Of a DNA stretch of 64,000 bases, positions 1-64,000 are shown piece by piece. Numbering within the stretch: the first letter of the stretch is position 1; every line of letters starts with the position of its first letter. The stretch spans positions 50,110-114,109 of the forward strand of contig CAVEMS010000005.1 of assembly GCA_963616935.1 (NCBI GenBank), read 5' to 3'. Source of the stretch: a bacterium (lineage in GTDB: Bacteria; Bacillota_I; Bacilli_A; RFN20; CAG-826). The notes below the pieces were generated by a model. That model worked only from the letters and a program-made list of their open reading frames with translations. It did not search any database and was not told where the DNA came from. The translations under genes were made by a program, and so were the position numbers.

Positions 1-258
1 AATAACGCTATCGGTAAGCTCTTTTTCGCTGACGCCAAGTTCTTTCGCTCTTTTGATGATTTTGTCGTCGACGTCCGTGTAATTGCTAACGAAAGTGACT
101 TCATACCCCTCTTCGATTAAGAATCTCCGCAAGACATCGAAAACGACAACCGGGCGGAAATTGCCGATATGCGGATCGTTATATACGGTCGGGCCACAGC
201 AATAAATGCTCACTTTGCCAGGCACCAAAGGATTAAAAACTTCCACCTTGGAAGTCAT
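1..258 (-). CDS. cysS: Cysteine--tRNA ligase, N-terminal part (gene runs off left edge)
   Basis: Hand translation of the reverse strand from the ATG at 258-256 gives [60 protein letters not shown]. The class I HIGH motif (HIGN) sits in the CysRS-typical CGPTVY context. Absent from the ORF track because it is truncated. Confidence 0.8.
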
Positions 259-294
259 TGAATTAAAAAAATGAATCTCGTGTGACATACCTAC

Positions 295-324
295 ATTATA
301 GTATATGTGGCGAAAAAGTGTTGA
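295..324 (-). promoter_or_regulatory. Candidate sigma-A promoter for cysS (TCAACA-18-TATAAT)
   Basis: The reverse strand reads TCAACA (324-319), an 18-nt spacer, then TATAAT (300-295), about 37 nt upstream of the cysS ATG. Confidence 0.35.
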
Positions 325-354
325 AAGGCGGCAAGATTTCGTTATGGATCTTTT

Positions 355-1245
355 TTAGTCGTCTTCATCTTCCAAAACAGGCATTTTATCTATGTTTTGA
401 GCAAGGTATACGTCCAAAAAAGCCAATGCGGAGAACATTATCGCTGCTACAAACGAGGCGATCGTCCAAAATAACGAACGATAGGCTATCCCGGCTTTGT
501 TCTCATAGGCAACCGTCACCGCGATGATGGCGGAAAGGGAAATAAGCGCTTCGACAAACGACATAATGATGATGCTTTTGTTTCTCTTCTTTTCATCTAC
601 GGCTTTCAAGAGAAACGGCAAAGTGAGAACGAAGAAAGCGAGAGCACCAACCGCCAAAGCGATGAATAAGAAAATGAAACAATAATGCGATAACGGCATC
701 TCCATCGTCAAATACACGCATAATGGAAACAAAATGGAAATAAAACCCGATAGAAGAAAAGGCGATATGGAGAAAAAGGAATCGAGTTTTGCATCGTTTT
801 CGCGATTTTCCATGTTTTTGTTGTATCTTAACAAGCGGTCTATAAGCCCAAGAAGCCATAAAACGACAATCAAGACGGCGGCGATATAACGTGGCAGCCT
901 TATCGCCGTAATCGTTTCGTTATAAGCCTTGAAGTAAGAATAGAATCCAACTAATACGGAAACGCCTTCGAGTAACGAAGGGATGAGTATCAGAATCTTT
1001 TTGTTTTTGTTTTCCTCGCTTATCGAAAAATGAAAGACGAAATCCGAAAACGTCGAAACGGTAATGAGGGCAAAAAAGACAATGGTATTCACCAAATAAT
1101 CGTTGCCGTCGCTCTTCATCATGTAGTCGCTTTGGTTATAGCAAAGAAGAAAAAGCAAGCTCAAAGCCAATAGGCAAAAGGAAACCCTTAGAAACGACGG
1201 AAACGTCTTTTCTCTTCGACCCTTCTCTTTCTTCAAAAAACTCAT
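355..1245 (-). CDS. Polytopic membrane protein, function unknown
   Basis: 296-aa ORF with about 8 hydrophobic segments and no recognisable motif. Its start overlaps the stop of the upstream HAD gene (ATGA-type overlap at 1242-1245). Confidence 0.5.
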   Translation of the reverse strand: MSFLKKEKGRREKTFPSFLRVSFCLLALSLLFLLCYNQSDYMMKSDGNDYLVNTIVFFALITVSTFSDFVFHFSISEENKNKKILILIPSLLEGVSVLVGFYSYFKAYNETITAIRLPRYIAAVLIVVLWLLGLIDRLLRYNKNMENRENDAKLDSFFSISPFLLSGFISILFPLCVYLTMEMPLSHYCFIFLFIALAVGALAFFVLTLPFLLKAVDEKKRNKSIIIMSFVEALISLSAIIAVTVAYENKAGIAYRSLFWTIASFVAAIMFSALAFLDVYLAQNIDKMPVLEDEDD

Positions 1246-1901
1246 AGCTTCAATATTCTTTCAAAATCAGCGGGCTTTTCAAAGACGATGTCGGCGCTTT
1301 TCTTTAGAGCTTCGTCATATTCTCCATATCCCCAAAGACATAGTCCAAAATGAAGCGAAGCGTTTTGAGCGGTTCGGAGATCCGTGATGCTATCGCCGAC
1401 GAAAAGGGTTTCCTCTTTCTTTAACGAATGATTCATGACGAAAGAATCGACAATAGCAGGATCCGGTTTGGGTTTCTCCCCTGTTCTTAATCCTCTTACT
1501 TCCTCGAATCTCACCGTTGGTAAAGCGTTTCTCACGATGTTTATGGCAAGATTGTCTGGCTTATTCGTGCAAACGAATAGGGAAATGCCGAGATTTTGCA
1601 ATTTTCGTAGCGTTTCCGTAACCCCTTCAAAAGGCGCTGTATGGCGATTTTGATAATCTTTATAACGCGGCATGTATTCTTTTTTGAGTCTTTGGAAGTT
1701 ATCGTCATTATCCAAATCCTTAAGCGCTTTGTGCATCAAGACGTCAGCGCCATTACCAATAAGAAAACGGCACTCCTCCTTAGAATATCGATAAGGGATA
1801 TCGCTAGCCTCTAGCGCATCGTTGATGGCTAAGTCGATGTCCGTTATGGTATCTAACAAAGTGCCGTCTAAATCGAATATCAGATTCTTGATCATGCGCA
1901 C
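1242..1901 (-). CDS. HAD-superfamily hydrolase (phosphoglycolate phosphatase-like)
   Basis: HAD motif I is FDLDGTLLDT. Motif II-like CTNKP and motif IV-like VGDSITD are also present. 219 aa. Confidence 0.8.
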   Translation of the reverse strand: MRMIKNLIFDLDGTLLDTITDIDLAINDALEASDIPYRYSKEECRFLIGNGADVLMHKALKDLDNDDNFQRLKKEYMPRYKDYQNRHTAPFEGVTETLRKLQNLGISLFVCTNKPDNLAINIVRNALPTVRFEEVRGLRTGEKPKPDPAIVDSFVMNHSLKKEETLFVGDSITDLRTAQNASLHFGLCLWGYGEYDEALKKSADIVFEKPADFERILKL

Positions 1902-1929
1902 ATTTTAGCGCATAAGCAAGGCGTTATCA

Positions 1930-3735
1930 TTATTTGAGATTTGGATATTTCTCGCGGCTTGCGTTATAGCTCGTATGAAGCAAATGTTCCGCTTTTTCGC
2001 CGCCGACTTCGCCCAAATAATCCTTGTATAGTTTTATGACGTCAGGATTCTTGTGCGATTGACGTAATGGGGCATTCTTATCGATATCGTAGAGTATCTT
2101 GGCGCGTTTTTCGCGATAAGTGTCTAAGATATCCGCCTTTTCGTGATCCAAGAGGCTTGGCTTGACGAATGGTTGTCCACCGCCGTTGATGCATCCGCCT
2201 GGGCAGCCCATTATCTCAATGAAAGCGTAAGGCGATTTGCCCGCTTTTACCTCATCGAGCAACGGCTTGGCGTTCTTAGTGCCGCTTGCGACGGCGACGC
2301 GGATCGTTTGGCCATTGATATCGACGCTGGCTTCTTTGACGCCTTCTAGGCCGCGCACGGCCTCGAAATCGACCTTCTCGTATTCTTCGCCAGTCAACGA
2401 ATGGTAAGCGGTTCTTAATGCGGCCTCCATAACGCCGCCCGTTACGCCGAATATGGCGGCGGCGCCGGTGTATTCGCCTAAGAGATCGTTATCCCAATTC
2501 TCATCGGTCGGGAGTTCGTCCCACATGATGCCGCTGCGCTTGATCAAAACAGCCAATTCACGGGTGGTTAAGACGCAATCGACATCCGGCACTCCATTGA
2601 CGGAATTGGCCGGACGGATTTTCTCGCCTTTCTTGGCCGTGCAAGGCATGACCGAAACGACATAGATATCTTCGGGCTTAAGGCCATGGGCTTTGGCGAA
2701 ATAGCTCTTGGTGATGGCGCCTTGCATTTCGTGAGGCGATTTGCAGGTGCTCACATTCGGAATGAGCTCAGGATAGAAATATTCAAGATAATTGATCCAG
2801 CCAGGCGAGCAAGAGGTAATCTGCGGAAGAGGTCCTTCATTTTTCGAAATTCTCCGCAAAAGCTCAGCGGATTCCTCGACGATCGTCAAATCGGCGCCGA
2901 AATTGACGTCGAATACGCGGTCGAATCCGAGCCTATGCAAAGCGGCGATTATCTTCTTCTCGCCATTCTCTTCGCCGATCTTATGTCCGAATTCTTCAGA
3001 AATAGCGGCGCGCACAGCCGGAGCGACTTGCGCGACGATGTATTTGCCAGCCGCTTTAGCTTTGTCGATTTCCTCGATTTCGCGTTTCTCGCTTAAGGCG
3101 CCAGTTGGGCAAACGTTGATGCACTGCCCGCATTGGATGCAGGGGCTAGTGGCAAAGCTGCCATTGCTGACTGGTCCGACGTGAGTGTTGAATCCGCGTC
3201 CGATGAAACCCAAAACGCCAATGCCCGTGGCTTCGATGCAACGGTTGATGCAACGTCCGCACAAAATGCACTTGGAGGTGTCGCGGATGATGCCAGGCGA
3301 TTGGGCATCGATTGTAGATGGCGTCTTGGAGCCGCTATATTTGGCGGCATCGACGCCGACGCGCTTGCTGACGGCAAGGAGTTCGCACTCACCGTTCTTC
3401 ACGCAAGCTTGGCAATTGAACGAATGGTTGGATAAGAGAAGTTCGACCGACGTCCTTCTCGCTTTGACGGCTTTCGGGCTGGAGATAAGAATCTCAAAAC
3501 CTTTCTCTTCTGGGCATTCGGAGACAGGATAGGTGCAACTCGCGAATAGCTTTGGGCCGCGCGGGCTCTTGATCTCAACCAAACATACGCGGCAAGAGCC
3601 GAAGCTGTTTTGCCCTTTCTTCCAATTGCATAAAGTCGGAATGCGGTATCCGCAAGCGCGGGCCGCCTCGAGTACCGTCAAGGAGGAGTCGACTTCGTAG
3701 CTCTTTCCTTCGATTTTTACTTTCATGGTTGCCAT
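1930..3735 (-). CDS. hydA: [FeFe] hydrogenase catalytic subunit, M3 architecture (HydA/HndD-like)
   Basis: N-terminal 2Fe-2S ferredoxin-like segment, H-x3-C-x2-C-x5-C (HSFNCQACVKNGEC), and two 4Fe-4S motifs (CILCGRCINRC, CIQCGQCINVCP). H-cluster motifs are L2 MPCTAKKGE and L3 EIMGCPGGCINGGGQP. L1 is present but reads TSCSPGW. Confidence 0.9.
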   Translation of the reverse strand: MATMKVKIEGKSYEVDSSLTVLEAARACGYRIPTLCNWKKGQNSFGSCRVCLVEIKSPRGPKLFASCTYPVSECPEEKGFEILISSPKAVKARRTSVELLLSNHSFNCQACVKNGECELLAVSKRVGVDAAKYSGSKTPSTIDAQSPGIIRDTSKCILCGRCINRCIEATGIGVLGFIGRGFNTHVGPVSNGSFATSPCIQCGQCINVCPTGALSEKREIEEIDKAKAAGKYIVAQVAPAVRAAISEEFGHKIGEENGEKKIIAALHRLGFDRVFDVNFGADLTIVEESAELLRRISKNEGPLPQITSCSPGWINYLEYFYPELIPNVSTCKSPHEMQGAITKSYFAKAHGLKPEDIYVVSVMPCTAKKGEKIRPANSVNGVPDVDCVLTTRELAVLIKRSGIMWDELPTDENWDNDLLGEYTGAAAIFGVTGGVMEAALRTAYHSLTGEEYEKVDFEAVRGLEGVKEASVDINGQTIRVAVASGTKNAKPLLDEVKAGKSPYAFIEIMGCPGGCINGGGQPFVKPSLLDHEKADILDTYREKRAKILYDIDKNAPLRQSHKNPDVIKLYKDYLGEVGGEKAEHLLHTSYNASREKYPNLK

Positions 3736-3746
3736 CTTCTCTCTCC

Positions 3747-5621
3747 TTATATTTTCTCAATGGCGTGGAAGAAACATCCACCCATACAGGCTCCGCACTT
3801 AATGCACTTCGTCTCATCGATCACATAAGCGGTCTTGCCTGGGACGCCGGAAATACATCCAACAGGGCAATTGCGGGCGCATTTGGAGCACTTCTTGCAC
3901 TTCTCCGGGATGATATGGTAACGAATCAAACGTTTGCAAACGTGCGCCGGGCAGGTCTTATCCTCGACGTGGGCACGGTATTCTTCCGGGAACTTCTTCA
4001 TCGTCGAAAGAATCGGGTTGGCGGCCGTTTGCCCTAAAGCGCACAAGCTGCCGTTTTTGATGACTTCCGCAAGGGATTTCATATCCTCAAGCGTTTGTGG
4101 CGTTCCCTTGCCTTGGGTGATGCTCGAAAGCATTTCGTATAGACGCTTCGTGCCAATACGGCAAGGAGTGCATTTGCCGCAGCTTTCGCTGCAGATGAAG
4201 TCCATATAGAACTGCGCGACATCGACCATGCAGTTATCTTCATCCATGACGATCGCGCCGCCCGATCCCATCATCGATCCGCGTTCCGTCAAAGTCTCGT
4301 AATCGATTGGAGTATCGAGGTCTTCTTCAGTCAAGCAGCCTCCACTTGGGCCGCCCGTCTGGATGGCTTTGAATTTCTTGCCATTCGGGATGCCGCCGCC
4401 AATGTCGTAAATCAACGTTCTAAGCGTCGTTCCCATCGGGACTTCGACCAAGCCAACGTTGTTGATTTTGCCGCCTAACGCGAAAACTTTCGTTCCTTTG
4501 CTTCCGGCTGTGCCGACTTTGGCGAACTCTTCGGCGCCGATACGAATGATATAAGGAACCTGAGCCAATGTCTCAACGTTATTGACGCAAGTCGGTTTGC
4601 CATATAAGCCGCTTACGGCTGGGAATGGAGGACGAGGACGAGGCATGCCTCTCTTTCCTTCGATTGAAGCGAGTAACGCCGTTTCTTCGCCGCAGACGAA
4701 CGCGCCAGCCCCTTCTCTAAGATGAACTTTGAATGAGAAGTCGGTTCCAAGGATGTGGTCTCCCAATAACCCCACTTCCTCCATCTCGGCGATGGCTTTC
4801 TTCAAACGTCCGACGGCCACTGGATATTCGGCGCGGACATAGAAATAGCCTTCGTTTGCGCCGAACGCGTATCCGGCGATCATCATGCCTTCGATGACTT
4901 CGAATGGGTTTCCTTCCAAAATCGAACGATCCATGAATGCGCCAGGATCGCCTTCGTCACCGTTACAGACTATATATTTCGTATCGGATTTCACATTGGC
5001 GGCGAATTGCCATTTCCTTCCCGTCGGGAAGCCGGCGCCGCCACGTCCGCGAAGTCCGCTCTTGAGAATCTCGTCGATGACATCTTGCGGCTTCATTTCC
5101 GTCAAAACCTTAGCCAAGGCTTTGAAACCGTCATAGCCAAACGACTCATCGATGTTTTCCGGATCAATGATGCTGCAGCCATGAAGGGATATACGGAGCT
5201 GTTTTTTATAGAAGTTGATATCCTCTTGACGGGCGACCTTCTCATGGGTGACAGGGTCGACGTAAAGGAGATCTTCGCAGATCTTGCCGCCTAATATGTC
5301 CTCATCGAATATCTTTTTGATATCAGCGAGTTTGACCAAGCGATAAAGAGTCTCTTCCGGATAGATCTTAACGAACGGCCCTTGCGAGCAGAAGCCGAAG
5401 CAACCAACGTGGTTGACGCTAACGGAATCCTCAAGGTTATGTTCCTTGATTTCCTTCTCGATTTCTTTCACGAGGTCGTCGCTGCCATTGGCCAAACAAC
5501 CGGTGCCACCGCAAACGGCGATCACACGTTTGCCGCCGTTTCCGGAAAGTTTCTTTTGAAATTTGTCGCTATCGATCGCGATGCGCGATAGAAGCGATTC
5601 GACATTCGCTATTTTCTCCAT
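3747..5621 (-). CDS. hydB: NuoF-like flavoprotein subunit of bifurcating hydrogenase (HydB/HndC-like)
   Basis: FMN/NADH region GDEGDPGAFMDR, 4Fe-4S motif SESCGKCTPCR, and C-terminal 2x[4Fe-4S] motifs CKKCSKCARNCP and CIKCGACMGGC. There is an N-terminal thioredoxin-like 2Fe-2S segment. Confidence 0.9.
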   Translation of the reverse strand: MEKIANVESLLSRIAIDSDKFQKKLSGNGGKRVIAVCGGTGCLANGSDDLVKEIEKEIKEHNLEDSVSVNHVGCFGFCSQGPFVKIYPEETLYRLVKLADIKKIFDEDILGGKICEDLLYVDPVTHEKVARQEDINFYKKQLRISLHGCSIIDPENIDESFGYDGFKALAKVLTEMKPQDVIDEILKSGLRGRGGAGFPTGRKWQFAANVKSDTKYIVCNGDEGDPGAFMDRSILEGNPFEVIEGMMIAGYAFGANEGYFYVRAEYPVAVGRLKKAIAEMEEVGLLGDHILGTDFSFKVHLREGAGAFVCGEETALLASIEGKRGMPRPRPPFPAVSGLYGKPTCVNNVETLAQVPYIIRIGAEEFAKVGTAGSKGTKVFALGGKINNVGLVEVPMGTTLRTLIYDIGGGIPNGKKFKAIQTGGPSGGCLTEEDLDTPIDYETLTERGSMMGSGGAIVMDEDNCMVDVAQFYMDFICSESCGKCTPCRIGTKRLYEMLSSITQGKGTPQTLEDMKSLAEVIKNGSLCALGQTAANPILSTMKKFPEEYRAHVEDKTCPAHVCKRLIRYHIIPEKCKKCSKCARNCPVGCISGVPGKTAYVIDETKCIKCGACMGGCFFHAIEKI

Positions 5622-5622
5622 A

Positions 5623-6114
5623 TTAGATAAGCCCCTCCCCTTGACGGTAGCTATTTAAGATGCCTTCGACTTGATCTGGCTTGACTTGACCATAGACCTT
5701 GCCGTTTATCGACATGGCCGGCGCTAAAGCGCACGCCCCGATGCAACGGAGCGCTTCGATGGTAAATAGCCCATCGGACGTCGTTTCGCCGGGTTTGATT
5801 TTCAATATGTCTTCGACTTTGTCGAGCACCGACTGCGCGTTTTTGACGTAGCAAGCCGTTCCTAAACAGACGCCGATGACGTATTTGCCTTTCGGATTAA
5901 GCGAGAAGAAGTTGTAGAAAGTCACGACGCCATAGACTTCACTGAACGGGACTCCCAATTTTTCGGCCACGAGTTCTTGGACATCGAGCGGAATATAGCC
6001 GTATTTCTTTTGGATCGCTTCGAGAATCATCATCAAAGGACTCGATTCGCCTTTGTATTCATCTATTAAAGCAAGAATATCGGCTTTCGCCTCAGGTTTA
6101 ATGGGCATACGCAC
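5623..6114 (-). CDS. hydC: NuoE-like 2Fe-2S subunit of hydrogenase (HydC/HndA-like)
   Basis: 163 aa with C-x4-C (CLGTAC) and C-x3-C (CIGAC) thioredoxin-like ferredoxin motifs. Lies 1 nt upstream of hydB. Confidence 0.85.
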   Translation of the reverse strand: MRMPIKPEAKADILALIDEYKGESSPLMMILEAIQKKYGYIPLDVQELVAEKLGVPFSEVYGVVTFYNFFSLNPKGKYVIGVCLGTACYVKNAQSVLDKVEDILKIKPGETTSDGLFTIEALRCIGACALAPAMSINGKVYGQVKPDQVEGILNSYRQGEGLI

Positions 6115-6137
6115 CCTCCTATTATTTAATCTTTAGA

Positions 6138-6166
6138 ATTGTAATATCATTTCTTTTCTTTGAGAA
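6138..6166 (-). promoter_or_regulatory. Candidate promoter of hydCBA operon (TTCTCA-17-TACAAT)
   Basis: The reverse strand has TTCTCA (6166-6161), a 17-nt spacer and TACAAT (6143-6138), about 20 nt upstream of the GGAGGG RBS of hydC. Confidence 0.35.
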
Positions 6167-6207
6167 CTTTCTTTTTCGGTAAAACAGTAAAAAATATTTT
6201 TTGCAGC

Positions 6208-6251
6208 ACAAAAAAACGACTAATCATCTAAACAAATCGATGGTTAGCCGT
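6208..6251 (-). terminator. Rho-independent terminator after the DUF3137-like gene
   Basis: The reverse strand reads ACGGCTAACCATC-loop-GATGATTAGTCGT. This is a 13-position stem with one mismatch and one G-U pair, followed by TTTTTTT. Confidence 0.6.
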
Positions 6252-6267
6252 TATTAACCGTTTTTCT

Positions 6268-7230
6268 TTACTTTATGCCGGCGTTTTCCTTGTATTTGTT
6301 CTTTGCAAGTTCCAAACGTTCGATCATCGAAGATGGCATCGCGAATTGTTCGGCCAAAGTCTTAATGATTTCGACGTCGAGCGGCTTCCATAGAGACGGT
6401 TTTGGGAAGGAGGCGCCATTACACAAAGAGACGTAAATCTGATTGTTCATGAGGCGATAATAGAATTGTCCCTTGCCGCCATTCATCTTCTCGAGTTCGA
6501 GTATCTTTTCCTGAACTTGTGGGGTCAATATGTAGAAGACGAATTGATCGTCTGACGCATAGACGGCGAATTTCTTGTTGAATTCCAAGAACTCCGTTTC
6601 GACTTTCTCCAACTTTTTGTCTTTCGGCGTGTTTAAGAAGCTCTTTTCGACGATCATCAAATCTTTCTCGAAATCTCTTTCAAAGAAAAAGCGGAACATC
6701 CTGCCTTGCGCATAGCTAACATAGGAAACCGTGACGTTTCCCTTTGAATCGCGATGCTCTTCTCTCCTTTGAAGATCGAAATCGGCGTATTCGAAAGAGA
6801 TTCCGTTATAAGCGGCGGAAACGTAATTGGATCCGACGTAACGGTCAGGCTTGGCATAGAAGCCAGGCCTAAGTATCTGTTCTAACGGCAAGCAGCCTTT
6901 GCTATTGCGTTTGATATCCGTGTATAAAGCGTTCTCCACCGCTTCTTGAATGTTAGAAAGAACGGACTTCTGATATTTCTTCTTATTGCTCGCCGCAAGG
7001 AAAAGGATGACGATTCCGGAGACGACAAGAAGCAAACCGACGATGACTAACGCCAACGCAAGATTGGGAGAGCTTTCCATCAAATCGAAAACGGCGACGA
7101 GAATGACGGTGGCGATGCCGACGACGAGAAATGGGATACCCAAAGCAAGGAAGATTCCCTGCTTCTTCTTCGCTTTCAAACGATTCGCTTCGCTTTGGGC
7201 GGCGATGCTCTCAAAAACTTTTAATTCCAT
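6268..7230 (-). CDS. DUF3137-like membrane protein
   Basis: Two N-terminal TM helices followed by a soluble domain. The size (320 aa) and position directly downstream of LemA fit my memory of the DUF3137 family. Not verified by search. Confidence 0.5.
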   Translation of the reverse strand: MELKVFESIAAQSEANRLKAKKKQGIFLALGIPFLVVGIATVILVAVFDLMESSPNLALALVIVGLLLVVSGIVILFLAASNKKKYQKSVLSNIQEAVENALYTDIKRNSKGCLPLEQILRPGFYAKPDRYVGSNYVSAAYNGISFEYADFDLQRREEHRDSKGNVTVSYVSYAQGRMFRFFFERDFEKDLMIVEKSFLNTPKDKKLEKVETEFLEFNKKFAVYASDDQFVFYILTPQVQEKILELEKMNGGKGQFYYRLMNNQIYVSLCNGASFPKPSLWKPLDVEIIKTLAEQFAMPSSMIERLELAKNKYKENAGIK

Positions 7231-7280
7231 ATTGGCACCTCAAAAATGAAAAAGGGCCGCAGAACGCGGCCCAATTGATC

Positions 7281-7883
7281 CTAGAAACTGATTTCTACGT
7301 CTTTGCGCTTGGCCGCTTCGGCTTCGAAGAAGTCGCGATGGGTCAAATGAAGATGATTGGCGACGATGCTCTTCGGGAAGACGACAATATCTTGATTATA
7401 AATCGAGACATTGCTGTTATAGACGCGGCGGGACGCTTGAAGTTGTTCCTCAACTTCGGTGATTTGATTCTGAAGTTGGGTGAAGTTGGCGTTCGCTTTG
7501 ATTTCCGGATATTTCTCAGCGACGATGTTGATGCTATCGAAGGCTTTGGTCATCGAGGAAGCGAATTCAGATTTCTCTTTCATCGAAGCATCGCTCGCTG
7601 GACGGCGCATCGCGATGACGTTGGTCAAGGTCTCTTGCTCGTGCTTTGCGACACCTTTAACGACGGCGACGGCTTTCGTGAGCAAGTCAAAGCGCTTCGT
7701 CAAAGCGACATCGATTCCAGATGCGCTTTCATCGCACTTAACGACTTCTCTTTTGAGTTTGTTGCCAGTGGAAATCCACCAGCCAATAAGCGAGACGATG
7801 ATGATCACAACGACCGCGGCGACGGCCAAACCGATAATCAAGCCGATATTGAGCCCGGTTCCTTCTAAAATTTTGATATTCAT
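7281..7883 (-). CDS. lemA: LemA family protein
   Basis: 200 aa with a single N-terminal TM. LemA-typical stretches include RRVYNSNVSIYNQDIVVFPKSIVA. Confidence 0.8.
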   Translation of the reverse strand: MNIKILEGTGLNIGLIIGLAVAAVVVIIIVSLIGWWISTGNKLKREVVKCDESASGIDVALTKRFDLLTKAVAVVKGVAKHEQETLTNVIAMRRPASDASMKEKSEFASSMTKAFDSINIVAEKYPEIKANANFTQLQNQITEVEEQLQASRRVYNSNVSIYNQDIVVFPKSIVANHLHLTHRDFFEAEAAKRKDVEISF

Positions 7884-7939
7884 TGTTTTTACCTCTCTTA
7901 AATATGATAGATAAATTTCTAGAAAATTGCCATATTAGG

Positions 7940-7970
7940 CAAAAAGGCCCCCTTAATGAGAGGGGCCTTG
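7940..7970 (-). terminator. Rho-independent terminator after rplQ
   Basis: AAGGCCCC-loop-GGGGCCTT hairpin followed by a U-run on the minus strand, 13 nt downstream of the rplQ stop. Confidence 0.6.
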
Positions 7971-7982
7971 TTTGATTTAAGC

Positions 7983-8384
7983 TTAGTCAACCCACTTAAC
8001 GAGTTCGACTTCGGCGTTGTCGCCTTTGCGGGCGCCAAGTTTGAGGACGGTCGTATAACCGCCTTGGCGATCTTTGAATTTCGGGCCGATCTCGTTAAAA
8101 AGTTTAGCGAGGGCTTCGACGCCTTTTTCATCGACGATGCCATGACGGACGACGCGAGCGGCTTGACGACGGCTGGCTAAGTCGCCGGCTTTGGCGTAAG
8201 TAACCATCTTCGCGGCCAAGGTGACGAGTTCTGGGGTGACACCCGAAGTGACTTTCACTTGTCCATGAACGATGAGCTCGCTTACGACGTTGCGAAGCAT
8301 GCTGTAGTTCTTCGAAGCGGTATAACCGGTCTTGAATCTGACGCCTGCTTTGCCGTGGACGTTCTTTCTTCCTGTTGCTGCCAT
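7983..8384 (-). CDS. rplQ: 50S ribosomal protein L17
   Basis: 133 aa. Sequence (LRNVVSELIVHGQVKVT) and position after rpoA. Confidence 0.9.
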   Translation of the reverse strand: MAATGRKNVHGKAGVRFKTGYTASKNYSMLRNVVSELIVHGQVKVTSGVTPELVTLAAKMVTYAKAGDLASRRQAARVVRHGIVDEKGVEALAKLFNEIGPKFKDRQGGYTTVLKLGARKGDNAEVELVKWVD

Positions 8385-8387
8385 AGT

Positions 8388-9392
8388 TTATTCTCCTACG
8401 TAATCGCGGAAATGAAGCCCACAAGCTGCAAGCTTCTCTTTCACTTCTTTGAGCGACTTCTTGCCGAGGTTGCGGACCTTCATCATCTCGTCTTCGCTCT
8501 TTTGTGTGAGCTCCATGACGGTGCTGATTCCGGCGCGCTTCAAGCAATTGTTGCTGCGGACGCTGAGATCGAGTTCTTCGATCATCATCTCCTGATATTT
8601 GTTGTCTTCTTGCTTTTGATCATCTTTGATGGTCTTGTAGTTCTTAACGACGCTATCAAGTTCCGTGAATTTGTTCAAATGGGTGACAAGAAGCTCAGCT
8701 GCCATCGCCACGGCTTCGTCTGGTTTGACGGAACCATTGGTGGTGACTTCCAAGGTTAATTTGTCGAATTTGGAATCGTGCTCGACGCGGGTCGGCTCGA
8801 CGCTATAAGCGACTTTGGTGACCGGCGAGAAATTGCTATCGGTTGGGATAACGCTCACGACTTCGATTTTGCGTTCGGCTTTGTTGCCTTCGCTTGTGAC
8901 ATATCCACGTCCAGTTCTGACGTAGATCGTCATTTGAAGATGGCCATCTTGGTTAAGGTGAGCGATCTCCAAGTCTTTGTTGACGACGCTGACGAGAGCC
9001 GGGGTTTCAAGATCGCTGGCTTTCAAGACGCCAGGGCCTTGGAAATCGACGGTAAGCGTTTTGACATCGCCCACAGAGCTATCGACCTTAAGAACCAAGT
9101 CTTTTAGGTTGAGGATGATGGCGGTGACGTCTTCTTCGACGCCTGGGATGGCGCTGAATTCATGGCGAACGCCTTCAATATGGACGGCGAAGACGCTGGC
9201 GCCTGGAAGGGCGCTAAGCAAGACGCGACGCAAGGCGTTACCGATGGTAAGGCCGAAACCACGTTCGAGCGGTTCGATGACGAAACGGGCATAATGCTCT
9301 TCTTCATCATTTGCATCGACAGTGATGTTAAATGGTTGGAAGGGGTTTGGAAGGCGGATCTCTTCCGCTTTGACTTCGTTATTAATTGCCAT
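8388..9392 (-). CDS. rpoA: DNA-directed RNA polymerase subunit alpha
   Basis: The conserved N-terminal domain (FVIEPLERGFGLTIGNALRRVLLS) and C-terminal domain (LDLSVRSNNCLKRAGI) are both present. Start moved to the ATG at 9392, which follows an AGGAGG RBS; the track start at 9416 lacks one. Confidence 0.92.
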   Translation of the reverse strand: MAINNEVKAEEIRLPNPFQPFNITVDANDEEEHYARFVIEPLERGFGLTIGNALRRVLLSALPGASVFAVHIEGVRHEFSAIPGVEEDVTAIILNLKDLVLKVDSSVGDVKTLTVDFQGPGVLKASDLETPALVSVVNKDLEIAHLNQDGHLQMTIYVRTGRGYVTSEGNKAERKIEVVSVIPTDSNFSPVTKVAYSVEPTRVEHDSKFDKLTLEVTTNGSVKPDEAVAMAAELLVTHLNKFTELDSVVKNYKTIKDDQKQEDNKYQEMMIEELDLSVRSNNCLKRAGISTVMELTQKSEDEMMKVRNLGKKSLKEVKEKLAACGLHFRDYVGE

Positions 9393-9425
9393 GTGTGATG
9401 ATCCTCCTATGATCAATTGTTGAAA

Positions 9426-9842
9426 CTAGCCTCTTGGGCGTTTCGGCGGACGGCAGCCGTTATGTGGAATCGGCGTTGTGTCGGTGATCGATAGGACTTG
9501 AAGTCCGACATTGGCGAGGGCGCGGACGGCGCTTTCGCGACCTGGGCCTGGGCCTTTGACATCGACGTCGACTTGACGGAGCCCTTGATCATAGGCGGAT
9601 TTACCAGCCGCTTCAGAAGCGAGCTGAGCCGCAAATGGGGTTGATTTCTTGGCACCTTTGTAACCGAGGGCACCGGCGCTGCTCCAGGCGATGACATTGC
9701 CTTGTTGGTCGGTGATGGTGACGATGGTGTTGTTAAACGAGCTATGAATGTGAGCGACGCCGTGGGTGAAATTGCGCTTGATTTTCTTCTTACGCGCACT
9801 GGTCGCTTTTTTGCCTTTACCGGCATTCTTCGTATCAGCCAT
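9426..9842 (-). CDS. rpsK: 30S ribosomal protein S11
   Basis: Matches [21 protein letters not shown] and ends in the typical CRPPKRRR-like tail. Confidence 0.92.
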
Positions 9843-9863
9843 TGTGAATTAGCCTCCTTTTCT

Positions 9864-10241
9864 CTAGCCTTTGGTGGCTTCTTTCTTGTTGGCGATGGTC
9901 TTACGCTTACCTTTGCGGGTACGAGCGTTGGTCTTGGTGCGTTGTCCACGAACCGGAAGACCTCTCTTGTGACGGAGGCCTCTATAGCAACCAATTTCCG
10001 TAAGACGCTTGATGTTCATCGCGATTTCACGACGAAGGTCGCCTTCAGTCTTGTACTTGGCGACTTCAGCGCGCAAAGCGACGAGTTGATCATCGGTCAA
10101 ATTCTTGACGCGGATGTCTTCGCTCACGCCAGCGGCTGCACAAATTTTCTTAGCGGTCGTATCGCCGATACCATAAATGTAGGTAAGGGAGATGACGACG
10201 CGTTTTTCGGATGGGATATCCACCCCTGCTAAACGTGCCAT
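9864..10241 (-). CDS. rpsM: 30S ribosomal protein S13
   Basis: Starts with [24 protein letters not shown], the canonical S13 N-terminus. Confidence 0.92.
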
Positions 10242-10260
10242 ATTCTTCTTTTCTCCTTAA

Positions 10261-10374
10261 TTAACCTTGTCTCTGCTTATGCTTCGGATTGGAGCAAATG
10301 CACATAACGACGCCATGGCGGCGGATGATTTTGCATTTATCGCAGATAGGTTTGACGCTTGGTCTGACTTTCAT
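10261..10374 (-). CDS. rpmJ: 50S ribosomal protein L36 (zinc form)
   Basis: Hand translation gives [37 protein letters not shown] (37 aa). Too short for the ORF track. Canonical position between infA and rpsM. Confidence 0.9.
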
Positions 10375-10408
10375 AACGTTTTTCCTCTCTTTTTGGAATC
10401 GTGTGTTC

Positions 10409-10630
10409 CTAGTTCTTGTAACGGAAGGTGATACGCCCGCGTGTTAAATCGTAAGGCGAGAATTGGACAGTGACTCGATCGCCGGGGAGAATGCGGATGT
10501 AATGCATCCGGATTTTGCCCGAAACGCAGGCTAGAACCACTGCTCCATTTGCTAGTTTGACCTTAAACATGGCATTGGGTAAGTTCTCCAATACCGTGGC
10601 CTCAACTTCAATGCAATCTTCTTTACTCAA
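10409..10630 (-). CDS. infA: Translation initiation factor IF-1
   Basis: 73 aa with an S1-like fold; sequence ..[41 protein letters not shown]. Confidence 0.92.
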
Positions 10631-10646
10631 AGAATGTCCTCCTCGT

Positions 10647-11399
10647 CTAGTGACTTTTGGTTAACAGCTCATAGCCGTCACCAGTCACCAACACCGTGTT
10701 TTCGTAATGGGCGCTTGGCAAGCCGTCTTTGCTCACGGCCGTCCATCCATCCTTAAGGATCCGCAATTTGTTCTTCCCCATCATAACCATTGGTTCGATG
10801 GCGATAGTCATTCCAGATCTTAGAACGGGCCCAGTCCCCTCTACCCCATAGCATGGGATATAAGGATCTTCATGCATCTCGCGCCCGATGCCATGCCCTG
10901 TGTAATCTCGCGGGACCGAATATCCGTTTGCTTCGGCCGTCGCTTGAATCGCATGCTCGACATCGCCTAGATAGGCGCCGTCACGAACTTTCGACACTGC
11001 ATTCCAGAAGCATTCCTCAGTGACTCTTATGAGTTTGAGTCTGTCTTCTTTGCAGATCCCCACAGGATAGGTCCTGCAGGCATCGCCGTGATAGCCATTC
11101 AATTTGACAACCACGTCGAGGGAAATGATGTCCCCATCGGTAAGGATGCGCTTATCGGATGGGATCCCATGAACAAGCACCTCGTTAACGGAGGTGCAAA
11201 TCGCTCCCGGGAATCCGCCATACCCTTTGCTAGCGGCCTCCCCACCCTCATCGATTATGACTTTCTCAGCCATTTCCGAGAGATAGAGAGTGCTCACGCC
11301 AGGTTTGACGAGAGGACCCACGACATCGAAGACCTTAGCTGTCAGAGCGCCGGCCTTCCGCATGAGCTCAATCTCGCGCGGAGACTTGATGATGATCAT
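10647..11399 (-). CDS. map: Methionine aminopeptidase, type I
   Basis: 250 aa. Metal-ligand context in HGIPS..D..D..V.L.GYHGD..RT and GHGIG..HE. Confidence 0.9.
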
Positions 11400-12049
11400 C
11401 TATTGGCCTCTAAAAGAGCGGTTAGATCTTTTTTGAGGTCACCGGCTTCGACGGAACCGTCGAATTCGGAGAGAAGCCCTTTCTCCTTGTAATAATCGAG
11501 GAGAGGAGCTGTGCTCTTATAGTAATTGGCAAGGCGGACTTTGAAGCTTTCTTCATTGTCGTCCTTGCGCTGGATAAGAGAAGAGTCGCAAACGTCACAT
11601 ACTCCCTCTTTCTTCGGTTTCATGCTGTTGACGTTATAGCTTGCACCGCATTTCGGGCAAACGCGACGTCCAGCAATCCTTTCGATCAATAACGCATCAG
11701 GTGCGGCGATATTGACGACGAGATTCACTTCGCGGCCGATTTCCTTGGAAAGATCGTCCCAGGCTTTGGCTTGGGGGATGGTTCTTGGGAAGCCGTCGAG
11801 AAGGTAACCATTCGCGCAATCAGGGCGAGATAATCTCTCCTTGACGAGGGCGCAAGTGAGTTCATCGCTAACGAGGTCGCCACGGTTGATGACGTCTTTG
11901 ATGGTGTTGCCAAGCTCCGATCCGCTCGACATGGCTTCTCTAAACATATCACCAGTCGAGATGTGCGGGATAGCGAAGTCCTTGGCTATCCATTGGGCGT
12001 GGGTGCCTTTGCCGGCACCCGGAGGACCCATTAGAATTATATTAAGCAT
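11396..12049 (-). CDS. adk: Adenylate kinase (zinc-lid form)
   Basis: P-loop GPPGAGKGT. The lid carries CPKCG...CDVC. Confidence 0.92.
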   Translation of the reverse strand: MLNIILMGPPGAGKGTHAQWIAKDFAIPHISTGDMFREAMSSGSELGNTIKDVINRGDLVSDELTCALVKERLSRPDCANGYLLDGFPRTIPQAKAWDDLSKEIGREVNLVVNIAAPDALLIERIAGRRVCPKCGASYNVNSMKPKKEGVCDVCDSSLIQRKDDNEESFKVRLANYYKSTAPLLDYYKEKGLLSEFDGSVEAGDLKKDLTALLEANR

Positions 12050-12050
12050 A

Positions 12051-13409
12051 TTACGCCGTCTCCTTTATCTGATCGAAGGACTTGCCAGCGAGCAAGCCAT
12101 CGATTTGCGCGTTGATTTCAAGCGCGACGCCGACGATGATGATGAGCCCTGTGCCGCCGATGGCGAGCGAGGAGTCATTTCCGAAGGCGTTGGCCCAAAC
12201 TAGAACGATCGGAAGCGCGGCGATTAGCGATAAGGCGATGGCACCGATGAAGGTGACGCGGTTAAGCACTTTCGTCACATAGCGTTCCGTCTCTTTTCCC
12301 GGGCGGATGCCAGGGATATAAGAGCCGTTCTTTTGGAAGTTGTCGGCGAGCTGCTCTGGATCGATTTGCATTTGAGCATAGAAGAAGCAGAAGGCGATGA
12401 TGAGGGCTAAATAGATGAATAAGCCCCAATTCATCTTCCAATGCGTTCCATCGAACCAAGGCATTAAGAAGGTGTCGTTGTAATTGAATATCTTCAACCA
12501 TTCGGCGTTGGCGGCATCGCTTGAGATGAAGCTAGCGATGATGCTTGGAGCACTTAGGATGCTTGAAGCGAAGATGACTGGAATAACACCGGCGCTGTTG
12601 ATCTTGATTGGCAAGAAGCTAGCGCGGGCCATGGAGGCATTGCTGCCACCCTTCCCTGCGTGTTGTACCGGTATCTTACGTTTGGAAAGTTCAACGAAGA
12701 CGACGAAGGCGGTGATGAGAACCATCGCCAAGATGTATAGCGCGAATTGGAAGGCACCTTGAATCATTTCGCTCGAACCCCTGGTCACATTCAACGTGAT
12801 CCATTTGTTCCAAGCGGTCGTGATCTGGGTCGGAAGGCTACGAACGCAACCGGCGAAGATGATGACTGAGATACCGTTTCCAATGCCTTTCTCGGTGATT
12901 TGGTCGCCTAGCCACATCGTAAGCATGGCGCCGGCGAGAAGAATCGTGACGATATAGGCATACGTCCAGAAATTATCGGCCATTGAAAGAGAGATATAGC
13001 TTTGGTTCTGCATCGTTTTGATGATGCCATAACCTTGGACTGCACCAAGAAGAAGGGTGAGATAGCGGGTCGCCATCTCTTTCTTCTTACGGCCATATTC
13101 GCCCTGCTTGCTGAGCTCAGTTAGCGCAGGAAGCACGTCTTTCGACAACAATTGGATAATAATCTGCGAAGTAATATAAGGTGAGACGCCAAGGGCGAAG
13201 ATACTGAAGTTCGAGAGAGCGCCGCCCCCCAACAAATCCATGATAGCGAGGGAATTCCCGCTGTTCATGATGTTGGTGAGCTCTTCGCTGACTTGAATGC
13301 CAGGTACCGTAATGGCCGCCCCGATCCGGATGACGAAGAGAATCATGACCGTGAAGAAAATACGGTTGACGATTTCTTTGTTTTTGAAGATCGAGACGAA
13401 TTTTTTCAT
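12051..13409 (-). CDS. secY: Preprotein translocase subunit SecY
   Basis: 452-aa, 10-TM protein with SecY-typical segments (LGVSPYITSQIIIQLL). Operon position between rplO and adk. Confidence 0.92.
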   Translation of the reverse strand: MKKFVSIFKNKEIVNRIFFTVMILFVIRIGAAITVPGIQVSEELTNIMNSGNSLAIMDLLGGGALSNFSIFALGVSPYITSQIIIQLLSKDVLPALTELSKQGEYGRKKKEMATRYLTLLLGAVQGYGIIKTMQNQSYISLSMADNFWTYAYIVTILLAGAMLTMWLGDQITEKGIGNGISVIIFAGCVRSLPTQITTAWNKWITLNVTRGSSEMIQGAFQFALYILAMVLITAFVVFVELSKRKIPVQHAGKGGSNASMARASFLPIKINSAGVIPVIFASSILSAPSIIASFISSDAANAEWLKIFNYNDTFLMPWFDGTHWKMNWGLFIYLALIIAFCFFYAQMQIDPEQLADNFQKNGSYIPGIRPGKETERYVTKVLNRVTFIGAIALSLIAALPIVLVWANAFGNDSSLAIGGTGLIIIVGVALEINAQIDGLLAGKSFDQIKETA

Positions 13410-13855
13410 TACTTAAGGACCTCGGTGACTCCGCCTTTCTCTTCGATCGCCGCTTTTGCGGAAGCGGAGAAGGCGTTGGCTTTGACGGTAAGCTTTTTGG
13501 TTAGCTTGCCATTACCAAGGATTTTAACCCCTGGAGCGTTCTTTTTCACTAATCCCTTTTCGATGAGGGCATTGGTGTCGACGACGGCGCCGTCTTCAAA
13601 GGCCTCTAAGGAAGCCAATTTGACGATGGCAAATTCGACACGGGCGTTGTTTTTGAAGCCATATTTCGGAAGACGTCTTGCGAGAGGCATTTGGCCGCCT
13701 TCGAAGCCGTGTTTCTTAGTATGGGCGTGGGCGCCTTGGCCTTTTTGGCCTCTGCCAGCGGTCTTGCCGTTGCCAGATCCTAAGCCTTGGCCTTTGCGGA
13801 AGTGCTTCTTTTTGGAGCCTTCGACGACGACGATGGTATTAAGATTGGTAGCCAT
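13409..13855 (-). CDS. rplO: 50S ribosomal protein L15
   Basis: 148 aa with the G/R/K-rich N-terminus ([15 protein letters not shown]) typical of L15. Confidence 0.9.
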
Positions 13856-13857
13856 GA

Positions 13858-14574
13858 TTAGTTAGCCTCCTTCTTTTCGGACGCCTCTTTGGCTTTCGGA
13901 GCCGGTTTGACTTCCTCTGGGGTCTTTAAGCCACGGAGAACCATAACCTTTCCGTATTCCTTGAGGCTCGATAGAGCGGCGTGGGTCGCGTTGATGACGT
14001 TGACGGCAGTGCGCGAGCCATAAACCTTGGAATAGACGTTCTTGATGCCGGCAAGTTCAAGGATGGCACGGACGGCGCCACCGGCGACGATACCAGTGCC
14101 TTGCGGAGCTGGCTTCAAAAAGACGGTGGTCGAGGTGAAGTGGCCTTCGACTTGATGGGCGATCGTTCCACCCTTTGCGATATGGATGGAATGAAGGTCT
14201 TTCTTGGCGGCCGTCAAGGATTTCTTGATGGCATCAGGCACTTCGCCCGATTTGCGCATGGCGAACCCATATTGTCCTTTGCCATCGCCAACGACGACGA
14301 GGGCAGCGAAACGCATATGCTTTCCGCCTTTTTCAACACGGGTGACCTTGTTGATGTTAACGACGCGATCTTGGAAATCGTCGGCTTCACGACGGAATCC
14401 ACCACGTCCACCGCGTCTTTCGCCTGGACGTCCCTTGCGATCGCCGTATTTGCGGGATCCTGGGCGTTCGGCATAGCGAGAACCATGAGGCTCATAACCG
14501 GGGTTGCCGGTCGCTTTCTTTTCCGTGGGTTGATTATTGGCGGCACTAACCGCAACTTCTTTATTTTCTTCCAT
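13858..14574 (-). CDS. rpsE: 30S ribosomal protein S5 with long N-terminal extension
   Basis: The S5 core runs from about residue 67 ([31 protein letters not shown]). It is preceded by a roughly 55-65 aa R/G/P-rich extension. 238 aa in total. Confidence 0.9.
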
Positions 14575-14584
14575 GGGGTTCTCC

Positions 14585-14941
14585 TTAGAAAACTAAGCCT
14601 CCTTTGCGAGCGCCATCCGCTAAAGCGGCGACGCGGCCGTGGTATTGATAACCACCGCGATCGAAGACGACTTCGCTGATGCCGGCCTTCTTGGCTTTTT
14701 CGGCCAAGGCTTCTCCGACTTTGGTAGCAGCTTCGATGTTGCCACCATTCTTGAGTTTGAGCTGGACGCTCGAAGCGGACACTAAGGTATTGCCCTTGGT
14801 ATCATCGATGATTTGGGCTTCGATGTGCTTGTTGCTACGGAAGACGACCAAACGTGGGCGGAGGGCGGTTCCCAAGACTTTGTTACGGACTCTCGCGTGA
14901 CGACGGTCACGAACGAGGCGACGAGACTCTTTTTGAATCAT
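14585..14941 (-). CDS. rplR: 50S ribosomal protein L18
   Basis: 118 aa. R-rich N-terminus and the [20 protein letters not shown] motif. Confidence 0.92.
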
Positions 14942-14955
14942 ATCTTAAGCTCTCC

Positions 14956-15534
14956 TTATTTCTTGCCGGAACCCGCCGAAGCGCGCTTGCCGACTTTCTT
15001 GATGAGGAATTGTCCAACGTAGTGGACACCCTTTTGGCCGTAGACATCTGGACGATGCTTGTCATAGATATACGCGGCAGTTTGTCCGACGTCATGCTTA
15101 TCGCAGCCGCTGACTGTGATATGGGTTTCGTCTGGGCAAGTGATCTTCGTGTATTTGCCGACTGGCTCAACGACGACTTCGTGGCTATAGCCAAGGAACA
15201 TCGTGACGGCCGTGCCTTTGATGCTGGCACGATAACCGGTACCATTGATTTCGAGTTCTTTCTTCCAACCTTTGGTGACACCGACGACGGCATTGTTGAT
15301 GTTCGCGGCAGTCGTGCCGTGATTTTCGCTTCCTTGACGGGACTTGCCCGCTTCCTCGGCCGCTCCAGCGATTGGAGCAACATGGAGGTGACCGTCTTTC
15401 TCAGAGACGCTGACGTCCGAAGGAATGTGGACGCTTACTTCGCCTAAGGGACCTTTGACGATCATGACGCCATTATCGATTGAATAAGTGACGCCTTCTG
15501 GAAGAGATATGGGTTTAAATCCAATTCGAGACAT
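14956..15534 (-). CDS. rplF: 50S ribosomal protein L6
   Basis: MSRIGFKPISLPEGV is the canonical L6 start. The ATG at 15534 follows an AAAGGAG RBS; the track ORF extends 9 codons further upstream. Confidence 0.9.
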   Translation of the reverse strand: MSRIGFKPISLPEGVTYSIDNGVMIVKGPLGEVSVHIPSDVSVSEKDGHLHVAPIAGAAEEAGKSRQGSENHGTTAANINNAVVGVTKGWKKELEINGTGYRASIKGTAVTMFLGYSHEVVVEPVGKYTKITCPDETHITVSGCDKHDVGQTAAYIYDKHRPDVYGQKGVHYVGQFLIKKVGKRASAGSGKK

Positions 15535-15554
15535 TTTTTCTCTTCTCCTTTTAA

Positions 15555-15950
15555 TTACCAAACGTAGCAGATGACTTCGCCGCCGATGCCAGCCTTGCGG
15601 GCTTCGCTATCGGTTAGAAGGCCTTTGCTAGTGCTGATGATGGCAATGCCAAGACCTTTGAGCACGCGTGGGAGCTTTTGGCATTCCACGGTGACACGGA
15701 GGCCTGGTTTGCTGATGCGCTTGAGACCAGAGATGACACGTTCGCCATCTGGGCCATATTTAAGCGCGACGTTGAGAGTTTTGTTGGCACCGCTTCCTTC
15801 GGCTCCGAAGTCGAGGATATATCCTTCTTTCTTAAGGATCTTAGCGATGGCAGCCTTCATTTTGCTATAAGGCATGGAGACTTGCTCATAACGGAGGGCA
15901 TTCGCATTGCGGATGCGGGTGAGCATATCGGCGATAGGATCGATATTCAT
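15555..15950 (-). CDS. rpsH: 30S ribosomal protein S8
   Basis: Starts with [13 protein letters not shown]; 131 aa. Confidence 0.92.
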
Positions 15951-15971
15951 TTTCTTTTTCTCCTTTCCTTA

Positions 15972-16157
15972 TTACCAAGAGGCTTTCTTCATGCCTGGGA
16001 TTTCGCCTTTGTAGGCCATTTCACGAAGGCAGATACGGCAGAGACCGAATTTACGGAGGACGCCGTGAGGACGACCGCAGCGTTGGCAGCGCGTATAAGC
16101 GCGGGTGCTGAATTTTTGCGGACGGCTCGCTTTGATTATCAAACTTTTCTTAGCCAT
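15972..16157 (-). CDS. rpsZ: 30S ribosomal protein S14, type Z (zinc form)
   Basis: 61 aa with CQRCGR...CRIC. Confidence 0.92.
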
Positions 16158-16162
16158 TCTTC

Positions 16163-16849
16163 TTACCTCCTGAAGGGCATTCCCATCAATGTGAGAAGCT
16201 CAAGGCATTCTTCGTCGGTATTGGCGGTCGTGACGATGACGACGTCCATACCGCGGATCTTCGAGATCTTATCATAGTCGATTTCTGGGAAGATCAATTG
16301 CTCTTTGACGCCCAAGGTGTAGTTGCCATGGCCGTCGAAGGCGTTTTTGGAAACGCCGCGGAAGTCACGGACGCGTGGGAGAGCGATGCTCACGAGCTTG
16401 TCATAGAACTCGTACATGCGGGTGCCACGGAGAGTGACTTTGCAACCGATGGCCTGTCCTTCACGAAGTTTGAAGGTCGCGATGGATTTCTTGGCCTTGG
16501 TCACGACTGGATGCTGGCCGGTGATGGTAGCGAGTTCATTCACGCTATCCTCAAGGGCTTTGGCGTTTTGAGTGGCATCACCAACACCGATGTTGATGAC
16601 GATCTTCTCGAAGCGAGGCGCTTGCATCGGAGTGGTGTATCCAAACTTCTTGACGAGAGCTGGGATAACCTCTTCCTTGTATTTCTTCGCAAGGCGGTTC
16701 GCGTAGACTTTTTCTTTTTTGACTTCCGCTTTAACTTCGGTCTTTGGCTCAGCTTTGGTAGCTGGCTTAGCGGCCTTTGGAGCGGCGGTCTTCTTGCTCG
16801 AGGCGGCTTTCGGGGCGGCCTTGGCAGTAGCTTTCTTAGTTTCAGCCAT
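16163..16849 (-). CDS. rplE: 50S ribosomal protein L5 with Lys/Ala-rich N-terminal extension
   Basis: The L5 core starts at about residue 50 ([15 protein letters not shown]..). The first roughly 47 aa are A/K/P/T low complexity. 228 aa in total. Confidence 0.9.
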
Positions 16850-16863
16850 TTCTCATTCCTCCC

Positions 16864-17175
16864 TTATTTCTTCTCGAGCGATTCGCCGGATTTCCCGACG
16901 CGAATCTTCTTTCCGTCGACCACTTTGTGATGGACACGGGTGGCCTTTTTGGTTTTCGGATCGATTAATGCGACCTTGGAGGCATCGATTGGGACATAGA
17001 TATCGAGAATCGATCCTTCTGGGGTAGCTTGTGTCGGCTTCTTATGCTTCTTATGGACATTGACGCCCTCAACAACGACTTTGTTGAGCTTCGGATAGAC
17101 GCGTTGGACGAGCCCTTCCTTGCCTTTATCGTCGCCTGAGAGGACGATCACCTTATCACCTTTTTTGATATTCAT
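16864..17175 (-). CDS. rplX: 50S ribosomal protein L24
   Basis: Contains the KOW motif region IKKGDKVIVLSGDDKGKEG. Confidence 0.92.
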   Translation of the reverse strand: MNIKKGDKVIVLSGDDKGKEGLVQRVYPKLNKVVVEGVNVHKKHKKPTQATPEGSILDIYVPIDASKVALIDPKTKKATRVHHKVVDGKKIRVGKSGESLEKK

Positions 17176-17189
17176 AGTGATCTTTCTCC

Positions 17190-17558
17190 TTATAGAACTT
17201 CCATGGCCAAAGAAATGATTTTCATATAGCCTTTGTCGCGGAGCTCACGGGCAACCGGTCCGAAGACACGTGTTCCGAGTGGGTTTCCTTCTCCATCAAC
17301 GAGGACAACGGCGTTGTCATCGAAGCAGATTGACGAGCCGTCTTTGCGGATGACAGAGCGCTTGACTCTGACGATGACGCCTTTGACGACTTGTCCTTTT
17401 TTGATTTTGCCATTTGGCGTGGCCGCTTTGACGGCGCACATGACGATGTCACCGAGGGTGGAGACTTTCTTGCGGTCGCCGCCGAATTGGCGGAAGACTC
17501 TGACAAGACGGGCACCGCTGTTATCGGCAACAACGAGGTTTGTTTCGTTTTGTACCAT
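17190..17558 (-). CDS. rplN: 50S ribosomal protein L14
   Basis: 122 aa. [17 protein letters not shown] is the canonical L14 N-terminus. Confidence 0.93.
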
Positions 17559-17563
17559 AGGTC

Positions 17564-17917
17564 CTACTCCTTAGAGGCCGCTTCGTCTTCTTTGGCGGAG
17601 ACGATTTCGGCACTGCCTTCTTGCGCTTCGAGAGTGGCTTCCACTTCCTCAGCTTTCTTCTCGGCGATGGCTTTCTTGTCGATGCTAACTAAGCGCCAAC
17701 GCTTGAGTTTGCTGATCGGACGGCAAGACATGATGGAAACGGTGTCGCCAAGCTTGGCTTCGTTGTTCTCATCGTGGGCGTAATATTTCTTGCTGTAGCC
17801 AACACGTTTTGCATAAAGGGGATCGTTTCTTTTGGTCGAGACGGTGACGATGATGGTTTTGTTCATCTTCGTTCCAGTCACGATTCCCTGGAATGTAGGT
17901 CTTGTATTGCGTTCCAT
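17564..17917 (-). CDS. rpsQ: 30S ribosomal protein S17 with acidic C-terminal tail
   Basis: The S17 core ([28 protein letters not shown]) is followed by a roughly 34-aa E/A/K-rich tail. Confidence 0.9.
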
Positions 17918-17934
17918 TTTTGATCTCCTTTCTC

Positions 17935-18147
17935 CTATTTGGCGGCTCCGACGTTGATTTGGAGCTCACGCTCACGCTTCACCGTCTCGGCTTTGGCGAT
18001 ATCCTTGCGAACATAGGTGATTTCGTCAGGATGTTCGAGAGCTCCTACCGCTCTTTTGCGGGAGAGCTCGAATTTGCGTTGACGGAGAGCAGCGAGCTTT
18101 TCGTCAAGTTCTTTCGGGGTCAATGCCCTGAATTCTTTGATATCCAT
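17935..18147 (-). CDS. rpmC: 50S ribosomal protein L29
   Basis: 70 aa, helical ([21 protein letters not shown]). Operon position between rplP and rpsQ. Confidence 0.9.
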
Positions 18148-18152
18148 AGGTT

Positions 18153-18707
18153 CTATTCCCCTTTCTTATCAGCATCAGCTGGGGTATCGTTGCCAGTGTC
18201 AGACACGGTTTCGATAACCTTCGCATCCTCTTCTTCAATGGCTTCGAGGCTGGAAGAGTGTTGTTCTTCCATCTTGAGTTTCTCATCTTCCGTCAAGGTT
18301 TTGGTGCGCTTGACGACTTTGGTGAGGATCGGGAGCTTGAATCCGGCTTGATGGAGAGCGTGTATCGCAACTTTCTCATCGATGCCACCGATTTCGAAGA
18401 TCACACGACCTTTCTTGACGACTGCGACCCATCCTTCCGGTGAGCCTTTGCCGCTTCCCATACGAACCTCAGCCGGCTTTTTGGTTTTGGCTAAGTGCGG
18501 GAAGATGCGGATCCAGATTTTGCCTAAGCGGTCGGTGTAACGAGCCAAGACAATACGGGCGCTTTCGATTTGGTGGTCGTTGATGTAACCACCCTCGAGG
18601 GCAACCAAGCCATATTCACCGAAGTCAACGTTGTTTCCTTTGGTGGCTTTTCCCTCGTACTTGAGTCCATGCGGACGGCGATACTTAACGCGTTTTGGTT
18701 GCAGCAT
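18153..18707 (-). CDS. rplP: 50S ribosomal protein L16 with acidic C-terminal tail
   Basis: [11 protein letters not shown] is the canonical L16 start, at the ATG at 18707 behind a GGAGG RBS. The track ORF start at 18806 lies inside rpsC. A roughly 50-aa D/E-rich tail follows the core. Confidence 0.9.
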
Positions 18708-19398
18708 TGTTTGCGCCTCCTTGTGCTTTATCGGAAGTCTTTGCGGCTTCTTGCTTTTCTTTATGGGCACCGCGGCAGCACCAGACTTTGATGCCGATGC
18801 GGCCATAGCTCGTGGCGGCGGCTACCGACGCGAAGTCGATATCGGCGCGGAGCGTCTCTAGTGGTACGACACCCTCTTTGTAACCTTCACGACGGGCAAT
18901 TTCAGCTCCGCCGAGACGTCCTTGGCATTGCGTACGGCAGCCAAGGGCTCCCGCTTTACGCATACGTTGGATGGCTTTCTTTTGGGTGGTTCTGAAGCTT
19001 TGACGGCCCTCAAGCTCGGAAGCGATCCATTTGGCGATGAGAGTTGCGTCGACATCAGGATTCTTGGCTTCGAGAACATCGATGCGGACATCGCCCGACT
19101 TGATGATTTTCTTAAGGCCTTTGTTGATCTCGGCGATTTTGGCACCATCTTGTCCGATCACGACACCTGGGCGGGCAACATAAGCCTTGATATGGACTTT
19201 GTTGTCTTTGTCGCTCTTGGTTCTCGCGATATCGATATGGCTGACCATCGCATCTTTGAGAGCTGGTTCGAGATAGTTACGGATGGCGATATCTTCGCCT
19301 AAGAAAGTAGCATAGTCTTTTTTGGAAGCAAACCAATTGGCTTCCCAGCCGCGGTTGATACCGATACGGAGACCGACGGCGTTAACTTTTTGACCCAT
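18685..19398 (-). CDS. rpsC: 30S ribosomal protein S3
   Basis: [24 protein letters not shown] is the canonical S3 N-terminus. The gene overlaps the rplP start by 23 nt. Confidence 0.92.
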
Positions 19399-19409
19399 TG
19401 TTTGTCCTC

Positions 19410-19946
19410 CTACTTCCTTTCCTTGACGGTCACGCTGATGTTGGCCGTTCTCTTGACGATCGACGATGAGCTTCCTTTGGCTCTCGGTATGAAGCGTTTC
19501 ATACGGATGCCGTCGCTCGCTTGAATCATCGCGACGTAGAGTTTAGAAGCATCCATCCCGAAGTTGTTGGTCGCATTGGCGGCCGCGCTCTTGATGAGCT
19601 TGGCGACTGGCTCGCTAGCGGAACGATTGACGTTCTTGAGGATCGCTAGAGCCTCATCGACGTCTTTTCCGCGGACGATATCGAGGACCAAACGGACTTT
19701 GCGTGGGGTGACGCGCACGTCTTTTGCGAAGGCATGCGCTTCGGTGACAGCCGGTTTCTCCGCTTTCGGAGCTTCCTTGGCTTTCTTCTCCTTGACCGCT
19801 TTCTTTTCGGCCTTCGGAGCTTCTTTGGTCACTTCGGCTTCTTTCTTTTCGACTTTAGCTTTGGTGGCTTTCTTCTCCGCTTTCGGAGCTGCTTCCTTCT
19901 TAGGAGCGGCTTCCTTCTTCACGGTTTTCTTTTTGGTTTCTGCCAT
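19410..19946 (-). CDS. rplV: 50S ribosomal protein L22 with Lys/Glu/Ala-rich N-terminal extension
   Basis: The L22 core starts at about residue 70 (AHAFAKDVRVTPRKVRLVLDIVRGK). It is preceded by a roughly 68-aa K/E/A/P repeat-like extension. Confidence 0.9.
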   Translation of the reverse strand: MAETKKKTVKKEAAPKKEAAPKAEKKATKAKVEKKEAEVTKEAPKAEKKAVKEKKAKEAPKAEKPAVTEAHAFAKDVRVTPRKVRLVLDIVRGKDVDEALAILKNVNRSASEPVAKLIKSAAANATNNFGMDASKLYVAMIQASDGIRMKRFIPRAKGSSSSIVKRTANISVTVKERK

Positions 19947-19957
19947 GATTGCTCTCC

Positions 19958-20251
19958 TTATTTCTTACCGGCCGCAGCTTGATCGCCAAGATTGTTGCCG
20001 TGGTGACCGGTGAAAGTGCGGGTTGGGGCGAATTCGCCGAGCTTATGACCAACCATGTCTTCAGTGACATAGACGGTGATATGCTCTTTGCCGTTATAAA
20101 CGGCGAACGTCTGCTCAACGAAGGCAGGATAGATGGTCGAGCGACGAGACCAGGTCTTGATGACCTCTTTCTTTCCTGATTTTTGGAGGGCTTCGACCTT
20201 CTTGAGAAGGTATTCATCAACGAACGGCCCTTTTTTGGAAGAACGTGACAT
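19958..20251 (-). CDS. rpsS: 30S ribosomal protein S19
   Basis: Starts [12 protein letters not shown] and contains the [13 protein letters not shown] motif. Confidence 0.93.
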
Positions 20252-20268
20252 TGTTCGATCTCCTTTCC

Positions 20269-21102
20269 TTACTTATCATTCTTACGACGCATTATTAAGC
20301 GCGTAGAATTCTTCTTAACGCGGCGGGTCTTAACACCCATCGCTTTCTTTCCCCAAGGTGTGCGTGGGGCATCGCGTCCGACAGGGCACTTACCTTCACC
20401 ACCACCGTGAGGGTGATCGCAAGGGTTCATGACGAAGCCACGGACAGTTGGACGAACGCCGAGGTGGCGTGTCTTTCCGGCTTTGCCGAGATTGACGAGG
20501 TTCCAATCTTCGTTACCGACTTGACCGATGGTCGCGCGGCAAACGGAGAGAACTTTACGAACTTCGCTCGAGGCCAAGCGGAGAATCGTGTAGGCGCCAT
20601 CCGAGCCAAGCACCTGAGCGCTTGTTCCGGCAGCACGGCACATTTGTCCGCCTTTCCCAGGTTGAAGTTCAACGTTATGGACGAAGGTTCCATCTGGGAT
20701 GTTGGAGAGAGGGCAGCTGTTGCCGATTTTGATATCGGTGACCTTGCCGCTGATGATCTTATCTCCGACATTGAGGTCTTTCGGACGGATGATGTAGCGC
20801 TTCTCGCCGTCGGCATAAGCCAACAATGCGATGAAGGCGGTACGGTTTGGATCGTATTCGATAGCCTTCACGGTCGCTGGGATGTCATCCTTGTTGCGAC
20901 GGAAGTCGATGATACGATAACGGTTTTTGTTGCCACCGCCGATGTGACGGCAGGTGATGACTCCTTGATTGTTACGCCCGCCGGTGTGTTTCTTCGGGGC
21001 GAGCAACGATTTTTCAGGAGTGGCTTTGGTGATTTCCGCATATGAGAGCGTTTGCATTTGGCGGCGGCTCTTCGTATACGGCTTGTAGGTTTTGATTGCC
21101 AT
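20269..21102 (-). CDS. rplB: 50S ribosomal protein L2
   Basis: 277 aa with GGRNN.G.IT.RH.GGG and the [13 protein letters not shown] motif. Confidence 0.93.
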
Positions 21103-21154
21103 TTCTTTTCTCCTATAGTGGATGCTTTATAAGCGATTGCTTATGAGTGTTTCC

Positions 21155-21571
21155 TTACTCCTTGAAGAGGTCGATCGCGCTATCTTTGGCGACGGCGATG
21201 ACCGCTTTCTTGAAGCCACTCACGTGGCCTTTGTAACGTCCGCCGCGAGATTTGCTCTTCGGAAGGACATTGACAACCTTGATGTCGGTGACGGCAACTT
21301 GGAAGAGGCGTTGGAAGCTCTCTTTGATTTCCGTCTTGTTGGCGTTAGCGGCGACCTTCATCGTAACCTTATTATTATTTTGAAGGAGAGCCATGCTCTT
21401 CTCGGTGATGAGAGGTTCGAGGATGACTTCGTAGTCGTGCTTGGTCGGCTTGGCGAAGGTTTTCGCTTTCGCTTCCACGACTTCCGCTTTCGCAGTTTCT
21501 TTCTTGGCGGCCTTCTTAGCCTTCGGCGCCTTCTTTTCTTCGGCGACCGCTTCTTTGATTTCTTCTGCCAT
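21155..21571 (-). CDS. rplW: 50S ribosomal protein L23 with Lys/Ala/Glu-rich N-terminal extension
   Basis: The core starts at about residue 46 (YEVILEPLITEKS). It is preceded by a roughly 44-aa charged extension. Confidence 0.88.
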   Translation of the reverse strand: MAEEIKEAVAEEKKAPKAKKAAKKETAKAEVVEAKAKTFAKPTKHDYEVILEPLITEKSMALLQNNNKVTMKVAANANKTEIKESFQRLFQVAVTDIKVVNVLPKSKSRGGRYKGHVSGFKKAVIAVAKDSAIDLFKE

Positions 21572-22203
21572 TATTTGAGGCCTCCTTCAAGGGCTTTGAT
21601 GTCATCTTTGCTGATGACGACAAAGTTGTTATCGAGGACATCGTAGACGCTCACGTTATTGACGGCGTGGACGGTGACCTTATCAATGTTTCTCGCGCTC
21701 TTGATGAGATTCGCATCGCTGCCGACGACAAGGATCTTGCCAGTGGCTTTGATGGCGCCTAGGTCAGCGGCGAATGCCTTGGTGCTGACTTCGGCGATTG
21801 TGAGGTTATCGACGACGATGATGCCATCTTTAGCCTTTTGCGAGAGAACGGTTTTGAGGGCTAAGGCGTGGGCTTTCTTGTTTTGGCTAACCTTGTAGTT
21901 TTGGTTGCCGTCAGGTCCGAAGACCTTGCCGCCGCCGACCCAGATAGGACTACGGGAGCTTCCCGCACGGGCGCGCCCAGTTCCTTTTTGTCTCCATGGC
22001 TTTTTGCCACCACCGCTCACTTCGTGACGTTTCTTCGTTTTCGCCGTGGCTTGACGGAGATTCGATAGATAGGTGACAACAGCATCATGAACGACTTGTT
22101 CATTGGCTTCGGTGATTCCGAAGACGGAAGCGTCTAATTTGACGTCTCCAACTTTTTCGCCAGCGAGATTAACGACCGGCAGAACGATATTTTTCTCAGC
22201 CAT
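21571..22203 (-). CDS. rplD: 50S ribosomal protein L4
   Basis: 210 aa with the [19 protein letters not shown] motif. Confidence 0.92.
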
Positions 22204-22205
22204 TG

Positions 22206-22886
22206 TTATTCTCCTTTCTTGGCGACGTGTAGAGGCTTAACCTCTGGTTTGCCGAATTGGGCTTTGATTGCGCTGCGGATCATGACGATTCCCTTCTTCG
22301 TTCCAGGAACGCCACCTTTAATAAGGATATAGCCTTTTTCCGCATTCGATTCGATAACGGTTAGGTTAAGGATCGTGGATTGTTCCGGTCCCCAATGGCC
22401 GGACATGGTCTTGCCTGGGATAACGCGGTTGTTATCACGGCCGTTGTTGGCAAGAGAACCGATTTGACGATGGTAACCAGAACCATGGGCTTTCGGACCA
22501 ATGTGATTGTGATATCTCTTGATGGTGCCGGTGTAGCCGTGGCCTTTGGTCGTGCCGATGACATCGACGACGTCGCCGGCTTGGAACATATCGCAGGTGA
22601 GGGTTTCGCCCACGTTCTTGCCATAGATCTCGTCTCCTTTGAGCTCATAGAGATGGGCTTTCGGAGCAACGCCAGCTTTTTGGAACCTGGCGAGTTCGCA
22701 TTTGTTTAAGCGGGATTCCTTGATGTCTTCATAACCGATTTGAAGGGCTTCATAACCGTCCTTGTCCATGGTTTTCTTTTGGATGACGGTGTTTGGAAGG
22801 ACTTCGATTACGGTAACCGGGTACATCGTGCCGTCAGCGGCGAAGACTTCAGTCATGCCCATTTTTCTTCCGATGATGGATTTCAT
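22206..22886 (-). CDS. rplC: 50S ribosomal protein L3
   Basis: Starts with GRKMGMTEVF and contains the TKGHGYTGTIKR motif. Confidence 0.92.
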   Translation of the reverse strand: MKSIIGRKMGMTEVFAADGTMYPVTVIEVLPNTVIQKKTMDKDGYEALQIGYEDIKESRLNKCELARFQKAGVAPKAHLYELKGDEIYGKNVGETLTCDMFQAGDVVDVIGTTKGHGYTGTIKRYHNHIGPKAHGSGYHRQIGSLANNGRDNNRVIPGKTMSGHWGPEQSTILNLTVIESNAEKGYILIKGGVPGTKKGIVMIRSAIKAQFGKPEVKPLHVAKKGE

Positions 22887-22901
22887 GATGGATTCTCCTT
22901 A

Positions 22902-23216
22902 TTACTTCGTGGTGACATCGATTTCTACGCCACTTGGAAGGTCAAGCTTGCGAATGGCTTCGACCGTCTCCTTCGTCGGGTTGGTGATGTCAAGCAATCT
23001 CTTGTGCGTGCGAATTTCGAATTGTTCGCGGCTGTCCTTGTACTTGAAGGTGGCGCGCAAGATCGTATAAACCTGTTTCTCGGTTGGGAGAGGGACAGGG
23101 CCAATGACGCCAGCATTGGTCTTTTTGGCTACGTCAATGATCTTTTCGACGGTGAGGTCGAGGATCTTATGGTCGTAGGCCTGCAAACGAATACGCAGGA
23201 CTTGTTGTTTCGCCAT
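22902..23216 (-). CDS. rpsJ: 30S ribosomal protein S10
   Basis: Matches [13 protein letters not shown]...[13 protein letters not shown]. First gene of the S10 operon. Confidence 0.93.
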
Positions 23217-23352
23217 GAATTTTCCTCCTTTAGATTTCTTCAGGCTGCATGTCGCTAGCTCTGTGCGAGTTCCCTGACTAAGCCAGGATGCATAGCAACG
23301 CTTCTCGGCGTGTCAGCAACATCGCACTTCCACACTTGCGCCAGCGTTGAAA

Positions 23353-23381
23353 AATATACCCCCATGCGCGAGACTCGTCAA
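23353..23381 (-). promoter_or_regulatory. Sigma-A type promoter of the S10 operon (TTGACG-17-TATATT)
   Basis: The reverse strand reads TTGACG (23381-23376), an exact 17-nt spacer, then TATATT (23358-23353). An A/T-rich UP-like tract lies upstream. The implied leader before rpsJ is about 125 nt. Confidence 0.7.
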
Positions 23382-23481
23382 CACTTTTTTGACATAAAAA
23401 TTTCGATGAGATGTAGCGTTTTTGAAAAAAGTAGCATTTAGCGCATTTTTTGCGTTTTTCGATGTGAAAAAATGCAAAATC

Positions 23482-23500
23482 TTTGTGCACAGTGCACAAA
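23482..23500 (-). terminator. Palindrome TTGTGCAC-N-GTGCACAA; possible queH terminator or operator
   Basis: On the minus strand this forms a 7-bp stem with a triloop, followed by a U-rich tract (AGAUUUUGCAUUUUUU). It starts 8 nt after the queH stop. Confidence 0.4.
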
Positions 23501-23507
23501 AATCACT

Positions 23508-24206
23508 TTATTTTTCTATTGATTTCTTATTTTCAAAAGAGTCTTTTTCGGATGCTTTTTCGACTCTTTCGAGCATCTCTTTGTAGCTATAAACGCAACC
23601 GCAGTAATTCTGATTGTAGAGGCCGTATTTGAGACGTATTTCCCTGCCCTTTAAAGCGCCGTCCTTCTTTTTGAAATCGCTATAGAAATAACGGCAATCA
23701 GGGTGTTTTTTCTCTAATTTCTCCCCTATCTGATTCAAGATTTGGCTGTTCTTTTGTCTCGATATCGTCATCACCGTCGTAAAGAAATCGAAATGATTCT
23801 TCTCGGCGTAATCGTAGGCCTCGGACATCCTTTTTTCGTAGCAAAAGAGACAACGGGGACCGCCTTCCTTACTTTCGCTATAATGAGATAATTCGGAATT
23901 GTACTTTTCGTTATCGTATTCCGGAACGATAAGCTCGACGTCATAGCCATAATCGCGTTTTAGATCGTTAAGCAATTCCTTTAACGTGCCTAATCTCTTA
24001 TCGAATTCTGAGGCCGGATATATATTGCTATTGTTGTAATAGATCGTGACATCGAAATTTGGGCATAGATAGGTAAGAGGAAAGCAAGAGCATGGGCCGC
24101 AGCAAACATGCATCAGCAAAGTCGGTTTTTTCTCTTTGAAAATAGGTTCAGAAAGTATCTCTTCTCCTCTATCGAAATAGTTTATCTTTGGGCCATTAGT
24201 CGTCAT
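23508..24206 (-). CDS. queH: Epoxyqueuosine reductase QueH (DUF208 family)
   Basis: HVCCGPCS motif near the N-terminus and CGC near the C-terminus, typical of QueH. Follows queA. The start is uncertain: I chose the ATG at 24206, which overlaps the queA stop. The track ORF extends to 24293, inside queA. Confidence 0.75.
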   Translation of the reverse strand: MTTNGPKINYFDRGEEILSEPIFKEKKPTLLMHVCCGPCSCFPLTYLCPNFDVTIYYNNSNIYPASEFDKRLGTLKELLNDLKRDYGYDVELIVPEYDNEKYNSELSHYSESKEGGPRCLFCYEKRMSEAYDYAEKNHFDFFTTVMTISRQKNSQILNQIGEKLEKKHPDCRYFYSDFKKKDGALKGREIRLKYGLYNQNYCGCVYSYKEMLERVEKASEKDSFENKKSIEK

Positions 24207-25254
24207 TGGCTTTGGAATAATCGTATTTCCCATAAATGAACATCGCATCGCCGAAAGAGAAGAAACGATATTTCTCTTTAACGGCCTCTTCATAACACGA
24301 CAACGTGAATTTCCTTCCCATAAACGCCGAAACGAGCTCTACCAAGGTGCTTTTCGGCAAATGGAAATTGGTAACGATGGCATCGACCGCCCGATAAACA
24401 TAACCAGGCTCAATGAAAAGCCTAGTGGCTTCGTGGACCGCTTTAAAAGTGCCGTATTTGGCGTAGACGCTTTCGAGAGTTCTAACGGAAGTCGTTCCAA
24501 TCGCGATAATTCTTCTTCCTTCTTTTTTAGCTAGGTTCAGTCTATTCGCCGTCTCTTCGCTCATCTCATACGTCTCCGAGTGCATGACATGGTCTTTCGT
24601 GTCCTGCACTTTGACGGGACGGAAGGTGCCTAAACCGATATTAAGCGTCACATCAAGCACTTCGGCGCCTTTCTTTTTTATTTCCTCGAATAGCTCCTCC
24701 GTAAAATGGAAACCAGCCGTTGGAGCGGCGGCGCTGCCTGGTATTTTGGCGTAAACCGTCTGATATTCGTCGTTATTGGAACACTGTTTCTTAATGTATG
24801 GAGGCAAAGGCATCTTTCCTAGCGACTCAAGCACTTCCAAGAAAATCCCTTCATATGAGAAACGCATATCGCGAAGGCCCTCATCTTTGACTTTGACGCA
24901 TGTGGCGATAAGCCGATCATCGCCGAAAGAGCAATGGATTCCCTCTTTCACGCTACGAGCGTTTCCAACTAAGCATTCCCATGTGTCCTTATCTAGTTGC
25001 TTAAGCAATAAGAGCTCGACGGCCCCTCCCGTCTCCACCTTTTTGCCAATGAGCCTAGCGGGAATGACCTTCGTGTTGTTTCGAACCAAAACATCTCCTG
25101 GATGAATGTAATCGATGATGTCATGAAAAAGATGGGTCTCCCTCTTTTTGTGTTCCCTATCGACTACCATCAGCTTGCATTCGTCCCTCTTTTCCATCGG
25201 AGATTGGGCGATGAGTTCTTCTGGCAAATAATAATCAAAAAGCGAAATATCCAC
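24196..25254 (-). CDS. queA: S-adenosylmethionine:tRNA ribosyltransferase-isomerase
   Basis: The N-terminus (V)DISLFDYYLPEELIAQSP and the PLPPYI motif are QueA-typical. A GTG start at 25254 follows a GAGGGGG RBS, 1 nt after the tgt stop. The upstream part of the track ORF lies inside tgt. Confidence 0.88.
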   Translation of the reverse strand: MDISLFDYYLPEELIAQSPMEKRDECKLMVVDREHKKRETHLFHDIIDYIHPGDVLVRNNTKVIPARLIGKKVETGGAVELLLLKQLDKDTWECLVGNARSVKEGIHCSFGDDRLIATCVKVKDEGLRDMRFSYEGIFLEVLESLGKMPLPPYIKKQCSNNDEYQTVYAKIPGSAAAPTAGFHFTEELFEEIKKKGAEVLDVTLNIGLGTFRPVKVQDTKDHVMHSETYEMSEETANRLNLAKKEGRRIIAIGTTSVRTLESVYAKYGTFKAVHEATRLFIEPGYVYRAVDAIVTNFHLPKSTLVELVSAFMGRKFTLSCYEEAVKEKYRFFSFGDAMFIYGKYDYSKANDD

Positions 25255-25255
25255 G

Positions 25256-26401
<1,146 letters not shown>

Positions 26402-26412
26402 TTAATGGCATC

Positions 26413-26967
26413 TCAATAAAGAATGGAGGTATGTATATTCGGCTCTAGGAGCCTCCTAAAACCGGCATTTCGATATACGAGCATCCATAAAAGATAGCCG
26501 ACAATCATGACGACAAGTTCCCCTCCCGCCACCGACAAAGCGTTCTGCCAATATTCTGGGAAAGCGGGATATATCCAAGTCAACTCCGCACCGACTATAA
26601 GTCCGTTAAAAACAACCGGCCAAATCGCGGAAACGAATAGTCTAGGAGAGAGAAACACCATGAATATGCAACTTATTAATGTTGCCGAAGTGCCAATAAG
26701 CATATCCCAAAAAGAGAAACTGAAAGCGTTCGACACCAAGCAACCGACGGTCAATCCGATGATGAGATCCTTCCGCCAAAAGCATAGAAGTATCAAGACT
26801 TCGCTGAATCTAAACTGCACGGCCCCGAAACTTATGGGCTGCAAAATGAAAGTCAAAACGCAATATAAGGCGGCGATGATAGCGTTAAATGCCAACGATC
26901 TAATCGCTTTATGCGATGTATCTTTCGACTTTTTTGGGTTTTTTTCTTCTTTTTCGTCTATGGCCAT
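26413..26967 (-). CDS. queT: Queuosine-precursor transporter QueT (ECF S-component-like)
   Basis: 184-aa membrane protein with about 5 TM helices, directly behind a preQ1-I riboswitch and 23 nt upstream of tgt. Confidence 0.78.
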   Translation of the reverse strand: MAIDEKEEKNPKKSKDTSHKAIRSLAFNAIIAALYCVLTFILQPISFGAVQFRFSEVLILLCFWRKDLIIGLTVGCLVSNAFSFSFWDMLIGTSATLISCIFMVFLSPRLFVSAIWPVVFNGLIVGAELTWIYPAFPEYWQNALSVAGGELVVMIVGYLLWMLVYRNAGFRRLLEPNIHTSILY

Positions 26968-26971
26968 AAGA

Positions 26972-27013
26972 GGCCTCCTTGTTTTTTATACGTGGTTCAG
27001 AGGAAGAACACGT
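26972..27013 (-). promoter_or_regulatory. preQ1-I riboswitch
   Basis: The minus-strand RNA is ACGUG-UUCUUCCUCUGAAC-CACGU-AUAAAAAACAAGGAGG. It has a 5-bp P1 stem, a GUUCU start to the loop and an AUAAAAAAC tail, as I recall them from the B. subtilis queC aptamer. The 3' AGGAGG (the SD, 6 nt before the ATG) can pair with the loop CCUCU to form the pseudoknot. Confidence 0.8.
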
Positions 27014-27177
27014 TGGTAATGAAAGATAATATGTAAACGGGCAAAAGAAAAGAAAAATCTATGACACATTGGCGTTAATGAGCCAACAAAGCATTGAAAG
27101 CGCTTAATCACGCGATTTTTTCTTTTTCTTAAAAAAGAACTAAACAAGCGGCGTTCATATCGGTAAGATAAGAGGCG

Positions 27178-27684
27178 ATGAAGACATTTATCCTTTTAAG
27201 CGCCATCCCTGGAAGCGGAAAGAGCACCTGGGCAAGAAAATACCAAGAACTCCATCCGAATACCCACATCGTCTCAAGTGATGAGATACGCTTAACCCTT
27301 TGGGGAAAGCCCAATGACTTCCGTGATGAGAAGAAAGTCTGGGACACCTTCCTAGAGACGATTAACGACTATGCCGCGAAAGAAGAACAAGTTACGGTCA
27401 TCGCCGATGCAACGAACCTCCAAAACAAATACCGCGAGATGTATTTCAAAGCGACCCCTTCTTTCGATCGCCATGTCTTAGTCCTCTTCAAGATTCCTTT
27501 CGAAGTCTGCCAAATGCAAAACAAAATGAGGGCGAAGGATCGCATCGTTCCTGACGCCGCGATGGAAAAACTAAAGGCCGAATACGAAGACCCAAGCGAT
27601 GAGATAATCGCGATGTACGACGAATTCATCGAAATACACGATTTCATGAGCGATAAGGCGAAAAAAATCGAAAAATCGCTTTAA
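27178..27684 (+). CDS. P-loop kinase/ATPase (AAA_33 / polynucleotide-kinase-like)
   Basis: Walker A motif IPGSGKST at the N-terminus. 168 aa, and the spacing of the SSD and D..N motifs is kinase-like. Confidence 0.6.
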   Translation: MKTFILLSAIPGSGKSTWARKYQELHPNTHIVSSDEIRLTLWGKPNDFRDEKKVWDTFLETINDYAAKEEQVTVIADATNLQNKYREMYFKATPSFDRHVLVLFKIPFEVCQMQNKMRAKDRIVPDAAMEKLKAEYEDPSDEIIAMYDEFIEIHDFMSDKAKKIEKSL

Positions 27685-27737
27685 AACTCCATTGGAATTA
27701 CAATAGAACAACATTTTCAATAAAAGGAGAAAAGAAA

Positions 27738-28298
27738 ATGATTAAGAAATTGTTTAGATTCATCTTTGGCATCCTCGCTTTGGCGGGAGCTGGACTAGCC
27801 ATCTACATGATGATGAATCCTTTGCTCACTTCGACGTTTGAAAAGTCGAGCATCGGAACTTCCTACACCCTTTTCGTAAGCGGCTTTGCTTTGGCGTTCG
27901 GTGGCAAAGCGACGGCCGAATACATAATATTGAACGGAGACATAAACAAGGTCGAAGACGCTGGCGCAATCGAAGCGCATACGGCCGCGCTTATCTTATT
28001 TATTATATTAGTGGTCGCTGCCGCTTTAACGCTTGGGCTCTTCCTCTTCTCTTTCGCCAAAGGCGGTAAGGGCGCCAAACGAGGCTTGGGATTCCTTTGC
28101 TTCTTGGCATTTATAGGTGCCGCCGTTCTCTTCTTCTTAAGCAAGCAATTATATGTGGACGTCGCCGAATTCACGATTCTAGGCAACACCGTCAACTTCA
28201 GTGATAACATGACGCTCGCAAATGGAGCGATAATCGGCGGCATTTCAAGCGCCGTAGCGGGTGTCGCTATCGCGATTTCATCTTTATTATCAGATTAA
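27738..28298 (+). CDS. Membrane protein, function unknown
   Basis: 186 aa with about 5 hydrophobic helices. RBS AAAGGAGA lies upstream. Confidence 0.5.
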   Translation: MIKKLFRFIFGILALAGAGLAIYMMMNPLLTSTFEKSSIGTSYTLFVSGFALAFGGKATAEYIILNGDINKVEDAGAIEAHTAALILFIILVVAAALTLGLFLFSFAKGGKGAKRGLGFLCFLAFIGAAVLFFLSKQLYVDVAEFTILGNTVNFSDNMTLANGAIIGGISSAVAGVAIAISSLLSD

Positions 28299-28318
28299 AA
28301 ACGCTTCTTAAGAATATG

Positions 28319-28360
28319 AAAAAACCGCCGTCGGCAACTTCGTCGATGGCGGTCATTTTT
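28319..28360. terminator. Bidirectional rho-independent terminator
   Basis: AAAAAA-CCGCCGTCG-loop-CGATGGCGG-TCATTTTT, a 9-bp stem including one G-U pair. Lies between convergent genes ending at 28298 (+) and 28363 (-). Confidence 0.65.
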
Positions 28361-28362
28361 AA

Positions 28363-29307
28363 CTATTTCGTAACGGCTTTCTTTTCTCTGGAAGCGTTCC
28401 AAATGAGATAGCAAGCGGCGGCGAGCATCGCAACGCCCACCACAATGCACATGACTGGGAAGCCATAACCGAACTTGGTTTGCTCGGTGACGAAACCTTG
28501 GATCGGCGAACCGATCAAGTTGAAGTGAACGGCCTTATCGTAATAGACCATATCTAAGGCGCCATAGATGATTAATCCCGCCCCAAGGCCGAAAGAGGCA
28601 CCGGAAGTAAGATATCCAGCCATGGACGTTTTGCCTTTCTTGATCGCCAAAACGGCCAACAAGCTAAGCACGAAAGCGACGATATTTTGGCCAAGCAAGG
28701 TAAGAAGCATATAGACGGTCGGCATCTTCGCCGAATAGGTTTCCTTAAGCGTCAAAACGAGTCCGAGGCCGACTTCAATAATCATAAAGCCGGTGAAGAC
28801 AACGGCGCCGATCAGCAAGAAGCCGATCAATTGTTTCTGATCTTTCGCATCATATAGCTTAACCATCGGGATGTTGGTGGCGATAAGCATCAAGATAGCG
28901 AAGAGAAGAGCCATAACGACGGCGAAAGCCATATTCGTGCCATTGGCCGTGACGTCAAACAAAAGAACACCATGGAGCAACAAAGCAAGGCTGATGATCC
29001 AGCCTTCGACGATGAAGATCGTCAAGCTCTTAACGACTGGGGCGTCATCATTCGGGCGAGACAAGCCGAGCCAAGCTTGATAAGCGCCATAACCACTCAA
29101 AACGAAATAGGTGAACCCAATAACGGCGAATTCCAGATATAGGAAATACGGGGCATCGAATAGCGATTCCCTCCATTCCATGATTCCAGACGTGAAGAAT
29201 TGGGGAACGACGAACGCTCCGAAATACATTCCTAAAGCGCCAAAAGCCAAGAAAATGATGGTATGGAATAGGAAGCTTAGGACTCTTGATGTGCTTTGAT
29301 ATTTCAT
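28363..29307 (-). CDS. Polytopic membrane protein, function unknown
   Basis: About 9 TM helices. Start set at MKYQST (ATG at 29307, AAAGGG RBS) rather than the track start at 29364. Confidence 0.5.
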   Translation of the reverse strand: MKYQSTSRVLSFLFHTIIFLAFGALGMYFGAFVVPQFFTSGIMEWRESLFDAPYFLYLEFAVIGFTYFVLSGYGAYQAWLGLSRPNDDAPVVKSLTIFIVEGWIISLALLLHGVLLFDVTANGTNMAFAVVMALLFAILMLIATNIPMVKLYDAKDQKQLIGFLLIGAVVFTGFMIIEVGLGLVLTLKETYSAKMPTVYMLLTLLGQNIVAFVLSLLAVLAIKKGKTSMAGYLTSGASFGLGAGLIIYGALDMVYYDKAVHFNLIGSPIQGFVTEQTKFGYGFPVMCIVVGVAMLAAACYLIWNASREKKAVTK

Positions 29308-29521
29308 ATTAGCAACCCTTTCTAACAATGCGGCCATAGTAACGAAAAACCGACATAGCCCCACTATTTAAGTCTATCTTAAATAGATAGTCAATTCATA
29401 AAATTAAACGAAGCGAAAGAATGCGAATTCTATTTTTGTTTTCATTTTCTTCGCCAAAGCGGAAATGAATCTTAGAACGAAATATCCTTCGTAGCCAAAA
29501 GCTAGAAAGCCATTATGAAAA

Positions 29522-31081
29522 TCATTCTTCCAGTATTTTAAGCGCGATTGCCACGCCATCGGCCGCCGATGTCGTGATTCCGCCAGCGTATGAAGCCCCT
29601 TCTCCTATCGGATATAACCCATGAATATTGCTCATGCCGTTTTCGTCTCTTGGTATTCTGACGGGCGAAGAGCTTCTTGTTTCAATGCCGGTCAAAATCG
29701 CATCGCCAAAACGATAAAACGACTGCGTTTTGCGGAGATTTTCAATTCCTTCACGCAAAGAATCGATAACAAAAGACGGTAAACATTCATCAAAAGAAGA
29801 AAAATAGATTCCAGGTTTATATGTAGGCGACAAAGAGCCAAATGAACTGCTTTCGGCACCTTTTAAGAAGTCACTTAGGCAAGAGGCTGGGGCAAAATAA
29901 GGCTTATCCTTTCGATACGCCTTCGCCTCATAGAATTCACGATAACGATATCCGTCCAAAGGATCGCCTTTGAAGTAATCGTCCACTTTTAAGTTTACCA
30001 ATATGGCCGCATTGCCGTTCGTTAGATTCCTCGCCCTTTTGCTCATGCCATTGGTGACGATCGTCCCTTCTTCGCAAGAAGAGTTAACAACCTCCCCGCC
30101 CGGGCACATACAAAAAGAATAGACAGATCGCCCATTACGCAAATGAGCGACGGACTTAAACGATGACGGTGGCAAGGCGACTTTGCCATAGAATTCATGA
30201 TAATTGGCACGATCTATGCTTTCTTGTGGGAATTCTACCCTTAGCCCGATTGAGAAATCCTTTGGAATGAATTTGAGGCCTCTACGCTCTAACATCAATG
30301 CGGTGTCAAAAGGACTATGCCCATAGGCCAATAAACACGTTTCAGTGAAAAGCGGATGCCTATTATGTGCCCCATCCTCATAATAGACGTCCAAACCATT
30401 TTTCTTTTCGACTATGTCGACGAGTTTCGACGAGAACAAGATGTCTGCTCCAAGAGATAATAGTTCATCGCGGAATGAACGCATGACGCCAGGCAGCAAA
30501 TCGCTTCCTATATGAGGATTCGCATCGATCAATATGTCTTTGGGCGCGCCATGCTTGACGAATTCTTCCAAAACAAAACGCATATAAGGGCTTTTGACTC
30601 CGGTATGGAGTTTCCCATCGCTAAAAGTCCCTGCCCCTCCTTCGCCATAGCAGACGTTGCTTTCTGGATTTAATATCCCTTTATCTTTTAGTAGCTCTAT
30701 GTCGCAAGCCCTATCGTCGACGTTTTTGCCACGTTCTAAGATTATTGGCTTATTGCCGGATCTCGCCAAAATGAGCGAAGCCAATAGACCGCTTGGGCCT
30801 AAGCCAACCACCACTGGGCGATATGCGAGTTTTTTGGAAGGGATCAAGACGGGTTCAACCGGCAAATAGGCCACTATGTCTTTACCGGCGATCTCTTTCT
30901 GCGTGTCAACTATCGCACGATATACGAAATTGCCTTCGTCTCGCCTAGCATCGATTGAGCGGCGATATATCTCGTAGGCGAAGGATTTCGGCGATAAGCC
31001 TATTTTCCTAGCTATAGCGGTCGTTAGATTATCTTCCGAAAGGTTTAACGGAAGTTTGATATTCGAAACTATGTATTTCAT
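29522..31081 (-). CDS. FAD-dependent protein (COG2509-like NAD(FAD)-utilising dehydrogenase)
   Basis: 519 aa. Dinucleotide-binding motif VVGLGPSGLLASL after a roughly 85-aa N-terminal domain, and a C-terminal PIGEGASYAGGI motif. Confidence 0.65.
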   Translation of the reverse strand: MKYIVSNIKLPLNLSEDNLTTAIARKIGLSPKSFAYEIYRRSIDARRDEGNFVYRAIVDTQKEIAGKDIVAYLPVEPVLIPSKKLAYRPVVVGLGPSGLLASLILARSGNKPIILERGKNVDDRACDIELLKDKGILNPESNVCYGEGGAGTFSDGKLHTGVKSPYMRFVLEEFVKHGAPKDILIDANPHIGSDLLPGVMRSFRDELLSLGADILFSSKLVDIVEKKNGLDVYYEDGAHNRHPLFTETCLLAYGHSPFDTALMLERRGLKFIPKDFSIGLRVEFPQESIDRANYHEFYGKVALPPSSFKSVAHLRNGRSVYSFCMCPGGEVVNSSCEEGTIVTNGMSKRARNLTNGNAAILVNLKVDDYFKGDPLDGYRYREFYEAKAYRKDKPYFAPASCLSDFLKGAESSSFGSLSPTYKPGIYFSSFDECLPSFVIDSLREGIENLRKTQSFYRFGDAILTGIETRSSSPVRIPRDENGMSNIHGLYPIGEGASYAGGITTSAADGVAIALKILEE

Positions 31082-32250
31082 AAGGAATCAGCGATTCTAA
31101 GCGCGTTAAGCAAATCGAATAAGAGATTATATCCACCGCATTCGCCATCAATATTGAGAATTTCGCCGGCGAAATACACGGATTTTTCGATTTTCGATTC
31201 GAATGTCGATTCAATCTGATCGAGTTTTAAACCGCCAACGCTGACTTGGGAGAAAAGAAATGGGTAGTTCTCCTTGTAGCAATAATCTAACCCCTTCATG
31301 GTCCTCGCTAGTAACGGAATCCATTCGACGTCATGCGTGCGTTTGGCCCTATCCAAAACATGGTTGGCCAAAGGATGAGGCAAAAGGGAGTCCAAAAAGA
31401 AATGGGGCGAAACCTTTTGCATTTTCGTGATTTCATCGCACATTTCTTCATGAGTTTTGTTGGGGAATAAGTCAATGTATATCGTCACATCCTTTAATTT
31501 CCTTCTCGCGATCTCGCTTGAAGCGTTCATGATGACGATGCCAGAAAGACCATCATCCTTATAAAGGACTTCGCCTCTTTGCGAGAAGAATGATTTGCCT
31601 TCCGAAGATAGCGACACATTCGCCGCATGCCTAATGCCGGATAGTTCCTTCATCTTTCGATCGGTAACCCTAATCGGGCATAGACCAGGCCTAAAGGAAT
31701 CGAAACGATAATGATGCTTTTCAAGCACCGAGACGAAATTTCCATCGCTTCCGAGGTTATTCCCGCTTCGAGCGCCGGGAGCGATGATCAAGGTATCGTA
31801 TGGACCATATTCAACATTAGATGTTAAGAAGTAATATCCAAATTCCTTCTTTTCGTAATCTTTTATCGTCACCGCCCTATGAAGGACGATTCCGAAAGAA
31901 GACGCCACGTCGAGCAAATAAGAGGCGAACTGATTGGCGTTATCCGAAGTCGGATAGTACCCTTGCCCCTCTTTCTTGTTCACCGAAACGCCCATTTCAT
32001 GAAAGGCTTCGATCCTTTTCGATAAAGGATATGAAGAGAGAAGGCTTTCCATGAATTTCGGATCGTTATAAGCAAATGGGTTTTCTTCATCCGGCATTAT
32101 GTTAGCGTGTCCATTCCCCGTCGCCCTAAGCTTCTTCGCTAATTTTTCTTCTTTGTCGAAAATATCGATCATATAAGAAGGATGGCGTTTCTTTAGCAAT
32201 ATGGCGGCATATAAGGCCGAAGGGCCGCTGCCTAGGATTCCTATTTTCAT
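31078..32250 (-). CDS. HI0933/BaiN-like flavoprotein (aminoacetone-oxidase family)
   Basis: N-terminal Rossmann motif MKIGILGSGPSALYAA and the C-terminal FAGEILNIDGECGGYNL motif typical of the HI0933 family. Start placed at the ATG at 32250; the track start is a GTG at 32292. Confidence 0.65.
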   Translation of the reverse strand: MKIGILGSGPSALYAAILLKKRHPSYMIDIFDKEEKLAKKLRATGNGHANIMPDEENPFAYNDPKFMESLLSSYPLSKRIEAFHEMGVSVNKKEGQGYYPTSDNANQFASYLLDVASSFGIVLHRAVTIKDYEKKEFGYYFLTSNVEYGPYDTLIIAPGARSGNNLGSDGNFVSVLEKHHYRFDSFRPGLCPIRVTDRKMKELSGIRHAANVSLSSEGKSFFSQRGEVLYKDDGLSGIVIMNASSEIARRKLKDVTIYIDLFPNKTHEEMCDEITKMQKVSPHFFLDSLLPHPLANHVLDRAKRTHDVEWIPLLARTMKGLDYCYKENYPFLFSQVSVGGLKLDQIESTFESKIEKSVYFAGEILNIDGECGGYNLLFDLLNALRIADSL

Positions 32251-32371
32251 AGGAACTATTGTAATTTGTTTCCTTCCCCCAAGAAAGCCCACACTTCGAT
32301 TGCTCGTCTCTTTCTTTTAGGCAAAGAAAAACGCGGATCATCTCCGCGTTCATCATGGGACATGTTAGAGA

Positions 32372-33256
32372 TTATTTCTTGGTGGGATGCTCTCTTTCGT
32401 AAGCTTCGAGTTCTTCCCTGATCATGCGCTTGGCATCTTCAGCATGCGTCCTCTTATAAGGTTTTCCCATCAAGGATTCCATCTCCTCATGGAGGATTTT
32501 CATGAAGGATTCTCTGGTCGTGTAATGCGGTCCTTCCACTTTGACGGGCTTTTCCTCGTCCGAAGCGGTGATAACCAATGGCTCTTCAGGAGCGGGTTCT
32601 AAGGCATAAGCGGCCTTTTCTTCCTTCTTCGGCTCTTTGAAGATGATGAGCTTTCTCGTTAAGTAGTTATAGATCATCGTAACGATGGTCTTGATGGCGA
32701 AGATGATACAGAAGATCCAGAAGGCTTTGCCTCCTTCTTCGAAAAGCGTCGCAAGGCTCACTTTCGTGAAGTCATAGGTGAATTGGATATCGGTGAAGGT
32801 GAGATTGCAAACAAAGACGCCAAGCTCCTGAAGGCCAAGCCCGATAAGCCAGCCCCCTGCCCCTAAGCCTATATAAGCAAAGAAGGCTTTGGCTGATTTG
32901 GTGTTGATCTTCTTGTCGACGTTTTGATAAACCCAAAGACGGGAGAAGAAGAAATTGACGACGCTTGAGACGATGAAAGCGATCGTAACGCTTAAACCCC
33001 AGGAGAGATATTCGCCCCAGGTGCCTTGCTCGATAAGCGAAGTAAACGCCCACTTCATCAAGACGAACTGGATGACAAAGTCTATGAGCGTGCATAAGAT
33101 TCCGATGACTACGAAACGAAGGATCTCAAGCCCTCTGCTCTTTTTTCTCTTTTCCTTTTTGGCGATTTCCTCTTGTTCGATTGATTTCGCCGCTTCGGCC
33201 AAGGATGCCGGAGATGTGTACATCTCTTCTTTTTCTTTGTTGTTTTTCATACGCAA
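32372..33256 (-). CDS. GtrA-family membrane protein with extended termini
   Basis: The central 4-TM core begins RFVVIGILCTLIDFVIQFVL, which is GtrA-like. Charged N- and C-terminal extensions flank it. Confidence 0.6.
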   Translation of the reverse strand: MRMKNNKEKEEMYTSPASLAEAAKSIEQEEIAKKEKRKKSRGLEILRFVVIGILCTLIDFVIQFVLMKWAFTSLIEQGTWGEYLSWGLSVTIAFIVSSVVNFFFSRLWVYQNVDKKINTKSAKAFFAYIGLGAGGWLIGLGLQELGVFVCNLTFTDIQFTYDFTKVSLATLFEEGGKAFWIFCIIFAIKTIVTMIYNYLTRKLIIFKEPKKEEKAAYALEPAPEEPLVITASDEEKPVKVEGPHYTTRESFMKILHEEMESLMGKPYKRTHAEDAKRMIREELEAYEREHPTKK

Positions 33257-33312
33257 ATTGTAATCTTCCTTTCTATATCTTCATATAAAAATTTTGTTTT
33301 TGCAAAAAGCCG

Positions 33313-35460
33313 TCAAATGTCGTCTATTTCCTTCAAATAGTCATCAACAGACGCATCGCTTGGCATCCGCCAATCACCACGGGGGGAGATAGCGACCGTT
33401 CCAACTTTCGGCCCATCAGGCAAACAGGAGCGTTTGAACTGATTCCTCCAAAAACGGCGATAGAAGGAGGAAAGCCATCCTTTTAACTGCTCTTTGCTAT
33501 ATTTTTCCCCATAAGCCATGGTCAATAACAAGAACATCTTCTTCGGACGGAATTCGTAGCGTAAGAAATAATAGATTATGAAGTCAACAACTTCATATGG
33601 TCCGACGATATCTTCAGTTTGCTGTTTTATCTCGCCACTCGAATCAGGAGGCAATAGCTCAGGACTAATCGGGGTGTTTATGATGTCTAATAGCGATGGT
33701 GAAGCCTCTGGATGGATCCTCGCATATCCTTCGCAAAGATAACGGACCAAGGTCTTTGGAATCGAGGCATTGACCCCATACATCGACATATGGTCGCCGG
33801 AATACGTCGTCCAGCCCAAACATAGTTCGCTTAAATCGCCAGTCCCTATCATCAACGATCCTTCGTCGTTGGCGATATCCATAAGAACCTGCGTTCTTTC
33901 CCTCGCTTGCGCATTTTCATAAGTGACATTTCTGTTATTTGGATCGTGCCCTATGTCTTCGAAATGCCTTAAAAGCGATTCTTTGAGGTTGATTTCCTGA
34001 AAGGAGACGCCAAGCTCATTAGAAAGGAGCAATGCGTTATCATGGGTCCTTGTCGAGGTTCCAAAAGCGGGTAGAGTGACGGCCTTTATGCCTTTGCGGT
34101 CATAGCCTAGGAAATCGAATGCCTCCACAGCGACAAGTAACGCTAAGGTGGAATCGAGCCCTCCCGATAAGCCGACCAACACCTTCTTTTGACCGACCGT
34201 TTCGAGTCTCTTGATGAGGCCCATAGCCTGGATCTTGAGTATCGTTTCGACCCTTTCTTCGTCGAATACTCCGCCATGCGGCACGAAAGGCAATGGATTA
34301 TACCTTCTAAGCACTTTCTCAGGTTTCGTAAGAGGCAAAGAGAACCCTATAGTTTGATACGAATCGTCTTGGATATTTGGGTATGTCGTCATCCTGATTC
34401 TTTCGGCCAAAATCTTTTCGACATCGATATCGCATGTTGCGCTTTCCATGGCGAAAAGTTTGGATTCTGCAAGTATTTTTCCATTTTCAGCGATGATATT
34501 GTGGCTCGAATAGACCAAATCCGTGGTGCTTTCGCTGATAGCAGCATCGCTATAGGCGTAGGCGACAAATAGCCTGCCACTTGTCATCGAGACCAAATCG
34601 CGACGGTATTTCGCTTTGCCCACCACTTCATTCGAACCGCTTAGATTGAGAATAAGGGTGGCGCCTCTAGACGCTAAAGCGGTCGACGGAGTGTCTGGCA
34701 CCCATAGATCCTCGCAAATCTCGATCCCGATGCTAAGAGACGCGTAATCCTCGTCCTGAAATAGGATCTTATTGCCGAACGGCACTTCTTCGCCCATCAA
34801 GGAGATTGTGGTGTTTTCATCATTCCATGGAGCAAAATGCCTTGCTTCATAGAATTCCGAGTAATTGGGGATATTCTTTTTGGCGATGACGCCTAAGACT
34901 TTGCCCCTATGGCATGTAATCGCGGCATTATAGATCTTATTGCCCTTCCTTATTGGTGCGCCATAGGCGAATAAGACGTCACAATCGGACGTTTCTTTGG
35001 CTATGGTTTCAATCGCCGAAAGAGTATTCTTGAGCAATGCGTCATTCCTAAATAAATCCGAACAGGTATAACCCGTTAGGCAAAGTTCAGGAAGAACCAA
35101 AATATGGACTTTGTCGTTTGCCGCTTTCTTGACGATGTCGATTATGCTTTCGGCATTCTTACTGACATTAGAGATCGAGATAGGCACGCTTTGAGAACGG
35201 ACGCGCACATAGCCATAGGGGTCAGATTGTTCTTTGTTTGGAACAAAATAATTGGGTTTTGACGGTGATATTTCGTTATTTGTCCTTAATTTAATAGTGT
35301 TCAATCCGCTTTTAACCAGATCCTCATACACTTCCGGCGAAAGGATGACGAGATCGCTATATCCGTTTTTCGTGATATGAAGCACGCCGTCGTTTTCTTT
35401 TAGGTCCTTCTCGAGTTTCGCCGTGTCTCGGAGGGATGTTATTGGTTGAATTTTTGACAT
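33313..35460 (-). CDS. nadE: Glutamine-dependent NAD+ synthase with extra N-terminal domain
   Basis: The CN-hydrolase domain (VLPELCLTGY, EICEDLW) and the synthetase domain (GLSGGLDSTL) are both present. At 715 aa, the first roughly 80 aa precede the usual start of the family. Confidence 0.88.
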   Translation of the reverse strand: MSKIQPITSLRDTAKLEKDLKENDGVLHITKNGYSDLVILSPEVYEDLVKSGLNTIKLRTNNEISPSKPNYFVPNKEQSDPYGYVRVRSQSVPISISNVSKNAESIIDIVKKAANDKVHILVLPELCLTGYTCSDLFRNDALLKNTLSAIETIAKETSDCDVLFAYGAPIRKGNKIYNAAITCHRGKVLGVIAKKNIPNYSEFYEARHFAPWNDENTTISLMGEEVPFGNKILFQDEDYASLSIGIEICEDLWVPDTPSTALASRGATLILNLSGSNEVVGKAKYRRDLVSMTSGRLFVAYAYSDAAISESTTDLVYSSHNIIAENGKILAESKLFAMESATCDIDVEKILAERIRMTTYPNIQDDSYQTIGFSLPLTKPEKVLRRYNPLPFVPHGGVFDEERVETILKIQAMGLIKRLETVGQKKVLVGLSGGLDSTLALLVAVEAFDFLGYDRKGIKAVTLPAFGTSTRTHDNALLLSNELGVSFQEINLKESLLRHFEDIGHDPNNRNVTYENAQARERTQVLMDIANDEGSLMIGTGDLSELCLGWTTYSGDHMSMYGVNASIPKTLVRYLCEGYARIHPEASPSLLDIINTPISPELLPPDSSGEIKQQTEDIVGPYEVVDFIIYYFLRYEFRPKKMFLLLTMAYGEKYSKEQLKGWLSSFYRRFWRNQFKRSCLPDGPKVGTVAISPRGDWRMPSDASVDDYLKEIDDI

Positions 35461-35466
35461 GTCGAA

Positions 35467-35475
35467 ATTCTACCA
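35467..35475 (-). promoter_or_regulatory. Extended -10 element (TGgTAGAAT) 6 nt upstream of the nadE ATG
   Basis: The reverse strand reads TG-G-TAGAAT-TTCGAC-ATG, with no SD between the -10 element and the start codon. This suggests a leaderless transcript. Confidence 0.45.
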
Positions 35476-35506
35476 TAATTATGTCGTAAATTAAATCTTC
35501 CTTGGA

Positions 35507-35515
35507 TGCTATAAT
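35507..35515 (+). promoter_or_regulatory. Extended -10 element (TGcTATAAT) 7 nt upstream of the rimK-like ATG
   Basis: The plus strand reads TG-C-TATAAT-CATCCGC-ATG, with no SD. This suggests a leaderless transcript. Confidence 0.45.
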
Positions 35516-35522
35516 CATCCGC

Positions 35523-36398
35523 ATGAAAAAAGGGCTTTGCTTGTTGAACGCATTCATTCAGACCGAGGGACCTACCCACTTTTACGAAAGAATGAAAGAA
35601 GAGCTGTCCAAATTCGACGTTTCGCTGGTTTTAAAGACCAACGCTGAAATACTTTCTTATATAGATAGCAACGGTTCCATCGTCTCCAATGAAAAACCGT
35701 ATGATTTCGTGCTTTATCTCGATAAGGATCTATATGTTTCCTTCTTGCTAGAAAAACTCGGATATAGACTCTTCAATTCGGCCAACGCGATCCGTTTATG
35801 CGATGACAAGATGTTAACGCATATGGCGCTTGCGAACCATGGCATAAAGATGCCAAAGACCATAAGCGCCCCGCTCAATTACAGCAAATCGATATCGTTG
35901 GATTTCATAAATAACGTCGAAAATGAATTGAATTATCCGTTAGTCGCTAAAGACAACTTCGGAAGCTTAGGGAAGAATGTTTTCTTAATCAGAAACCACG
36001 ACGAATTGCTCGATTTCGAAAAAGAGCATTACCAAAACCCCCGCCTCTATCAAGAGTTCATATCCTCAAGTTATGGATTTGATTACCGAGTGATAGTCGT
36101 CGGAGGAAAAACGGTCGCCGCCATGAAACGAGTCAACAAAGAAGATTGGCGAAGCAACATAGCGCAACATGGCATAGGTGAAAGAGTCATCCTTGAAAAA
36201 AGATATCAAGATGTAGCCGAAAAAGCGGCCGACATCCTAGGACTAGATTATTGTGGGATCGATTTGCTTTCTGGGAAAGAAGGCGAGCCGATTCTTTGTG
36301 AAGTGAATAGCAACGCTTTTTTGGGCGGCATCGAACAAGTAAGCGGAGTCAATGTTGCTAAAGAATACGCGAAAGAGATTGTAGAAAAGTTGGTGTAA
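35523..36398 (+). CDS. RimK-family ATP-grasp ligase
   Basis: ATP-grasp layout (..PLVAKDNFGSLGKNVFLI.., DYRVIVVGGK, C-terminal EVNSNA). Start placed at the ATG at 35523; the track start is a TTG at 35502 lying within the promoter. Confidence 0.7.
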   Translation: MKKGLCLLNAFIQTEGPTHFYERMKEELSKFDVSLVLKTNAEILSYIDSNGSIVSNEKPYDFVLYLDKDLYVSFLLEKLGYRLFNSANAIRLCDDKMLTHMALANHGIKMPKTISAPLNYSKSISLDFINNVENELNYPLVAKDNFGSLGKNVFLIRNHDELLDFEKEHYQNPRLYQEFISSSYGFDYRVIVVGGKTVAAMKRVNKEDWRSNIAQHGIGERVILEKRYQDVAEKAADILGLDYCGIDLLSGKEGEPILCEVNSNAFLGGIEQVSGVNVAKEYAKEIVEKLV

Positions 36399-36519
36399 AT
36401 TCATATCGGTTTGGTTAGTTATTTGGCATGCGCTTGCAATAGTATCTATCGAATCTTTTTAAGAAATGTACAAAACTTGCATCAGCATCTATCACTTATC
36501 GCATCGTCGCCTAAACTCA

Positions 36520-36849
36520 TCAATCTAGCCAAACCAATTCTTTTTCTACCTCCCAAAAACTCTTTCCTTCGAAAATCCTCTCTCTAAAAACCTTTTCTCT
36601 AAGTTCTTCCTCGGTCTTCCCTTGCATTTCAATGCAATTGTAATCGACAAGATCGCCGTCCGAACCATATACGTTTTCATACGTCTTATTGTCAATGTTG
36701 TTCGCTTTCCATTTCGTGATTTGAACGTGCATATGATTGTCTTCGTCGAAATACCCCTCGAAAAAATATATATGGCCCGCATAAAAAAGCGTTGCGTCAG
36801 CATTCCACCAACCAGTGTCAAGAAAATGATTTAAATTACCATTTATCAT
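36520..36849 (-). CDS. Orphan 109-aa protein (last gene of the XRE/ImmA cassette)
   Basis: GGAGGA RBS 8 nt upstream. The start overlaps the upstream gene by 14 nt. Acidic, Trp/Phe-rich, with no TM helix and no motif I recognise. Confidence 0.55.
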   Translation of the reverse strand: MINGNLNHFLDTGWWNADATLFYAGHIYFFEGYFDEDNHMHVQITKWKANNIDNKTYENVYGSDGDLVDYNCIEMQGKTEEELREKVFRERIFEGKSFWEVEKELVWLD

Positions 36850-37228
36850 AACCTATATCCTCCAATAAATTTGCATATTTTTCTTTTATTTCTTCACTTA
36901 ACGGCTCAGCTGGCTGCCTATCAAGATTAGGCTTGTATATATGCATATGCCAAACATCATCCTTCTTGTTTCCGCCATTCAGCTTTGCTTCCGGATGAAG
37001 GGCTATTTCTACAATAGGTTCATGATTTTTACCATATATTCTCATCGCACGAAACTTTCCTTTTTTCTTTATTACATAAATAGAATTTGCCGAAAAAGAA
37101 TAATCGGGCATTGAATGATTCGAATCACGGCCTTCCAATATCTCTTCTCCATTTCTCAAAACCTCAACTGTCCTATACTCAACATCCATATACCGATGGT
37201 TTTGAGCGACAGATCCTCTAGATGCCAT
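36836..37228 (-). CDS. Orphan 130-aa protein (fourth gene of the XRE/ImmA cassette)
   Basis: GGAGGAA RBS. The start lies 4 nt after the stop of the DUF4417-like gene. Basic, His-rich core (KFRAMRIYGKNHEPIVEIALHPE..WHMHIY). No family recognised. Confidence 0.55.
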   Translation of the reverse strand: MASRGSVAQNHRYMDVEYRTVEVLRNGEEILEGRDSNHSMPDYSFSANSIYVIKKKGKFRAMRIYGKNHEPIVEIALHPEAKLNGGNKKDDVWHMHIYKPNLDRQPAEPLSEEIKEKYANLLEDIGYDKW

Positions 37229-37231
37229 TTT

Positions 37232-37942
37232 TCATTCCTCCATATTGCCATTAGTTGCGTCCCAAGTGAACAAACGCATTTGGTCACGCTTTTTCAATTG
37301 CTTCTTACCGCCAAAAGTATCTTCATATGGAACGATGCAAACGTCATCAGGAATACCTTTGATCCTTTGGCCGACGCATATTTGCCTTGACCGAGGAAAT
37401 CTCTTTCTCAATTCCATTAAACCATCGAGAAAAGCCGAACGACTTAGATCGTTATTGACCCCTAACGTGGAAATGAAAAAAACCGATCCATCACGCAATC
37501 CCGAAAAACAAATATCGTACGTTTTTTCATCAACCCATCCGACAACCGGATAGACCCTAATTCCATAGCTTTGCAAAAATCTTCCAAACCATCTGGATTT
37601 TCCGACGGCTTGTATTACCGACCATTCGCTCATTCCTGGATGCATGCTGAAATCCAATGATGTCGCTCCATAATAACCAGAAATTTTCTCTATGAATTTC
37701 AGGGGATTGTTATACTCTCTTTCCAGGACCTCATCATATAAAAACGAATGAACGATTTTTCTTTCTTTGTCTACGTCTTGGGCGGACAAATTATTAGGGT
37801 TTATTAAAAACAAATCGCTTCCAACCAACGATATAGGCATTTTCTCTTTCTCTATGAAGGGTATATCAAATTTATCTTTCTCCCAATTCTTAGCTTCCGG
37901 CCTCGTGACCTTAATATACGTTTGATTGCTATAGATTGGCAT
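37232..37942 (-). CDS. DUF4417-like protein
   Basis: The segment KSRWFGRFLQSYGIRVYPVVGWVDEKTYDICFSGLRDGSVFFISTLG resembles the DUF4417 core as I remember it. The ATG at 37942 follows a GGAGGGGG RBS and lies 1 nt after the ImmA stop. The track start at 37987 is inside the ImmA gene. Confidence 0.5.
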   Translation of the reverse strand: MPIYSNQTYIKVTRPEAKNWEKDKFDIPFIEKEKMPISLVGSDLFLINPNNLSAQDVDKERKIVHSFLYDEVLEREYNNPLKFIEKISGYYGATSLDFSMHPGMSEWSVIQAVGKSRWFGRFLQSYGIRVYPVVGWVDEKTYDICFSGLRDGSVFFISTLGVNNDLSRSAFLDGLMELRKRFPRSRQICVGQRIKGIPDDVCIVPYEDTFGGKKQLKKRDQMRLFTWDATNGNMEE

Positions 37943-37943
37943 A

Positions 37944-38594
37944 TCACAAGCCCCCTCCACCAGATGACCCGAATCTGTTCTTAACACAAATTAAGGATTT
38001 TTGCTTTGTCGCCTTCACTGGCATATCTTCAGAAGCTTTCACATTAAATTCCCGCCAAACTTTGACGTATCTAGTGTTAGCGGCCGAAAGCGTAACATGA
38101 TATTTCTTTTTTATATTTTTTACTGAAAGTTTCAAACACTGTTGATAAGGCATCAGAAATTCAGAAGCAAACGTATTGGCTTGCCATTCCGGATTTTCGT
38201 AAATTTTATGGCTGCACGAAATGGCACCAGTCCTTGCCAAAACCATTGTGTTTAAGATTCTGTGCAAAACAAAATGGCCAATTTCATGGGCTATCGTAAA
38301 ATGTGCCCTGCAATATTTCTTACGGGCCGCTTCTTTATACACAGTTTCCTTAATATATATGGTCCCTTGGGTTATATCCGTTTTGGCTTCCTCACCTAAT
38401 TCGAAGATGAGATCATCGTCCGGAAGAACAAAGAAATTGAAATCGTATTTGGCGAATTTGAAAGTTAAGATTTCTAGCGCTTTTAAAACGTCCACATAAG
38501 CATCATCTGATGGTGTTATCATTCTTCTCGTGAATTGAGCAATGTTTCTTATAGAAACGGTTTTCAATGGTTTTGCTATCTCATTTTCCATCAT
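37944..38594 (-). CDS. ImmA/IrrE-family zinc metallopeptidase (COG2856)
   Basis: HEIGH zinc motif (FTIAHEIGHFVLH) followed by EWQANTFASEFLMP, the signature pair of the family. Overlaps the XRE gene by 14 nt. Confidence 0.85.
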   Translation of the reverse strand: MMENEIAKPLKTVSIRNIAQFTRRMITPSDDAYVDVLKALEILTFKFAKYDFNFFVLPDDDLIFELGEEAKTDITQGTIYIKETVYKEAARKKYCRAHFTIAHEIGHFVLHRILNTMVLARTGAISCSHKIYENPEWQANTFASEFLMPYQQCLKLSVKNIKKKYHVTLSAANTRYVKVWREFNVKASEDMPVKATKQKSLICVKNRFGSSGGGGL

Positions 38595-38946
38595 TATCGT
38601 CTCCTAAAAGCCGCATAATCGCTTTGCACTCTTCCAAAGAAAGGTCATTGAGTTTCCTGGAAAGCATGAACGCCAATTGTCTTTGCTCGCTCAGCGTCGA
38701 ATTCAAAGGTATCGACACCTTGCTTGCAGCTTCCGCTTCCGCCGCGAAAAGGATTTCGATTCTCTCACGAGACAAACGATAATTTGCAATTATTTTTTGG
38801 ATAAAATCTTGGGGAATCTCTCTAACTCCATTTTCTATTGCTGATAAATACGAAATAGAAACACCAAGTTTTTTCGACATCATCGACAAATTCTCTTCAT
38901 TATCTATCCTTATTTTTCTTAATTCTTTTCCAAATTTCGTAATCAT
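38581..38946 (-). CDS. XRE-family helix-turn-helix transcriptional regulator
   Basis: HTH_3-type segment LRKIRIDNEENLSMMSKKLGVSISYLSAIENG. Start set at MITKFGK (ATG at 38946), behind a GAGGAGG RBS. Confidence 0.85.
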   Translation of the reverse strand: MITKFGKELRKIRIDNEENLSMMSKKLGVSISYLSAIENGVREIPQDFIQKIIANYRLSRERIEILFAAEAEAASKVSIPLNSTLSEQRQLAFMLSRKLNDLSLEECKAIMRLLGDDNDGK

Positions 38947-38967
38947 TTTTCTATCCTCCTCAATCAT

Positions 38968-38997
38968 ATTATACTTTTAAGAGATATTTTTCTACAA
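38968..38997 (-). promoter_or_regulatory. Promoter of the XRE/ImmA cassette (TTGTAG-18-TATAAT)
   Basis: The reverse strand reads TTGTAG (38997-38992), an 18-nt spacer, then TATAAT (38973-38968). The RBS and ATG follow within 25 nt. Confidence 0.6.
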
Positions 38998-39111
38998 TTT
39001 TGTGTAATTTCATTTTTTTAATATCACTCAAGATAAAATGCGCCAAATTTTCACCGATTTGCGCCGACGGTTTTTGACGTTCCTATCATCGCAAATGATC
39101 GTAAGTCACAT

Positions 39112-39143
39112 CAAAAAAAGGACCGCGATTCTCATCACGATCC
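39112..39143 (-). terminator. Rho-independent terminator after mscL
   Basis: The minus-strand RNA is GGAUCGUGA-UGAGAA-UCGCGGUCC (9 bp, two of them G-U) followed by UUUUUUU, 23 nt after the mscL stop. It insulates the cassette from mscL read-through. Confidence 0.7.
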
Positions 39144-39165
39144 TAATTTCTAATGTTTGGAAGAT

Positions 39166-39891
39166 TTATTCGGCTTTCTTGTCGTCTTTAGCGGCGTTGG
39201 CCGTTTTCATCTCAGCAAGGATTTGCGTGAGTAGCTCAGTCTCAGTCGGGGCTGGAGCGGCTGGAGCGGCGACAACCGGCCTCTCTTCCGGATGCCTCAA
39301 ATAGTATTCTTCTTTCATCCTGTCGTTGAATTCTTGACGCTTCTTGGCACTCCATTGAGCAATTTTAACAATGGTGAATAAGGTCAAAGCGATGATAAGG
39401 AACGAGATAGCGGCATTGATAAGCGTTCCCCAATCGATAACGGCAGAAAGGTTGTAAGTGTAAACTGATCCGTGAAGGGTGTATTTGCTCGTAAGGAACG
39501 TCTTGGCGGATTCAATAAGGTTAGGATTCTCAGTGAGGTAATTTGGATTTTCCGCAATCTGAGTCGCATAGTTCCCTTCCGCAACTTTTGTCGCTAACGA
39601 CTGCAAGTCGCCGGCAGCGAACTTCTGCCCGATGCCGTCAATTCCCCTTTGGGCATCATTAAGCGCAGGAAGAACTGTTACCAATCCTTTTAAGCCTCCA
39701 GGAACTCCCCAGGTGCAAACGCTTAACAAGATGTTGGTGAATGCGGTGACGATTGCGCTGAACGCGCTGCCCATGATGACACCAACGGCCATATCAAGGA
39801 CGTTTCCTTTAGATACGAATTTCTTGAAATCGTTCCAGAGATTCTTACCTCTAGCCTTCTTTGCGGCTTTCTTTTCTTCTTTTGTGCTCAT
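39166..39891 (-). CDS. mscL: Large-conductance mechanosensitive channel with expanded loop and C-terminal tail
   Basis: TM1 region FKKFVSKGNVLDMAVGVIMGSAFSAIV and TM2 region IDWGTLINAAISFLIIALTLFTIVK match MscL. At 241 aa it is well above the usual roughly 130-150. Confidence 0.8.
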   Translation of the reverse strand: MSTKEEKKAAKKARGKNLWNDFKKFVSKGNVLDMAVGVIMGSAFSAIVTAFTNILLSVCTWGVPGGLKGLVTVLPALNDAQRGIDGIGQKFAAGDLQSLATKVAEGNYATQIAENPNYLTENPNLIESAKTFLTSKYTLHGSVYTYNLSAVIDWGTLINAAISFLIIALTLFTIVKIAQWSAKKRQEFNDRMKEEYYLRHPEERPVVAAPAAPAPTETELLTQILAEMKTANAAKDDKKAE

Positions 39892-40516
39892 GTGTTATTA
39901 ATAGCCTCCATTAAAAGCAAAGATAATAATAAACTTTGATATTCTTAGTTCAAGGTAAAACGGAAAAAAATCCAAAGTTGTAAAAAATAAACGAAAACAA
40001 TTTTCCATCGTCAATACATCCCGCAAATCTTTGCTCAAAACCGTGTAAACAACTGAAAAAAGAGGCCCATTGATCATTGAATCTATCTAATCAATGCAAT
40101 TTTGATACATTGTTTCTTGCTTTTTTCACATTTTTTAGAAAAACAGTTCATCTTACATGAAAACTTTATCAAATTTCGGATACCGATAAATTTTATCGAT
40201 ATTTTACAAATTAGCATTCATCGTAATTTAATTAGATTTTTTATACAGTGTATCAAACTTGAATTTTAGTCTATTGACAGGGTTTATAAGCAACCCACTA
40301 GGTATCAAAAAATATGGCTTCAAACGCACTTTTTATGATTTTATGAAAATTTTGTAAAGCGTTTCATTCATTTTCTTTCAATGCTCGGCAAAGCATTTAG
40401 ATTGAAATATCCTTGCGCACATTTTAGATTATTCGAGCGAGGGCGAAAAAAGAAAAAAACAAAGCCTGCGTTAAGGTGTGTTTTTTTAACCCCCTAATTA
40501 AAGAAGAGGAAAGACT

Positions 40517-42901
40517 ATGATTAAGGTCAAGAAAAGAGACGGTTCGATTGTTGAATTTGATTTGATGAAAATCCAAAACGCCATTGAGAAAGCCTTTTTG
40601 GCGGAGCATAAAGCGATCACTAAGGATATGCTAGAAATCCTTTCGCTACGTGTAACGGCGGACTTCAACCGCAAAATCGTCAAAGACGTCGTGGCAGTCG
40701 AAGACATCCAAGACTCCGTCGAAATCGTTTTGATCCAAGCCGGCTATGTCGATGTCGCCCGCAGCTACATGGATTATCGCAAAAAGCATGCAGATCTAAG
40801 GGATATTCGCAAAACGGAGCTAAATTATGCCTCAGTCGTCGACAATTATTTGAAGGTCAACGATTGGCGCGTTAAGGAAAATAGCACCGTCACTTATTCC
40901 GTCGGCGGCTTGATCCTTTCCAATAGCGGAGCCGTCACCGCCAACTATTGGTTAAGCCAAATCTACGACAAGGAAATCGGCGATGCGCACCGTAACGCCG
41001 ATATCCATATTCACGACTTGAGCATGCTCACCGGCTATTGCGCAGGCTGGTCGCTTAAACAGCTTATCCAACAAGGCTTAGGCGGAGTCTCAGGGAAAAT
41101 CACTTCCTCCCCTGCCAAGCACTTAATGACCTTAAGCAACCAAATGGTCAATTTCTTGGGCATCATGCAAAATGAATGGGCGGGCGCACAAGCCTTCTCT
41201 TCCTTTGATACTTATTTGGCGCCATTCGTCAAAGTTGATAACCTCAGCTACAAACAAGTAAAGCAAGCCGTTCAATCCTTCATCTTCGGCGTCAACACCC
41301 CATCGCGTTGGGGAACCCAGGCTCCATTTACGAACATCACCTTGGATTGGACCGTGCCAGAAGACCTTAAGAACCTCCCTGCCATCGTTGGCGGAAAAGA
41401 AATGGATTTCACCTATGGCGATTGCAAGAAAGAGATGGATATGGTGAACCGCGCTTTCATCGAAGTCATGATCGAAGGCGATGCCAACGGCCGTGGATTC
41501 CAATATCCGATCCCAACCTATTCCATCACCAAAGATTTTGATTGGAGCGAAAGCGAAAACAACAAGCTTCTCTTCACGATGACAGCCAAATACGGCACCC
41601 CTTATTTCAGCAACTACATCAATAGCGACATGAAACCGAGCGACGTCCGCTCGATGTGCTGCCGACTCCGCTTGGATCTACGCGAACTCCGCAAAAAGAG
41701 CGGCGGATTCTTCGGAAGTGGCGAAAGCACTGGTTCCATCGGCGTCGTCACGATCAATATGCCTCGCATCGCATATTTATCCACCGACAAGAACGATTTC
41801 TATTCCCGCTTGGATCATATGATGGATATCGCCGCAAGATCCCTCGATATCAAGCGTAAAACCATCACAAAGCTCCTTGAAGCAGGCTTATACCCATACA
41901 CAAAGCACTATCTCGGCGCTTTCTCGAATCACTTCAGCACCATCGGCTTAGTCGGTATGAACGAAGCTTGTTTGAATGCCCGTTGGATCAAAGAGGATCT
42001 AACCCATGAAGAGGCACAAAACTTCACCACCGAAGTCCTTAACCACATGCGTACCCGCCTTAGCGACTACCAAGAAAGATACGGAGATCTCTTTAACCTC
42101 GAAGCCACGCCAGCCGAAAGCACCGCCTTTAGGCTCGCTAAGCACGATAGAGAAAGATATCCGGACATCATCACGGCTGGCGAACCTGGCGAAGTTCCTT
42201 ATTACACGAATAGCTCCCATCTTCCAGTCGGATACACCAATGACATCTTCTCTGCTTTGGACATCGAGGATAAGTTCCAGACGCTATATACGTCGGGAAC
42301 CGTATTCCATGCCTTCTTAGGCCAACGCCTCCCAAATTGGGAAAGCTGCATGAAACTCGTCCGCAAGATCGCTGAGAATTATAAGCTCCCCTACTACACG
42401 ATGAGCCCAACATATTCCATCTGCCGCGAGCACGGATATCTTGCCGGCGAAGTCTGGAAATGCCCGCATTGCGGCAAAGAGACAGAAGTCTATAGCCGTA
42501 TCACCGGATACTATCGCCCAGTCAAGAATTGGAACGATGGCAAACTTCAGGAATTCAAAGACCGCAAGACCTATGATGTTGAGCATACGAATGACGAAGA
42601 GCCGCACGATCATTGCGATTGCCATGAAGAGCATGAAGAAAAGGCGATAGCTCCAAAAATCACCGAAACTCTCCTCTTCACTTCTCCGACTTGCCCGAAT
42701 TGCAAGATGGCGAAGGCAATGCTCGACAAAGCCGGAATCGCCTATAAGAACGTGGATGCGATAGAGAACAAAGACATGACTTTGGCCTATGGCGTGGCCA
42801 AGGCCCCAACCCTCTTGGTTCCTAATGGCGATAGCTACGATGTCTATGAGGACGCCTCTCATATCCGTGGTTATATCCTCGACGTAATGAAAGGAAACTA
42901 A
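40517..42901 (+). CDS. nrdD: Anaerobic (class III) ribonucleoside-triphosphate reductase with N-terminal ATP-cone and C-terminal thioredoxin-fold domain
   Basis: ATP-cone start MIKVKKRDGSIVEFD, a Zn/Cys region ..CREHG..KCPHCG, and the glycyl-radical motif SRITGYYRPV. A further 104 aa follow, including FTSPTCPNCKMAK. Confidence 0.9.
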   Translation: MIKVKKRDGSIVEFDLMKIQNAIEKAFLAEHKAITKDMLEILSLRVTADFNRKIVKDVVAVEDIQDSVEIVLIQAGYVDVARSYMDYRKKHADLRDIRKTELNYASVVDNYLKVNDWRVKENSTVTYSVGGLILSNSGAVTANYWLSQIYDKEIGDAHRNADIHIHDLSMLTGYCAGWSLKQLIQQGLGGVSGKITSSPAKHLMTLSNQMVNFLGIMQNEWAGAQAFSSFDTYLAPFVKVDNLSYKQVKQAVQSFIFGVNTPSRWGTQAPFTNITLDWTVPEDLKNLPAIVGGKEMDFTYGDCKKEMDMVNRAFIEVMIEGDANGRGFQYPIPTYSITKDFDWSESENNKLLFTMTAKYGTPYFSNYINSDMKPSDVRSMCCRLRLDLRELRKKSGGFFGSGESTGSIGVVTINMPRIAYLSTDKNDFYSRLDHMMDIAARSLDIKRKTITKLLEAGLYPYTKHYLGAFSNHFSTIGLVGMNEACLNARWIKEDLTHEEAQNFTTEVLNHMRTRLSDYQERYGDLFNLEATPAESTAFRLAKHDRERYPDIITAGEPGEVPYYTNSSHLPVGYTNDIFSALDIEDKFQTLYTSGTVFHAFLGQRLPNWESCMKLVRKIAENYKLPYYTMSPTYSICREHGYLAGEVWKCPHCGKETEVYSRITGYYRPVKNWNDGKLQEFKDRKTYDVEHTNDEEPHDHCDCHEEHEEKAIAPKITETLLFTSPTCPNCKMAKAMLDKAGIAYKNVDAIENKDMTLAYGVAKAPTLLVPNGDSYDVYEDASHIRGYILDVMKGN

Positions 42902-42906
42902 AAACG

Positions 42907-43818
42907 ATGACCGATATATTGATTATCGGCGGAGGGGCCGCGGCGATGACCGCGGCTCTTTACGCTTCCCGTAGCGGACATAGCGTCACCCTCATCGAAA
43001 GAAGCGCCACCGGTGGCCAAATAGCCGACTCTCCAAAGGTTGAGAATTTTCCAGGAATCCCTAGCATATCCGGCTTCGATTTAGCGGTGAAGATGTTCGA
43101 TCAGATCGTCGAAAAGGGAGTGAATTGCGAAATGGACGAGATCCATTCATTGGAGAAAACTGAAAATGGATTCATAGCAAGAGGCGATTTCGGAGACTAT
43201 GAAGGCAAGTGCGCAATCCTTGCCACAGGAGTCACGCACCGCCACTTGGGAATCGAAGGCGAAGAAAAATACCTTGGCAAAGGTGTAAGTTATTGCGCCG
43301 TGTGCGATGGCCCTTTCTACACCGGCAAAAGAACGATGGTCATAGGCGACGCCAATAGCGCGCTTCAATATGCGTTAATGCTCGCCAAGACATCGACGCA
43401 CGTTGACGTCGTGACTCTCTTCGATCATTTCTTCGCCGATAACGCTTTAGTGGAAGCGCTAAAGAAATTAGATAATGTCACCATTACCCACAACATGAAC
43501 TCCGTCAAATTCTACGGGGATGCAAATCTGAAAGGCGTTTTGTTCAAAGACCAGATAACGGGAGAAGAGAAAGCCATCGAAACCGACGGGTGCTTCGTCG
43601 CCATCGGACAAGTTCCCGATAGCGATCGTTTCTCTTCGCTCGTCGAACTTGAAAAAGGCTTCATCATAACTGATGACGCGATGTGCACGAAAACAGCAGG
43701 TCTCTTCGCGGCCGGGGATTGCCGAAAGAAGAAAATCAGACAGCTAACTACCGCCTGTAACGATGGGGCGATTGCCGCTTTAAGCGCAAGCGCCTACTTG
43801 TCTTCTCAAATATCGTAG
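42907..43818 (+). CDS. Thioredoxin-reductase-like flavoprotein (low-Mr TrxR fold, atypical pyridine-nucleotide site)
   Basis: FAD motif IIGGGAAAMTAALYA and redox-active CAVCDG. The second Rossmann motif reads IGDANSA, and the position of the canonical HRRD.FRA motif reads TLFDHFFAD. Confidence 0.8.
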   Translation: MTDILIIGGGAAAMTAALYASRSGHSVTLIERSATGGQIADSPKVENFPGIPSISGFDLAVKMFDQIVEKGVNCEMDEIHSLEKTENGFIARGDFGDYEGKCAILATGVTHRHLGIEGEEKYLGKGVSYCAVCDGPFYTGKRTMVIGDANSALQYALMLAKTSTHVDVVTLFDHFFADNALVEALKKLDNVTITHNMNSVKFYGDANLKGVLFKDQITGEEKAIETDGCFVAIGQVPDSDRFSSLVELEKGFIITDDAMCTKTAGLFAAGDCRKKKIRQLTTACNDGAIAALSASAYLSSQIS

Positions 43819-44519
43819 CCGCGCAAAGCCACGTATTTGACGTATCTTTCCATTATGGCCTTGGCTTCCAAGGCCTTTTCTTTCGTCAAAGGATGCAGGC
43901 CATGAGCAATGCAATTCTCGCTATCGATATAACGCTGTATGAAATACTTATCGGCTCCTTTTATGGCTTTTCCAATCTCTTCGAAATCCTTGTTTGTGTG
44001 ATATTCGGCGATGCTCGTGGTTCTGAATTCATATCCGATTCCGGATTCCATGAGTATTTTTATCGATGAGGCTATGACATCGAATGATATGGATGACGTT
44101 CCTGCCGTTATCATGTATTTTTGCGGCGAATTCTTGATATCCATCGCCACATAGTCGATTAGTTTCTTGTCGAGCAATTCTTTCAAAACGCCAGGTCTAG
44201 AGCCATTGCTATCAAGTTTGACTTCATATCCCAAGTCTTTTATGTCTCGCAGTTTATCTTCCAAGTCCGGCATCATCGTCGGCTCGCCACCGCTTACGCA
44301 GACGGCATCAATAACGCCCTTTCTTTTTTTGAGATATTCCATGACCTCTGGCCAAGATATCTTCGGCGCCTTGGCAGGTTCAAGAACCAGCGATGAATTA
44401 TGACAAAAAGGGCAACGGAAATCACAGCCAGCCATAAATAACGTGGTGACTATATGATCGTCATAATCTAGCAACGACAGTTTTTCCCAACCCGAAAAAT
44501 CCATATAAAGATTATACAT
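43806..44519 (-). CDS. nrdG: Anaerobic ribonucleotide reductase activating protein (radical SAM)
   Basis: CDFRCPFCHN radical-SAM cluster motif and GGEPT. Convergent with the TrxR-like gene, overlapping it by 13 nt. Confidence 0.88.
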   Translation of the reverse strand: MYNLYMDFSGWEKLSLLDYDDHIVTTLFMAGCDFRCPFCHNSSLVLEPAKAPKISWPEVMEYLKKRKGVIDAVCVSGGEPTMMPDLEDKLRDIKDLGYEVKLDSNGSRPGVLKELLDKKLIDYVAMDIKNSPQKYMITAGTSSISFDVIASSIKILMESGIGYEFRTTSIAEYHTNKDFEEIGKAIKGADKYFIQRYIDSENCIAHGLHPLTKEKALEAKAIMERYVKYVALRGYDI

Positions 44520-44686
44520 TTATTTCTTTTCGGCGGTCGAACACAAACAATCAATCCGCATAGAGCAAGAGCCTTGCATCATAATAAAAACGTTAGCATT
44601 TTTGTATCTGAAAAATGTGTTCGTCAAAAAAAGAACAGCATAAATAACTTTTAATTCGATATTATCTAGATTTTTGATTTTAAAAA

Positions 44687-44800
44687 TGTAATTTTCCAAC
44701 CTAAAAAACAAGCATTTTGTGTAATTTTCCAACCGCAAAAATGGCTATTTTATGTAATTTTCCAACCTAAAAAACAAGCATTTTGTGTAATTTTCCAACC
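44687..44800. repeat. Four direct copies of TGTAATTTTCCAACC at exact 33-bp spacing
   Basis: Copies start at 44687, 44720, 44753 and 44786. Spacers 1 and 3 are identical (TAAAAAACAAGCATTTTG), so the array is also a 66-bp unit repeated about 1.7 times. It lies between the nrdG start and the stop of the upstream gene. Confidence 0.9.
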
Positions 44801-44833
44801 TTGATTTCAGGAGTAAAAATAGCGGAAAGGCCA

Positions 44834-45919
44834 CTAAAGCCTCAATGATTTGTCTTCCCCGACCGCTATAACGTCTTTGAATTCATGTTTGGTTCCGTCT
44901 TCCTCAAGAATGTATCCATTAAGCTTTCCAAACGTCACGAAATATTCTATCTTCGCTATAAGCGCATTCGCCCTATTCGCATAAGTCGACGTTATCTCGT
45001 AATACAAATCAACCATCCCATGTTCATCCGTTATATGCCACACAAGACCCTTTTCTTTTCCATCATGGAATCTTCCGGTTTTCGTAGACTTAACGAAGTT
45101 TACCGGCGGCAAAAGAGACGTTCTTCCCTCTAGCCATATAAGGTTTTCGTTATATTCTTCTGGATTCGTCGATTGGTTCTCCGTCAAGTTGAAAGCGACA
45201 TATCCACCATCCTTATCCTTCCCCATGTAAGTTATCCAATCATAATGGCTGATGTATGGATAATAGGCGCGATGATCGTCGATTATCGCGGTCGAGTTAT
45301 CGTCCAACTCATAACGATTGTCATCTATTTCTATATAGCCGTCCGCTTTAAAGAAGGCTTTTTCAGTCACTAATGGGCGGTTATCTCCGAAAGGAATGCT
45401 TACGTTAGAAGGCAAGGAAAGGGAAGAGAGATGAAAATCATAAGATATGGAATGCTTTTTGCTTTTATGGTGCCCTTTGATATGAGCTTCACCTCTTTCG
45501 AAATGATTGATGAACTCAAGAGAGCATATCGAAGTCTCGCCCCTCGTTATGGCTCCATTAAGCAAATTGGGCGCGATTTGCACGTTTTTTCTCGCCGTTA
45601 TCGTCGATAGATCAAGAGTCTCGTTGCTTTCTTCCAGATAGACGACGTCGAAATCAACTCCGAATAGTCCCATATCGCTTATCCCGGCGACAAGATATCC
45701 GCCAGGGAATCTCACCTCGGCCGCTTCCCATAACGTAAGCCTCATCTTCTTAAGGAAATCTGGCGCCGCAGTAGGCTTTTTGCAATCCAATATATTGAGA
45801 ATCTCGAATTCTTTGTCGAAAGTGCCGAAATTCGCCACCCCTTCCTCGACAACTCGTTTTGGTGTCGGCTTACTCCGCCGCTTCGGCGAAATGAAAGACG
45901 AATAATCGACCTTGTCCAT
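44834..45919 (-). CDS. DUF2804-like protein
   Basis: 361 aa, soluble. The overall layout and the C-terminal ..FGKLNGYI..DG..HEF.DVIAVGEDKSLRL end resemble DUF2804 as I remember it. Not verified. Confidence 0.45.
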   Translation of the reverse strand: MDKVDYSSFISPKRRSKPTPKRVVEEGVANFGTFDKEFEILNILDCKKPTAAPDFLKKMRLTLWEAAEVRFPGGYLVAGISDMGLFGVDFDVVYLEESNETLDLSTITARKNVQIAPNLLNGAITRGETSICSLEFINHFERGEAHIKGHHKSKKHSISYDFHLSSLSLPSNVSIPFGDNRPLVTEKAFFKADGYIEIDDNRYELDDNSTAIIDDHRAYYPYISHYDWITYMGKDKDGGYVAFNLTENQSTNPEEYNENLIWLEGRTSLLPPVNFVKSTKTGRFHDGKEKGLVWHITDEHGMVDLYYEITSTYANRANALIAKIEYFVTFGKLNGYILEEDGTKHEFKDVIAVGEDKSLRL

Positions 45920-46188
45920 AAGATGCCTCTTGTTTCGTTAGTAATAGTTTAATCGATTTCATTCTCGATGCGCAATGTGCCAAGCAAAAAATCATAACAT
46001 TAAGCATTTTTCTCTCGCCATTCTCGATTCTTTTTGGTGCATCGACCAGTTATCTAACTTTTTTATGCTAACTTTTTATAGGTAACTTTAGGACCATTGG
46101 TTTTAAGGCGACGTCAATCATTTAAACATCATCAAAAAAGCTTAAAATCTTTCCCCTTTATCCCCCATTATCCTAAAATATTGTCGTT

Positions 46189-47508
46189 ATGGGATCCCAA
46201 TTATCTTTTTTAAATGCTGCGACCGAACCGCTGGCCGAAAGGCTTAGGCCAAAAACGCTAGATGATTTCGTCGGGCAAAAGCAGCTTGTCGGAGAAGGGA
46301 TGATCCTTAGGAAACTCATCGAAAGCGATCAGATACCATCGATGATTTTTTGGGGGCCGCCAGGCGTTGGCAAAACGACATTGGCGAGAATCATCGCCTT
46401 CCAAACCAAAGCGGAATTCATCACCTATAGCGCAGTCACAAGCGGCATCAAAGAGATAAAGAACGTCATGGAACAAGCGGATAAGAACCGCATCTATGGC
46501 ACTAAGACCATTCTTTTCATAGACGAGATACACCGCTTCAACAAGGCGCAACAAGATGCGTTCTTACCCTATGTTGAAAAGGGAAGCATCATTTTGATTG
46601 GGGCAACGACGGAAAACCCATCGTTTGAGGTTAATAACGCTTTGCTAAGCCGCTGCAAGGTCTTCGTTTTGAAGTCGCTAGACTCTAACGACATAGTGAG
46701 CTTGCTTAAGAGAGCGATTGCCTCGAAAGACGGCTTTGGCGAAGAGAAGATATCAATAGACGATGAATGCCTTTCTCTTATCGCAAATTTCTCAAACGGC
46801 GATGCTAGAAATGCGTTGAATACGTTGGAGATGACGTTACTAAACAGCCCAAAAAAAGATGGCGAAATCATCGTCGATAAATCATTGATTGAACAGGTCA
46901 CGAGCAAGAAATCGCTCTTATACGACAAGAAAGGCGAAGAGCACTACAATCTCATAAGCGCACTTCATAAATCGATGAGGAACAGCGACCCCGATGCCGC
47001 GGTCTATTGGCTCGCCAGAATGCTTGAGGCGGGAGAAGATCCTCTTTACGTGGCGAGAAGAGTCGTCCGCTTCGCCAGCGAAGACGTTGGATTAGCCGAT
47101 CCGAAAGCGCTCCAAGTCGCCGTATCCGCATATGACGCCTGCCACGATATCGGAATGCCAGAATGCTCCGTATGTCTCACTGAAGCGGTCGTCTATATGT
47201 CGATGTCCCCAAAGAGCAATGCGATGGAGGTCGCCTATAACTCCGCAAGGGAAGACGCCATTAAGGAACTCGATCAACCTGTGCCGATGAATATAAGAAA
47301 TGCCCCTACCAAACTGATGAAAGAACTAGGTTATGGCGATGGATACATCTATGCGCACGACACAAAAGAAAAGATGGCAGCCATGCAATGCCTTCCGGAT
47401 AACCTCAAAGATAAATGCTACTACCAACCAACCGAGCAAGGATTGGAAGCCAAATACAAGGCAAGATTAAAAGAAATCAAAGATTGGAAGAGCAAAAATA
47501 AAAAATAA
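46189..47508 (+). CDS. rarA: Replication-associated recombination protein A (MgsA/RarA AAA+ ATPase)
   Basis: LAERLRP..LDDFVGQ, Walker A GPPGVGKTTLA, Walker B LFIDEIHRFNK, and a C-terminal MgsA domain (YLARML.AGEDP.Y..RR). Confidence 0.9.
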   Translation: MGSQLSFLNAATEPLAERLRPKTLDDFVGQKQLVGEGMILRKLIESDQIPSMIFWGPPGVGKTTLARIIAFQTKAEFITYSAVTSGIKEIKNVMEQADKNRIYGTKTILFIDEIHRFNKAQQDAFLPYVEKGSIILIGATTENPSFEVNNALLSRCKVFVLKSLDSNDIVSLLKRAIASKDGFGEEKISIDDECLSLIANFSNGDARNALNTLEMTLLNSPKKDGEIIVDKSLIEQVTSKKSLLYDKKGEEHYNLISALHKSMRNSDPDAAVYWLARMLEAGEDPLYVARRVVRFASEDVGLADPKALQVAVSAYDACHDIGMPECSVCLTEAVVYMSMSPKSNAMEVAYNSAREDAIKELDQPVPMNIRNAPTKLMKELGYGDGYIYAHDTKEKMAAMQCLPDNLKDKCYYQPTEQGLEAKYKARLKEIKDWKSKNKK

Positions 47509-47629
47509 TCTATCATCCCTCAAAAGAAAGAAGATATTTTGAATCTACGTAACGCGAACCGCATTCAGTAATAACGACCTTAAGAGTATTGGCTTTCCCC
47601 CTACCAAATAGATTAGAATATAGCCCGTT

Positions 47630-49021
47630 ATGGAATTTTTGAACTTTTGCAAAGACTGGCTATTCGGCTTTCTAGGCATCGATCTCATGATGGATGCCGT
47701 GGATAACGGCACCGCTATCCCGCTCCAAGCCTATGTTCAGCTCGTTTTCTCAAGCGTCACTTTCATTATTGGGGTTCTATGCTTCTATCGCTTCATATAC
47801 ACAGTCATCGGACTATTCGCAAAGGGAAAGAAATTCCCAGATCAAGAGAAGAAAAATAGATACGCTTTCGTTCTTTCCGCCCGTAACGAAGAGAAAGTAA
47901 TCGGCAATCTCATCGATTCGATAAGAAGCCAGGACTATCCTCAAGAATTGATAGATATATATGTCGTCGCCGACAATTGTAGCCAAAACGACAAAACAGC
48001 CGAAATAGCAAGGGAGAAGGGATGCTTCGTTTATGAGAGACACGATCCCGAGCACGCTCGAAAAGGCTATGCCCTCGACTATCTCTTTGAAGAGATGAGG
48101 AAAACAGTCGATATCGAGAAAGACTATTTCGCATATGTCTTCTTCGATTCCGATAACATCTTGGCGCCATCTTTCCTCGATAAGCTGAACTCCGCCATCG
48201 AAAGCGGTCATTTCGACGTCTGCATGGGCTATCGCAATGTCAAAAACATGTCTGAGAACTGGATAACAGCCGTTAATGGCATCAGCATGCATCGAAATGC
48301 CGTATCCGTCTCCCGCCCTCGCGCGGTTATCGGATCGAAAGCCCAGATCCTTTGCGGCACTGGTTTCGCCATCCGCTCAAACTTCCTAAAAGACGGATGG
48401 AAATACCACGACATATGCGAAGATGGCCAAGCCACGGCAGATTTGATACTAAAGGGCGCTAAATTCGGCTTTTGCGAGGAAGCGGAATATTACGACGAGC
48501 AACCCTCATCCTTGCGCATCTCCTTTAGGCAAAGGCTAAGATGGAGCAAAGGCGGACTCATCAACTGGTGGAAACACGGATACAAACTATTCTTCTCCTT
48601 CCTTAAGAAGCCTTCTTGGCAGAAATACGACTCCTATTGGGATTATTTCCCGTACGCTTTCTTCTCGTTCCTTTGGCCGTTCCTCTATCAATTAATAACC
48701 GTATCTTTGATACTCGCTACCGGCCAGAATGCCTGGAGTTCTTTCTTGAACTACGTCATTTCAACGCTCGTAGGAACCTATATCGGAGGCTTTTTCACTT
48801 CTTGCGTTGTGGTAATAAGGGAATGGAAGAGGGTACATCTAAAATGGTACGAAGCCATTTTGATGAATTTCCTTTTCCCTCTCTACGATATGTCAGGAAT
48901 ACCATTGAATATAATCTGCCTTTTCATGCGAGTGACATGGAAACCGATACCGCATAAGGTGGTTAAGGAAGCCAAAGAGCTCATTGCCATTGAAGAAGCC
49001 AAAAGCAAAAAGAAGAGATAA
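47630..49021 (+). CDS. Membrane-embedded family 2 glycosyltransferase (processive synthase-like)
   Basis: N-terminal TM helix, GT2 core (LSARNEEKVIGNLIDSI, FDSDN), Q-x-x-RW motif QRLRWSKG, and about 4 C-terminal TM helices. Confidence 0.8.
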   Translation: MEFLNFCKDWLFGFLGIDLMMDAVDNGTAIPLQAYVQLVFSSVTFIIGVLCFYRFIYTVIGLFAKGKKFPDQEKKNRYAFVLSARNEEKVIGNLIDSIRSQDYPQELIDIYVVADNCSQNDKTAEIAREKGCFVYERHDPEHARKGYALDYLFEEMRKTVDIEKDYFAYVFFDSDNILAPSFLDKLNSAIESGHFDVCMGYRNVKNMSENWITAVNGISMHRNAVSVSRPRAVIGSKAQILCGTGFAIRSNFLKDGWKYHDICEDGQATADLILKGAKFGFCEEAEYYDEQPSSLRISFRQRLRWSKGGLINWWKHGYKLFFSFLKKPSWQKYDSYWDYFPYAFFSFLWPFLYQLITVSLILATGQNAWSSFLNYVISTLVGTYIGGFFTSCVVVIREWKRVHLKWYEAILMNFLFPLYDMSGIPLNIICLFMRVTWKPIPHKVVKEAKELIAIEEAKSKKKR

Positions 49022-49099
49022 TGTCTTTTGCGGCATTTGCCTCATTCAAACGAAAAGGAAATCGAAATCGCGGCTAAACAACGTCAAAAGCTTTAAGAA

Positions 49100-49136
49100 T
49101 TAAAAAATCGGCTGGCAAATCGATCACACAGCCGAT
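49100..49136 (-). terminator. Rho-independent terminator ending the glycan operon
   Basis: On the minus strand, ATCGGCTG-14 nt loop-CAGCCGAT followed by TTTTTT, 67 nt after the fucosidase stop. Confidence 0.55.
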
Positions 49137-49202
49137 AAAGGGATATAGACGCCGTTTTGATATAGCCGCATCAAGCGGGGTAATCCAAAACACGCATTTA
49201 AA

Positions 49203-50438
49203 TTATTTCAAACGGAATTTGGCGATGCGGGCGCCCATGCTCGTTCCATAGCCGTAAGGATAGACGACAAAGGTTTGTTTATCCTGAAGCAAGAACTTCT
49301 CGCTTGGTTTATCGACCATGCTTCCGGAGACAATCTTCTTATCGGTCAACACATGAACTTTCTTATCGCTCAATTTGCGTTGGACATTAACGTCGGCGGC
49401 CATCGGAACGTCTTTGACGACAGCATAATAGACGCCATCCTTTTCGAACATCGCCGCGCCATCGGCTTTAAGGGAAGAGGGTTCGGCATCCAAAACGACA
49501 TAACGATTCTTCTTTAGCCATGAGCCGATTTGCTTGATGATTATCTTGTCCAAATACGGCACCGATCCATCGACTTTCGGGCCGACATTGAGCAATAAGT
49601 TGCATCCTGCTTCTCTAGTATCGATGAGTTCGTTTATCAAATAGGAATACGATTTGAAGCAATAATCGTCTTTCGTGTATCCCCAATGATCGTGGATGGA
49701 ATCACACACTTCGCCAGCCAAAGGACGAGAGGCATCGGAAGAGACTGGGAAAGCCCTCCCTCTTTCGAAGGTCACGCAGTCGATCTCTTCGGCTCCTTTT
49801 TGGCCGCAGAAATCAAGCCCGGTGTTATTGGTGATGATGGCGCGTGGCTGAAGCTTATGGATCATCTTATAAATCTCATTCGGGAAAGTTACGCCTTCTG
49901 GTAATCCCCAAGTGCCATCGAACCAGAAACCACCAACAGGACCATAATTGAGGCAAAGGAGCTCAATCGATTTCCTTAAGTATTCGAAATAGGCATCGAA
50001 ATTACCTTCTTGGAAATCCTTTTGCCACCAATCGATGACGGTATGGTAGAAAACCGGCATGAGATCATATTCGTGGCAGGCTTCGACGAATTCCTTGATG
50101 AGGTCGCGACCAGCCGGCGAATGGATGGCGTCATACTCGTTAAGGCCTTTGGTGTCATATAGCGAAAAGCCTTCGTGATGGCGAGTTGTCAAAGCGACAT
50201 ATCTGCATCCGCCTTCTTTGGCGAGCTTGCAAAGCTCCTTCGCCCAATTCTTCTTCACTTTGAAATGAGGAAGGGTTTGCGCGATGTACTCATCCATCGT
50301 AATCGGCTTTTTGATCCTTCCGCCGTTATACGCGGATTCGAAATACCATTCCCCTGCCGCCAAAGAGCTATAAAGACCGAAGTGTACAAACATGCCGTAA
50401 CCTAGTTTACGGAAATCTCTAACATATGAATAATCCAT
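49203..50438 (-). CDS. Alpha-L-fucosidase (GH29)
   Basis: GMFVHFGLYS and GGFWFDG motifs typical of GH29. Start at MDYSYV (ATG at 50438) behind an AAAGGGGA RBS. No signal peptide. Confidence 0.82.
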   Translation of the reverse strand: MDYSYVRDFRKLGYGMFVHFGLYSSLAAGEWYFESAYNGGRIKKPITMDEYIAQTLPHFKVKKNWAKELCKLAKEGGCRYVALTTRHHEGFSLYDTKGLNEYDAIHSPAGRDLIKEFVEACHEYDLMPVFYHTVIDWWQKDFQEGNFDAYFEYLRKSIELLCLNYGPVGGFWFDGTWGLPEGVTFPNEIYKMIHKLQPRAIITNNTGLDFCGQKGAEEIDCVTFERGRAFPVSSDASRPLAGEVCDSIHDHWGYTKDDYCFKSYSYLINELIDTREAGCNLLLNVGPKVDGSVPYLDKIIIKQIGSWLKKNRYVVLDAEPSSLKADGAAMFEKDGVYYAVVKDVPMAADVNVQRKLSDKKVHVLTDKKIVSGSMVDKPSEKFLLQDKQTFVVYPYGYGTSMGARIAKFRLK

Positions 50439-50472
50439 GCAAATCCCCTTTCTTTTTTCGTTATTGCGTGGT

Positions 50473-51996
50473 TTAAGACAAGACAATCAAAGCGGCTTCC
50501 CCGGCATCGAGAGTCAAAGGAACGTAATTCCCGACGACATTCGCGGAAACTCCTCTTTGAATGACCTCATAACGATAATTATCGTTGAAGTTAAGTTCAA
50601 TATTTCCCTTTTTCTCACGGGAATAATTGACGCAGTATAACGCGGTTCCGCCTTGATAATCGAAGCAACCGACGAAGCAATCGTCACCATCTATGGAGGA
50701 AAGTTCCCTCCAAGAATTTCCGCTAATCAAAGCGTCTCCTAATGACGCATCAGTCACCATGTATTTGGTGGCCGTGTCGCCATGCACCAATATGCCATCG
50801 TTCGCCGATTTCATAAGAACGTGGTCGATGGCCTTGATTTGGGTGTTGGCGCGCTTCGCGTAGTAATACCATCTCGTCAGATTGCCATCAGCACCGATAA
50901 GGCCGTTACGGTTCTCGAAATCATACGTTCCGCCTTTCTCGTAGGCGAAATATAGCGGCTGGATGAGCGGGAAATATTGGATTGCTTTGGCGCCAAAAGC
51001 CAAGGAAGTATTGACGTCGAACAATAGTTCGGCTTCATTTGGATAGGGATCAACCGATTCGATCCATTCGGCCGAATCATTCCATTGTCCGCCAGCCTGA
51101 AGCATTCTCCACAAAGCCACGCCGTATTTATTGGCGTAGCGGCGGTATGCGGCCAACTGATTGAATAAAACGCTAGTGAGCTGGCTTTCATCCGTCTTGC
51201 TGCTCGTGTATGGGTATTGAGTAACCGAAAGCATCCTAACGTGGTTGCTTGGCGCGAAATACGATTCCATGTATTCGTCATACGTAGCTGGGCTATCGAT
51301 GTTATTGGAATAGAAAGAGAACTTCCCTTCCCAATGCCCGAGCGCGTTCATATACACGTCATATCCGCGTTCTTTCACATTCGGAAGCGTGTAGAACTTA
51401 TCGACGTATTTGTTGATGTTTTCAAGCTCGTGGGTGAAAGGCTCATCGTTTGCAAGAAGACCGATGAGAGACTTTCTCTTGCCATTGTCGCTAACCTCAT
51501 CGATAAGCGTTTCCAAGTTGCTTAAGTCCATATCCTCTATCGGATATCTTTCGGTATGCGTGCCAAGCTGCCCGCGGATGTAAAAAGTATCGACGAAATA
51601 GCCGATATTGTGCTTCTCGCATAGCTCGAGCGCTTTGACGAGATTGTTATTGCTCCCTCCCGTCACCCAACGATCGACGGAATAAGCAAAGGTGTTGATG
51701 CCGCAATCTTCCAAAGCTTGGAAAATCTCTTCGGTTAGGAAGTTTGGCATAGCATGGCCATCGACGCTTCCGCCCGAAGCGTAAGGAACGTAGAATCCGC
51801 CGATTGGCATGACCTCATCCCCTCCGATCGCGTCATACGTCACGGCCGAATATTTCTCGGGTGTCCCTTTCGCCGTCGTCTTATAATCCATCCCATCTTG
51901 GTAAATGGAGCAATTCTTGCTAGAAGAACTGCATCCCATTATGGATAAACAGATCGGAAAGAGAGCCAATGCGCATATTTTTGGAAATCGTTTCAT
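50473..51996 (-). CDS. Lipoprotein, possible TIM-barrel glycoside-hydrolase-like, family unknown
   Basis: Signal peptide with a lipobox (LSIMGCSS). 507 aa. Alternating beta/alpha-like segments, but no family motif I can name. Confidence 0.5.
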   Translation of the reverse strand: MKRFPKICALALFPICLSIMGCSSSSKNCSIYQDGMDYKTTAKGTPEKYSAVTYDAIGGDEVMPIGGFYVPYASGGSVDGHAMPNFLTEEIFQALEDCGINTFAYSVDRWVTGGSNNNLVKALELCEKHNIGYFVDTFYIRGQLGTHTERYPIEDMDLSNLETLIDEVSDNGKRKSLIGLLANDEPFTHELENINKYVDKFYTLPNVKERGYDVYMNALGHWEGKFSFYSNNIDSPATYDEYMESYFAPSNHVRMLSVTQYPYTSSKTDESQLTSVLFNQLAAYRRYANKYGVALWRMLQAGGQWNDSAEWIESVDPYPNEAELLFDVNTSLAFGAKAIQYFPLIQPLYFAYEKGGTYDFENRNGLIGADGNLTRWYYYAKRANTQIKAIDHVLMKSANDGILVHGDTATKYMVTDASLGDALISGNSWRELSSIDGDDCFVGCFDYQGGTALYCVNYSREKKGNIELNFNDNYRYEVIQRGVSANVVGNYVPLTLDAGEAALIVLS

Positions 51997-52019
51997 CGTT
52001 TTCTCCTTACTAAGCCGCC

Positions 52020-53651
52020 TTATCTAAATAGCGAGACGAAATCGAGCCAAAGGGAATCGAAGAAGGCGACTAGATTATCTAGGAAATTGATATTCTTCGT
52101 CTTGACTCCCTCCCCAAGCTTATTGCCGATCAAATCGGAATCATCGGTTTTGGTCGTGTAATTGAAGTCGTTTCCGCCATCGATGCCATTAGAACGGTAG
52201 TCGACCGTCGTTTCTTGGCGGTATTTCTCGGCGTCGAGGTTCTTTATCGACCAATTGTCGATGCTGAAATTTGACGTTGAAGCGTACCCCATTCCTTTAG
52301 CAGGAACCGAGGAATCGCCTAAAGTCAGAATTCTAAGATACCCTTCAGCCGTCTCGCCCAAATCGTAATGGAAAATAGAGTCGCCGTACTCCTCGTCATC
52401 ATATTTGACATAGGCATCGAGAACCCCATCGACCAAACGAGCCTTGATCGTCGGAATCCTTTTCTCCGAAGGATCGAAGAAATTGCTCTTGAGCTCAGCG
52501 AGATGCCTAGACTTCTTGGCGGTATATAGCACGACGCGAGGATGAGCGTTAGGGACGCTGTGATCGATATCCCCGTTGATGGCGATGTTCTCGAAATGAA
52601 GCCATGTCGAATTGGTCCACGTCTGGCCAGCCGAGGACATCGGGTCCTCTATCCCCCATCCGATTCCGAAACCACTCGTTATAGGAGAGGTGATATTCCC
52701 GTTTTCGTCATATGTCGCCGTCCTTTGGAGCTGCGGCACCTCAAACTCCATTTCGAAATTCGAGTACATGTATTTGGTTGATATTTGCGACGCGGAGACG
52801 TTAGAGAAATGAAGGGCTCCGACGTCTTTATCCACGGCTAGATAGCTAGGCGTGACGGGGCTCGCATCGGAAGAACTATAGAAATAGTTGGCGTTATACG
52901 ATCCCGGTTCTTTGTCGAAGGTCTCCAAATAATCAGGCACGTTCTCCGGCGCGTTATAGGTATAGCCATAGACAACCGGGGAGGAAATACGCACCTCGTT
53001 ATCGCCTTCGCTCATAAAGCCGAAATAGCCCGTTCCGGATTCCAAAAGAGGAGCGTCTTCTAGAATCGTCTTGCCGCCGATCTTAAGAGTCATCTTCCCT
53101 TCTGTTAGGACATCGATCGCGAAAGTCGTTTTCGTTCCTTCTTTAAGGGCCGTTATTTCTTGTTTCGGTAACAAGCTCGTCTCCATATCGTCGCCATAAT
53201 GTTCGGTGACGCTAAAGAAAACGGTGTCATAAGCCTTCTCGATATCGAAGCTCAACGCGCCTTTGCTCGAATAAGCGGAGGAAACCCCCGATAACCCTGA
53301 GCAAATCCTGAAAATGCCTTGATTAGATAAAGAATCGAGGCTCAAATCGAAGGAGGCGCGGTACAAATACTTAAGCCCGGCATCGCCATAGTTGTTGATG
53401 CGCATCTTGGCGATGGCTTTGCCTTCCTTGATAACCAATGAAGAGCCATAGCCCGAAACATCTCCTGAGACACGAAGGTCGCCGGAGTTTATATAGCCGT
53501 CGACTACGCTATTGGCGCTTAAGACGTAGCGGATGGAACTGCCAGCCGAAAGAGAGGTCGCCGGAGTCGATATCATAGCGGCCGACACGCCAACCCCAAG
53601 CAAAGAGGCGGCGCCAAGAGCAAATAATATCTTCTTTTTCTTTTTATTCAT
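52020..53651 (-). CDS. Exported protein (N-terminal signal/anchor), function unknown
   Basis: A Lys-rich N-terminus plus a hydrophobic helix, with no lipobox Cys. 543 aa, beta-rich composition. Overlaps the SBP gene by 8 nt. Confidence 0.5.
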   Translation of the reverse strand: MNKKKKKILFALGAASLLGVGVSAAMISTPATSLSAGSSIRYVLSANSVVDGYINSGDLRVSGDVSGYGSSLVIKEGKAIAKMRINNYGDAGLKYLYRASFDLSLDSLSNQGIFRICSGLSGVSSAYSSKGALSFDIEKAYDTVFFSVTEHYGDDMETSLLPKQEITALKEGTKTTFAIDVLTEGKMTLKIGGKTILEDAPLLESGTGYFGFMSEGDNEVRISSPVVYGYTYNAPENVPDYLETFDKEPGSYNANYFYSSSDASPVTPSYLAVDKDVGALHFSNVSASQISTKYMYSNFEMEFEVPQLQRTATYDENGNITSPITSGFGIGWGIEDPMSSAGQTWTNSTWLHFENIAINGDIDHSVPNAHPRVVLYTAKKSRHLAELKSNFFDPSEKRIPTIKARLVDGVLDAYVKYDDEEYGDSIFHYDLGETAEGYLRILTLGDSSVPAKGMGYASTSNFSIDNWSIKNLDAEKYRQETTVDYRSNGIDGGNDFNYTTKTDDSDLIGNKLGEGVKTKNINFLDNLVAFFDSLWLDFVSLFR

Positions 53652-55128
53652 TCGTCCAAGCCTCCCATCCTTCGGCTACCACAGCCAAGAGTTCATCCCA
53701 AACCTGATTGGCGTTCTTGCGATCGGTTGGGTTCCCAGCTAAGAAGGATTGGGCGGTCTGCACGCCGGCAAACGCATTGACACCGTGGTCACGAAGGACT
53801 GGGCTTCTCGAGGTGCGAACCATCAAGCCTTCGTTTTCCGCCATTCCAAAGAGGGTCTTGGACCATTTCGAATCGTTGCTTCCATCATATAGCGAGGGGT
53901 TATCGAGCCTCACATTGGAAGGAAGATGCAAAGTGTTCATATAAGTCAAAATGGAGGAATCCTTGAAGAAATATTTCAAGAAAGCCTTGCTCGCATCGAG
54001 CGCATTCGAATAATTCGGAGCGAAGATATATTGCTCGGCGGAATTGTTATAGATGACGTTTCTCGCTTCTTTGATCCTGTTATAGTCATTCTCGGAGCAA
54101 GAATAGGAATCCTTATCATAGGCCACGCCAAGATCGATGTTCTTGATGATCTCAGAAAGCTCATCGTCCGTCATCTTCGTGTCCTCAAGCTTCTCGACGA
54201 TCGAAGAGATGACTGGCGTCTTCATCATGTTGATGTTGGCCGTTGACTTATTCTCGTTAAGGAGCCAGGAGCCATTGACCGTCAAAGCGGCTTGCCCTTG
54301 CAAATAAAGGTTCTGGACCGTCGTAAAATTGGTGCTCGTGCACTGCGAATGGGTAGTATTCGGAGTGATGATGTCTTCCATCACCTGAAGGGCCTTATAA
54401 CGACCGTCCTTTTTCTCGAAGACGGCGCGGCTTGGCGTATTGCCGGAATCGTCTTTCAAGGTCATAAGATGGTTATAGTAATAATCCAAACCATCGTATT
54501 GGGCTGCCCAGGCAGACGAAACGTAGTTCCAATAACCATTTAATCCTCCCGGCTCATTGTAGAAGAGCCATGGGGTGATTTTCTCGTTTCCTAATTCGAG
54601 GATCAACTCCGATAATTCGTCGGTTGTGCGTGGGAGATTATTCTCATCGATCAAATCGCAATTATAGACGATACCAGCGACGGTGTTGCCATAATTGAGC
54701 AAGCGGTATTTGCCATCATCAGGATCGCGCTCAGAATCCAAGAAGCCCGGATAGAACTTCTCTTTTATCGTCTTGCTCTCCCCTTCGTTCTTATAGTCGA
54801 GCACATCATCCAAAACGGCGAAGTTATCGTAATATTGGAAGGTGCCAAGGGACGAGAAATAGAGATCGTAGGCATTCGATGTGCCAAGATCCAACGTCTT
54901 GATGATAGTCGAAGCGTTCGTCGTGGTTTCCAAAACCGCCGTGTATTCGCTTTGGGAAGAGTTGAAATCGGCGACCGTTTGCTTAAGCCAATCAAGTCCC
55001 AATCCCGATTCCCAAGCGTAGATCTGAATGGTGTTCGGATCGGCGTCCTGGGTGTTTTTCCCGCACGAAGCGAGGGAAGCAATGGCGAGCAATGCCATAG
55101 CCGACGATACAAATAAGCTTTTTTTCAT
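53644..55128 (-). CDS. ABC transporter extracellular solute-binding lipoprotein (carbohydrate type)
   Basis: Lipobox LASCGK. 494 aa, a size typical of family 1 sugar-binding proteins. Lies downstream of two sugar permease genes. Confidence 0.8.
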   Translation of the reverse strand: MKKSLFVSSAMALLAIASLASCGKNTQDADPNTIQIYAWESGLGLDWLKQTVADFNSSQSEYTAVLETTTNASTIIKTLDLGTSNAYDLYFSSLGTFQYYDNFAVLDDVLDYKNEGESKTIKEKFYPGFLDSERDPDDGKYRLLNYGNTVAGIVYNCDLIDENNLPRTTDELSELILELGNEKITPWLFYNEPGGLNGYWNYVSSAWAAQYDGLDYYYNHLMTLKDDSGNTPSRAVFEKKDGRYKALQVMEDIITPNTTHSQCTSTNFTTVQNLYLQGQAALTVNGSWLLNENKSTANINMMKTPVISSIVEKLEDTKMTDDELSEIIKNIDLGVAYDKDSYSCSENDYNRIKEARNVIYNNSAEQYIFAPNYSNALDASKAFLKYFFKDSSILTYMNTLHLPSNVRLDNPSLYDGSNDSKWSKTLFGMAENEGLMVRTSRSPVLRDHGVNAFAGVQTAQSFLAGNPTDRKNANQVWDELLAVVAEGWEAWTNE

Positions 55129-55160
55129 GATTTTTTCCTCCTATATATCGGTTCTCATGA

Positions 55161-56033
55161 TTATTCTTTGATGCCGCCTATCGAAACATTCGACATCAAT
55201 GTCTTATTGCAGAAGACGAATAGCAATAGCGGCGGAAGCATCGATAATGCGCAAGCCGCATATAGCAAATCTGAACGGTTCTGATATAACGTCAAGTTCT
55301 TGAATTGATAGATCCCAACCGCCAAAGTAGGAAGTTTCGGAAGGTATATAAGCGCGGATGCATAGGAATTCCATTCAACGATCCAGCACATCAAGAATAA
55401 CGATCCGAACATCGGAAGCGCTTGAGGGAGCATCACACGGAAGAAAATCTGCCATGGATTGGCTCCATCCACTTGCGCCGCTTCGGCATAGGTCCAAGAA
55501 AGGGATTGGAAGAAGGCATAGAAGAATAAGAAGTAAATATTGAATCCACCTAGTGACGTAAGAATCATGAGATGGGTGTTCATCCAGCCGAGATTGTATA
55601 AGAGTTTATACATGCCATTCCCCGTTCCATATATCGGAAGGATCGTGACGGCCAAAACGAGGATATAGAGAATCTTATTCCCAGGGAATTTGTATTTGGC
55701 TGCGCAATAGGCGAATTGGCAGGTGACGAAGATGCATAAGAACGGACCAAGGAAGGAGAAATAAAGGCTATTGCCAATCATCCCCAAGAAACTCGTGCCA
55801 TTGGATTCGATGACTTCAAACACCTCGACGTAATTGCCTAATTGGAGGGATGAGAATCCGAATGGGTTCAAAGCGAAATCCCCGGCATTCCTGGCTCCGG
55901 AATAGAAGCACCAGAAGACGAGATAGACGTAACTAGCAGCGACCGCCAAGAAGAATATAAAAACAACAACGCGGAGAATGATCTCCGAAACCGTCAAATG
56001 GCGGCTTTTCCAATAATGAAGCAATCCTCTCAT
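55161..56033 (-). CDS. Carbohydrate ABC transporter permease (MalG-like)
   Basis: EAA loop EAAQVDGANPWQIFFRVMLPQALP and 6 TM helices. The start ATG at 56033 overlaps the upstream stop (TAATG) behind a GAGGAGG RBS. Confidence 0.85.
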   Translation of the reverse strand: MRGLLHYWKSRHLTVSEIILRVVVFIFFLAVAASYVYLVFWCFYSGARNAGDFALNPFGFSSLQLGNYVEVFEVIESNGTSFLGMIGNSLYFSFLGPFLCIFVTCQFAYCAAKYKFPGNKILYILVLAVTILPIYGTGNGMYKLLYNLGWMNTHLMILTSLGGFNIYFLFFYAFFQSLSWTYAEAAQVDGANPWQIFFRVMLPQALPMFGSLFLMCWIVEWNSYASALIYLPKLPTLAVGIYQFKNLTLYQNRSDLLYAACALSMLPPLLLFVFCNKTLMSNVSIGGIKE

Positions 56034-56980
56034 TAGAATTCCACCTCCTCTACATAACGATTCAAGAAGAAACGCGAAAGCACGGCAATCGCGCAACTAA
56101 TGATTGTGAGCACGAGCCCAAGAGCCGAGGCGCGATATAAGTTAAGGTCCATGTCGGTTCCTGCGCTTTGGACTTTCATATAAAGCCAATTGCTTACGGT
56201 CTGGGTGCCGAATTTACCACCCGTCAAAAGGAATACCGATCCGGTTGCGCCGAAGATTCCGGCGAGATTGGTGGTTATAAGCATGACGAACGTCGGCCAA
56301 ATGATCGGGATGATAATCTGGAATAACTCCCTCACCCAGCCGCATCCATCGATTCTCGCCGATTCGAGGACGGCCGTCGGAATTCTGCTAAACGCGCCAC
56401 CCCAAAGAATGAGGTTAGAAGGGATGCCAAGCCACACGACGTTAAGAAGTATCATCATATTGGAGAATGTCGAATCAGATAGCGGCGACTTAAGCACATA
56501 ATCGAGATTGAAGAGATTCGTCAATAAATTCGATAGACCCTCCGAATTCATGAGCTCGATATAGAAGAACGAAGTGACGACGCTTGAGATGATGGAAGGA
56601 AGATAGAAGAGAATTCGGAAGGCCCGATATCCTAGAATCTGTTTGTAGATAACGTAGGAAACAATAAGCCCGACGAAGAATAGCGCAATCTGAACGCCGA
56701 AGGTCAAGAAGGTGTTCTTGAAGGCGATCTGCAAATTATCGACGTCGCTCGTGCTTCCTTCCGTTATCCTTTTCCATACCCAAACGAAATTGTCTAATGT
56801 CCAGGTGAGTTGCCCGTTTTTCGGACGTTGAAAAGCCATTAGGAAGGAGTTGAAGTTAACGTAAACATAGAAGACCAAGAAAGAGACAATTGGGATAATG
56901 ATGCAATAGACGATGAAAAGATTCTCTTGCCAGGTATTCCTTTTCTTTTTCTTGATGCCGCGAAGTGCCATCTCGCTCAT
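56033..56980 (-). CDS. Carbohydrate ABC transporter permease (MalF/LplB-like)
   Basis: EAA loop ESARIDGCGWVRELFQIIIPIIWP and 6 TM helices. Confidence 0.85.
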   Translation of the reverse strand: MSEMALRGIKKKKRNTWQENLFIVYCIIIPIVSFLVFYVYVNFNSFLMAFQRPKNGQLTWTLDNFVWVWKRITEGSTSDVDNLQIAFKNTFLTFGVQIALFFVGLIVSYVIYKQILGYRAFRILFYLPSIISSVVTSFFYIELMNSEGLSNLLTNLFNLDYVLKSPLSDSTFSNMMILLNVVWLGIPSNLILWGGAFSRIPTAVLESARIDGCGWVRELFQIIIPIIWPTFVMLITTNLAGIFGATGSVFLLTGGKFGTQTVSNWLYMKVQSAGTDMDLNLYRASALGLVLTIISCAIAVLSRFFLNRYVEEVEF

Positions 56981-58737
56981 AGGCTTTCCTCGAAAGCGAT
57001 GCTTTCAATATACACGTGACCGACGAAATTGCTGAAGACGTCGCAAGTCGAGAAATTCATCTCGAGCCCGCTTTGTGAGAAATCCATGTCTTGGAGGCCA
57101 GAGAAAGTGTGCGAATAGGTGTTTCCGGTTCCTTGCTTTCCAGTCTGAATCCAAGCGGTGCCCAAACGGCCTCTTTCCGATTCGTCTATATCGATGTATT
57201 TATAGGCGTAAATATCGTATGAGCACATATATTCATAGCCGGAGTAAACATATCCTTCGAAAGAGGTTGTGAAGGTGATCGTCACCTTATCCATACCCTT
57301 CTCCTTCTCAGCTTGCATCTTCTCTTTTCTTATATAAGCGAGGAAAGAATTATTCGTCGCCGATCCTAAGTAATCAAGACGATAGCCTTTCCCTTCTACG
57401 TAAGATATATTCGAGTCCCCTTCCACCAAATATGAGGATGGATCGTCTTCGTTATAACGGGTGAGGAGGTTGAAGCGCATCGGGAAGGAATAGAAGGCTT
57501 CTTCGCTTGTTTCGTCGTCTCCTTTTTGATGTTTGATTTTGAATGACACTCCATTAGTGAGAACGCCACTCGCCGCTTCCCCTTCTTCGTCCGTCAAAGT
57601 CATTTTGAAGGTAGCTAAGCGCTCAAAATCGAAATTATCCCCGCAAATCGCCTTCGCTTTCTCTGTTTTGCTACCTAATTCGAAAGAGAACATCCTCTCT
57701 TCATTCTCATATGATCCAAGTTGCAAGACAATCGATCTAGCGCCCTTGGAGATAAGGTAAGAGGCGTCGGCGGCCGATATTTTGCCGACGATGCTATCTT
57801 CGCTTTCCTCACTATGAACAAGATGATCGTAATGGGAATCCTCGATGCACGGAATCGCCTTATCGCCTTTGCTAAAGGAGAAGAAATTGGCCGACAAATA
57901 TGATTTATGGCAAGAGGAGCAAACACCCGAATCGTCAAAGGAATGGGCTTTCTTGCCTTCCGATCCGCCCTCAATCTTCGTTAATCCACACTCCAAACAG
58001 GCGCGCTCGTTATAGGAAGGATGCTCGCAAGTGGCATCGAATTGCTTTATGGTCACGAAATTATGGCTTAGCTTAGCGACGATGTTATCCATATAGGTTT
58101 CGTTGCATCTAGAGCAAACATGGCTCGTGTAGCCATCCTTCACGCAAGTCGGTGCGACGACCTTATCCGATCCGGCTACTGGCTCATGTCCAAGCGGCTC
58201 GCTATAGGAGACGACATAATCCTTATCACACGTCGTGCAGTGTTTTGTTGTCTTCCCGTAATGCGTGCATGTGGCAGCCAAGACGACCGTTTTGCTTTCA
58301 TCGAAGGAATGCTCACCGGCTGGAACGTATTCTTTATAGGAAGAGGAGCAACGGGAGCAATCGAATTCCGTGTATCCGACGTGATCGCAAGTGGCCGTAA
58401 CCGTGGTGCCATTTTTATAATCATGCCCTAGCGCAGCGACGTAAGATCCTTTGGTCACGTTATCGCAACGGGAGCAACGATAGACTGAATAGCCTCTTTC
58501 TTCGCAAGTCGCGTCGACCACTCTTGTGAGTTTGTCGTCATGAGCTTCGGTGGCGGCGACTTTCGTCCCGCATTCCAAGCACGTGCGGTCTTCGCAAGGA
58601 TAGGTGTTTTTCCCAAAGACATGGACATGCGAAGCGCTTGAAGCGCTATCCGGCGCCTTCGTGTTGCATCCCATGAGGATGAGCCCGCTACCAAGCAAGA
58701 CGATGGTCATTTTGCATAGCTTTTTGAAAGTCTTCAT
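56977..58737 (-). CDS. Lipoprotein with five tandem Cys3-His repeats, function unknown
   Basis: Lipobox LILMGC. Residues about 38-280 carry 5 repeats of ATC-x9-C-x2-C-x13-16-H-x-F/Y, plus degenerate flanking copies. The C-terminal roughly 300 aa is beta-rich. Confidence 0.6.
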   Translation of the reverse strand: MKTFKKLCKMTIVLLGSGLILMGCNTKAPDSASSASHVHVFGKNTYPCEDRTCLECGTKVAATEAHDDKLTRVVDATCEERGYSVYRCSRCDNVTKGSYVAALGHDYKNGTTVTATCDHVGYTEFDCSRCSSSYKEYVPAGEHSFDESKTVVLAATCTHYGKTTKHCTTCDKDYVVSYSEPLGHEPVAGSDKVVAPTCVKDGYTSHVCSRCNETYMDNIVAKLSHNFVTIKQFDATCEHPSYNERACLECGLTKIEGGSEGKKAHSFDDSGVCSSCHKSYLSANFFSFSKGDKAIPCIEDSHYDHLVHSEESEDSIVGKISAADASYLISKGARSIVLQLGSYENEERMFSFELGSKTEKAKAICGDNFDFERLATFKMTLTDEEGEAASGVLTNGVSFKIKHQKGDDETSEEAFYSFPMRFNLLTRYNEDDPSSYLVEGDSNISYVEGKGYRLDYLGSATNNSFLAYIRKEKMQAEKEKGMDKVTITFTTSFEGYVYSGYEYMCSYDIYAYKYIDIDESERGRLGTAWIQTGKQGTGNTYSHTFSGLQDMDFSQSGLEMNFSTCDVFSNFVGHVYIESIAFEESL

Positions 58738-60608
58738 GCTTCCTCCTTTTCGCCGCCATTCACGAAGCGGCCGTTTTTATAGATCGGATGGATTTTGTAT
58801 TCATCGCTTTCGACGAAATCGACGTAACGTTCGATGGTGAAGGTTTCGCGAGCCCTCGTCTCACCTGATATTTTAGCCATATGGATGAATTCTTCTTTGA
58901 TTTCTTTTTTCTTATCCTCGCCGCCATTTGGATAATAGGCGTCGAAATTAAGATACAAAGTGTTTAACGGAGTGGTCATAACACCGGACAGCCTCTTAAC
59001 GAATTTAGCCTTGCTCGCTTCGTCCAAATTCGAAGAAATAATGGCATTTCGCCCTTCTTTTAGGATATCTAACCCATTCAAAACGAGATCCTTTGGCAAA
59101 ACGGCTGGATAATTCTCATTGCCCCAAGTGCCCAAACGAATGTCTTCCCCCTTATCGAATAGATAGACGAATCTATCGTGGAGCAAGGAAATGAACGAAG
59201 ACACATAGTTGGCAGCTGGGCCGTAATAGGCGGAGAAATATTCCTTAAGCAATTCCTTCTCGTCGAGTTCCATATCCCACATCAAGCGGTCATAGACATA
59301 GCTTCTGGCATCCGCTTGCCAATTCCTTTCGGCATCATGCGTGCCTTGCATCAAAAGGTATTCGATCCCATAGTCATGGAATCCGCGGACATTCTCTTTG
59401 ATGGTATGGAAGGTATCGTAATAAGCGTAATAATTCGCATAATCGATGTCATATCCCCAAAACCAGAAACGTTTGGCGATGACTCTCCACTCCCGCATGC
59501 ACTTCGATACTTCTGGAAGTTGCTTTGGCGAGAAATAGGAATAGAAGGAATTCGAGAATAAAGCGAGTTGAATCACCATCCCATCGTCAGCAACGACCGA
59601 TGGATCAAGTGGGACGATTCTCCCATCTTCTTCCTTAACCGGAGCATCTTTCGCATAGGCATAGGCGAAAGTCACCAAATGTATTTCGCGGCCAAGAGCC
59701 GAGAACGCCCATTTACGAAGCTCTCTAACTATGGCGTTGCAGAAACGGATGAGGAGTCCGCTTCGCTTGTATTTCTTCTCAAGGAGGCGGTTATGTTCAT
59801 CGTCGAAATATTCGTCTCCGTCTTCTTGCGTCAAGGAGAAATAAGAGCAATCCGGATGGGAAATGATGTCCTTTTTCATTTCCTCGATGACGATTTTGGC
59901 TACGCTCACGGGAAGAGAATCGTCTAACGATCCATCTTCGTCTTTGATTCCGCTAGTGATATCGATCGTCATCATCTTCTTATCGCCGGAGTTGATCTCT
60001 TGGAAGAATTCCGGATGGTCTTTGCCATAGATTTCGTATGGGCAATAGTAATGGAAGTTGTGTGAGATGTTTCTGGCATACACCGGAGCGAGGCCGCCAT
60101 GTTTCTCGTCTATTTTCGTATAGACGTCGAGAACGCGATTCTTGACCATCTCATCAAGTTTCGGCGAAACGTACCCTTCTTCCCAACGGTCATCGTAGCA
60201 CTTGCCGCATAGATAACTCCTCATCGCAAAAGGAGGGTTCATGACTCTCGCTTTAGGCATCGGTATCGAAGCTAAAGAAGGAATATATTCCTCGTCTTCA
60301 TGATAGAAACGACAACCGACGTCGTCTTGAAGGTAGGTAATTACGCTATATAGGAGGCCGCGTGTGCTCTTGGATAAGAAGATGGCCTTCTCTCCTTCCG
60401 GCAAATAGACGAAGCCGTCTTGCTTGGTGATTTTATTAGCTTCATTTAAATATTGAGGGGCATCCTTCGCCAAAGCCAAGACGAATTCCTTGCCACCCCT
60501 TTCGTAATGCAAGGAAGGCATCGCCTTAGATAGATAGCGTTCCAAAAGCTCCTTCGCATGTTGCAAACAAGAGTCATTCGATGTGATGGAGATAAGCAAG
60601 CGGTCCAT
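58734..60608 (-). CDS. DUF4838-like protein (GH20/GH67-N-related fold family), cytoplasmic
   Basis: 624 aa with no signal peptide. The N-terminal segment GFVYLPEGEKAIFLSKSTRGLLYSVITYLQDDVGCRFY resembles DUF4838 proteins as I remember them. Not verified. Confidence 0.4.
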   Translation of the reverse strand: MDRLLISITSNDSCLQHAKELLERYLSKAMPSLHYERGGKEFVLALAKDAPQYLNEANKITKQDGFVYLPEGEKAIFLSKSTRGLLYSVITYLQDDVGCRFYHEDEEYIPSLASIPMPKARVMNPPFAMRSYLCGKCYDDRWEEGYVSPKLDEMVKNRVLDVYTKIDEKHGGLAPVYARNISHNFHYYCPYEIYGKDHPEFFQEINSGDKKMMTIDITSGIKDEDGSLDDSLPVSVAKIVIEEMKKDIISHPDCSYFSLTQEDGDEYFDDEHNRLLEKKYKRSGLLIRFCNAIVRELRKWAFSALGREIHLVTFAYAYAKDAPVKEEDGRIVPLDPSVVADDGMVIQLALFSNSFYSYFSPKQLPEVSKCMREWRVIAKRFWFWGYDIDYANYYAYYDTFHTIKENVRGFHDYGIEYLLMQGTHDAERNWQADARSYVYDRLMWDMELDEKELLKEYFSAYYGPAANYVSSFISLLHDRFVYLFDKGEDIRLGTWGNENYPAVLPKDLVLNGLDILKEGRNAIISSNLDEASKAKFVKRLSGVMTTPLNTLYLNFDAYYPNGGEDKKKEIKEEFIHMAKISGETRARETFTIERYVDFVESDEYKIHPIYKNGRFVNGGEKEEA

Positions 60609-60620
60609 TTGTGTCCTTTT

Positions 60621-62324
60621 CTATTCGGTGAAGGTGATGCTATGGATATAGGCGGCCGAATCGCGGAATTGCTGCAAATGCGTGAAGTGGATGCCAAACC
60701 ATATGTAATAGGTGCCGACACTATCCCAATTGGCGCCGAATTTGCTAGCCAAATCGAAGCTCGCTTTATATGTCGTTATGGTCTTGTCGCCATTCGTGAA
60801 GCTTCCTTGTTCATAGCTTCCGACCACACCGTTTTCGACTAATGCGTTAAAGCCGGTAGACGTCCATGGCGCGAAGGAGAAAAGGGTATCCGCGATATTG
60901 CTCGTAGATCCGTCAAATGGCTCGGATATCTCAATCGTCACTTTGGAACGTCCTTGCTCACGATAGAAGCTAAGCGCCGAAGCCGATAAGGTCATTCTGA
61001 TGCAAGAAGCCCCTGCCGTTTTCGGCGTCAAAACATATCCCAAATCCTTTTGATAGGAAACATTCGTGATAAACGAGTCCGAATCGCCAATCAAAACGGT
61101 GGCTGGGCGAGGATCAGCAGGCGCGTGTGTCACGGCTTTATCGATAGTGATAAACGCCGAATACACTTCCGTCGTGTCCTTTCCTTCGGTGACGAAGGTG
61201 CTATTGCTTTCGTAGTTGAAATAAAGATAGATGTTCCCATCGCACGCTTCATCCTCGATATCGGAACGCTCGATTTTGATATAGGAACGATAGTCATCGC
61301 TGCCATCGTCTCCAAGGCTATCGGGAGCGAAATAAGCGTTTGTGTACCATTTGACGCGACCCGTTTCGTTTCTCGTCTCCATGCTCATCGTCGTGCGCAT
61401 CGGGTTGCCATTCGCTTGATCGTAGCCGAATGAATAGCCATTTCCGAACGAAAGCTCCAATGTGTCTCCATGCTTTTCGAATAAAGACAAGAGATACGCT
61501 TTACGAATGGCCACTTCGGAGACCTTTTTGCCCGCTACCGCGCTTATCTTCCAGCCTTTTGCGGTCTCGTTATAAGTCACATCGGCCGTTTCATTGGTTT
61601 GATGGATCGCCAAAGTCTCTTCGCTCTTATGGCAATGGACGCACTCGCCATCTTGGAATTCGTGATCATACGCAATCACGTCGACCGCGGTATTCTTCTT
61701 AATGCCTTCGATCTTATAAACGCCTTTGTCGTTTGGAGTGAGAACCGTGTCTTTGATCTTCGCGACAAAACAATGGCTATGGAAATAGGTATGGCGTTTG
61801 TCCACGCTTTCGTTTGCGCTCAAGGAGAAATAGACGTCTTCCCCTTTGACGAAAGACTCTGGGGTTTCCGCTAAAACATTCCCCTCGCTATCGCAATACG
61901 AAAGAGAGATCATGCTTATCCCGGTAAATGAGACGTGGTAAGTGGCTATTACGCCTTCAATCACTATGTTGCTGTTCCTAGCCATCAAGAAAGAATAGGT
62001 TCCATCGCTTGATTTGAGTTGGAAATCATTAAGATAGACCCTGATTGTGTAATTATCCGGCCCAACGACTTTGAATGAGACAACAGTGTCTTCCTCATAT
62101 TCGTTTAGCAATGGATTGCCGTCCATATCGGAAATCGATATCAAAGGATCATCGTTGGTTATGGAAAGAGAATATTTCGCTTTGACGACGCTCGAGGGGG
62201 AAGAATCGCTCGTCGAGGAAGGAGAAGACGATGATACATCGTTATCGACATGGTCGGTAGCGCAAGCGCTTAAGAGCAAAGATGCGGCAAGTAGCAATAC
62301 GGACGACGTTTTCTTTCCTTTCAT
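60621..62324 (-). CDS. Lipoprotein, function unknown (first gene of the glycan operon)
   Basis: Lipobox LLLSACAT followed by a Ser-rich linker. 567 aa, beta-rich. Shares short motifs with the 586-aa lipoprotein. Confidence 0.55.
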   Translation of the reverse strand: MKGKKTSSVLLLAASLLLSACATDHVDNDVSSSSPSSTSDSSPSSVVKAKYSLSITNDDPLISISDMDGNPLLNEYEEDTVVSFKVVGPDNYTIRVYLNDFQLKSSDGTYSFLMARNSNIVIEGVIATYHVSFTGISMISLSYCDSEGNVLAETPESFVKGEDVYFSLSANESVDKRHTYFHSHCFVAKIKDTVLTPNDKGVYKIEGIKKNTAVDVIAYDHEFQDGECVHCHKSEETLAIHQTNETADVTYNETAKGWKISAVAGKKVSEVAIRKAYLLSLFEKHGDTLELSFGNGYSFGYDQANGNPMRTTMSMETRNETGRVKWYTNAYFAPDSLGDDGSDDYRSYIKIERSDIEDEACDGNIYLYFNYESNSTFVTEGKDTTEVYSAFITIDKAVTHAPADPRPATVLIGDSDSFITNVSYQKDLGYVLTPKTAGASCIRMTLSASALSFYREQGRSKVTIEISEPFDGSTSNIADTLFSFAPWTSTGFNALVENGVVGSYEQGSFTNGDKTITTYKASFDLASKFGANWDSVGTYYIWFGIHFTHLQQFRDSAAYIHSITFTE

Positions 62325-62502
62325 ATTTCCCTCTCCCTAGTGAATACGCAAAAAGATTTATCTTTTTTCTGGACGGATTCATTATCTTTCAAAGCGCTTT
62401 CATTGCTTATAGAATGTAGTTCGCTATAAGTGCTAAATAGTCATTTTTCTTTGCAATTATCTTCTTCTTAGTTTGTTTTTATCTCGTATAATATGGCCAT
62501 AG

Positions 62503-63300
62503 ATGAGTCAAACGATTCGCGAATATCAGAACATACCAATCCCTTTCCACACCATGATCAATCTTGATGTCGACGTGGAGAGCCATCGTCATCAATATGT
62601 CGAAATCTTTTTAATGACCAAAGGATCGATAGAGCACTCGATAGGTAACGAAACCGAAAGAGTCGAGATAGGCGATCTTCGCATCATCTTCCCAGGAACC
62701 ATCCACTCCTTCAGATCCTTAGGAAAGGATAGTCTCCACCGCGACTATTTGATAAGACCGGACATATATGAAGAAGCGAAAAACGCCGTCAATAAGTCCT
62801 TCTTCGACAAGATGGAGAAAGTCGGCTATGCCAAGGCCCATCTAGACGCCCAAGAGATCATGTTCCTAGAAGGAAGGATGTCTTTCTTCTTGGCCCTCAC
62901 TGACATCGAAAAGAGAAAATCAATGGAGAAGATCATCACCATGTATCTTCTTTCCTTGCTATACGCCGATGCGCCAATCAAGGTCAAGACGAGCCCATTT
63001 GAGCAAATCACGATCGAGGCGATAGCCGAATACTTCAATAAGCCGGACGCTTACGAAAAGATACGCCAAGCCACCGGTTATAATGAGAAGTACTTCTGCC
63101 AGAAATTCCGTTCCTGCTTCGGCATGAATTTCGTGGCCTATATAACCCGTAAGAGGATGGATTACGCCAATTACCTTTTGAAATCAACTTCGATGACGAT
63201 CGAAGCGATCGCCAACGAAATCGGGATCGAATCGGTCTCCCATTTCCATAAGCTATATACTAAGCAATTCCATACCACGCCCGGAAAAGGTAGAAAATAG
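62503..63300 (+). CDS. AraC-family transcriptional regulator
   Basis: N-terminal cupin-like sensor domain and a C-terminal double HTH (..YFCQKFRSCFGMNFVAYITRKRMDYANYLL..T..IEAIANEIG..S.SHF.K.Y). Divergent from the glycan operon. Confidence 0.85.
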   Translation: MSQTIREYQNIPIPFHTMINLDVDVESHRHQYVEIFLMTKGSIEHSIGNETERVEIGDLRIIFPGTIHSFRSLGKDSLHRDYLIRPDIYEEAKNAVNKSFFDKMEKVGYAKAHLDAQEIMFLEGRMSFFLALTDIEKRKSMEKIITMYLLSLLYADAPIKVKTSPFEQITIEAIAEYFNKPDAYEKIRQATGYNEKYFCQKFRSCFGMNFVAYITRKRMDYANYLLKSTSMTIEAIANEIGIESVSHFHKLYTKQFHTTPGKGRK

Positions 63301-63304
63301 CCGT

Positions 63305-63997
63305 CTATTCCTTCTTCTTTCTATGTATGCCCCGATCATAGAGTTCGGGGTAATTTTCTTTGTTGATGTACTTGTCCAAGAAATGCGTTTCATATAGGAA
63401 GAAAGCCAATAGCAGAAGCGATGAAAAGAGCAAAAAGACCAAGATAACAAGATATTTGACGACCAAATCCGGAATCATCTCGAATAAATAAGGAGCCAAG
63501 AAAAGAGCCAAAGGAACGAGGCTAAAAACAAACGTCTTAAGATACATTCTCGCCCCAAGGCTAAAGGTTTGGCCGATCTTCGTTTTGTATGTTGCAATGA
63601 CCGGGAAAGCAAACAAGAAAGACGGATAAACGATCAATGCGAATAGTCCAAGCGGTATATTCCAAATGAAATCTTCAGGGTGAAGAAGACGGAAAATGTA
63701 GGTTCCCGAGAAAAATAGACCAATTAAAAAGGCGTTTAATGCGGATTGCCAACCATTTTGTTTGATGCCGAGTTTAAGATCCTCGAAGAAGAAAACCGGC
63801 TCCAAGTAACATAAACGTTTGATTATCCTTAATGCTCCACCGACGCCAAAGCCGAATATAAGGGTGGCTACCGGATTCAAAGCCAAAAATATGTAACGAG
63901 GAAAAACAGTATCCTCACTGCCGCTTCTTTCCAAAGCGATGATCCAAGCGTCGCTAAAGAAATGGAGAGCCAAGAAGGGAAGGGCGAAAAGAATCAA
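63305..63997 (-). CDS. Polytopic membrane protein, possibly YesL/DUF624-like (runs off right edge)
   Basis: Open to the end of the window, with about 6 TM helices. The YesL-like guess rests on size, topology and proximity to a sugar ABC locus. Confidence 0.4.
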   Translation of the reverse strand: MILFALPFLALHFFSDAWIIALERSGSEDTVFPRYIFLALNPVATLIFGFGVGGALRIIKRLCYLEPVFFFEDLKLGIKQNGWQSALNAFLIGLFFSGTYIFRLLHPEDFIWNIPLGLFALIVYPSFLFAFPVIATYKTKIGQTFSLGARMYLKTFVFSLVPLALFLAPYLFEMIPDLVVKYLVILVFLLFSSLLLLAFFLYETHFLDKYINKENYPELYDRGIHRKKKE

Positions 63998-64000
63998 GAC

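Follow-up and report, generated by a model that had tools for sequence, protein, structure and literature searches.

A cassette of five minus-strand open reading frames, at 36520-38946 of the 64,000-nt stretch of DNA analysed here (hereafter the window), is a good candidate for a new module of phage defence or of toxin-like action, since it recurs in the same arrangement in many gut and rumen bacteria and no defence system described so far matches it. We give a probability of roughly 55% to the reading that the cassette forms a conflict module, self-contained and spread by horizontal transfer, which serves phage defence, a toxin-antitoxin-like role or both and in which a regulatory pair (g1, g2) would govern a three-protein effector set (g3-g5). 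An original prediction, made from the DNA letters, had proposed an undescribed conflict or defence module at this place; the conserved linkage and the absence of a match to any known system agree with that proposal, whereas only about one third of the related loci lie near defence or mobile genes. The cassette and its bordering elements are the following.

g1 (XRE), 38581-38946, minus strand: 121 aa, XRE helix-turn-helix repressor family, with a C-terminal extension
g2 (M78), 37944-38594, minus strand: 216 aa, zinc metallopeptidase (ImmA/IrrE/CapP-type) with an HEIGH motif
g3 (DUF4417), 37232-37942, minus strand: 236 aa, predicted TIM barrel
g4, 36836-37228, minus strand: 130 aa, predicted all-beta, no curated family
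g5, 36520-36849, minus strand: 109 aa, Trp-rich, no curated family
Promoter and operator-like palindrome, 38968-39004, minus strand: read from the sequence and compared across loci
Putative g1 target, a palindrome with half-sites: CACAAAATTGTAG
Intrinsic terminator of the upstream gene mscL, 39119-39144, minus strand: 11-pair stem followed by a T-run, forming the cassette boundary

The genes are tightly packed behind a single promoter. Following their order, g1 and g2 overlap by 14 nt, gaps of 1 nt and 3 nt separate g2 from g3 and g3 from g4, and g4 and g5 again overlap by 14 nt. As had been predicted, each of the five carries a strong Shine-Dalgarno site, namely a GGAGG-type sequence read 6-10 nt 5' of every start. 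Two ORF starts were revised by inspecting these ribosome-binding sites. The XRE gene originally called is real, but its start moves to the ATG at 38946, which is preceded by GAGGAGG, the longer ORF start at 38967 having no ribosome-binding site. All g3 homologues begin with MP.Y.

The promoter proposed for the cassette is present as described, with TTGTAG (38997-38992), an 18-nt spacer and TATAAT (38973-38968). A generic scan does not call it because the -35 element agrees with the consensus at only three of six positions. Overlapping it is a palindrome, CACAA-AA-TTGTAG (39004-38992), and the -35 element forms the right half; the pattern CACAA-N2-TTGTR occurs once in the window, against 0.07 occurrences expected, and the palindrome and the promoter position upstream of the XRE gene are kept in seven divergent loci. 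This operator candidate was obtained solely by comparison of loci, a generic palindrome search of the promoter having singled out no operator. The mscL terminator that was said to insulate the cassette was likewise found, at 39144-39119, and neither the window nor the leader conserved among related loci contains an Rfam family.

Composition sets the cassette apart from its surroundings. It has 38.4% GC, where the remainder of the window has 47.6% (z = -3.1), and is the lowest-GC 2.4-kb stretch of the window, and GC3 in its genes is 30-42%, against 49-60% in the adjoining genes. The earlier impression of AT-richness is thus correct, although the hand count of 22-33% GC was too low. In relatives of this genome the same mscL/ATP-grasp slot is occupied by a tyrosine phosphatase gene and a PQ-loop gene instead. 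Both lines of evidence support horizontal acquisition, as first suggested. We found no integrase, recombinase or phage gene within 10 kb on either side, in keeping with the initial observation, no tRNA anywhere in the window, and no att-like direct repeats flanking the cassette. Despite this lack of mobility genes, the cassette is mobile, to judge from its low GC, from the otherwise filled slot in relatives and from chromosomal flanks that differ in every lineage.

The strongest evidence for a discrete unit comes from the conservation of its parts. Among 185,579 reference genomes, relatives of g3 were found at 24 loci; g4 is the next gene in all 24, and g5 follows g4 in 23, the remaining contig (L025) ending inside g4. 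These loci, together with others obtained by protein look-up, show that the synteny recurs in unrelated genomes, as the original prediction had proposed to check; they span Lachnospiraceae, Oscillospiraceae, Selenomonadales and other Bacillota. The XRE and M78 components, split or fused, stand beside g3-g5 in nearly all loci, upstream of the trio in most and downstream in Selenomonadales, the loci with no adjoining XRE/M78 gene being L023, L038 and L039. In Butyrivibrio-type loci the two components are fused into a full-length RmrA-type protein, which matches the RmrA model at 5e-41 in L026 and 9e-40 in L029. The order HTH, M78, DUF4417, g4 and small ORF is kept even with g4 relatives at the limit of detection (E of about 1e-3, less than 30% identity), and a third cassette subtype of the same architecture lies between pstS and pstC.

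The neighbourhoods of these loci are mixed. Type I restriction-modification genes adjoin the trio in L010, L034 and L039, and the Mokosh gene mkoA does so in L016; L023 has a Dcm methyltransferase, a Fic protein and a serine recombinase as neighbours, L075 an N6_N4 methyltransferase, and L026 a PIN-domain gene after its RmrA-type gene. Recognisable defence or mobile genes are found beside about one third of the loci, and enrichment in defence islands appears modest, because most flanking genes serve metabolism or transport. The recurrence within defence islands that was proposed as a check therefore applies to some loci, placed next to restriction-modification, Mokosh or recombinase genes, but not to most, which sit beside housekeeping genes. 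Disrupted alleles also occur: a 1-nt deletion in g4 is shared by two independent assemblies of this species, and L022, L024 and L038 have a split or truncated g3.

The identities first given to g1 and g2 are confirmed by Pfam, with HTH_3 at 1e-9 for g1 and Peptidase_M78 (PF06114) at 2e-12 for g2 (47.2 bits against a cutoff of 22). Against PADLOC models, g1 matches HTH_VI (3e-11) and, along its entire length, capH (6e-5), and g2 matches capP best (1e-17), followed by RmrA (2e-11). CapP (7t5t, 8e-4) is the sole sequence relative of g2 with a solved structure, by a match limited to the HExxH core; g2 aligns to positions 55-153 of the 242 of the capP model and to residues 90-151 of the 291-aa CapP. 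No Pfam domain was detected C-terminal of the peptidase core, and g2 probably lacks the GAF sensor domain that CapP and IrrE have, because the protein has 216 aa, against 291 aa in CapP, and its peptidase core alone aligns. Being smaller than a protein with that sensor should be, g2 may respond to a different inducing signal. An HTH repressor paired with an M78 peptidase is common to CapH/CapP, DdrO/IrrE, ImmR/ImmA and RosmerTA (bioRxiv 10.1101/2022.04.27.489752; PMC10440598).

The third gene, called DUF4417-like at first, encodes a true member of that family (PF14386), with an E value of 8e-28 and 97.5 bits against a gathering cutoff of 28.9 over positions 6-173 of the 183 in the model; all 58 of its homologue clusters carry PF14386. 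It is the largest and best conserved protein of the trio. Its AF2 model is a TIM barrel (pLDDT 88), for which Foldseek against the PDB returned mostly tRNA-guanine transglycosylases (TGT), with probabilities of 0.9-1.0 but borderline E values (4e-3 to 3e-2) and a TMq of about 0.45. The nearest named folds in BFVD are phage queuine tRNA-ribosyltransferases (probability 0.98-0.99, E 5e-3), and there are weak fold matches to AP endonuclease 2. D70, D97, D200 and S158 are invariant in the family alignment and S99 is nearly so, consistent with g3 being the putative enzyme of the trio. The resemblance to TGT is one of predicted fold only: hhalign of the g3 alignment against an alignment of five TGT sequences gave a probability of 0.3%, which is no support, and neither Pfam, NCBIfam, PADLOC nor a profile search of the PDB returned a TGT signal. 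DUF4417/PF14386 is mentioned in four papers, none of which deals with defence.

The products of g4 and g5 had been set aside as two orphans that could not be placed. They do lack a curated family, but they are not orphans, as both form small conserved families and adjoin the DUF4417 gene in every locus examined, with that gene always preceding g4. The g4 family comprises 119 clusters among 1.84 billion representative proteins. Its AF2 model is all-beta (pLDDT 82) with residues 1-12 disordered; the N-terminal tail reads M-(G/S/A)-(G/S)-R-G in 60 of 84 full-length representatives, and an HxH motif, which may form a putative His-based metal or catalytic site, is invariant. The g5 protein is Trp-rich, bears the motifs FLDTGWW and GKSFWEVE, has 36 homologue clusters, and matches no family and no PDB entry; distant cassettes encode homologous proteins of 96-97 aa at its position. 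In L023 the g4-g5 pair is tandemly duplicated and the copies have diverged together, and g5 may possibly neutralise or partner g4. Two candidate assignments for g4 were rejected. DUF6978 (19.8 bits against a cutoff of 29.6) was dropped because this weak match fails across the family, only the g4 of the window reaching E < 0.01 among 57 diverse members scanned; and the best PDB fold (E 0.1, a beta-meander insert in GtfA/SdgB/Asp1) was taken as no match. Profile searches of solved structures with g3, g4 and g5 returned nothing meaningful, and profile and family searches matched none of the three to a housekeeping family.

Defence and virus collections complete this picture. In PADLOC-DB v2.0.0, which includes the RmrT and CBASS models, g3, g4 and g5 have no match at E <= 1, so that the PADLOC run proposed at the outset matched the cassette to no described system; because no model matches g3-g5, these effectors are not tied to proven defence proteins. 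Among 2.9 million viral contigs (IMG/VR) there is no cassette-type copy. The 35 viral DUF4417 loci show at most 33% identity, are mostly ParB-fused proteins of 400-460 aa, and come without g4 or g5. DUF4417 is present in 469 phage records, usually in fusions with ParB-type NTPase domains, and such fusions are widespread in mycobacteriophages and streptococcal phages; plasmids yielded five distant DUF4417 genes. One apparent phage copy, INPHARED MT837061, was rejected, since the record is an unverified fragment flanked on either side by pst genes.

These observations suggest a mechanism in which g1 would bind the palindrome overlapping the -35 element and hold the operon low, until a stress or infection cue activated g2. 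Candidate signals, by analogy with CapP, IrrE and ImmA, are a phage product, damage to DNA and single-stranded DNA. Once active, g2 would cut g1 and so derepress the operon, and a burst of g3-g5 would act. With its TGT-like fold, the TIM barrel g3 would most likely work on nucleic acid or on g4; g4, predicted to be a beta protein and carrying a conserved tail at its N-terminus besides the putative His-based site, may be its partner, substrate or co-effector; and g5 may be the cognate binding or neutralising partner of g4. A narrower proposal, which we think rather unlikely, is that g3 and g4 form an enzyme/substrate pair analogous to that of Cap10 with its CD-NTase in type IV CBASS, DUF4417 being a highly diverged transglycosylase-type enzyme that acts on the g4 tail while g5 restrains the complex. 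Here g3 would bind the tail exposed once Met1 is removed, and a nucleobase or similar group would be conjugated to, or transferred from, that tail; the modification would arm or tether g4 on infection, with g5 keeping the complex in check.

Other explanations were weighed against a conflict module of this kind. The cassette might be mainly a selfish module, toxin-antitoxin or addiction, of the RosmerTA type, in which g4 (or g3) is the toxin, g5 the antitoxin and XRE/M78 an RmrA-like antitoxin-regulator split in two, phage defence being secondary. The fused HTH-M78 proteins beside the trio, which match RmrA over their full length (5e-41), argue for this, as do the many unrelated toxins that RmrA takes in RosmerTA (PMC10440598), the paired duplication and divergence of g4-g5 in L023, and the small size, varied insertion sites and lack of mobility genes. 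The disrupted alleles point the same way, since g3 and g4 are found broken and g5 never is where its g4 is intact, but these are few cases from metagenome assemblies. Moreover, five conserved genes far exceed a two-gene toxin-antitoxin system, g3 would have no role in a simple one despite its size and conservation, and g3-g5 match no RmrT model. We hold this explanation to be doubtful.

A stress-inducible module for repair or modification of DNA or RNA, like the IrrE/DdrO regulon, with g3 as a TIM-barrel glycosylase, transglycosylase or AP-endonuclease-like enzyme acting on host nucleic acids, appears quite improbable. The same kind of switch does serve IrrE/DdrO in governing repair genes, enzymes of the TGT/DpdA type have the folds closest to that of g3, AP endonuclease 2 being weakly matched as well, and the usual ParB fusion of phage DUF4417 recalls the pairing of DpdA with the ParB-like DpdB (PMC10164549); but a patchy and rare distribution (24 loci in 185,579 species genomes), foreign composition, frequent inactivating alleles, the placing of some loci beside restriction-modification or Mokosh genes and the absence of base-precursor synthesis genes from the cassette all count against such a function. 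Least credible, and in our view very improbable, is a decayed prophage or integrative-element fragment that has kept an ImmR/ImmA-type lysogeny switch and three moron genes. XRE plus M78 is the classic switch of ICEBs1 and phi105, where immR-immA-int is likewise co-directional, and DUF4417 is common in phages (469 records). Against this, the 10 kb on either side contain no phage or integrase gene, none of the 35 viral DUF4417 loci is cassette-type (the one exception, L039, adjoins a type I restriction enzyme gene), and the same five-gene boundaries are found in many lineages. The check for the lysogeny-control edge of ordinary prophages that was proposed with the original prediction found conserved linkage, and no cassette in a prophage or in the 2.9 million viral contigs. 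The companion check, for well-characterised housekeeping families among g3-g5, gave no match either, and neither outcome refutes the proposal.

XRE/M78 switches are increasingly seen to act as gates for bacterial immune and toxin modules generally, and here such a gate is tied, over deep divergence, to a Pfam domain of unknown function and to two families absent from curated libraries. If the cassette is a defence system, it would represent new effector chemistry, possibly transglycosylase-related, the first functional handle on DUF4417, and a module from rumen and gut anaerobes whose compact size (2.4 kb) makes it easy to clone and test. Were the Cap10-like proposal true, enzymes that conjugate nucleobases to proteins would have a second, independent lineage in DUF4417, and hundreds of phage ParB-DUF4417 proteins would gain a function. 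Even as a toxin-antitoxin-like addiction module only, the cassette would define a five-gene architecture and two protein families that are new.

Compared with known systems, the cassette combines features of several. To type IV CBASS it is linked by the predicted fold of g3, a TIM barrel that resembles TGT but lacks the zinc subdomain, and by a partner whose N-terminus carries a near-invariant motif of Gly and small residues, M(G/S/A)(G/S)RG in g4 against M(G/S)G(G/S)GG in CdnD; the g4 tail is predicted to be disordered, and Cap10 binds the N-terminal tail of its CD-NTase. However, similarity between g3 and TGT is not detectable at the sequence level, no CBASS model was matched, the cassette has no QueC-like Cap9, OGG-like Cap11 or CD-NTase, and g4 is a 130-aa beta protein rather than a nucleotidyltransferase. 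DpdA, which works with the ParB-like DpdB (PMC10164549), offers a similar association of a TGT-like TIM barrel with a ParB-type NTPase, as a ParB N-terminal domain is the usual fusion partner of DUF4417 in phages; the g3 of the cassette, in contrast, lacks a ParB domain, preQ0 synthesis genes are absent, and there is no relationship at the sequence level.

On the regulatory side, the cassette resembles RosmerTA in having an M78/HTH component with variable, unannotated partners, full-length RmrA-type regulators in related loci (5e-41) and a small, mobile module without mobility genes. It differs in that RmrA, which is paired with many unrelated toxins (PMC10440598), joins HTH and M78 in one polypeptide where the window has two genes, and in that three conserved partners, none matching an RmrT model, replace a single RmrT toxin. 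As in CapH/CapP, and also DdrO/IrrE, an XRE-type HTH gene adjoins an M78 HExxH peptidase gene; capP is the best PADLOC model for g2, capH matches g1 over its full length though weakly, and by analogy the protease would be expected to cut the repressor and de-repress the cargo. But capH and capP are divergent and upstream, whereas g1 and g2 lie on the same strand as g3-g5 in an overlapping arrangement; CapP and IrrE consist of a peptidase, a linker and a C-terminal GAF sensor, whereas the peptidase core alone aligns in the 216-aa g2; the cysteine-switch position of CapP is not conserved in the g2 alignment; and the cargo g3-g5 is unrelated to CBASS. ImmR/ImmA of ICEBs1 and phage phi105 shares the co-directional order of repressor, protease and cargo under one promoter, and ImmA, like g2 and of similar size, is a peptidase domain with little else; in place of the integrase, excisionase and element body found there, the cargo position is here filled by DUF4417-g4-g5.

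The five minus-strand genes g1-g5 form a real and conserved cassette, which is not covered by PADLOC-DB v2 and for which we found no published description. As first called, the ORFs together span 36520-38967 of the window; since the longer start of g1, at 38967, lacks an RBS, its start was placed at 38946. The layout is as follows, with the g1 start and the promoter read from the sequence.

38581-38946, minus strand: g1, XRE protein; RBS GAGGAGG seven bases before the ATG at 38946
37944-38594, minus strand: g2, M78 peptidase; GGAGG-type RBS
37232-37942, minus strand: g3, DUF4417 protein; ATG start, GGAGG-type RBS, homologues all starting MP.Y
36836-37228, minus strand: g4, small protein; GGAGG-type RBS
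36520-36849, minus strand: g5, small protein; GGAGG-type RBS
38997-38968, minus strand: predicted promoter TTGTAG-18 nt-TATAAT, upstream of g1
39144-39119, minus strand: mscL terminator, upstream of the cassette promoter

The tight packing described in the original prediction, with a GGAGG-type RBS at every start, is borne out by the ORF calls and the sequence, with 14-nt overlaps at g1/g2 and g4/g5 and gaps of 1 nt at g2/g3 and 3 nt at g3/g4. The promoter and mscL terminator that it claimed are both present and, as it also stated, mobility genes are missing: the vicinity of the cassette contains no tRNA and no gene for an integrase, a recombinase or a phage protein, nor did a search reveal flanking direct repeats. 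Its claim of AT-richness holds for the contrast with the surroundings (38.4% GC versus 47.6% in the remaining window; z = -3.1), but its figure of 22-33% GC was too low. The cassette is the window's 2.4-kb stretch of lowest GC, and GC3 is 30-42% in its genes versus 49-60% in neighbouring genes. Separately, the mscL-nrdD intergenic region (39900-40520) has a GC of 0.29-0.31, below that of the cassette itself, and no Rfam match.

The earlier domain calls, XRE and ImmA/IrrE, also stand. g1 is an XRE HTH protein (HTH_3, 1e-9; PADLOC capH, 6e-5, across its full length), and g2 is an M78 peptidase with a HEIGH motif (Pfam, 2e-12; PADLOC capP, 1e-17; PADLOC RmrA, 2e-11), whose sole solved-structure relative by sequence is CapP (7t5t), in an alignment limited to the core. 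The protein previously called DUF4417-like, g3, proved to be a bona fide DUF4417 member (8e-28); its PHROG label 'nuclease' goes back to phrog_940, where it applies to the ParB-type N-terminal part, a region absent from g3. Neither g4 nor g5 matched a curated family of Pfam, NCBIfam, PHROGs or PADLOC. DUF6978 was rejected for g4, its weak match being below the cutoff and not upheld across the g4 family.

Protein look-ups, a genome scan, a search with g4 and a third subtype together show the five components to be linked strictly and since ancient times. A protein search gave 58 clusters of g3 relatives, almost all of 234-238 aa, and in those looked up (74%, 55%, 47% and 41% identity) the DUF4417 gene is followed by genes for a ~130-aa and a ~110-118-aa protein, with XRE and M78 genes alongside, in unrelated chromosomal contexts. 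Scanning 185,579 genomes, one per species, yielded 24 g3 loci, in Oscillospiraceae, Lachnospiraceae (Butyrivibrio sp. INlla18, Pseudobutyrivibrio), Eubacteriaceae, Saccharofermentans, MAGs labelled Bacillales, Selenomonas ruminantium, Veillonellaceae and Schwartzia succinivorans DSM 10502. An HMM search of the locus ORFs placed g4 and then g5 after g3 in all sufficiently long loci, with the single exception of a locus whose contig stops within g4. Recurrence in unrelated genomes, which the original prediction had put forward as a check, is therefore evident from these loci and look-ups. The XRE/M78 pair lies upstream of the g3-g4-g5 trio in most loci and downstream of g5 in Selenomonadales; Butyrivibrio-type loci have instead a fused HTH-M78 protein, a full-length match to RosmerTA RmrA (5e-41). 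In two of the latter, a ~175-aa gene lies between the fused regulator and the trio (L026:9278-9796, with a PIN domain, Pfam 1e-5; L029:9328-9864, with no family match), and the L026 regulator and PIN gene may be a RosmerTA-like module in their own right.

In 1.84 billion representative proteins, an exhaustive HMMER search with g4 yielded no more than 119 clusters of its family, with few exceptions stand-alone proteins 120-135 aa long. For three members close to the limit of detection, the gene order is in each case HTH-M78-DUF4417 (207-215 aa)-g4; in two (L074, L076) the ~96-aa ORF that follows is a g5 homologue, and in the third (L075) the contig ends 132 nt past g4. The third subtype, 31-34% identical to g3, has the identical five-gene layout between pstS and pstC in L079, and in L039 its trio immediately follows a type I restriction enzyme gene. 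L079 is GenBank MT837061.1, an unverified 'Bacteriophage sp.' record that resembles a bacterial chromosome fragment, where the cassette is inserted precisely, with pstS on one side and pstC-pstA-pstB on the other.

A palindrome, CACAA-N2-TTGTG, is common to the region upstream of g1 in seven divergent loci. Its right half is the -35 hexamer, followed 17-18 nt downstream by an extended -10; it occurs once in the window (0.07 expected) and is plausible as an autoregulatory operator. Most close relatives also have a conserved ~110-nt leader between the M78 and DUF4417 genes, at the following positions.

L015:9888-10003
L016:1244-1361
L017:5997-6117
L018:9870-10003
L019:4377-4494
L020:9892-10003

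This leader, which has no Rfam match, has three predicted hairpins, the first with compensatory base changes and the last pairing the RBS and ATG of g3. The window lacks it and has a g2-g3 gap of 1 nt, so its five genes make up a single transcription unit.

Relatives of the window genome share the backbone NadE-ATP-grasp-[X]-mscL-nrdD, and four of them (L080-L083, around 7890-9300) have at X a tyrosine phosphatase gene (Y_phosphatase3); in three of the four (L081-L083) it is a NUDIX fusion, and a PQ-loop transporter gene comes after it. Because relatives hold other genes there, the ATP-grasp/mscL slot is variable, which makes the cassette an acquisition specific to its lineage. The window's 715-aa glutamine-dependent NAD synthetase ORF (33313-35460, minus strand; CN_hydrolase and NAD_synthase) begins with ~50 residues, MSKIQPITSLRDTAKLEKDL...VILSPEVYEDL, which we take to resemble a Phd/YefM-type antitoxin N-terminus, and which may reflect a fusion or an ORF extended too far upstream. 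MscL (39166-39891, minus strand), at 241 aa unusually long, has a large insertion and ends in a tail rich in Pro and Ala, and NrdD (40517-42901, plus strand), the anaerobic ribonucleotide reductase, has a C-terminal thioredoxin/glutaredoxin-like domain (weak Pfam matches).

Genes flanking the cassettes are mostly housekeeping, and the association with conflict genes is moderate: type I R-M in three loci (L010, L034, L039), Mokosh MkoA in L016 (8e-97), a Dcm-type methyltransferase, a Fic protein and a large serine recombinase in L023, an N6_N4 methyltransferase in L075, a Schlafen/AlbA_2-type ATPase and a resolvase in L007, and a HipA-like kinase, called from sequence only, in L038. We consider the most likely reading, at roughly 55%, to be an XRE/M78-gated conflict module, which would act in phage defence or as a toxin-like system. 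A prophage remnant is highly improbable, and the cassette is not a prophage edge, since 2.9 million viral contigs contained no cassette-type g3; their 35 DUF4417 matches are at most 33% identical to g3, mostly of 400-460 aa and without g4 and g5, the exception being L039. Phage DUF4417 proteins in GenBank come chiefly from mycobacteriophages and streptococcal phages and are annotated as ParB-like nuclease; according to a recent survey, phages are enriched in fusions of ParB with DUF4417.

Disrupted alleles are found as well. In two independent assemblies of the window's species, g4 is frameshifted by the same 1-nt deletion, GGCC to GGC (L011:10715-11106, L013:1691-2082), in DNA otherwise 100% identical to the window; therefore, a g4-null allele segregates in the population. 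Split or truncated copies of g3 occur in L022, L024 and L038, and L023 (4333-7356) has a single DUF4417 gene followed by three tandem g4-g5 pairs, the third degenerate. The joint divergence of g4 and g5 within these pairs (47-51% identity between first and second, 78-82% between second and third), and the fact that no locus compared has a disrupted g5 beside an intact g4, are weak hints that g5 is a neutraliser or partner of g4. That the cassette is mainly a selfish TA module is rather unlikely, and a module for nucleic-acid repair or modification induced by stress very unlikely, next to a conflict module gated by XRE/M78.

The g3 model, a confident one (pLDDT 88, pTM 0.85), is an alpha/beta barrel, for which tRNA-guanine transglycosylases (TGTs) were the consistent best PDB matches (probability 0.9-1.0, E 4e-3 to 3e-2, TMq ~0.45), ahead of other TIM barrels at lower probability; a viral structure library returned three DUF4417 proteins and then phage queuine tRNA-ribosyltransferases (0.98-0.99). 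Since no likeness appears at the sequence level (hhalign against a TGT alignment, 0.3% probability), this predicted resemblance is a fold-level lead, not membership. The CxCxxC...H zinc motif is absent from g3, where D70, D97 and D200 are invariant and S99 and D143 near-invariant. The g4 model (pLDDT 82) consists of a beta meander of six strands and two helices at the C-terminus, and it matches no PDB entry significantly. H94xH96 is invariant in the wide g4 family, H78 and E80 among closer homologues, and R63 and Y65 near-invariant in the wide family; their placement in the model, the latter four on the two strands preceding the HxH strand, suggests a putative metal or catalytic site. Residues 1-12 of g4 are predicted to be disordered, and nevertheless its extreme N-terminus is the family's most conserved feature, M-[GSA]-[GSA]-[RNKC]-G in 60 of 84 full-length representatives and most commonly MGGRGT.

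Type IV CBASS offers a comparison. Its Cap10, a barrel of the TGT family, no longer has the zinc site and tRNA surface, and its active site accommodates the N-terminal tail of the CD-NTase partner, which starts M(G/S)G(G/S)GG and bears on Gly2 a 7-amido-7-deazaguanine put on by the QueC-like Cap9 (bioRxiv 10.1101/2025.04.06.647259). Similarly, g3 is predicted to be a TGT-like barrel without the zinc site, and g4 would be the partner whose extreme N-terminus is a conserved, flexible stretch of small residues and Gly. However, because the cassette has no QueC-like gene, OGG-like gene or nucleotidyltransferase, and the fold evidence is borderline, it is quite unlikely that g3 and g4 work like Cap10 and the CD-NTase tail.

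The regulatory half is of a known kind, an HTH repressor with an M78 peptidase, as in CapH/CapP, DdrO/IrrE, ImmR/ImmA and RosmerTA. By specific membership tests the cassette regulators fall outside all four, from which, as a group, the cassette is separated by having no GAF domain and no mobile element body, by its co-directional layout and by a regulator split in two genes; its effector half consists of DUF4417 and two new small families.
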